A stretch of 64,000 nucleotides of DNA, taken from the NCBI RefSeq assembly GCF_036365525.1, contig NC_090411.1, positions 26,672,819-26,736,818 of the forward strand, read 5' to 3'. The DNA is from Heterodontus francisci. Its lineage: Eukaryota. The translations under genes were made by a program, and so were the position numbers. The notes under the pieces are model-generated. The model was not told where the DNA came from and made no database searches. It worked only from the letters and a program-made list of their open reading frames with translations. Positions within the stretch are counted from its first letter, which is position 1. Each line of letters starts with the position of its first letter. Positions 1 to 64,000 of the stretch are shown here, piece after piece.

Positions 1-204
1 CTGGTTTGAACTTAATTAAAGGAGATTCGTAGGGATGTACTCCTGATTTGGTTTAGTCCCTATAAGAGGTTAAAGTCATAAATCACTTCAGGTGGCTGTA
101 CTGTCTGCATCACGAGCCATTAGAGCACAAATGTATGGGATAGGTTAGATGGACCAATTGGGTGCTTCATGTGTACCTCTGAGCTAGACTCACCATAACA
201 CAAA

Positions 205-470
205 TTAACATTTATATCATGTGCTTTCCCCAAAAAGGAGGAGAATACTCCAGTTGAGGCTGAACCAGGGTTCTATCCAACCTTAACATAACTTCCTTGA
301 TTTTGTACTCTATGCCCCTATCAATGAAGCCTATGATGCTTTCTGCTCTATTAATCACGCTCTCAACTTGTCCTGCCACCTTCAATGATTTGTGCATATA
401 TACACCCAGGTACCTCTGCTCCTACTTTAGAATTGCCCCCTTTATTTTATATTGTCTCTCCACGTTCTTC
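205..470 (-). mobile_element. CR1-like LINE ORF2 C-terminal fragment
   Basis: ORF 212..397 resembles the CR1 ORF2 end (HKSLKVAGQV...LVQPQLEYS..FW). Confidence 0.7.
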
Positions 471-484
471 CTACGGAAATTTTT

Positions 485-1317
485 TCTTTATTCATGAGAT
501 GTGGGAGTCACTGACTAGGACAGCATTTATTGCCCATCCCTATTCGCATCTGCTGTCCTTGTCCTTCTAGGTGGTAGAGGTCGTGGGTTTGGAAGGTGCT
601 GTCTAAGGAGCCTTGGTGCATTGATGCAGTGCATCTTGTAGATGGTACACACTGCTGCCAATGTGTGTCGGTGATAGAGGGACTAAATGTTTGTGGATGG
701 GGTGCCAATCAAGAAGGCAGCATTGTCCTGGATAGTGTCGAGCTTCTTTGTTGTTGAAGCTGCACCCATCCAGGCAAGTGGAGAGTATTCCATCACACTC
801 CTGACTTGTGCCTTGTAGATGGTGGACAGGCTTTGGGGAGTCAGGAGGTGAGTTACTCGCTGCAGGATTCCAAGCCTTTGACCTGCTCTTGTAGCCATAA
901 TATTTATATGGCTACTCCAGTTCAGTTCCTGGTCAATGGTAACACCCAGTGTGTTGATAGTGGGGGATTCAGTGGTTGTAATGCCATTGAATGTCAAGGG
1001 CAGATGTTTAGATTCTTTTTTGTTGGAGATGGTCGTTGCCTTGCACGTGTGTGGCGTGAATGTTACTTGCCACTTATCAGCCCAAGCCTGGATATTGTCG
1101 AGGTCTTGCTGCATTTCTACATGAATTGCTTCAGTATCTGATAAGTCATTGTTCAATCATCAGCGAACATCCCCACTTCTGACCTTATGATTGCAGGAAG
1201 GTCATTGATGAAGCAGCTGAAGATGGTTGGGCCTCCGAACACTACCCTGAGGAACTCCTGCAGTGATGTCCTGGAACTGAGATGATTGACCTCCAAGAAC
1301 CACAACCATCTTCCTTG
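485..1317 (-). mobile_element. L2/CR1-superfamily LINE, 3' portion
   Basis: ORF 683..1156 encodes the RT C-terminal region (DLDNIQAWADKWQVTF...YKAQVRSVMEYS). The 3' tail GGGCAATAAATGCT..CCCACATCTCATGAAT lies on the minus strand. Confidence 0.85.
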
Positions 1318-2475
1318 ATGTCTTGACATCAAGGCAGCATTTGACCGAGAATGGCATCAAGGAGCCCTAGCAAAACTGAAGTCATTGGGAATCGGGGGAA
1401 AACTCTCTGCTGGTTGCAGTCATACCTAGCACAAAGGAAGATGGTTGTGGTTTTTGGAGGTCAATCATCTCAGCTCCAGGACATCACTGCAGGAGTTCCT
1501 CAGGGTAGTGTCCTAGACTCAACCATATTCAGCTGCTTCATCAATGACCTTCCTTCAATCATAAGCTCAGAAATGGGGAGGTTCGCTGATGACTGCACAA
1601 TGTTCAGCACCATTCGCGACTCCTCAGATACTGAAGCAGTCTGTGTAGAAATGCAGCAAGACCTGCACAACATCCAGGCTTGGGCTGATAAGTAGCAAGT
1701 AACATTCGTGCCACACGAGTGCCAGGCATTGACCATCTCCAACAAGAGAGAATCTAACCATCTCCACTTGACATTCAATGGCATTACCATCGCTGAATCC
1801 CCCACTATCAACATCCTAGGGGTTACCATTGACCTGATACTGAACTGGAGTCGCCATATAAATACCGTGGTTACAAGAGCAGGTCAGAAGCTAGGATTCC
1901 TTCGGCGAGTAACTCAAGTCCTGACTCCCCAAGTCTGTCCGCCATCTACAAGGCACAAGTCAGGAGTGTGATGGAATACTCTCCATTTGCCTCGATGGGT
2001 GTAGCTCCAACAACACTCAAAAAGTTCGACACCATCCAGGGCAAAGCAGCCTTCTTGATTGGCAAACCATCCACAAACATTCACTCCCTCCACCACCATC
2101 GCACAATGGCAGCAGCATGTACCATCTACAAGATGCACTGCATCAACGCACCAAGGCTCCTTAGACAGCACCTTCCAAACCCACGACCTCTACCACCGAG
2201 AAGGACAAGGACAGCAGATGCATGGGAACACCACCACCTGCAAGATCCCCTCAAGCCACACACCATCCTGACTTGGAACTATATCGCCTTTCCTTCATTG
2301 TCGCTGGGTCAAAATCTTGGAACTCCCTACCTAACAGCACTGTGGGTGTACCTACCTCACATGGACTGCAGCAGTTCAAGAAGGCAGCTCACCACCACCT
2401 TCTCAAGGGCAATTATGGATGGGCAATAAATGCTGGCCTAGCCTACGATGCCCACATCCCATGAATGAATAAACC
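1318..2475 (+). mobile_element. L2/CR1-superfamily LINE, 5'-truncated (same family as 485-1317)
   Basis: RT motifs [11 protein letters not shown] and FADD, with stops and frameshifts; ends in a (TGAA)n tail. Confidence 0.88.
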
Positions 2476-2484
2476 AAAAAGTCT

Positions 2485-4440
2485 GGAAAACAGCCATTAA
2501 CCACCACTCTCTGTTTCCTGTCAATCAGCCGTTTTTGTATCCGTGTTGCTATTGTCCCCTTTATTACCTTCTCTGTAACCTCATCAAAAAACTCCAGCAA
2601 GTTGTTAAACATAATTTGCCCTTCACAAATCCGTGCTGGCTTTCCATAATTTACCCGAATTTGCCCAAGTGACAATTTTATCCCGAATTATTGTTTCTAG
2701 AAGCTTCCCTACCACCAAGGTTAACATGGCCGGCGTGTAGTTGCTGGGCTTATCTTTACACCCTTTTTTGAACAAGGATAAGATTTGCAATTGTCCTGTC
2801 CCTGGTACCACCCCTGAATCAAACAAAGACTGGAAAATTATGGCCAGTACCTCTGCAATTTCTACTCTCACTTCCTTCAGTATCCTTGGATGCATCTCAT
2901 CCGGTCCTGGTGCTTTATCAACTTTAAGTAGAGCTAGCCTATCAAATACCTCCTCCTTATCAATATTAAACCATTCAAGTGCCCAGCATCTTCTTCCTTA
3001 GTAAAGACAGATGCAAAGGGGGAAGCAATGACATAGTGATAATGTCACTGGACTGGTAGCCGAGAGGCCCAGGCTAATGCTCTGGGGACATGGGTTCAAA
3101 TCCCACCACGGCAGATGGTGAAATTTGAATTCAATTAATAAATCTGGAATTGAAGGCTAGTCTAGTGTGAGCAGGACCCCATTGTCGATTGTTGTAAAAA
3201 AAAACCATCTGGTTCACAAATGTTCTTTAGGGAAGGAAATCTGCCGGCCTTACTTGGTCTGGCCTACACGTGACTCCAGACCCACAGCAATGTGGTTGAC
3301 TCTTAAAATGCCCTCTGAAATGGCCACTCAGTTCAAGGGCAATTAGGGATGGGAAATAAATGATGGAACGAATAAAAAAAACCTCAGCCATGCCCCCTGC
3401 CTCCATTTCTTGGTCCCTAATTGGCCCACTCCTCCTTTCACCACCCTTCTACTATTAATATTCTCATAGAAGACGTTTGTATTCCCTTTTATATTAGCTG
3501 CCAGTCTCTTTTTATACTCTCTCTTTGCTTCTCTTATTTGCTTTTTCACTTCCCCTCTGAACCTTTATATTCCACCTGGTTCTTAGTTGTGTCATCCACC
3601 TGACATCTGTCATAAACACACTGTTTCTTCTTCATCTTAATCTCTATCTCTTTCATCATCCAGGGAGCTCAGAATTTGTTTACCCCACGTTACCCCTTCT
3701 TGGGAATATACATTGACTGTGCCCAAACTATCTCTTTTTTAAAGGCAGCCCATTGTTCAGTTACCATTTTGCCTGCCAACATTTGATTCCAATTTATCTG
3801 GGTCAGATCCATTCTTACCCTCATTGAAGAGTACGTTCTTCCAATCCATTATTCTTACTTTGCACTGTTCTTTGTCCTTTTCCATAGCTTACCTAAACCT
3901 TATGATACAATTATCACTGTTTTAATTTTACACCCGAGCTGGCCTTTACTCTGGGACATCCTCTCGCTCCAGTACTGCAATGTTCTCTTTCATCAAATCT
4001 GCTCACCTGCCCACTTTCCTTCCTTTCCTGAACACCTTATATCTAGGAATATTTAGTACCCAGTCCATCCCTACTTCTGGCCAGGTCCCCGTTATCGCCA
4101 CAACACCACACTTCCATGTGGCGATCTGGCCTGCAGCTCACCAACCTTATTTGCCACACTCTGCGCATTCACATACATGCACAGTAACCCTAATTTAGCC
4201 CTTTTTGCTTTCCCTCTTACTCTGACCCTACCCAATAACTCTCTATTTCCTAGCCTAGTGCAATGTGTCTCTCTCAATTCTCTGTGCACCTTGGTGTTCC
4301 CCTCTTCTATTAGCTCCTGATTCCCACACCCCTGCCAAGTTAGTTTAAACACCCCCCCAAGAGCACTAGCAAATCGCTCCACAAGGAAACCTGTCCCAGC
4401 TCTGTTCAGGTGCAAACCTTCCAGCCTGTACAGGTCCCAT
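2485..4440 (-). mobile_element. Decayed CR1 LINE with internal deletions and a nested SINE
   Basis: ORFs 2623..2895, 3343..3549 and 4092..4550 match CR1 ORF2/ORF1 (HPRILKE..FKKG..NY; GLHLNRAGT). Paralogous to 10955-13570. Confidence 0.85.
3017..3380 (+). mobile_element. tRNA-derived SINE
   Basis: A-box-like TGACATAGTGA and B-box GGTTCAAATCC; 3' end AAGGGCAATTAGGGATGGGAAATAAATG is shared with the LINE tail at ~2405-2432. Confidence 0.8.
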
Positions 4441-4442
4441 CC

Positions 4443-4677
4443 TAGATAGGAAGAAACTGTTGCCACTTGTAAAAGGATCAAGAACGAGAGGCCACAGATT
4501 TCAAGTAATTGGTAAAAGAAACAAAAGTTACATGAGGAAAACTTTTCCACGCAGCGTTAGGTTAAGGTTTGGAAAGCACTGCCTGAGAGTGTGGTGGAGG
4601 CAGGTTCAATTGAGGCTTTCAAAGGGGAATTAGACTGTTATATGAAAAGGAAGAATGTGCAGGGTTACAAGGAGATA
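4443..4677 (+). mobile_element. CR1 LINE 3' fragment
   Basis: Encodes a DRKKL..RTRGHRF-type CR1 C-terminus; paralog of ~14095-14325. Confidence 0.7.
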
Positions 4678-4859
4678 AACAAGTCAATAAATTAGCCTTC
4701 TCATTTCAAGCTTCTTCACAAAAATGCACATTTGTTGTTGTTTTTATTAATAAGATACATTTTAAATGCATTTATCTTTCGAAACTTGCTCACTGGCACC
4801 CCCTATGGCCCAAACAAATCGTAATGCGGCCCTCAGCCCAAAAAGGTTGGATGACCCTG

Positions 4860-5080
4860 TTGTAAACCATGTAATACTTCTTTAAATACTAGCCATGGCC
4901 TGTCTGACATCAAATCTTTTAATGTATTTTCCCAATCCACCATAACTAACTGGCTCCTCATGCCATCATATTTACCTTTGTTCAGATTTAAGACCCTAGT
5001 TTCAGAATAAACTGTATCTCTTTCAAACTTCATGTAAGATTCTATCATATTGTTGTCACTATTTCCTTATGGCTTCTTTA
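4860..5080 (-). mobile_element. CR1 LINE internal fragment upstream of type A promoters (also ~31050-31190, ~56640-56780)
   Basis: ORF 4833..5048 resembles the CR1 post-endonuclease region (RVLNLNKGKYDGMRSQL..VDWE). Confidence 0.65.
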
Positions 5081-5254
5081 CAGCACTGCCATTTAAAAGT
5101 TAGGATAAGGAGTCCCTCAGAGTAACAAACTAATGTAACTTTTCAGACCTGCGTCAAGCTTGTTTTAGTACCTCCCCACAACTGCCAAAATGAGGTTCTG
5201 GCGTATGTTTTATTGCCATTTTTAACTGGAGGCCCTTTTCAAAGTTTGCACTTT

Positions 5255-5500
5255 TCAGGGAGGTCAAAGATCAAATAAGCTGTTACATCATGGTTGAATT
5301 GTCAATCAAAGAAGCCTTGCCTTTAACATTCTGATTGGCTCCTGGGTCCCAAATACAACCCTGTGTTGATTGGAATCCTTGGACATGGCAGTTGTTCAAT
5401 TGATTAACGAGTGGTTGATCATCATTGATGATGTCATTTCCTGGTTAATAAAATGGTGTTGGGGTCCTGGAGTATAAATTCAAGTCCTTTGACAGTGTAG
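5255..5500 (+). promoter_or_regulatory. Proximal promoter of ferritin copy 1
   Basis: TATAAA 5473-5478; inverted CCAAT/Y-box CTGATTGGCT 5331-5340 and TGATTGG 5367-5373; CRE-like TGATGTCA 5429-5436; DR1-like AGGTCAAAGATCA 5261-5273. The block is conserved upstream of all five copies. Confidence 0.65.
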
Positions 5501-5577
5501 TTTTAGGTAGTTGGTATTATTTGGAAATTTGTGATAGTTTTTTTTTGTTGGTGTAAATTGAAAGCTACATTCACAAA

Positions 5578-8555
<2,978 letters not shown>

Positions 8556-8679
8556 TGTGACCATTTTGAATGTAGACTACTTTGCCTATATGTGACATGC
8601 ATTTCAACTCTACACAATTTCTCCACACTCAGCCACCCAGGAGAAAGCTGAATTGGAATTGATGTACCACATTAGTTGA

Positions 8680-8685
8680 AATAAA
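8680..8685 (+). terminator. Polyadenylation signal, copy 1
   Basis: AATAAA ~125 nt after the stop, at a homologous position in all copies. Confidence 0.7.
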
Positions 8686-10357
8686 ACTGTCTTCAATTGA
8701 TACTGCCTATTGAGAATTTTGTACACTGCAGACAACTGATACTTACTTTAATACGGCAACTTGTCATTCACAGTAGTCTGACATCAAATTACTTGATTTG
8801 CTGGTTGACTTAGCTAGTTAAAATAGTGGTTAGACTATGAATCTTGCACTGGCTTTCTCTTTCAAAGTTTGGTTGGGTGGTGGAAGGTGACTGTGTTCCT
8901 GAGCTTCTTGCCAATGACTTCAACTGTGTACCTCTAGTGACTCCTGAGCTTAAATGGTCATGGATTGAAGTACTAGTCCTGTTTGGGGTGTGGCTGCAGA
9001 GAAGTGGGGAGAAAAATGCTTTTCCTGGCCTTGAAGCTACAAATGTAACTAAAGCATATGTTTTTCTCCTAACTAGCCTCAGACTCCAATGTCTCATCAG
9101 GTTGTACTTTTTACTGTAAAAGACATCCTTGCATTGCAATAGCCTTTGGAGAAAGGAAAGGATTAAGACCATCTGTTCCCATTTCATCTTTGGATGCTAT
9201 GTTCATCCACAGATTTAATCTGTTTCTTCCTTCAGATGGCTAGGAAGTTGAAGGAGGTGTTCCTCAACTTACAAATCCTTAATTTCTAAAGGTAAATTAT
9301 GCCTTGCAAACAAATGTGAACTGGCTGGTCTGGACAAATTCAGCTCCATGTCACAAAGCATCCTAAATTGGACATAATGCCATTCCTCCATTATTGGCCA
9401 AAGTTTTGGAACTCTCTACCAATATCCTCTAACTTGTGTTTGTGCATAGGCTTGTGGCAGTGTACTGTCCATTTTAAGATGGATGAGTATCTGAATGGTA
9501 TGCTGCTTGCGTGTGGCCTTTGTCTCTAGTACATTCCTGGTTGCTGCATTGCTTGGAGGGAACATTGTTTCCTACCTGACAGTGCTGAGTAACTTCACTA
9601 GACAGCAGCTTTGAGGCAGCTCACCACTGCCACCCTCTTGTGGGCAACTCGAGCTGGGCAATAAATGCTGGCCTTGCTTGTAATGCCTACATCCTTTTAC
9701 ATGAATGAGAAATCCCATTGCTCCAATTAGAGCAGTTTGTGAATTTAGAAGTAGCCAGTCTAATGTTCCTTGAAGTAAACGATTCAAATATTGAACTGAA
9801 TTGTCCCCTCCATATACTGGCTTGACTTTCTAGCTTGGATGGTCAATATCCTGCAACTCTTTGGCTTTCCCCATTTCTCAACTGTGTGCATGATCTCGTA
9901 AAGAGGTATCTCCTGTAATATCAATAGTCAATATGATCTTGAGCTAGTTTCATTTCATGAAAGGCTTAGAGCAATTTTCTAGGTTTCTCACCCCACCAAC
10001 ATTGTTTAGATTTTTATCTGGTTCCCTGCCTCCAGCCAGTGATTACACACTTCTGTGTGATGAAGTGTAGGTATCATAGGCTTAATTAGGTAGAATTTAG
10101 ATGTAACTAATGATGACTGTTAGAATTAATGATTGAATAAATGGTCAGTTTTCAAGACATACTGAAGTTCCCTTTAAGGGCATAGTTAAAAATCAATGAA
10201 TGTGTACCAGAACACCTGTGAGGTTTGAGAAAACCTTTCCAAGGTCTCTGCTATATTGGGAACACAGCAAGACAGGCTATATGTGGTCTGTACTGATAAC
10301 TATAATCCTAATTCATTGTTAATGATAGACAGACTGATTTAAGAAGATGGTACAAGG

Positions 10358-10952
10358 TTCAATCATCAGCGAACATCCCCACTTCTGACCTTATGATTGT
10401 AGGAAGGTCATTGATGAAGCAGCTGAAGATGGTTGGGCCTAGAACACTACCCTGAAGAACTTCTGCAGTGTTGTCCTGGAACTAAGATGATTGACCTCCA
10501 ACAACCACAACCATCTTTTTTTTTTGCACTAGGTATGAGTCCAACCAACAGAGGTTTTCCCCCTGGTTCCCATTGACCCTGATTTGCTAGAGCAGGTCAG
10601 AAGCTAGGAATCCTCCGGCGAGTAACTCACGTCCTGACTCCCCAAAGCCTGTCCATCATCTACAAGGCACAAGTCAGGAGTGTGATGGAATACTTTCCAC
10701 TTGCTTGGATGGGTTCAGCTCCAACAACACTCAAAAAGCTCAACACTATTCAGGGAAAAAGCAGCCTTCTTGATTGGCACCCCATTCACAAACATTCATT
10801 CCCTCCACCACCATCGCACACTGACAGCAGCATGTACCATCGACACACCAAGGCTCCTTAGACAGCACCTTCCAAACCCACGACATCTACCACCTAGAAG
10901 GACAAGGACAGTAGATGCATGGGAACACCACCACCTGCAAGTTCCCCTCCAA
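10358..10952. mobile_element. Collapsed pair of oppositely oriented L2/CR1-type LINE fragments (paralog of 1150-2255)
   Basis: Minus-strand fragment ~10358-10590 joined to plus-strand fragment ~10587-10952. Confidence 0.8.
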
Positions 10953-11297
10953 GCTTCCCGACCACTGAGGTTAAAGTGACTGGCATATTGTTGCTGGGCT
11001 TATCGTTACACCCTATTTTGAACAAGGATAAGATTTGCAATTCTCCTGTCCCTGGCATCACCCCTGAATCAAACAAAGACTGGAAAATTATGGCCAGTAC
11101 CTCTGCAATTTCTACTCTCACTTCCTTCGGTATCCTTGGATGTATCTCTTCTGGTCCTACGGCCTTATCAATTCTCAGTACAGCTAGCCTATCCAATACC
11201 TCCTCCTTATCAATATTAAACCATTCAAGTGTCTGAATTACTTCCTCTTTCATCATGACCTGCCCAGCATCTTTTACCTTAATAAAGACAGATGCAA

Positions 11298-11657
11298 AGG
11301 GTGAGGCCAGTGGTAATGCCACTGGACTGGTAGCCCAGAGGTGCAGGCTAATGCTCTGGGGACATGGGTTCAAATCCCACCACGGCAGAAGGTGAAATTT
11401 GAATTCAATTAATAAATCTGGAATTGAAGGCTAGTCTAGTGTGACCAGGAAGCCATTGTCAATTGTTGTAAAAAAAACCATCTGGTTCACAAATGTTCTT
11501 TAGGAAAGAAAATCTGCCGTCCTTACCTGGTCTGGTCTACACATGACTCCAGATACACAGCAATGTGGTTGACTCTTAAAATGCCCTCTGAAATGGCCAC
11601 TCAGTTCAAGGGCAATTAGGGATAGAAAATAAATGATGGAATGAATCTAAAAAAAAC
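11298..11657 (+). mobile_element. tRNA-derived SINE (paralog of 3017-3380)
   Basis: Same B-box and LINE-derived tail, same insertion site in the CR1. Confidence 0.8.
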
Positions 11658-12563
11658 CTCAGCCATGCCCCCTGCCTCCATTTCTTGGTCCCTAATTGGC
11701 CCACTCCTCCTTTCACCACCCTTCTACTATTAATATTCTCATAGAAAACTTTTGTATTCCCTTTCATATTAGCTGCCAGTCTCTTTTCATACTCTCTCTT
11801 TGCTTCTCTTATTTGCTTTTTCACTTCCCCTCTGAACCTTTATATTCCACCTGGTTCTCAGTTGTGTCATCCACCTGACATCTGTCATAAACACACTTTT
11901 TCTTCTTCATCTTCATCTCTATCTCTTTCATCATCCAGGGAGCTCAGAATTTGTTTGCCCCACCTTTCCCCTTCTTGGGAATATACATTGACTGTGCCCA
12001 AACTATCTCTTTTTTAAAGGCAGCCCATTGTTCAGTTACCATTTTGCCTGCCAACATTTGATTCCAATTTATCTGGGTCAGATCCATTCTTACCCTCAGT
12101 GAAGAGTACGTTCTTCCAATCCATTATTCTTACTTTGCACTGTTCTTTGTCCTTTTCCATAGCTAACCTAAACCTTATGATACAATTATCACTGTCCCCT
12201 AAATGTTCCCCGCCTGATACTTGATCCACTTGGCCCACCTCATTTCCAAGAACCAGGGCTAGCAGTGCCTGCTTTCTCATTAGACTGGAAACAATACTGC
12301 TGTAGAAAATTCTCCTGAACACACTCAAGGAACTCTTGTCCTTCATTATCCTTTACATAACTGCTAGTTTATATTCAGATAATTAAAGTTCCCCATTGTA
12401 ACCACTCTATAATTCTTGAACTTCTCTGTAATTGCCTTCCAAATTTGTTCCTCGACATCTTTTCCCCTGGTTGTGGGTCCATAAACTACACCAAGCAATG
12501 CAGTTGCAACTTTTTTGTTCCTCAGCTCCAGCCAAATAGATTCTGTCCTTGACCCTTCTGGGA

Positions 12564-12943
12564 TAAAGCCTGGCTACCCGACCCGACCGCGACAACACCC
12601 AACTACATGTGTTGGGCTCAGGTCGCGTCTATATTCTGTGTCCAGCATTCAGGCTCGGGTGGGGTCGAGCATATTTGTTTTCTTTTTATTCCAAGTTTGG
12701 ACACGACTTTTTTCTGTATACGTCACTGGACTGGTAGCCCAGAGGCCCAGGCTAATGTGCTGGATATTATTAAATAACAATAACATGTTTGATATTATTA
12801 AATTCATTGCGATAGTCGGGTCGGGTCGGGTCGGGTCCGGCATGAACAAAAATTAAAGGACTTGGGCTCCCGTCAGGTTCAGTTTGGCTGTGGTCGGGTC
12901 GGGCCTGGGTCGGGTTTTAATTTTACACCCGAGCTGGCCTTTA
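12564..12943. mobile_element. Non-autonomous hAT-like DNA transposon (MITE)
   Basis: 8-bp TSD TTCTGGGA (12556-12563) / CTCTGGGA (12944-12951); imperfect TIRs TAAAGCCTGGCT...AGCTGGCCTTTA; subterminal CCCGA/TCGGG repeats; empty site visible at ~28040. Confidence 0.75.
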
Positions 12944-13574
12944 CTCTGGGACATCCTCTCGCTCCAGTACTGCAATGTTCTCTTTCATCAAAACTGCTCC
13001 TCTGCCCACTTTCCTTCCTTTCCTGAACACCTTATATCTAGGAATATTTAGTACCCAGTCCATCCCTACTTCTGGCCAGGTCACCGGTATCGCCACAACA
13101 CCACACTTCCATGTGGCGATCTGGCCTGCAGCTCACCAACCTTATTTGCCACACTCTGCGCATTCACATACATGCACAGTAACCCTAATTTAGACCTTTT
13201 TGCTTTCCCTCTTACTCTGACCCTACCCAATAACTCTCTATTTCCTAGCCTAGTGCAATGTGTCTCTCTCAATTCTCTGTGCACCTTGGTGTTCCCCTCT
13301 TCTATTAGCTCCTGATTCCCACACCCCTGCCAAGTTAGTTTAAACACTCCCCAATAGCACTAGCAAATCGCTCCACAAGGAAACCTGTCCCAGCTCTGTT
13401 CAGGTGCAAACCTTCCAGCCTGTACAGGTCCCATCTTTTCCAGAACTTGTCCCAGGAATCTAAAGCCTTCCCTTCTGCACCATATATCCAGCCACACTTT
13501 CATTTGCTCTATCCTCTATTTCTATACTCACTGATCCGTAGTACCGGGAGTACTCCAGAGATTACTACTTCCTC

Positions 13575-14030
13575 CAGAGAATCTACTCCTCCTGGCTGGT
13601 CGCCTACATTCTATCCTCCATAAACTTGAGGTCATCCAGAACTCCAGTGCCCTTGTCCTCAATCACACCAAGTCCCATTAAATCATCATGCCTGTCATCG
13701 TTGACTCACATGGGCACCTGGTTAAGCAATGCCTTGATTTCAAAATTCTCATCCTTCTTTTCAAATCCTTCATGGCCTCATCCCTCCCTATCTCTGCAAA
13801 CTCCTCCAGCCCCACAGCCCTCCGAGATATCTGCACTCCTCTAATTCTGGCCTCTTGTGCATCCACAATTTTAATCACTCCACCATTGGTGGCCGTGCCT
13901 TCAGCCGCCAAGAACCTAAGTTCTGGAATTCTCTCCCTAAACCTCCCTATCTGTCTAACTCTCTCTCTCTATTCCTTTAAGACGCTCCTTAAAATCTAGC
14001 TGTTTGATCAAGTGTTCGTCACCTCCATTT
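13575..14030 (+). mobile_element. L2 LINE 3' fragment (paralogs ~28685-29095, ~39750-40180, ~54275-54685)
   Basis: ORF 13688..13999 shows L2-like C-terminal residues (DFKILILLFKS..FKTLLK). Confidence 0.65.
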
Positions 14031-14064
14031 AGAATCATCCTCTCCCTCACTTACCTTCCATTGA

Positions 14065-14425
14065 ATCAAAATCTTGAGGGATCTGGACGGAGTAGATAGG
14101 AAGAAACTGTTCCCACGTGTGAAAGTATCAAGAACGAGAGGGCACAGATTTCAAGTAATTGGTAAAAGAAACAAAAGTGACATGAGGAAAACTTTTTCAC
14201 ACAGCGTGGTGTTAAGGTTTGGAAAGCACTGCCTGAGAGTGCGGTGGAGGCAGGTTCAATTGAGGCTTGCAAAGGGGAATTAGACTGTTATATGAAAAGG
14301 AAGAATGTGCAGGGTTACAGGGAGAAGGCGGGGGAATGGCATTAGGTGAAATGTTGATTCGCAGAGCCGGTGCAGACACGATGGGCCGAATGGCCTCCTT
14401 CGGTGCTATAACAATTCTACGATTC
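14065..14425 (+). mobile_element. CR1 LINE 3' end (paralogs ~29135-29470, ~40220-40575, ~54725-55060)
   Basis: CR1 C-terminus plus the 3'UTR motif GATGGGCCGAATGGCCTCCTT and an ATTCTAyG tail. Confidence 0.75.
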
Positions 14426-14769
14426 TGCATCCTGCTGCTGCTTTCAAGCAGGAAGGCCTCTGATTGGCCCTCCAGCTTCAACAACCCGCCTGCTGTCCTT
14501 AATTGAACGATGAGTCCATCCTCTGGCTATTAATTGGCCTTCCCAGGGAAAATCACAGTGAGTGACTGTTCCCCACACAGTGCAGGTTCAGAAGCCCGCA
14601 GAGAAATTCCAGCCTTAAAGGTGGACGCGAGCACAGTGAAGACTGATTCTGGCCTCAGCTGACGTCCACTCACACGTAGACATGTGTTCACAAGTACACA
14701 CACTAACACGTGCACACTCATACACGTGTGTGCACACAGGCGTGGCAGTGTTGATCCTCTCTCAGGCAT

Positions 14770-14965
14770 TAGATCTCATTCTCTATTCAAAGTAGAGGAG
14801 GAAATTTTCCTTCAGCTTACATCACTAAAACAGACTATCTGGATATCATTATCACATTGCTGTTTGTGGGAGCTTGCTGTGCGCAAGTTGGCTGCCGAAT
14901 TTCCTACATTATAACAGTGACTACATTCAAAAGTACTTCATTAGCTGCAACGTGCTTTGGGACTT
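14770..14965 (+). mobile_element. DeuSINE-like fragment (paralogs ~29850-30045, ~40900-41095, ~55440-55635)
   Basis: ATTGCTGTTTGTGGGAGCTTGCTGTG..TTTCCTACATTAyAACAGTGACTACA..AAAAGTACTTCATT..GCTTTGGGAC. Confidence 0.6.
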
Positions 14966-15017
14966 TCAGACTTCTTCCTTTCGAGTTCTGTGACAGTCGT
15001 CTGTCTGTAAGACACAA

Positions 15018-15530
15018 GGGCCGGGATTTTCAATTGGCGGTTGGGTGGGGAAGGAGTGTGGGCGTAATTTGAAAACTCCGACCTCCGGAACGCAGGAGGG
15101 TGGGAGGTGGGCAATGGGAAGCCTGCTCGCCTGCAATTAGCAGCCCATTAATCTCCTTGAGGAGCTTGTTAACGGGCCTGGTCATCTGCGAACTTTGAAA
15201 TACTACATTTGGTCCCCACATCCAAACATTGATACATATTGTGAACAGCTGGGGCCAAGTACTGATCCTTGCGGTCACAGCCTGTCAATGCAAGAATGAC
15301 CCGTTTATTCCAACACTCTGTTTTCTGCCAGTTAACCAATCCTTAATCCATGCCAGTGTATTACCTCCTATCCCATGTACTTTAATTTTGCTAACCAATC
15401 TCCTGTCGGACGAGCTGCCTGCTCTCTTCTGTAAGGTAGTGGTAGGCCCCATCATGACTGCCGACTGCGGGGTCAGAACCCGGTAATTATCCGGCTTCGG
15501 GCTCCCGACCCCGATTTGAAACTCCAGCCC
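15018..15530. mobile_element. MITE-like element, possibly PIF/Harbinger (paralog ~41150-41656; right-truncated at ~30100 and ~55690)
   Basis: Terminal inverted repeats GGCCGGGATTTTCAATTG...CAATTTGAAAATCCAGCC; GC/CpG-richer interior; TSD not clear. Confidence 0.5.
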
Positions 15531-15704
15531 AAGATTTCACAGCAACAAATTCTAGGAACTGAGCTCAAAAAACTCTTCTTTGAATTGACGCCGACCTGAA
15601 CTACATTTGGTTACAGTTTGCGTTCAATGCCACCGACCGTAAACACACAGAAAAATGGTGGCCTGGAATTAACAGTGCAATATAATTGGGTAAACACTTT
15701 GTTT

Positions 15705-16065
15705 AATTTATTCTTGAGATGTGAGACTCACTGGCAAGGCCAGCATTTATTAATTGTCCTTGAGAAGCTGCTGGTGGGACTTGTTCTTGAACCGCTGTAG
15801 TCCACGTGCTGAAGATTCTCCCATCGTGTTGTTCGGAAGGGAGTTCCATGATTTTGATCCAGTGGCGATGAGGGAACGGTGATATATGTCCAAGTCGGAA
15901 TGGTGCGTGACTCAGAGGGGAACTTGGAGGTGGTGGCGTTCCCATACACCTGCTTCCTTTGTCCTTCGGGCTGGTGGAGGTCACATGCTCGGGAGGGGCT
16001 GTCGGAGTAGCCTTGGGGAGTTGCTGCAGTGTATCCTGTAGATAGTGCACACGGCAGCCCCGGTG
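15705..16065 (-). mobile_element. L2/CR1-type LINE 3' end (paralogs ~30615-30985, ~41815-42185, ~56205-56575)
   Basis: Reverse complement resembles the 3' end of the 1318-2475 element. Confidence 0.75.
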
Positions 16066-17024
16066 GAAATGGACCTTTAAGTTACTTGACGTGTTGTTTT
16101 GTCTCTCAAGTTAATCGATTTATTTTAAATTAGGTTATGCCGTCACTAAACTACAAGACAAAGGAAGATGTTCTTAGTGTAATATTGAACAGTATAATAT
16201 CCTAAACTGCAACCCGGTATTTGAAACAACTATTGAACAAAAGTAACTTGCTTCCACCAATCTGCCTTTGATCATGCCTTTTAACTGACTGGTTATCTTC
16301 AATTCTCCAGGACCATACAGACCACCAATCCACTGTTGAAGGCTGTTTTAGTTTGTTTTATGTCGAGTAGGAGGAGGCTCATGTGGAGCATAATTGCCAG
16401 CATGGACCAGTTGGGCCGAGTGGCCAGTTTTTGTGTTGTACATTGGATATAATTCTATGAAAACAGTATCAGAAACTAACTCATTGGAAACATTTTTGAC
16501 AGTAGATGATTGTTGATACAATTAAAGACTGAATATAGGGATAATACAATGGCAGGTACGTGATATGCATCCAGCAACTGATTCCTGGGGAAATTAGACA
16601 AGGGGGCCTGAGGCCTACCATGTAGCTGAGGTACTCAGCACTTTAGGGCATTGCTTTTCAAACTGGCCTCCCTGCAACCCAGGGAATCCTCAAGGTGATT
16701 GCAGGAGGTTCTGAATGGGTCACAACGTCATCAGATGTCAACCTGTCATCAGATACCTACATTGGTTGACCCACAAGCACATTATTTCTGTTGCTGAATA
16801 CTCATAGAAAAATGTTTTCTGCAAATGATGTCTCTATTTTCCAATGGTCTCCCAGCACTGCCATTTAAAAGTTAGGATAGGGAGTCCCTCAGAGTAACAA
16901 ACTAATGTAACTTTACAGATCTGTGTCAAGCTTGCCTTAAAATCTCCCCATAACTGACAAAATGAGGTTCTGGTGTATATTTTATTGCCATTTGTATGTC
17001 GGGGCACCTTTCAGCATTTGCACT

Positions 17025-17275
17025 TTTGAGGGAAGTCAAAGATCAAATCAGCTGTTACATCATGGTTGAATTGTCAATCAAAGGAATCTTGCCTTCAACA
17101 TTCTGATTGGCTCCTGGGTCCCAAATCCAACCCTGTGTTGATTGGAATCCTTGGCCATGGCAGCTGTTCAATTGATTAACGATTGGTCGGTCATCATTGA
17201 TGATGTCATTTCCTGCTTAATAAAATGGTGTTGGGGTCCTGGAGAATAAATTCAAGTCCTTTGATAGTGTAGTTT
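17025..17275 (+). promoter_or_regulatory. Proximal promoter of ferritin copy 2 (TATA changed to AATAAA)
   Basis: Homologous to the copy 1 promoter; AATAAA at 17245-17250 where type A has TATAAA. Confidence 0.55.
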
Positions 17276-17346
17276 TAGGTCTTTGGTGTTAATGTTAAAT
17301 TTGTGATAGTTTTTTGTTGGTGTAATTTAAAAACTAAATTCTCAAA

Positions 17347-22117
<4,771 letters not shown>

Positions 22118-22254
22118 TTTGGCATCACATTACCTAACTATTTGAATGTAGACTACTTTGTCTGTCATGTGCATTTCCAATTGTATGCAGATAAAATGTG
22201 GCTTTCTGTGTAAAAAGCTGTATCAAAAGAATTGAATTGTTCCACATTACTTGA

Positions 22255-22260
22255 AATAAA
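22255..22260 (+). terminator. Polyadenylation signal, copy 2
   Basis: AATAAA at the conserved position after the stop. Confidence 0.7.
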
Positions 22261-23780
22261 ACTATCTTCAATTGATTTTTGTCTGTATGAAGTTATATAC
22301 TATCATGCAGACCACTGACACTACTTTTAAGATTTGGCAACTTGTAGCTCAGTCATTTGAAGTCCATTTATTTGCTGTTAACTAGCTGAGCCAACCAGCA
22401 AGTAACAATTGTGAATAGACTGAATCTTCAACTGGGTTCCCCTCCAACTGGGGGAAGGTGAAATTTTCTTGGGCTTTGACTTGCCAATGACTTCAGCTGT
22501 GCCTCTATCACATGTGGTGACACATAAACTCAAATCATCCTGAACAAATTGTTATGGGTTGAAGTACTAGACCCCTGGGGGAGTGGAGGGGAAGATGTTG
22601 AACAAGAATTACTATTCTAGGCCAAAGTGAAATGCTTTTTCTGGCCTTGGGAGGCTACAAATTCAAGGCAACAAGTTACTTTTGCCTTTCCCAGCCCTTC
22701 CTCCCATCGAACACCTCATCTCATTAGGTTGTTTTCTTGCTGTGCTGCAAGAATGTCTGTAAAATAACTTTTGGGGAAAGAAGGAACAAAACCATCTGTT
22801 CCCAGTTCCTCATTTGATGCCATCTTCATCTACAGATCTAAGTTGCTTTGTCAGATGGCTAGGAAGTTGAGTGTCTTCAAGTTATGACAGGTGTGTAGTT
22901 TAGAAGCTCAAGTCAAAACAAATTGACTTGAGCCAAAAGATGTGAGCTGGCTGGACCAAGTTCAGCTCTGTCTCAAACTATCTTGAATTGGACAGAAAGC
23001 CATTCCTCTATTGTTGCTGGGTCAAAGTCTTGGAATTCCTTACCAATGTCTTCAACTTCGATTTGCTGTGCATGGCAGTGCCGAGTCTGTTTTCAGGTGG
23101 ATATGCATGCATATATCTTAAAGGGTACGTTGCTTATGTAGAGCCTGTTGGTCCTTGTGTGGCACATTCCTGGTTGCTGTACTGCTTTGAAGGACCATTT
23201 ATCCCCACCTAACATTGTTCAGAAATCTCACTGGAGACAGTAGCAATTCAAGGCAGCTCACCACCACCCTGAAGGGCAACTCAGGCTGGGTAGTAAATGC
23301 CTGTTTTTAAAAAAAAAAATGAAATCACAGTTGCTATAAATACAGCAGTTTGTGAATTTAAACATAGCAAGCCTAATGTCCTGTAATCTAGTTTGAAGTA
23401 TTGAAATAAATTGTCCACTTTTCATTTAGTGGCTGCACTTTCCAAGTTTAAGAATGGTCAATGTCCTGCATTTCTTAGCTTTCCCCATCTTTCAACTGTG
23501 TACAGATTATCTTACACAGGAGGTAGCTTTCCTGTCATATAAGTCAATGATCTCTTCAGCTAGTTTCCATTGCCTGAAAGGCTCAGAGGAATTTTCTTTC
23601 TCCCCTTCATGGATTTTTATCTGGCGGTCTCTTGCAGGAGATTACATGGTTTCGGGTGGGTGCAGTGTCTGTATTAAGAGCCATGAGAGCACAACTGTAT
23701 GGAACAGGCTCAATTGATCGGTTGGTCTCTTCATGGGGACTGGTGAGCCAGACTCACTGACACAAATTAACTATTTATAT

Positions 23781-23916
23781 AATAAAAGCAAAATATTGCA
23801 GATGCAGGAAATCTGAAATAAAAACAAGAAATGCTGGAAATACTCAGCATATCTGGCAGCATCTGTGGAGAGCGAAGCAGAGTTAACATTTCAGGTCAGT
23901 GACCCTTCTTCAGAAC
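23781..23916 (-). mobile_element. Penelope-like element terminal fragment with hammerhead-like motif (paralog 49360-49490)
   Basis: ~14-bp TSD TTAACTATTTATAT/TTAACCACTTATAT; empty site at ~205-222; minus strand reads CTGAAGA-stem-GAAA. Confidence 0.65.
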
Positions 23917-24149
23917 TTAACCACTTATATCATGTGCTAAAGGGCACTTTTCCCCCAACGAGGAGAGAATATTCTAATTGAGACTGAGCCAGTGTTCTAT
24001 ACAAGTTTAACATAACTTCCTTGCTTCTGTACTCGATGAATGAACCCGAGAATGCTGGATGCTCTATTAACAGCTCTCTCAACCTGTCCTGCCACCTTTA
24101 ATGATTTATGCACATGTACACCCAGGTCCCTCTATATAATACAATATAG

Positions 24150-26165
24150 TGCAGAAGAGGCCCTTTAGCCCATCGAGACTGCACCGATGCATTAAAGATA
24201 CCTGACCTGTCTACCTAATCCCATTTGCCAAAACTTGGCCCATAGCCTTGAATGTTATGATGTGCCAAGTGCTCATCCAGGTGCTTTTTAAATGATGTGA
24301 GGCAACACGCCTCTACCACCCTCCCAGGCAGGGCATTCCAGACCGTCACCACCCTCTGGGTAAAAAAGTCCTTTCTCAAATCCCCCTTAAACCTCCCGCC
24401 CCTCACCTTAAAACTTGTGTCCCCTCGTAACTGACCCTTCAACTAAGGGGAACAGCTGCTCCCTATCCACCCTGTCCATGCCCCTCATAATCTTGTACAC
24501 CTCGATCAGGTCACCCCTCAGTCTTCTCTGCTCCAGCAAAAACAACCCAAGCCTATCCAACCTCTCTTCATAGCTTAAATGTTCCATCCCAGGCAACATC
24601 CTGGTGAATCGCCTCTGCACCCCCTCCAGTGCAATCACATTCTTCCGATAATGTGGCGACCAGAATTGCACACAGTACTCCAGCTGTGGCCTTACCAAAG
24701 TTCTGTACAACTCCAACATGACCTCCCTGCTTTTGTAATCTATTTGTATCCCTATTAACCTGCCCTTCTGCCTTCAGAGATCTATGGACAAACTCGCCAA
24801 GGTCCCTTTGTTCCTTGGAACTTCCCAGTGTCAGGCCATTTATTGAATACTTCCGTGTCACATTACTCCTTCCAAAGTGCATCACCTCACACTTTTCAGC
24901 GTTAAATTCCATCTGCCACTTTTCTGCCCATTTGACCATCCCGTCTATATCTTCCTATAACCCAAGACACTCCACCTCACTGTTAACTACTCGGCCAATC
25001 TTCGTGTCATCCGCGAACTTACTGATCCTACCCCCACATAGTCATCTATGTCGTTTATATAAATGACAAACAATAGGGGACCCAGCACAGATCCCTGTCG
25101 TCCGCCACTGGACACTGGCTTCCAGTCACTAAAACAGCCGTCTGTCATCACTCTCTGTCTCCTACAGCTAAGCCAATTTTGAATCCATCTTATCAAGTTA
25201 CCCTGTATCCCATGTGTATTTGCTTTCTTGATAAGTCTCCCATGTGGGACCTTGTCAAAGGCTTTGCTGAAATCCATGTAAACTACATCAACTGCACTGC
25301 CCTCATCGACACACACGGTCACATGCTCAAAAAATTCAATCAAATTTGTTAGGCATGACCTCCCTTTTGCAAAGCCATGCTGACTATTCCTAATCAAATT
25401 TTGCCTCTCCAAGTGGAGATAGATTCTCTCCTTCAGAATTTTCTCCAATAGTTTCCCAACCACTGACGTGAGACTCACTGGTCTGTAGTTCCCTGGCTTA
25501 TCTCTACAAACTTTCTTAAATAGTGGGACCACATTTGCTGTTTTCCAGTCCTCTGGCAGCTCCCCCGTGGCCAGAAAGAAATTAAAAATTAGGGTCAGAG
25601 CCCCTGCAATCTCCACCCTCGCCTCCCACAGCATCCTGGGACACAAATTGTCCGGACCTGGAGATTTGTCCACTTTTAAGCCTGCCAAAACCTCCAATAC
25701 CTTGTCACTCCCTATGACAATTTGCTCAAGAACCTCACAGTCTCTCTCTTTGAGTTCCATATCTACATCCACATTCTCTTGGGTGAAGACAGATGTGAAG
25801 TATTCATTCAACACCCTACCAATGTCCTCTGGCTCCACCAACAGATTTCCCCCTTGGTCCCTAATGGGTCCTACGCTTTCCCTTGTTATGCAATGTGGCT
25901 GTCCCTTTTTTATTTCTAAACTCCACCCATAAAGCTTCATTTGATGCCCCCTCCAAGGTATCATCTCTCCTTACTGCAGTAACTGACTCCTTAACTAATA
26001 TTTTACCCCTCCTCTGTCTCGCCTGAAGATTCTATATCCCGGGATATTGAGCTGCCAATCCTGCCCCTCCCTCAACCATGTCTCTTTCGGTGATGGCTAC
26101 TATATCACAATTCCACATGTCAATCCTTGCCCTTAACTCATATGTTTTACCTGTAATACTCCTGC
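24150..26165 (-). mobile_element. CR1 (HER1-like) LINE with internal deletion
   Basis: ORFs 24987..25964, 24568..24939, 24408..24719 and 24215..24442 tile CR1 ORF2 (RT) with frameshifts. Confidence 0.92.
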
Positions 26166-26179
26166 ACCCCCTTTAGAGT

Positions 26180-28680
26180 TGCACTCATTATTTTATGTTA
26201 TCTCTGCATTTATCCAACCAAAATGAATCACTTCACACTTTGCTGCATTACATTTCACCTGTCTCTTTTCCACCCGTTCCAACAACCTATCTATGTCCTT
26301 TTGGAGTTCTATACTGTCCTCCTCATAGTTCACAATGTTTCCAAGTTTTGTATCAAATGCCAATTTTGAAATTTTGCCCTGTACGGCAAGATCGGGGTTA
26401 TTAATACATATATCAGGTACAGCAGGGGTCCTAACATCGAACCTTGGGGAACTCCACTACAAACTTTCCTCCAGTCCGAAAAACATCCATTATCACTACT
26501 CTCTGTTTCCTATCACTCAGCCAATTTCATATCCATCTTGCTACTGTCCCTTTCATTCCATGAGCTAGAGCTTTGCTCACGAGTCTGGTTTTTGGCACTG
26601 TGTCAAATGATTTTTGGAAGTCCATGTATACCACATCAACAGCATTACCCTGATCAACCTTCTCTGTTACCTCATCAAAAACTCCAGCAAGTTGTTAAAC
26701 ACAATTTGCCCTTCACAAATTAGGCTTTCCATAATTAACCCACATTTGCCCAAGTGGCTATTAATTTTATCCCAAATTATAATTTCTAAAACCTTCCCAC
26801 CACTGAGGTTAAACTGACTGGCCTGTAGTTGCTGGGCTTATCTTTACAACCTTTTTTGAACAATGGTGTAACATTTCCAATTCTCCAGGCCCCTGGCACC
26901 ACCCCTGAATCTAAGGAAGACTGGAAAATTATGCCGCTGCAATTTCCACTCTCACTTCCTTCAGTATCCTTGGATGCATCTCATCTCGTCCTGCTGCCTT
27001 ATCAACTTTAAGTACCGCGAGCCTATCCAATACCTCTTCCTTATCAATTTTAAATCATTTAAGTGCCTGAATTACTTCCTCTTTCATCATGACCTGTGCA
27101 GCATCTTCTTCCTTGGTAAAGAGAGATGCAAAGTATTCCTTTCATACCTCAGCCATACCCCCTGCCTCCATGTGTAAATCCCTTTATTAGTCCCTAATTG
27201 GCCCCACTCCTCCTTTTACCACCCTTTTACTGTTAATGTTCCCATAGAAGACCTTTGGGTTCCCTTTATATTTTCTGCCAGTCCCTTCTCGTACTCTTTG
27301 TTGCTCTTATTTGCCTTTTCACTTCCCTTGTGAACTTTCGATATTCTGCTTGGTTCTCACCTGACATCTGTCATGGCATATTTTTTCGTCTTCATCTTTA
27401 TCTTTTTCATCAACCGGGGAGCTCTGGATTTGTTTGCACCACCTTTCCCCTTTGTGGGAATATACCTTGACTGTGCCCAAACTATCTCTTCTTGAAAGGC
27501 AGCTCATTGTTCAGTTACCATTCTGTCTGCCAATCTTTGATTCCAATTAATCTGGGTCAAATCCATTCTTAACCCAATTGAAGTTGGCATTCTCCCAATC
27601 CATTATTCTTACTCTGGATTGTTCTTTATCCTTTTTTGTAGCTAACCTAAATCTTATGATACAATGATCACTATTCCCTAAACGTTCGCCAACTGACACT
27701 TGATCCAATTGGCCCACCTCATTCCCAAGAATCAGGTCTAGCAGTGTCTCCTTTCTCATTAGACTGGAAACCATACTGCTGCAGAAAATTCTCCTGAACA
27801 CACTCAAGGAAATCTAGCCCTTCTTTTCCCTTTACATGACTACTATCCCAGTTTATATTCAGAGAATTAAAGTTCTCCATTATAACCACTCTATAATTCT
27901 TGCACTTCTCTGCAATGTCCTTCCAAATTTGCTCCTCTGCACCTTTGCTGCTATTTGATGGCCGATAAATTACACCCAGCAATGTAATTGCACTTTTTTT
28001 GTTCCTCAGCTCCAGCCGAATAGATTCGGTCCTTGACTCCTCTGGGTCATCCTTTCTCTCAGGCACTGCAATGTTCTCCTTCATCAAAACTGATACCCCT
28101 CCCCCTTTCCTTCCTTTCCTATCTTTCTTGAACACCTTATATCCAGGAATATTTAGTACCCAGTCCTGCCCTTCTTTGAGCCAGGTCTCTGTTATTGCCA
28201 CAACCTCATATTTCCATGTGGCTGGCTGTGCCTGCAGCTCGCCAACCTTATTTACACTCCGCGCATTCGCAAACAGTAAAGCCTAATTTAAATGTTATTA
28301 CTTCCCCTGTTCCTCTGACTCCATCTAATAAACTTGCTATTTCTTACTCTAGTGCAATCTGTATCTTTCAATTCTCTGTGCACCTTGGTGTTCCTCTGTT
28401 GTATTATCTCCTGGGTCCCACACCCCTGCCAAGTTAGTTTAAACCCTCCCAAATAGCACTAGCAAATCGCTCCGCATGGATCCTGTCCCAGCTCTGTTCA
28501 ACTTGCCTGGCCTCTAAAGGTCCCATCTTCTCCAGATCTTGTCCCAGTGTCACAAGAATCTAATGCCTTCCCTCCTGCACCATCTTTCCAGTCATGCATT
28601 CATCTGGTCTATTCTCTATTTCTATACTCACTTGCACTTGGTACCAGGAATAATCCAGAGATTACTACTTTAACTACCAG
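26180..28680 (-). mobile_element. Old decayed CR1 LINE including the AP-endonuclease region
   Basis: ORF 27719..28201 AITETWL..DR..RKGGGV..GVIYRP..; homologous to 10955-13570 and 2485-4440. Confidence 0.88.
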
Positions 28681-31364
28681 AGACTACTACTCCTCCTGGC
28701 TGGCCTCCCATATTCTAGGAGGTCATCCAGAACTCCAGTGCCCTTGTCCTCAATCACACCAAGTCCTATTCACCCATCATGCCTATCATCGCTGACCCAC
28801 ATTAACCTCCTGGTTAACCAAAGCCGCTATTTCAAATTCTCACCCTTCTTTTCAAATCCTTCATATGGCCTCGCCCATCCCTATCTCTGCAATCCATCCG
28901 GCCCCACAGCCCTCGAAATATCTGCACTCCTTTAATTTTGGCCTTTGAGCATTTACAATTTTAATTGCTCCACCATTGCCAGCCGTACCTTCAGAAATTT
29001 CATCCTTAAACATCCTCACCTCTTTACCTCTCTCTCTCTATTCCTTGAAGATACTCCTTAAAATCCAGCGGTTTGATCAAGCTTTTGTCACCTCCATTTA
29101 GAATCATCCTCTCCTTCACTTACCTTCCGCTGCATCAAAATCATGAGGGTTCTGGACAGAGTAGATAGGAAGAAACTGTTCCCACTCGTGAAAGGATGAT
29201 GAAAGGGAGGGCATAGATTTCAGGTAATTGGGAAAAGAAAATAAGGTGAGGTCAAGGTTTGGAAAGAACTGCCTGAGAGTGTGGTGGAGGCAGGTTCAAT
29301 CGAGGCTTTCAAAAGGGAATTAGACTGTTATATGAAAAGGAAGAACGCGCAGGGTTACGGGGAGAAGGCGGGGGAATGGCATTAGGTGACATGCTGATTC
29401 GGCGAGCCGGTGCAGACACAATGGGCCGAATGGCCTCCTTTGATGTTGGAACAGTTCTATGATTCTGTGATTCTGCATCCTGTTGCTGCTTTCAAGCTGG
29501 GATATGCCCATAGAAGACGTTTGGATTCCCTTTTATATTTGCAGCCAGTCTCTCCAGCTTCGATTACCACCCCACTGTCCTCAATTGAACGATGAGTCCA
29601 TCCTCTGGCTATCAATTGGCCACCCCAGGGAAAATCACAGTGAGTGACTGTTCCCCACACAGTACGGGTTCAGAAGCCAGCAGGGAAATTCCAGCCCTAA
29701 AGGTGGAGGCGAGCACAGTGAAGTCTAATTCTGTCCTCAGCCCATATCCACTCACACGTACACACGTGTTCACAAATACACACACGAACATATGCACACT
29801 CATACATGTGTGTGCACACAGGGGTAGCAGTGTGGATCGTCTCAGGCATTAGATCTCATTCTCTATTCAAAGAAGAGCAGGGAATTTTCCTTCAGCTTAC
29901 ATCACTAAAACAGACTATCTGGTGGTCATTATCATATTGCAGTTTGTGGGAGCTTGCTGTGCACATATTAGCTACCGAATTTCCTACATTACAACAGTGA
30001 CTACATTTCAAAAGTACTTCATTAGCTGCAACGTGCTTTGGGACTTTCAGAGTTCTTCCTTTCGAGTTCTGCGACAGTCGTCTGTCTGGAAGACACAAGG
30101 GCCGGGATTTTCAATTGCCGGTTGGGTGGGGAATGAATGTGGACGCAATTTGAAAACCGTCACCTCTGAAACGCGGGACGGTGGGAAGGGGCAACGGGAA
30201 ACCTTTTCGCCGACAATTAACAGCCCATTAACCTCCTTGAGGAGCTTGTTAACGGGACTGGGAGCGTGAGGAAGCAATTTTTAAAAGTTAGAGCGCCGAA
30301 CTTAAACAGTCTGGTGCAGGTTATTGCACAGTCGTCGGGTCCAACGTGGGCAAAGGTGAAAATTCTTTTATTGGTGATGACAAATTTCGGGAGCTGGGGG
30401 ATTTTCGCTGGATCCTGCACTTTACCTTCCATTTGGCCATTTGGCCACTTTTCAGAGCAACAATATTCTCTGAACCAAGATTAAAAAACTCTTCTTTGAA
30501 TTGACACCGACCTGAACTACATTTGGTTGCAGTTTGCGTTCAATGCCAGCTACTGTAAAAACACAGAAAAATGGTGGCTTGGAAATAACAGTGCAATATT
30601 ATTGGTAAACACTTTAATTTATTCTTGAGATGTGAGACTCACTGGCAAGGCCAGCATTTATTGCCCATCTCCAACTGGTCATGAGAAGGAGCTGGTGGGA
30701 CTTGTTCTTGAACCGCTATAGTCCATGCGCTGAAGATGCTCCCATAGTGTTGGTCGGAAGGGAGTTCCATGATTTTGACCCGGTGACGATGAGGGAGCGG
30801 TGATATATGTCCAAGTCAGAATGGTGTGTGGCTCAGAGGGGAACTTGGAGGTGGTGGCGTTCCCATACACCTGCTTCCTTTGTCCTTCGGGCTGGTGGAG
30901 GTCACATGCTAGGGAGGGGCTGTCGGAGTAGCCTTGGGGAGTTGCTGCAGTGTATCCTGTAGATAGTGCACACAGCAGCCCCAGTGGAAATGGACCTTTC
31001 AGCTACCTGACATGTTGTTTTGTCTCTTAAGTTAATTGCACCAATTCACCATAACCAACTTGCCTCTCATGCCCTCATATTTACCTTTGTTCAGATTTAA
31101 GACCTTAGTTTCAGAATAAACTGTATCTCTTTCAAACTTCATGTAGAATTCTATCATATTGTTGTCACTATTTCCCAATGGCTCCTTTACTGCGCTGCCA
31201 TTTAAATGTTAGGATAAGGAGTCCCTCAGAGTAACAAACTAATGTAACTTTACAGATCTGCATCAAGCTTGTCTTCATATCTCCCCACAACTGCCAAAAT
31301 GAGGTTCTGCTGTATATTTTATTGTCATTTTTAACTCGAGGCCTGTTCAAAGTTCGTACTTTTC

Positions 31365-31610
31365 AGGGAGGTCAAAGATCAAATAAGCTGTTACATTCTG
31401 GTTGAATTGTCAATTAAAGGAGCCTTACCATCAACATTCTGATTGGCTCCTGGGTCCCAAATCCGACCCTGTGTTGATTGGAATCCTTGGACATGGCAGC
31501 TGTTCAATTGATTAACGAGTGGTCGGTCATCATTGATGATGTCATTTCCTGGTTAATAAAATGGTGTTGGGGTCCTGGACTATAAATTCAAGTCCTTTGA
31601 CAGTGTAGTT
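31365..31610 (+). promoter_or_regulatory. Proximal promoter of ferritin copy 3
   Basis: TATAAA 31581-31586; two ATTGG boxes, DR1-like and CRE-like motifs conserved. Confidence 0.6.
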
Positions 31611-31676
31611 TTATGTAGTTGGTGTTAATTTGTGATAGTTTTTTTGTTGGTGTAAATTGAAAGCTACATTTACAAA

Positions 31677-34808
<3,132 letters not shown>

Positions 34809-34956
34809 TGTGGCATCACATTACCTAACTATTTGAATGTAGACTACTTTGTCTGTCATGTGCATTTCCAATTGTATGCAGATAAAATGCAGCTTTATAT
34901 TTATTTTTAAAAAAAAATGCTGTATCTAAAGAATTTAATTGTTCCACATTAATTGA

Positions 34957-34962
34957 AATAAA
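34957..34962 (+). terminator. Polyadenylation signal, copy 3
   Basis: AATAAA at the conserved position after the stop. Confidence 0.7.
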
Positions 34963-35784
34963 CCATCTACAGTTGATCTTGTCTGTATATAGTTATACAT
35001 TATCATGCATACCACTAATACTATTAAAATTTGGCAACTTGTAGCTGTCATTTGAAGTCAGTTTACTTGCTGATTTCTTGCTGGTTGGTTCAGCTAGTTA
35101 CAATAGTGATTTGATTGGAGAGGAGCCTAGTTGTGTATCCTATTTGGGGGGGCGGGGGGGGGAGTTGAGTTTCTTGGGCTTTGACTTGCCAATGACCAAC
35201 TGTGTCTTCATGACGTGGTGACATGAGCTCAAATTGTCCAGAACAAATTGACATGGGTTCAAGTACTAGACTCTTGGGGGAGGTTGGGGGAGGGGGGAAA
35301 GATCTTGAATAAGAGTTACTATTCTACACCATAGTGAAATGCTTTTTCTGGCCTTGGGAGGTTACAAATTCCAGGGAAGCAAGCTTTTCTTTCCCAGCCC
35401 CTTCCTCCCAGCTAGCCCATCAAACATCTCATTAGGTTGTCTTGTACTGCAAGAGACACTTTTAAAATAACTTCTTGGGGGGGGGGGGGGTGGGGGAAGA
35501 AGGAAGAAAACCTTCTGTTCCCATTTCCTCATTGGATGCCATCTTCATCTACAGATCTAAGTTGCTTTCTATCAGCTGGTTAGGAACCTGTGTCCTCAAA
35601 TTATAACTGGTGTTGACTTTAGAATCTAAAGTCAAAGCAAATTGATTTGAGCCTTAAGAAGTGAACTGGTTAACTGGACCAAGTCCAGCTCTATCAAACT
35701 ATCCTGAATTTGACATCAAGCCATTGCTCTATTATTACTGAGTCAAAGTCTTGGAGCTCCTTAACAACGTCCTCTCTAAATTCT

Positions 35785-36110
35785 GGTTGCTGCGCAACCC
35801 CCACTGCCTTGTGGGTGTTGAGGTAGAGGCCAAGGCTAAGGGAGTAAACCCTAACAGATATTCCAGAGTGGAACCCCATAGGCAGTCATATGGCACCTTT
35901 GGCATGTTTCTGCAGCCATACCAGTGCCAAACGTCGTGCTCTGCACTCCTTTGGACCTCACCAGAAAGGCCGAGAGGGGGATTTTGACGACTGGGCAACT
36001 CTCAACCTCCGTAAACTCGCCCAGGCATAGGCCATGGAGAGGTCACTCCATAGTTGCCTCACAGCGACTGAAACAACATGGAAGGCAGCAGGCCAGTGCA
36101 AAGTCAATTA
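35785..36110. mobile_element. Unclassified inserted repeat downstream of copies 3 and 5 (paralog ~61325-61655)
   Basis: GC-richer block missing from the homologous flanks of copies 1, 2 and 4. Confidence 0.4.
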
Positions 36111-36357
36111 TAAGGTGGCAATTATAATCTTAAAGGCAACATTGCTTGTGTAGCACATTGCTGCACTGCTTTGAAGGACTGTTGCTCCTGATTTAACTGC
36201 AAAAGTCTCACTAGAGACAGTAGCAATTCAAGGCAGCTCACCCCTGTCAAGGGCAACTCGGGATGTGTCATAAATGTCTGTCTTCAAAAAAAAAATGAAT
36301 GAAATCCCATTGTTACCATGAATACAGCAGTTTGTGAATTTAAACATAGCAAGCTTT

Positions 36358-36810
36358 AATAGTCATAGTCGTACAGCATTGAAACAGGCCCTTCGGCCCA
36401 CCATGACCATCATGCCAATCTATACTAATCCCACCTGCCTGCATTAATTCCATATCCCTCTATGCCTTGCTCATTCAAGTATCTTTCCAGATGCCTCTTA
36501 AATGTCGCTACTGTTCCTGCCTCCACCACCACCTCAAGCAGCTCATTCCGGATACCCACCATTCTTTGTGAAAAATTTACCCCTTTGATCCCCTTTAAAC
36601 CTCCTCCCTCACACCTTAAATCTATGCCCTCTAGTTTTAGTTACCCCAACCATGGGAAACAGACTCTGGCTATCTACCCGATATATGACTCTCATAATTT
36701 TATATACCTTTATCATGTCCCCTCTCCGCCTCCTTCGCTCCAGGGAAAACAGACCCAGTTTTCCAATCTCTTTAGAACTCAAGCCCTCAAAACCAGGCAA
36801 CATCCTTGTG
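36358..36810 (-). mobile_element. CR1 LINE 3' end (paralog ~61905-62350)
   Basis: ORF 36609..36857 [24 protein letters not shown]; CR1 3'UTR hairpin GGCCCTTCGGCCC. Confidence 0.8.
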
Positions 36811-37272
36811 AAATAAAAACAAGAAATGTTGGAAATATTCAGCAGGTCTGGCAGCATCTGTGGAGAGAGAAGCAGAGTTAACGTTTTGGGTCAGTGACCC
36901 TTCTTCGGAACTGGCAAATATTAGAAATTTGGAAGGTTATAAGCAAGTAAAGTGGGGGTGGGGCAAGAGATAACAAAGGAGAAGGTGTAGATAGGACAAG
37001 GCCACAGAATAGCTGACCAGAAGGTCATAGAGCAAAGGCAAACAATATGTTAATGGTGTGTTGAAAGACAAAGCATTAGTACAGATAGGGTGTTAACGGA
37101 CTGAAAAATTGAACAGCAAGTATAAACATAAAAAAAAACAGTGGGTAAGCAAACTGAACAAACTAAGATGAAATAAAATAAACATACAAAGAAAAATGTA
37201 AAAATTGTAAAAAAAAGAAAAAATAACTAAAAGTAAAAGTAAAATGGGGGGCCCGTCATGCTCTGAAATTAT
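36810..37272 (-). mobile_element. Penelope-like element fragment (paralog ~62350-62810)
   Basis: Shares its terminal ~100 bp with 23781-23916, followed by an A-rich region; degenerate hammerhead core. Confidence 0.6.
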
Positions 37273-37279
37273 CTGAAAT

Positions 37280-39740
37280 AGATCGAGGTTATTAATATAT
37301 ATATCAGGTACAGCAGGGGTCCTAAACTTTCCTCCAGTCTGAAAAACATCCATTATCACTACTCTCTGTTTCCTATCACTCAGCCAATTTCATATCCATG
37401 TTGCTACTGTCCCTTTCATTCCATGAGCTAGAGCTTTGCTCACGAGTCTGTTTTTTGGCACTCTATCAAATGCTTTTGGAAGGCCATGTACACCACATCA
37501 ACAGCATTACCCTGATCAACCTTCTCTGTTACCTCATCAAAAACTCCAGCAAGTTGTTAACCATAATTTGCCATTCATAAAATAGGCTTTCTATAATTAA
37601 CCCACATTTGCCCAAGTGACTATAAATTTTATTCCAAGTTATCATTTCTAAAACCTTCCCAAAACTGATGTTAAACTGACTGGCCCGTAGTTGCTGGGCT
37701 TATCTTTACAACCTTTTTTGAACAATGGTGTAACATTTGCAATTCTTCAGGCCCCTGGCACCACCCCTGAATCTAAGGAAGACTGGAAAATTATGCCTTT
37801 GCAGTTTCCACTCTCACTTCCCTCAGTATCCTTGGATGCATCTCATCTGGTCCTGGTGCCTTATCAACTTTAAGTTCAGCTAGCCTATCCAATACCACCT
37901 CCTTATCAATTTTAAATCATTCAAGTGACTGAATTACTTCCTCTTTCATTATGTCCTGTGCAGCATCTTCTTCCTTGGTAAAGAGAGATGCAAAGTATTC
38001 ATTTAAAACCTCAGCCATGCCCCCTGACTCCATGTGTAAATCCCCTTTCTGGTCCCTAATTGGCACCACTCCTCCTTTCACCACCCTTTTACTATTTAAT
38101 ATTAATAAGAAGACTTTTGGAATTCCTTTTATATTTTCTGACAGCCTCTTTTCATATTCTCTCTTTGCTTCTCTTATTTGCATGTTTCACTTCCCCTCTG
38201 AACATTCCATATTCTGCCTGGTTCTCGGTTGTATTATGCATCTGTCATAAACACATTTTTTCTTCTTCATCTTAATCTCTATCTCTTTCATCGTCCAGGG
38301 AGCTCTGGATTTGGCTGCCCCACCATTCCCCTTCATGGGAATATACCTTGACTGTGCTCAGACTATCCCTTCTTTCAGGCAGCCCATTGTTAAATTATTG
38401 TTTTGCCTGCCAACCTTTGATTCCAATTTATCTGGGTCAGATCCATTCCTAACCCCATTAAAGTTAGCTTTCCCCCAATCATAGAAACATAGAAAATAGG
38501 AGCAGGGGTAGGCCATTCGGCCCTTTATGCCTTCTCCGCCATTCAAAAAAGATCATGGCTGATCATCTAATTCAGTACCCTGTTCCCACTTTCTCCCCAT
38601 GTCCCTTGATCCCTCTGGCATTAAGAAATATACCTCTCTCCTTCTTGAATATAGTTAATGACTTGGCCTCCACTGCCTTCTGACGTAGAGAATTCCACAG
38701 ATTCACCACCCTCTGCGTGAAGAAATTTCTCCTCATCTCGGTTCTAAATGGCATACCCCGTATCCTGAGACTGTGACCCCTGGTTCTGGACTCCCAGTCA
38801 TCAGGAACAACCTCCCTGCATCTAGCCTGTCTAGTCCTGTTAGAATTTTATAGGTTTCTATGAGATCCCCTCTCATTCTTCTAAACTCTAGCGAATGTAG
38901 GCCTCGTCGACCCAATCTCTCCTCATACATCAGTCCTGCCACCCCAGGAATCAGCCTAGTAAATCTTCTTTGCACTCCCTCCATGGCAAGAACATCCTTC
39001 CTCAGATAAGGAGACCAAAACTGCCCACAATACTCCAGATGTGGTCTCATCAAGGCCCTGTATAACTGCAGTAAGACATCCTTGCTCCTGTACTCAGATC
39101 CTCTTGCAATGAAGGCCAACATACCATTCGCCTTCCTAACTGCTTGCTGCACCTGAGTGCTTGCTTTCAGCGACTGGTATACAAGGACACCCAGGTCTCA
39201 TTGCACCTTCCTCTTTCCCAATCTATCACCATTCAGATAATAATCTGCCTTTCTGTTTTTACAACCAAAGTGGATAACCTCACATTTATCCACATTGGAC
39301 AGCATCTGCCATGCATTTGCCCACTCACTCAACTTGCCAAATCACATTGCAGCCTCTTTGCATCCTCCTCACAGCTCACATTCCTTTCCCGTCTTCCTGT
39401 TTCCTACTCTAGTGCAAGTATCTCTTTCAATTCTCTGTGCATCTTGGTGTTCCTCTGTTCTATTATCTCCTGGTTCCCACGCCCCTGCCAAGTTAGTTTA
39501 AACCCTTCCCAATAGCACGAGCAAATCACCCAACATGGATCCTGTCCCAGTTCTGTTCAAGTGCAACCTGTCCAGCCGCTACAGGTCCCATCTACTCCAG
39601 AACTGGTCCCAGTGTCCCAGCAATCTAATGCCCTCACTCCTGCGCCATCTTTCCAGCCACACATTCATCTGCTCTCTCCTCTATTTCTCGACTCACTTGT
39701 GCTTGGTACCAGGAATAATCCAGAGATTACTACGTTAACG
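37280..39740 (-). mobile_element. Old decayed CR1 LINE interrupted by a younger CR1 at ~38481-39380 (paralog 62820-64000)
   Basis: ORF 37917..38183 (old element) and ORF 38733..39152 (younger element, with an intact CATAGAAA-type tail at 38479-38497). Confidence 0.85.
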
Positions 39741-42700
39741 ACCAGAGATTACCACTCCTCCTGGCTGGCCTCCCGCAATCTATCCTCCATACACCTGAGG
39801 TCATTGAGAACTCCAATGTCCTTGCCCTAATTCACTCATCATGCCTATCATCGCTGACACACATTGGCTCCTGGTTAAGCAACACCTCAATTTCAAAAGT
39901 CTCATCCTTCTTTTCAAATCCCTTCATTGCCTCTCCCCTCCGTAATGCTGCAATCTCCTCCAGCCCCACAGTCCTCGAGATATCTGCACCCCTCTAATTC
40001 TGGCCTTTGTGCATCTCCAATTTTAATCGCTTAACTATTGGCGGCTGTACCTTCAGCTGCCAAGAGCCTAAGTTCTGGAATTCTCTTCTTAAACCTTCTC
40101 GCCTTTCTACCTCTCTCTCTCTCCTGCTTTGAGATGCTCCTAAAAATCAGGCTCTTTGCCCAAACTTTTGTCACCTCCATTTAGAATCAGCCTCTCCCTC
40201 ACTTACCTTCCATTGCATCAAAATCATGAGGGGCCTGGACGGAGTAGATAGGAAGAAACTGTTCCCACTCGTGAAAGGATCGAGAACAAGAGGGCACAAA
40301 TTTCAAAAAATTGGTAAAAGAAACAAAAGTGACATGAGGAAAACTTTTCCACACAGCGTGAGGTTAAGGTTTGGAAAGAACTGCCTGACAGTGCGGTGGA
40401 GGCAGGTTCAATGTAGGCTTTCAAAAGGGAATTAGACTGTTATATGAAAAGGAAGAATGTGCAGGGTTACAGGGAGAAGGCGGGGAATGGCATTAGGTGA
40501 AATGTTGATTCGCAGAGCCGGTGCAGACACGATGGGCCGAATGGTCTCCTTCGGTGCTGTAACAATTCTACAATTCCGAAATGCTGCTGCTTTCAAGCTG
40601 GAAGGCCTCTGATTGGCCCTGCCTGCTATCCTTAATTGAACGATGAGTCCATCCTCTGGCTATTAATTGTCCTTCCCAGGGAAAATCACAGTGAGTGACT
40701 GTTCCCCACACAGTGCAGGTTCAGAAGCCCGCAGGGAAATTCCAGCCTTAAAGGTGGAGGCGAACACAGTGAAGACTGATTCTGTCGTCAGCTGATGTCC
40801 ACTCACACGTACACACGTGCTCACAAATACACACACTAACACATGCACACTCACATGTGTGTTCGCACAGGCGTGGCTGTGTGCATCCTCTCTCAGGCAT
40901 TAGATCTCATTCTCTATTCAAAGAAGAGCAGGGAATTTTCCTTCAGCTTACATCACTAAAACAGGCTATCTGGTGGTCATTACCACATTGCTGTTTGTGG
41001 GAGCTTGCTGTGCACAAATTGGCTGCCGAATTTCCTACATTACAACAGTGACAACATTTCTAAAGTACTTCATTAGCTGCAACGTGCTTTGGGTTTTTCA
41101 GACTTCTTCCTTTCGAGTTCTGCGACGGTCATCTGTCTGTAAGACACAAGGGCCGGGATTTTCAATTGTCGGTTGAGTGGGGAAGGAGTGTTGGCGCAAT
41201 TTGAAAACCGCCACCTCCTGAAAGCGAGGCAATTTTCAAAGGGAGGGCAGGAGGGCAGCAACGGGAAACACGTCTGCCTCAAATTAACAACTCATTAGGC
41301 TCCTTGAGGAGCTTGTTAACAGACTGGGGCAGGTAAGGAAGCAATTTTTAAAGCTTTATCGCCGAACCCAAACAGGATCTTGCACAGCCGTCAGGTCCAA
41401 AGCGGGAGAGGTGAAAGTTCTTTTATTGGTGATGGCAAATTTCTGGAGCTGGGGGATTTTGTGCAGGATCGTGCACATGACCGTCCATTTGGCCGTTTCG
41501 CCACTTTTGTGCTGGGTGAGGCTGCGGCCCTGCGAGGAGCTGCCTGCTCTCTTCTGTAAGACAGTGGTAGGCCCCATCATGGCTGCCATCTGCAGACTCA
41601 GGACCCTGAAATTATCCGGCCTCATGTTCCCGAAACCAATTTGAAAATCCAGCCAAAGATTTCACAGCAACAATATCCTAGGAACTGAGCTCAAAAAACT
41701 CTCTGACCTGAGCTTTCAGAGTTTGCTTTCAATGCCACCTACTGTTGGTGCAGTGAACACAAAGAAAAATGGTGGCCTGGAAATAACAGTGCAATATTAT
41801 TGGGCAAACACTTTAATTTATTCTTGAGATGTGAGACTCACTGGCAAGGCCAGCATTTATTGCCCATCTCCAATTGTCCTTGAGAAGGTGCTGGTGGGAC
41901 TTGTTCTTGAACCACTGTAGTCCACATGCTGAAGATTCTCCCATCGTGATGTTCGGAAGGGAGTTCTATGATTTTGATCCAGTGACGATGAGGGAACAGT
42001 GATTTATGTCCAAGTCAGAATGGTGCGTGACTCAGAGGGGAACTTGGAGGTGGTGGCGTTCCCATACACCTGCTTCCTTTGTCTTTCTAGCTGGTGGAGG
42101 TCACATGCTAGGGAGGGGCTGTCGGAGTAGCCTTGGCGAGTTGCTGCAGTGTATCCTGTAGATAGTGCACATGGCAGCCCCGGTGGAAATGGACCTTTAA
42201 GTTACTTGACATGTTGTTTTGTCTCTTAAGTTAATCGATTTATTTTAAATTAGTTCATGACTTCACTAAAGTACAAGACAAAGGAAGATGTTCTTAGTGT
42301 AATATTGAACAGTATAATATCCTAAACTGCAACCTGGTATTTGAAACAACTATTGAACAAAAGTAACTTGCTTCCACCAATCTGCCTTTGATCATGCCTT
42401 TTAATTGACTGGTTATCTTCAATTCTCCAGGACCATACAGACCACCAATCCACTGTTGAAGGCTGTTTTAGTTTGTATTATGTAGAATAGGAGGAGGCTC
42501 ATGTGGAGCATAATTGCCAGCATGGACCAGTTGGGCCGAGTGGGCAGTTTTTGTGTTGTACATTGGATATAATTCTATGTAAACAGTATCAGAAACTAAC
42601 TCATTGGAAACATTTTTGACAGTAGATGATTGTTGATACAATTAAAGACTGAATATAGGGATAATACAATGGCAGGCACGTGATATGCATCCAGCAACTG

Positions 42701-43147
42701 ATTCCTGGGGAAATTAGACAAGGGGGCCTGAGGCCTACCATGTAGCTGAGGTACTCAGCACTTTAGGGCATTGCTTTTCAAACTGGCCTCCCTACAACCC
42801 AGGGAATCCTCAAGGTGATTGCAGGAGGTTCTGAATGGGTCACAACGTCTTCAGATGTCAACCTGTCATCAGATACCTACATTGGTTGACCCACAAGCAC
42901 ATTATTTCTGTTGCTGTATACTCATAGAAAAATGTTTTCTGCAAATGACGTTTCTATTTTCCAATGGTCTCCCAGCACTGCCATTTAAAAGTTAGGATAG
43001 GGAGTCCCTCAGAGTAACAAACTAATGTAACTTTACAGATCTGCGTCAAGCTTGCCTTAAAATCTCCCCATAACTGACAAAATGAGGTTCTGGTGTATAT
43101 TTTATTGCCATTTGTATGTCGGGGCACCTTTCAGCATTTGCACTTTT

Positions 43148-43395
43148 GAGGGAAGTCAAAGATCAAATAAGCTGTTACATCATGGTTGAATTGTCAATCA
43201 AAGGAATCTTGCCTTCAACATTCTGATTGGCTCCTGGGTCCCAAATCCAACCCTGTGTTGATTGGAATCCTTGGCCATGGCAGCTGTTCAATTGATTAAC
43301 GATTGGTCGGTCATCATTGATGATGTCATTTCCTGCTTAATAAAATGGTGTTGGGGTCCTGCAGAATAAATTCAAGTCCTTTGATAGTGTAGTTT
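43148..43395 (+). promoter_or_regulatory. Proximal promoter of ferritin copy 4 (TATA changed to AATAAA)
   Basis: Homologous block; AATAAA at 43365-43370. Confidence 0.55.
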
Positions 43396-43466
43396 TCGAT
43401 CTTTGGTGTTAATGTTAAATTTGTGATAGTTTTTTGTTGGTGTAATTTTAAAACTAAATTCTCAAA

Positions 43467-47691
<4,225 letters not shown>

Positions 47692-47824
47692 TTTGACATC
47701 ACATTGCCTAACTATTTGAATGTAGACTACTTTGTCATGTGCATTTCCAATTGTATGCAGATAAAATGTGGCTTTCTGTGTAAAAAGCTGTATCAAAAGA
47801 ATTGAATTGTTCCACATTACTTGA

Positions 47825-47830
47825 AATAAA
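47825..47830 (+). terminator. Polyadenylation signal, copy 4
   Basis: AATAAA at the conserved position after the stop. Confidence 0.7.
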
Positions 47831-49729
47831 ACTATCTTCAATTGATATTTGTCTGAAGTTATATACTATCATGCAGACCACTGACACTACTTTTAAAATT
47901 TGGCAACTTGTAGCTCAGTCATTTGAAGTCCATTTATTTGCTGTTAACTAGCTGAGCCAACCAGCAAGTAACAATTGTGAATAGACTGAATCTTCAACTG
48001 GGTTCCCCTCCAATTGGGGAAAGGTGAAAGTTTCTTGGGCTTTGACTTGCCAATGACTTCAGCTGTGCCTCTATCACATGTGGTGACACATAAACTCAAA
48101 TCATCCTGAACCAATTGTTATGGGTTGAAGTACTAGACCCCTGGGGGAGTGGAGGGGAAGATGTTGAACAAGAATTACTATTCTAGGCCAAAGTGAAATG
48201 CTTTTTCTGGCCTGGGGAGGCTACAAATTCAAGGCAACAAGTTACTTTTGCCTTTCCCAGCCTTTCCTCCCATCGAACACCTCATCTCATTAGGTTGTTT
48301 TCTTGCTGTGCTGCAAGAATGTCTGTAAAATAACTTTTGGGGAAAGAAGGAACAAAACCATCTGTTCCCAGTTCCTCATTTGATGCCATCTTCATCTACA
48401 GATCTAAGTTGCTTTGTCAGATGGCTAGGAAGTTAAGTGTCTTCAAGTTATGACAGGTGTGTACTTTAGAAGCTCAAGTCAAAGCAAATTGACTTGAGCC
48501 AAAACATGTGAGCTGGCTGGACCAAGTTCAGCTCTGTCTCAAACTATCTTGAATTGGACAGAAAGCTATTCCTCTATTGTTGCTGGGTCAAAGTCTTGGA
48601 AGTCTTCAACTTCGATTTGCTGTGCATGACAGTGCCGAGTCTGTTTTCAGTTGGATATGCATGCATATATCTTAAAGGGTACGTTGCTTATGCAGAGCCT
48701 GTTGGTCCTTGTGTGGCACATTCCTGGTTGCTGCACTGCTTTGAAGGACCATTTATCCCCACCTAACATTGTTCAGAAATCTCACTGGAGACAGTAGCAA
48801 TTCAAGGCAGCTCACCACCACCCTCAAGGGCAACTCGGGCTGGGTCGTAAATGCCTGTTTTTTTTTTTTACATTTTATTTAAAAAAAAATGAAATCACAG
48901 TTGCAATAAATACAGCAGTTTGTGAATTTAAACATAGCAAGCCTAATGTCCTGTAATCTAATTTGAAGTATTGAAATAAATTGTCCACTTTTCATTTAGT
49001 GGCTGCACTTTCTAAGTTGAAGAATGGTCAATGTCCTGCATTTCTTAGCTTTCCCCATCTTTCAACTGTGTACAGATTATCTTATACAGGAGGTGGCTTT
49101 CCTGTAATATAAGTCAATGATCTCTTCAGCTAGTTTCCATTGCCTGAAAGGCTCAGAGAGGAATTTTCTTTCTCTCCTTCATGGATTTTTATCTGGCGGT
49201 CTCTTGCCTCTTGCAGGAGATTACATGGTTTTGGGTGGGTGTAGTGTCTGTATTAAGAGCCATGAGAGCACAACTGTTTGGAACAGGCTCAATTGATCAG
49301 TTGGTCTCTTCATGGGTACTGGTGAGCCAGACTCACTGACACAAATTAACCATTTATATAATAAAAGCAAAATATTGCAGATGCAGGAAATCTGAAATAA
49401 AAACAAGAAATGCTGGAAATACTCAGCATATCGGGCAGCATCTGTGGAGAGAAGCAGAGTTAACATTTCAGGTCAGTGACCCTTCAGAACTTAACCACTT
49501 ATATCATGTGCTAAAAGGCACTTTTCCCCCAACGAGGAGAGAATATTCTAATTGAGACTGAGCCAGTGTTCTATACAAGTTTAACATAACTTTCTTGCTT
49601 CTGTACTCTATGACCCTATGAATGAACCCGAGAATGCTGTATGCTCTATTAACAGCTCTCTCAACCTGTCCTGCCACCTTTAATGATTTATGCACATATA
49701 CACCCAGGTCCCTCTATATAATACAATAT

Positions 49730-51755
49730 CGTGCAGAAGAGGCCCTTTAGCCCATTGAGACTGCACCGATGCATTAAAGACACCTGACCTGTCTACCTAA
49801 TCCCATTTGCCAAAACTTGGCCCATAGCCTTGAATGTTATGACGTGCCAAGTGCTCATCCAGGTGCTTTTTAAATGATGTGAGGCAACCCGCCTCTACCA
49901 CCCTCCCAGGCAGGGCATTCCAGACCGTCACCACCCTCTGGGTAAAAAAGTCCTTTCTCAAATCCCCCTTAAACCTCCCGCCCCTCACCTTAAAACTTGT
50001 GTCCCCTCGTAACTGACCCTTCAACTAAGGGGAACAGCTGCTCCCTATCCACCCTGTCCATGCCCCTCATAATCTTGTACACCTCGATCAGGTCACCCCT
50101 CAGTCTTCTCTGCTCCAGCAAAAACAACCCAAGCCTCTCCAACCTCTCTTCATAGCTTAAATGTTCCATCCCAGGCAACATCCTGGTGAATCGCCTCTGC
50201 ACCCCCTCCAGTGCAATCACATCCTTCCTCTAATGTGGTGACCAGAATTGCACACACTACTCCAGCTGTGGCCTTACCAAAGTTCTGTACAACTCCAACA
50301 TGATCTCCCTGCTTTTATAATCTATTTGTATCCCTATTAACCTGCCCTTCTGCCTTCAGAGGTCTATGGACAAACACGCCAAGGTCCCTTTGTTCCTCGG
50401 AACTTCCCAGTGTCAGGCCATTTATTGAATATTTCCGTGTCACATTACTCCTTCCAAAGTGCATCACCTCACACTTTTCAGCGTTAAATTCCATCTGCCA
50501 CTTTTCTGCCCATTTGACCATCCCGTCTATATCTTCCTATAACCCAAGACACTCCACCTCACTGTTAACTACTCGGCCAATCTTCGTGTCATCCGCGAAC
50601 TTACTGATCCTACCCCCACATAGTCATCTATGTCGTTTATATAAATGACAAACAATAGGGGACCCAGCACAGACCCCTGTCGTACGCCACTGGACACTGG
50701 CTTCCAGTCACTAAAACAGCCGTCTGTCATCACTCTCTGTCTCCTACAGCTAAGCCAATTTTGAATCCATCTTATCAAGTTACCCTGTATCCCATGTGTA
50801 TTTTCTTTCTTGATAAGTCTCCCATGTGGGACCTTGTCAAAGGCTTTGCTGAAATCCATGTAAACTACATCAACTGCACTGCCCTCATCGACACACACGG
50901 TCACATGCTCAAAAAATTCAATCGGCATGACCTCCCTCTTGCAAAGCCATGCTGACTATTCCTAATCAAATTTTGCCTCTCCAAGTGGAGATAGATTCTC
51001 TCCTTCAGAATTTTCTCCAATAGTTTCCCAACCACTGACGTGAGACTCACTCGTCTGTAGTTCCCTGGCTTACCTCTACAAACTTTCTTAAATAGTGGGA
51101 CCACATTAGCTGTTCTCCAGTCCTCTGGCACTTCCCCCGTGGCCAGAAAGAAATTAAAAATTAGGGTCAGAGCCCCTGCAATCTCCACCCTCGCCTCCCA
51201 CAGCATCCTGGGACACAAATCGTCCGGACCTGGAGATTTGTCCACTTTTAAGCCTGCCAAAACCTCCAATACCTTGTCACTCCCTATGACAATTTGCTCA
51301 AGAACCTCACAGTCTCTCTCTTTGAGTTCCATATCTACATCCACATTCTCTTGGGTGAAGACAGATGTGAAGTATTCATTCAACACCCTACCAATGTCCT
51401 CTGGCTCCACCCACAGATTTCCCCCTTGGTCCCTAATGGGTCCTACGCTTTCCCTTGTTATGCAATGTGGCTGTCCCTTTTTTATTTCTAAACTCCACCC
51501 ATAAAGCTTCATTTGATGCCCCTCCAAGGTATCATCTCTCCTTACTGCAGTAACCGACTCCTTAACTAATATTGTAATGACCCCTCCTCTTTTACCCCTC
51601 CTCTGTCTCGCCTGAAGATTCTATATCCCGGGATATTGAGCTTCCAATCCTGCCCCTACCTCAACCATGTCTCTCTCGGTGATGGCTACTATATCACAAT
51701 TCCACGTGTCAATCCTTGCCCTTAACTCATCTGCTTTACCTGTAATACTCCTGCA
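49730..51755 (-). mobile_element. CR1 LINE (duplicate of 24150-26165)
   Basis: ORFs 50901..51527, 50569..50928 and 49990..50220. Confidence 0.9.
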
Positions 51756-51769
51756 CCCCCTTTAGAGTT

Positions 51770-54270
51770 GCACTCATTATTTTATGTTATCTCTGCATTT
51801 ATCCAACCAAAATGAATCACTTCACACTTTGCTGCATTACATTTCATCTGTCTCTTGTCCACCCGTTCCAACAACCTATCTATGTCCTTTTGGAGTTCTA
51901 TACTGTCCTCCTCATAGTTCACAATGTTTCCAAGTCTTGTATCAAATGCCAATTTTGAAATTTTGCCCTGTACGGCAAGATCGGGGTTATTAATACATAT
52001 ATCAGGTACAGCAGGGGTCCTAACATCGAACCTTGGGGAACTCCACTACAAACTTTCCTCCAGTCCGAAAAACATCCATTATCACTACTCTCTGTTTCCT
52101 ATCACTCAGCCAATTTCATATCCATGTTGCTACTGTCCCTTTCATTCCATGAGCTAGAGCTTTGCTCACGAGTCTGGTTTTTGGCACTTTATCAAATGAT
52201 TTTTGGAAGTCCATGTACACCACATCAACAGCATTACCCTGATCAACCTTCTCTGTTACCTCATCAAAAACTCCAGCAAGTTGTTAAACACAATTTGCCC
52301 TTCACAAATTAGGCTTTCCATAATTAACCCACATTTGCCCAAGTGGCTATTAATTTTATCCCAAATTATAATTTCTAAAACCTTCCCACCACTGAGGTTA
52401 AACTGACTGGCCTGTAGTTGCTGGGCTTATCTTTACAACCTTTTTTGAACAATGGTGTAACATTTGCAATTCTCCAGGCCCCTGGCACCACCCCTGAATC
52501 TAAGAAAGACTGGAAAATTATGCCGCTGCAATTTCCACTCTTACTTCCTTCAGTATCCTTGGATGCATCTCATCTCGTCCTGCTGCCTTATCAACTTTAA
52601 GTACCGCGAGCCTATCCAATACCTCTTCCTTATCAATTTTAAATCATTTAAGTGCCTGAATTACTTCCTCTTTCATCATGACCTGTGCAGCATCTTCTTC
52701 CTTGGTAAAGAGAGATGCAAAGTATTCCTTTAATACCTCAGCCATACCCCCTGCCTCCATGTGTAAATCCCTTTATTAGTCCCTAATTGGCCCCACTCCT
52801 CCTTTTACCACCCTTTTACTGTTAATGTTCCCATAGAAGACCTTTGGGTTCCCTTTATATTTTCTGCCAGTCTCTTCGCGTACTCTTTGTTGCTCTTATT
52901 TGCCTTTTCACTTCCCTTGTGAACTTTCGATATTCTGCCTGGTTCTCACCTGACATCTGTCATGGCATATTTTTTCGTCTTCATCTTTATCTTTTTCATC
53001 AACCGGGGAGCTCTGGATTTGTTTGCCCCACCTTTCCCCTTTGTGGGAATATACCTTGACTGTGCCCAAACTATCTCTTCTTGAAAGGCAGCCCATTGTT
53101 CAGTTACCATTCTGTCTGCCAATCTTTGATTCCAATTAATCTGGGTCAAATCCATTCTTAACCCAATTGAAGTTGGCATTCTCCCAATCCATTATTCTTA
53201 CTCTGGATTGTTCTTTATCCTTTTCTGTAGCTAACCTAAATCTTATGATACAATGATCACTATTCCCTAAACGTTCGCCAACTGACACTTGATCCAATTG
53301 GCCCACCTCATTCCCAAGAATCAGGTCTAGCAGTGTCTCCTTTCTCATTAGACTGGAAACCATACTGCTGCAGAAAATTCTCCTGAACACACTTAAGGAA
53401 CTCTAGCCCTTCTTTTCCCTTTACATGACTACTATCCCAGTTTATATTCAGAGAATTAAAGTTCTCCATTATAACCACTCTATAATTCTTGCACTTCTCT
53501 GCAATGTCCTTCCAAATTTGCTCCTCTACACCTTTGCTGCTATTTGATGGCCGATAAATTACACCCAGCAATGTAATTGCACTTTTTTTGTTCCTCAGCT
53601 CCAGCCGAATAGATTCGGTCCTTGACTCCTCTGGGTCATCCTTTCTCTCAGGCACTGCAATGTTCTCCTTCATCAAAACTGATACCCCTCCCCCTTTCCT
53701 TCCTTTCCTATCTTTCCTGAACACCTTATATCTAGGAATATTTAGTACCCAGTCCTGCCCTTCTTTGAGCCAGGTCTCTGTTATTGCCACAACCTCATAT
53801 TTCCATGTGGCTGGCTGTGCCTGCAGCTCGCCAACCTTATTTACACTCCGCGCATTCGCAAACAGTAAAGCCTAATTTAAATGTTATTACTTCCCCTGTT
53901 CCTCTGACTCCATCTAATAAACTTGCTATTTCTTACTCTAGTGCAATCTGTATCTTTCAATTCTCTGTGCACCTTGGTGTTCCTCTGTTGTATCATCTCC
54001 TGGGTCCCACACCCCTGCCAAGTTAGTTTAAACCCTCCCAAATAGCACTAGCAAATCGCTCCGCATGGATCCTGTCCCAGCTCTGTTCTACTTGCCTGGC
54101 CTCTAAAGGTCCCATCTTCTCCAGATCTTGTCCCAGTGTCACAAGAATCTAATGCCTTCTCTCCTGCACCATCTTTCCAGTCATGCATTCATCTGGTCTA
54201 TTCTCTATTTCTATACTCACTTGCACTTGGTACCAGGAATAATCCAGAGATTACTACTTTAACTACCAGA
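51770..54270 (-). mobile_element. Old decayed CR1 LINE (duplicate of 26180-28680)
   Basis: ORF 53308..53790 carries AP-endonuclease motifs. Confidence 0.88.
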
Positions 54271-56954
54271 GACTGCTACTCCTCCTGGCTGGCCTCCCAT
54301 ATTCTAGGAGGTCATCCAGAACTCCAGTGCCCTTGTCCTCAATCACACCAAGTCCTATTCACCCATCATGCCTATCATCGCTGACCCACATTAACCTCCT
54401 GGTTAACCAAAGCCGCTATTTCAAATTCTCACCCTTCTTTTCAAATCCTTCATATGGCCTCACCCATCCCTATCTCTGCAATCTATCCGGCCCCACAGCC
54501 CTCGAAATATCTGCACTCCTTTAATTTTGGCCTTTGAGCATTTACAATTTTAATTGCTCCACCATTGCCAGCCGTACCTTCAGGAATTTCATCCTTAAAC
54601 ATCCTCACCTCTTTACCTCTCTCTCTCTATTCCTTTAAGATACTCCTTAAAATCCAGCGGTTTGATCAAGCTTTTGTCACCTCCATTTAGAATCATCCTC
54701 TCCTTCACTTACCTTCCGCTGCATCAAAATCATGAGGGTTCTGGACAGAGTAGATAGGAAGAAACTGTTCCCACTCGTGAAAGGATGATGAACGGGAGGG
54801 CATAGATTTCAGGTAATTGGTAAAAGAAAATAAGGTGAGGTCAAGGTTTGGAAAGAACTGCCTGAGAGTGTGGTGGAGGCAGGTTCAATCGAGGCTTTCA
54901 AAAGGGAATTGGACTGTTATATGAAAAGGAAGAACGCGCAGGGTTACGGGGAGAAGGCGGGGGAATGGCATTAGGTGACATGCTGATTCAGTGAGCCGGT
55001 GCAGACACAATGGGCCGAATGGCCTCCTTTGATGTTGGAACAGTTCTATGATTCTGTGATTCTGCATCCTGTTGCTGCTTTCAAGCTGGGATATGCCCAT
55101 AGAAGACGTTTGGATTCCCTTTTATATTTGCAGCCAGTCTCTCCAGCTTCGATTACCACCCCACTGTCCTCAATTGAACGATGAGTCCATCCTCTGGCTA
55201 TCAATTGGCCGCCCCAGGGAAAATCACAGTGAGTGACTGTTCCCCACACAGTACGGGTTCAGAAGCCAGCAGGGAAATTCCAGCCTTAAAGGTGGAGGCG
55301 AGCACAGTGAAGTCTAATTCTGTCCTCAGCCCATATCCACTCACACGTACACACGTGTTCACAAATACACACACGAACATATGCACACTCATACATGTGT
55401 GTGCACACAGGGGTAGCAGTGTGGATCGTCTCAGGCATTAGATCTCATTCTCTATTCAAAGAAGAGCAGGGAATTTTCCTTCAGCTTACATCACTAAAAC
55501 AGACTATCTGGTGGTCATTATCATATTGCAGTTTGTGGGAGCTTGCTGTGCACATATTAGCTACCGAATTTCCTACATTACAACAGTGACTACATTTCAA
55601 AAGTACTTCATTAGCTGCAACGTGCTTTGGGACTTTCAGAGTTCTTCCTTTCGAGTTCTGCGACAGTCGTCTGTCTGGAAGACACAAGGGCCGGGATTTT
55701 CAATTGCCGGTTGGGTGGGGAATGAATGTGGACGCAATTTGAAAACCATCACCTCTGAAACGCGGGACGGTGGGAGGGGGCAACGGGAAACCTTTTCGCC
55801 GACAATTAACAGCCCATTAACCTCCTTGAGGAGCTTGTTAACGGGACTGGGAGCGCGAGGAAGCAATTTTTAAAGGTTAGAGCGCCGAACTCAAACAGTC
55901 TGGTGCAGGTTATTGCACAGTCGTCGGGTCCAACGTGGGCAAAGGTGAAAATTCTTTTATTGGTGATGACAAATTTCGGGAGCTGGGGGATTTTCGCTGG
56001 ATCCTGCACGTTACCTTCCATTTGGCCGTTTGGCCACTTTTCAGAGCAACAATATTCTCTGAACCAAGATTAAAAAACTCTTCTTTGAATTGACACCGAC
56101 CTGAACTACATTTGGTTGCAGTTTGCGTTCAATGCCAGCTACTGTAAAAACACAGAAAAATGGTGGCTTGGAAATAACAGTGCAATATTATTGGTAAACA
56201 CTTTAATTTATTCTTGAGATGTGAGACTCACTGGCAAGGCCAGCATTTATTGCCCATCTCCAACTGGTCATGAGAAGGAGCTGGTGGGACTTGTTCTTGA
56301 ACCGCTTTAGTCCATGCGCTGAAGATGCTCCCATAGTGTTGGTCGGAAGGGAGTTCCATGATTTTGACCCGGTGACGATGAGGGAATGGTGATATATGTC
56401 CAAGTCAGAATGGTGTGTGGCTCAGAGGGGAACTTGGAGGTGGTGGCGTTCCCATACACCTGCTTCCTTTGTCCTTCGGGCTGGTGGAGGTCACATGCTA
56501 GGGAGGGGCTGTCGGAGTAGCCTTGGGGAGTTGCTGCAGTGTATCCTGTAGATAGTGCACACGGCAGCCCCAATGGAAATGGACCTTTCAGCTACCTGAC
56601 ATGTTGTTTTGTCTCTTAAGTTAATTGCACCAATCCACCATAACCAACTTGCCTCTCATGCCCTCATATTTACCTTTGTTCAGATTTAAGACCTTAGTTT
56701 CAGAATAAACTGTATCTCTTTCAAACTTCATGTAGAATTCTATCATATTGTTGTCACTATTTCCCAATGGCTCCTTTACTGCGCTGCCATTTAAATGTTA
56801 GGATAAGGAGTCCCTCAGAGTAACAAACTAATGTAACTTTACAGATCTGCATCAAGCTTGTCTTCATATCTCCCCACAACTGCCAAAATGAGGTTCTGCT
56901 GTATATTTTATTGTCATTTTTAACTCGAGGCCTGTTCAAAGTTTGTACTTTTCA

Positions 56955-57170
56955 GGGAGGTCAAAGATCAAATAAGCTGTTACATTATGGTTGAATTGTC
57001 AATTAAAGGAGCCTTACCTTCAACATTCTGATTGGCTCCTGGGTCCCAAATCCAACCCTGTGTTGATTGGAATCCTTGGACATGGCAGCTGATTAACGAT
57101 GTCATTTCCTGGTTAATAAAATGGTGTTGGGGTCCTGGAGTATAAATTCAAGTCCTTTGACAGTGTAGTT
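56955..57170 (+). promoter_or_regulatory. Proximal promoter of ferritin copy 5 (two small deletions)
   Basis: TATAAA 57141-57146; 8 bp and 21 bp deletions relative to copy 3 at ~57090-57100. Confidence 0.6.
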
Positions 57171-57236
57171 TTATGTAGTTGGTGTTAATTTGTGATAGTT
57201 TTTTTGTTGGTGTAAATTGAAAGCTACATTTACAAA

Positions 57237-60386
<3,150 letters not shown>

Positions 60387-60532
60387 TGTGGCATCACAGT
60401 ACCTAACTATTTGAATGTAGACTAGTTTGTATATGTCATGTGCATTTCCAACTGTATGCAGATAAAATGCAGCTTTATATTTAAAAAAAAAAATGCTGTA
60501 TCTAAAGAATTTAATTGTTCCACATTAATTGA

Positions 60533-60538
60533 AATAAA
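60533..60538 (+). terminator. Polyadenylation signal, copy 5
   Basis: AATAAA at the conserved position after the stop. Confidence 0.7.
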
Positions 60539-63500
60539 CCATCTTCAGTTGATCTTGTCTGTATGTAGTTATACATTATCATGCATACCACTAATACTAT
60601 TAAAATTTGGCAACTTATAGTTCAGTCATTTGAAGTCAGTTTACTTGCTGATTTCTTGCTGGTTGGTTCAGCTAGTTACAATAGTGATATGACTGGAGAG
60701 GAGCCCAGTTGAGTATCCCATTTGGGGGGGGGGGGGGGGGTGGAGTTGAGTTTCTTGGTCTTTGACTTGCCAATGACCAACTGTGTCTTCATGACATGTG
60801 GTGACATGAGCTCAGATTGTCCAGAACAAATTGACATGGGTTCAAGTACTAGACTCTTGGGGGATGTGGGGGGAAGATCTTGAATAAGAGTTACTATTCT
60901 ACACTAAAGTGAAATGCTTTTTCTGGCCTTGGGAGGTTACAAATTCCAGGGAAGCTAGCCCCTCAAACATCTCATTAGGTTGTCTTGTACTGCAAGAGAC
61001 ACTTTTAAAATAACTTCTTTGGGGGTGGGGTGGGGGAAGAAGGAAGAAAACCTTCTGTTCCCATTTCCTCATTAGATGCTATCTTCATCTACAGATCTAA
61101 GTTGCTTTCTATCAGCTGGTTAGGAACCTGTGTCCTCAAATTATAACTGGTGTTGACTTTAGAATCTAAAGTCAAAGCAAATTGATTTGAGCCTTAAGAA
61201 GTGAACTGGCTGGCCGGACCAAGTCCAGCTCTATCAAACTATCCTGAATTTGACATCAAGCCATTGCTCTATTACTGAGTCAAAGTCTTGGAGCTCCTTA
61301 ACAACGTCCTCTCTAAATTCTGGTTGCTGTGCAACCCCCACTGCCTTGTGGGTGTTGCGGTAGAGGCCAAGGCTAAGGGAGTAAACCCTAACAGATATTC
61401 CGGAGTGGAACCCCGTAGGCAGTCATGTGTCACCTTTGGCATGTTTCCAGCAGTTCCTGCAGCCATACCAGTGCCAAACGTCGTGCTCTGCACTCCTTTG
61501 GACCTCACCAGAAAGGCCGAGAGGGGGATTTTGACGACTGGGCAACTCTCAACCTCCATAAACTTGCCCAGGCATATGCCATGGAGAGGTCACTCCATAG
61601 TTGCCTCACAGCGACTGAAACAACATGGAAGGCAGCAGGCCAGTGCAAAGTCAATTATAAGGTGGCAATTATAATCTTAAAGGCAACATTGCTTGTGTAG
61701 CACATTGCTGCACTGCTTTGAAGGACTGTTGCTCCTGATTTAACTGCAAAAGTCTCACTAGAGACAGTAGCAATTCAAGGCAGCTCACCCCTGTCAAGGG
61801 CAACTCGGGATGTGTCATAAATGTCTGTCTTAAAAAAAAAAATGAATGAAATCCCATTGTTACCATGAATACAGCAGTTTGTGAATTTAAACATAGCAAG
61901 CTTTAATAGTCATAGTCGTACAGCATTGAAACAGGCCCTTCGGCCCACCATGACCATCATGCCTATCTATACTAATCCCACCTGCCTGCATTAATTCCAT
62001 ATCCCTCTATGCCTTGCTCATTCAAGTACCTGTCCAAATGCCTCTTAAATGTCACTACTGTTCCTGCCTCCACCACCTCCTCAAGCAGCTCATTCCGGAT
62101 ACCCACCATTCTTTGTGAAAAATTTACCCCTTTGATCCCCTTTAAACCTCCTCACCTTAAATCTATGCCCTCTAGTTTTAGTTACCCCAACCATGGGAAA
62201 CAGACTCTGGCTATCTACCCGATATATGACTCTCATAATTTTATATACCTTTATCATGTCCCCTCTCAGCCTCCTTCGCTCCAGGGAAAACAGACCCAGT
62301 TTTCCAATCTCTTTAGAACTCAAGCCCTCAAAACCAGGCAACATCCTTGTGAAATAAAAACAAGAAATGTTGGAAGTATTCAGCAGGTCTGGCAGCATCT
62401 GTGGAGAGAGAAGCAGAGTTAACGTTTTGGGTCAGTGACCCTTCTTCGGAACTGGCAAATATTAGAAATTTGAAAGGTTATAAGCAAGTAAAGTGGGGGT
62501 GGGGCAAGAGATAACAAAGGAGAAGGTGTAGATAGGACAAGGCCACAGAATAGCTGAACAGAAGGTCATAGAGCAAAGGCAAACAATATGTTAATGGTGT
62601 GTTGAAAGACAAAGCATTAGTACAGATAGAGTGTTAACGGACTGAAAAATTGAACAGCAAGTATAAACATAAAAAAAAACAGTGGGTAAGCAAACTGAAC
62701 AAACTAAGATGAAATAAAATAAACATACAAAGAAAAATGTAAAAATTGTAAAAAAAAGAATAACTAAAAGTAAAAGTAAAATGGGGGGCCCGTCATGCTC
62801 TGAAATTATCTGAAATAGATCGAGGTTATTAATATATATATCAGGTACAGCAGGGGTCCTAACATCGAACCATGGGAAACTCCATGACAAACTTTCCTCC
62901 AGTCTGAAAAACATCCATTATCACTACTCTCTGTTTCCTATCACTCAGCCAATTTCATATCCATGTTGCTACTGTCCCTTTCATTCCATGAGCTAGAGCT
63001 TTGCTCACGAGTCTGTTTTTTGGCACTCTATCAAATGCTTTTGGAAGGCCATGTACACCACATCAACAGCATTACCCTGATCAACCTTCTCTGTTAACTC
63101 ATCAAAAACTCCAGCAAGTTGTTAACCATAATTTGCCATTCATAAAATAGGCTTTCTATAATTAACCCACATTTGCCCAAGTGACTATAAATTTTATTCC
63201 AAGTTATCATTTCTAAAACCTTCCCAAAACTGATGTTAAACTGACTGGCCCGTAGTTGCTGGGCTTATCTTTACAACCTTTTTTGAACAATGGTGTAACA
63301 TTTGAAATTCTTCAGGCCCCTGGCACCACCCCTGAATCTAAGGAAGACTGGAAAATTATGCCTTTGCAGTTTCCACTCTCACTTCCCTCAGTATCCTTGG
63401 ATGCATCTCATCTGGTCCTGGTGCCTTATCAACTTTAAGTACAGCTAGCCTATCCAATACCACCTCCTTATCAATTTTAAATCATTCAAGTAACTGAATT

Positions 63501-64000
63501 ACTTCCTCTTTCATCATGTCCTGTGCAGCATCTTCTTCCTTGGTAAAGAGAGATGCAAAGTATTCATTTAAAACCTCAGCCATGCCCCCTGACTCCATGT
63601 GTAAATCCCCTTTCTGGTCCCTAATTGGCACCACTCCTCCTTTCACCACCCTTTTACTATTTAATATTAATAAGAAGACTTTTGGTTTTCCTTTTATATT
63701 TTCTGCCAGCCTCTTTTCATATTCTCTCTTTGCTTCTCTTATTTGCATGTTTCACTTCCCCTCTGAACATTCCATATTCTGCCTAGTTCTCGGTTGTATT
63801 ATGCATCTGTCATAAACACATTTTTTCTTCTTCATCTTAATCTCTATCTCTTTCATCGTCCAGGGAGCTCTGGATTTGGCTGCCCCACCATTCCCCTTCA
63901 TGGGAATATACCTTGACTGTGCTCAGACTATCCCTTCTTTCAGGCAGCCCATTGTTAAATTATTGTTTTGCCTGCCAACCTTTGATTCCAATTTATCTGG

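Follow-up and report, generated by a model that had tools for sequence, protein, structure and literature searches.

Five tandem Lys62 ferritin genes of an expanded shark array lack an iron-responsive element in Heterodontus francisci

The DNA analysed here (the window) is a stretch of 64,000 nucleotides of Heterodontus francisci contig NC_090411.1. It contains five ferritin genes arranged in tandem on the same strand, with gene starts spaced 11-15 kb apart (Table 1). Each copy consists of exons of 102, 147, 126 and 156 nt separated by GT-AG introns, has an open frame of 176 aa and is followed downstream by AATAAA. Both the ferritin-domain protein (relatives carry PF00210) and the layout of four exons and three introns are those of vertebrate cytosolic ferritin genes. 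Coding identity among the copies is 96-98%, and the mean pN/pS over the 10 pairs of copies is 0.18, so the ferritin proteins are under purifying selection.

Introns 2 and 3 of copy 1 were bridged exactly at GT..AG by one contig of sequencing run X2 (short sides of 46 and 128 letters); this run represents a relative, with 8 other letters in the 128 at exon 3, and the RNA nature of the sequencing runs is a guess. The same two joints were found in run X1, with short sides of 22 and 24 letters that fall under the bridging threshold. The bin 5252-5472 was uncovered in all four runs, and the exon 3 bin was covered in X1 and uncovered in X3 and X4; as contigs prove presence only, we draw no conclusion from these gaps on the start site or on tissue specificity.

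Two further observations concern the architecture of the window. A 9.5-kb block is found at both 22300-31780 and 47866-57340 with 97.5% identity and a period of ~25.6 kb, which suggests that a unit of two genes was duplicated recently (copies 2-3 and copies 4-5). Nested long inverted repeats at 546-2221, with arms of 211 and 315 nt matching at 86-89%, are probably two opposed repeat elements.

Table 1. Features of the ferritin array, in positions of the window; the first exon listed for each copy begins with its ATG.
Feature	Position	Strand	Details
Upstream module (promoter and leader), copy 1	5051..5577	+	common to the five copies; blastn, alignment
Inverted CCAAT box 1	5334..5338	-	invariant in 5 copies
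Inverted CCAAT box 2	5369..5373	-	invariant in 5 copies; 35 nt from box 1
E-box-like CANNTG (putative)	5389..5394	.	CAGTTG in copy 1, CAGCTG in copies 2-5
CRE-like TGATGTCA (putative)	5429..5436	+	present in copies 1-4; changed in copy 5, next to a deletion
TATA element TATAAAT, copy 1	5473..5479	+	also at 31581 and 57141
IRE look-alike, copy 1	5487..5503	+	C 5487, TTTGA, CAGTGT 5493-5498, AGTTT; 0/5 stem pairs, 0.8 bits
Inferred 5' leader, copy 1	5505..5577	+	73 nt (32 T, 16 G, 4 C); lacks an IRE and an upstream ATG
Ferritin copy 1, CDS	5578-5679, 6792-6938, 7501-7626, 8400-8555	+	176 aa, GT-AG, Lys62
Poly(A) signal AATAAA, copy 1	8680..8685	+	
Ferritin copy 2	17245..22117	+	AATAAAT at 17245; TAGTGT 17265; IRE-less leader; exons 17347-17448, 17913-18059, 18749-18874, 21962-22117
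Ferritin copy 3	31581..34808	+	TATA; CAGTGT 31601; IRE-less leader; exons 31677-31778, 32914-33060, 33712-33837, 34653-34808
Ferritin copy 4	43365..47691	+	AATAAAT at 43365; TAGTGT 43385; IRE-less leader; exons 43467-43568, 44036-44182, 44872-44997, 47536-47691; Asp27
Ferritin copy 5	57141..60386	+	TATA; CAGTGT 57161; IRE-less leader; exons 57237-57338, 58475-58621, 59272-59397, 60231-60386

All five genes share an upstream module of ~500 bp, whose counterparts in copies 2-5 begin near 16826, 31023-31160, 42973 and 56612-56749. The 230 nt preceding the TATA element are 94% identical between copies, versus 89-92% in intron and 3'UTR samples. This segment includes two inverted CCAAT boxes, putative NF-Y sites, together with putative E-box-like and CRE-like elements. 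In copies 2 and 4 the TATA element is weakened to AATAAAT, a feature absent from the initial annotation of this DNA; the same two copies have a third ATTGG at TATA-63 and a 4-codon upstream ORF (upstream ATG) within the inferred leader. Transcription is assumed to start ~30 nt past TATA, near 5502-5505 in copy 1, in keeping with the usual TATA spacing. The leaders thus delimited (TATA+32 to ATG) are 64-73 nt long in the five copies, with 41-47% T, 3-5 C and invariant U/G blocks, in agreement with the earlier description of a U/G-rich leader, whereas the C fraction was 0.24-0.46 in the leaders of all seven vertebrate-type controls. A basking shark protein (P0019) has an N-terminal extension loosely like one reading frame of the U/G-rich leader of the window genes.

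A 5' iron-responsive element (IRE) counts as a defining trait of cytosolic ferritin genes in vertebrates (PMC4117605). The initial annotation had claimed that none of the five leaders contains a functional IRE, and this was borne out by Rfam, a SIREs-rule scan and our own covariance model. Rfam, in which the IRE is RF00037, gave no match at gathering score in the 64 kb window, and at E<=10 there was no IRE family among the 11 matches in the window or the 4 matches in 5380-5680. As a positive control, 20 fetched ferritin loci were scanned likewise, and IRE_I was detected in the four that are fish-like, with scores of 46-53 bits. In the SIREs-rule scan, for which stem rules were taken from PMC2896125, the + strand of the window has 29 instances of the canonical motif, and none of them passed; 13 of 23 control leaders did, and all seven vertebrate-type controls passed. 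A loop-independent search for C-bulge stems between TATA and ATG+30 found none in any of the five copies. Three stems with arbitrary loops in the leaders were dismissed because their bulge position is occupied by G and their loops are non-canonical.

The covariance model, R1, was built from 10 IREs of fetched ferritin mRNAs. Its best score in the window was 11.4 bits (E 0.47, minus strand), while 11 of 16 other loci scored 16-41 bits, some of them being near-identical to training rows. Control loci giving no match number 16/20 for Rfam and 5/16 for R1, and may or may not carry an IRE. The positive-control loci, gathered in a search for shark leader DNA, came from metagenome contigs (34) and genome contigs (6). 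None of them was shark-like; for the first 34, the closest blastn matches to exons of copy 1 had ~68-88% identity. One candidate, at 14475-14510, had the two arms of an IRE separated by an insert of 19 nt (E 3.5); it is upstream of copy 2 only and absent in copies 3-5, and was considered a chance match. Taken together, an IRE is absent from the five ferritin copies of this one species, a result in which we have high confidence.

Several observations made among the control and related sequences are recorded here in their own right. Peptides of the type encoded by an IRE were present in the N-terminal extensions of five mammalian models and one lungfish model and in none of the four shark or ray models listed, a comparison that is uninformative; in the lungfish protein (P0016) the extension includes, near the start codon, a peptide of the kind that an IRE stem-loop would encode. 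Six control loci (L035-L040) are animal ferritin cDNA-like contigs inside six bacterial genome assemblies, three of them with intact IREs, and one shark-like ferritin (P0012) is filed under Aeromonas veronii. All of these look like contamination.

The initial annotation had drawn attention to a single IRE-like hexamer close behind the TATA box, CAGTGT in copies 1, 3 and 5 and TAGTGT in copies 2 and 4, with flanks that cannot pair. We found the hexamer as described, starting 20 nt after the first base of TATA and 13 nt after its end. The IRE loop consensus CAGWGH is present in three of the five copies (1, 3 and 5), and a C five nt 5' of the loop in all five (C5487 and equivalents). On the other hand, the 5-bp upper stem, in which SIREs tolerates no more than a single mismatch or a single 3' bulge, is missing, as none of the five positions pairs in any copy. 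The flanks within 5488-5503, TTTGA and AGTTT, are mirror images and not complements. The site folds at -0.5 to -5.5 kcal/mol in a different register, versus -7.8 and -10.5 for the controls. The look-alike spans TATA+14 to +30, and because the usual TATA spacing puts the start near 5502-5505, CAGTGT is probably upstream of the transcription start and outside the mRNA.

It had also been proposed that CAGTGT is an IRE vestige. In that case, the site would be a decayed ancestral IRE, either overrun by a promoter and cap site that shifted downstream or decayed in place. It agrees with a fish IRE core at 10/12 positions, and its C is correctly spaced. Among 20000 dinucleotide shuffles 225 reached this level, as did 13 among 1152 other tiles of 110 nt (~0.011), a significance test that was post hoc. 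However, 14 positions on the + strand have at least 10/12, some of them preceding the ATG by ~250 nt in copies 2, 4 and 5, and a better match (11/12) occurs at 8918-8929, past the poly(A) signal of copy 1. Over the full IRE 14-16 of 36 positions agree, with no match in the 3' stem arm, and model R1 gave the site 0.8 bits. Moreover, the IRE begins 181-272 nt before the CDS in four fish controls, compared with ~100 nt here. The vestige idea is therefore suggestive at most and was not established; with the site probably preceding the start, we regard it as doubtful. CAGTGT would instead be core-promoter sequence of, at most, remote IRE ancestry.

An IRE might still reach the mRNA from an upstream non-coding exon or an alternative promoter, spliced in before the ATG, so that iron control is kept. 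Such an exon, which the initial annotation had named as the counter-case, was not found in the window: the + strand has no IRE, including all DNA between consecutive copies for copies 2-5 and 5.5 kb of upstream sequence for copy 1. Possible acceptors are conserved, namely a YAG at TATA+22 (TTTGA-YAG; CAG or TAG), kept in all five copies, and a second AG at TATA+57/64. But every AG between TATA and ATG has 7-10 pyrimidines in the preceding 17 nt, as against 11-16 for all 15 true acceptors, and the one at TATA+22 is preceded by another AG at 11 nt, as against at least 24 for true acceptors. It also speaks against an upstream exon that conservation of the promoter-like module exceeds that of the intron samples, and that the sequence farther upstream is a mosaic repeated elsewhere in the window. 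Among the joints listed, none led from upstream into exon 1, and the exon 1-2 joint in run X1 is likewise absent there. We consider retention of iron control by this route very improbable. In copy 1, the YAG at 5493-5495 within the hexamer doubles as a weak splice acceptor.

Since any IRE-like stem is absent, loss of control by iron regulatory proteins (IRPs) is predicted for these genes; an mRNA that lacks an IRE escapes the translational block imposed by IRP1/2 when iron is low (PMC11719527). In the mechanism that we propose, transcription would proceed from the shared module and start ~30 nt past TATA, giving a short, C-poor and U/G-rich leader that IRP1/2 could not bind. A tissue-specific promoter and the number of genes, and not cytosolic iron, would then determine the output.

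Translation could still be controlled after loss of the IRE, by oocyte RNA-binding proteins acting on the U/G-rich leader or the 3' UTR, the mRNA being stored maternally and released during development. Presumably, such binders would be of the CELF, ELAV or DAZL type. The T content, C-poverty and invariant U/G blocks of the five leaders are what this model expects, and transcripts of a ferritin subunit are reported to predominate in a library made from salmon ovary at primary growth (PMC2262088). However, leader identity between copies is 90%, not above the 89-92% of intron samples, and thus indicates no extra constraint. Such regulation, which we think unlikely, is compatible with the IRP-independent mechanism and would modify it.

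At the protein level, the five genes share a change at one ferroxidase position. We take the ferroxidase sites to be E27, Y34, E61, E62, H65, E107 and Q141 (H-chain numbering, anchored on horse H, P0139). All five copies have K62 in place of Glu, encoded in exon 2 (e.g. 6792-6938), and copy 4 also has D27; the remaining sites are kept, so that the set of residues is not that of a ferroxidase-active H/M chain. In human FTHL17, Glu62Lys abolishes ferroxidase activity (PMC7760355).

We reconstructed a phylogenetic tree of 78 rows comprising the 5 window proteins, 68 of 165 proteins and 5 IRE-bearing loci; the 68 proteins were hand-picked to span taxa, fused models were excluded, and the tree contains no L chain and no FTHL17. 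The window proteins were nearest to Heterodontus proteins, inside a clade of 21 rows (100/99) from Heptranchias, Heterodontus, Scyliorhinus, Mustelus, Cetorhinus, Carcharodon, Stegostoma, Hemiscyllium and Chiloscyllium, which in turn is nested in a chondrichthyan clade of 49 rows (98/86). Lys is found at position 62 in every one of the 21 rows, whereas the other 57 have 1 Lys, 2 Asn and otherwise Glu. Within this sampling, with 120 of 1558 matches listed, the Lys62 clade has no ray or chimaera row. Its sister, 28 rows with mostly Glu62, is multi-copy too, and the equal lengths of the carrying sequences suggest that the Lys62 and Glu62 branches are on one chromosome in several species. Many shark genomes contain relatives, which at 90% identity form clusters reaching 43-180 members, and exon 2 of the window genes matches shark multi-copy ferritins at 82-88%. 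The tandem copies of the window are thus nested among multi-copy shark ferritins: the five genes are members of the expanded shark ferritin array, belong to its Lys62 branch, and have mRNAs without an IRE.

The expansion itself has been described. In the Greenland shark, 104 and 118 ferritin copies are reported from one cluster that is conserved in the great white shark and ovary-specific (bioRxiv 10.1101/2024.09.09.611499), in an animal of another shark order and with Lys62 and Glu62 branches not separated. Like the window genes, these are tandem, full-length and highly similar copies. The preprint labels them FTL and FTH1; here, we find a Lys62 branch and a Glu62 sister, both apart from the H rows. 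Its main text contains no occurrence of IRE, iron or UTR, and ferritin does not occur in a second Greenland shark preprint.

Comparison with vertebrate ferritin H and M genes (RF00037) reveals the same layout of 4 exons and 3 introns and the same protein family (PMC4117605). The window genes differ from them in having no IRE, a short C-poor leader and Lys62. All five salmon H and M isoforms are reported to keep their IREs (PMC4117605). FTMT is a vertebrate ferritin outside IRE/IRP regulation (PMC7760355), but it is mitochondrial, ferroxidase-active and intronless, whereas the window genes have no N-terminal extension, carry Lys62 and are multi-copy.

FTHL17 is intronless. The window genes, unlike it, have three introns and group with shark proteins; they have Glu62Lys in common with FTHL17 and mouse Fthl17, a likeness that we attribute to convergence. 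In the FTHL17 family, Glu62Lys is reported together with lack of ferroxidase activity, germ-cell expression and six copies in mouse (PMC7760355). The yolk ferritin of the snails Biomphalaria and Lymnaea lacks a 5' IRE as well and is linked to egg provisioning, but has a signal peptide and a 42-aa insertion (PMC10799875). By alignment, the window chains, at 176 aa, match H/M chains over their full length with no extension or insertion. In parallel with FTHL17 and snail yolk ferritin, the window genes probably provide subunits without ferroxidase activity, probably in the oocyte.

IRE-less ferritins (FTMT and snail yolk ferritin) and the shark ferritin expansion are therefore already known. For the IRE loss and Lys62 state of this expansion, we found no report in a literature search that covered mostly papers available without subscription and the main text of the preprint.

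The last claim of the initial annotation was that translation is uncoupled from IRP and iron control, consistent with tissue-specific or developmental expression. The first part agrees with the absence of any IRE-like stem; the second draws on the preprint on other sharks and on clade membership, by which tissue-specific expression of the window genes is supported by analogy. In teleosts, ferritin mRNA is reported to be abundant in ovarian follicles (PMC1488847, PMC2262088). The cell type behind an ovary signal in sharks is ambiguous because the lymphomyeloid epigonal organ surrounds the ovary (PMC5568229). The array could accordingly serve immune or epigonal cells, in which an IRE-free ferritin would be transcriptionally induced for iron withholding, and fish ferritins are known to respond to infection (PMC4117605). 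Against this, the preprint calls the cluster ovary-specific (10.1101/2024.09.09.611499), and the infection-responsive salmon ferritins retain their IREs in 5 of 5 cases (PMC4117605). An immune role of this kind appears improbable to us. The epigonal organ is present in males too, which also counts against it.

We consider it reasonably probable, taking the whole together, that these genes contribute to an IRP-independent, dosage-amplified and iron-independent ferritin stockpile of the oocyte, with Lys62 chains as L-like partners of Glu62 chains. Growing oocytes would make cytosolic ferritin shells before iron arrives, which could act as an iron sink and as a reserve for the embryo. In their behaviour, Lys62 subunits would resemble L chains and form mixed shells with the Glu62 subunits from the expanded sister branch.

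Published work presents the expansion in sharks as large, ancient and ovary-specific but explains neither its regulation nor its catalysis (10.1101/2024.09.09.611499, as far as its main text goes). IRE loss and Lys62 together offer an explanation, in which iron-independent and dosage-driven L-like subunits would serve egg provisioning. They also call for caution, as ferritin copy number in sharks should not be equated with extra iron-inducible, ferroxidase-based protection. A wider proposal, which we put forward tentatively and which may well prove wrong, is that sharks independently built an egg ferritin system from dozens to hundreds of intron-containing copies that were freed from IRP control early in the history of sharks, and that catalytic Glu62 and L-like Lys62 branches assemble together in the oocyte, either to store iron or as a bulk protein of the egg. 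If true, this would be a natural, clade-wide case in vertebrates of iron regulation being traded for gene dosage, and it would represent convergence on both the mammalian H/L division of labour and snail yolk ferritin.
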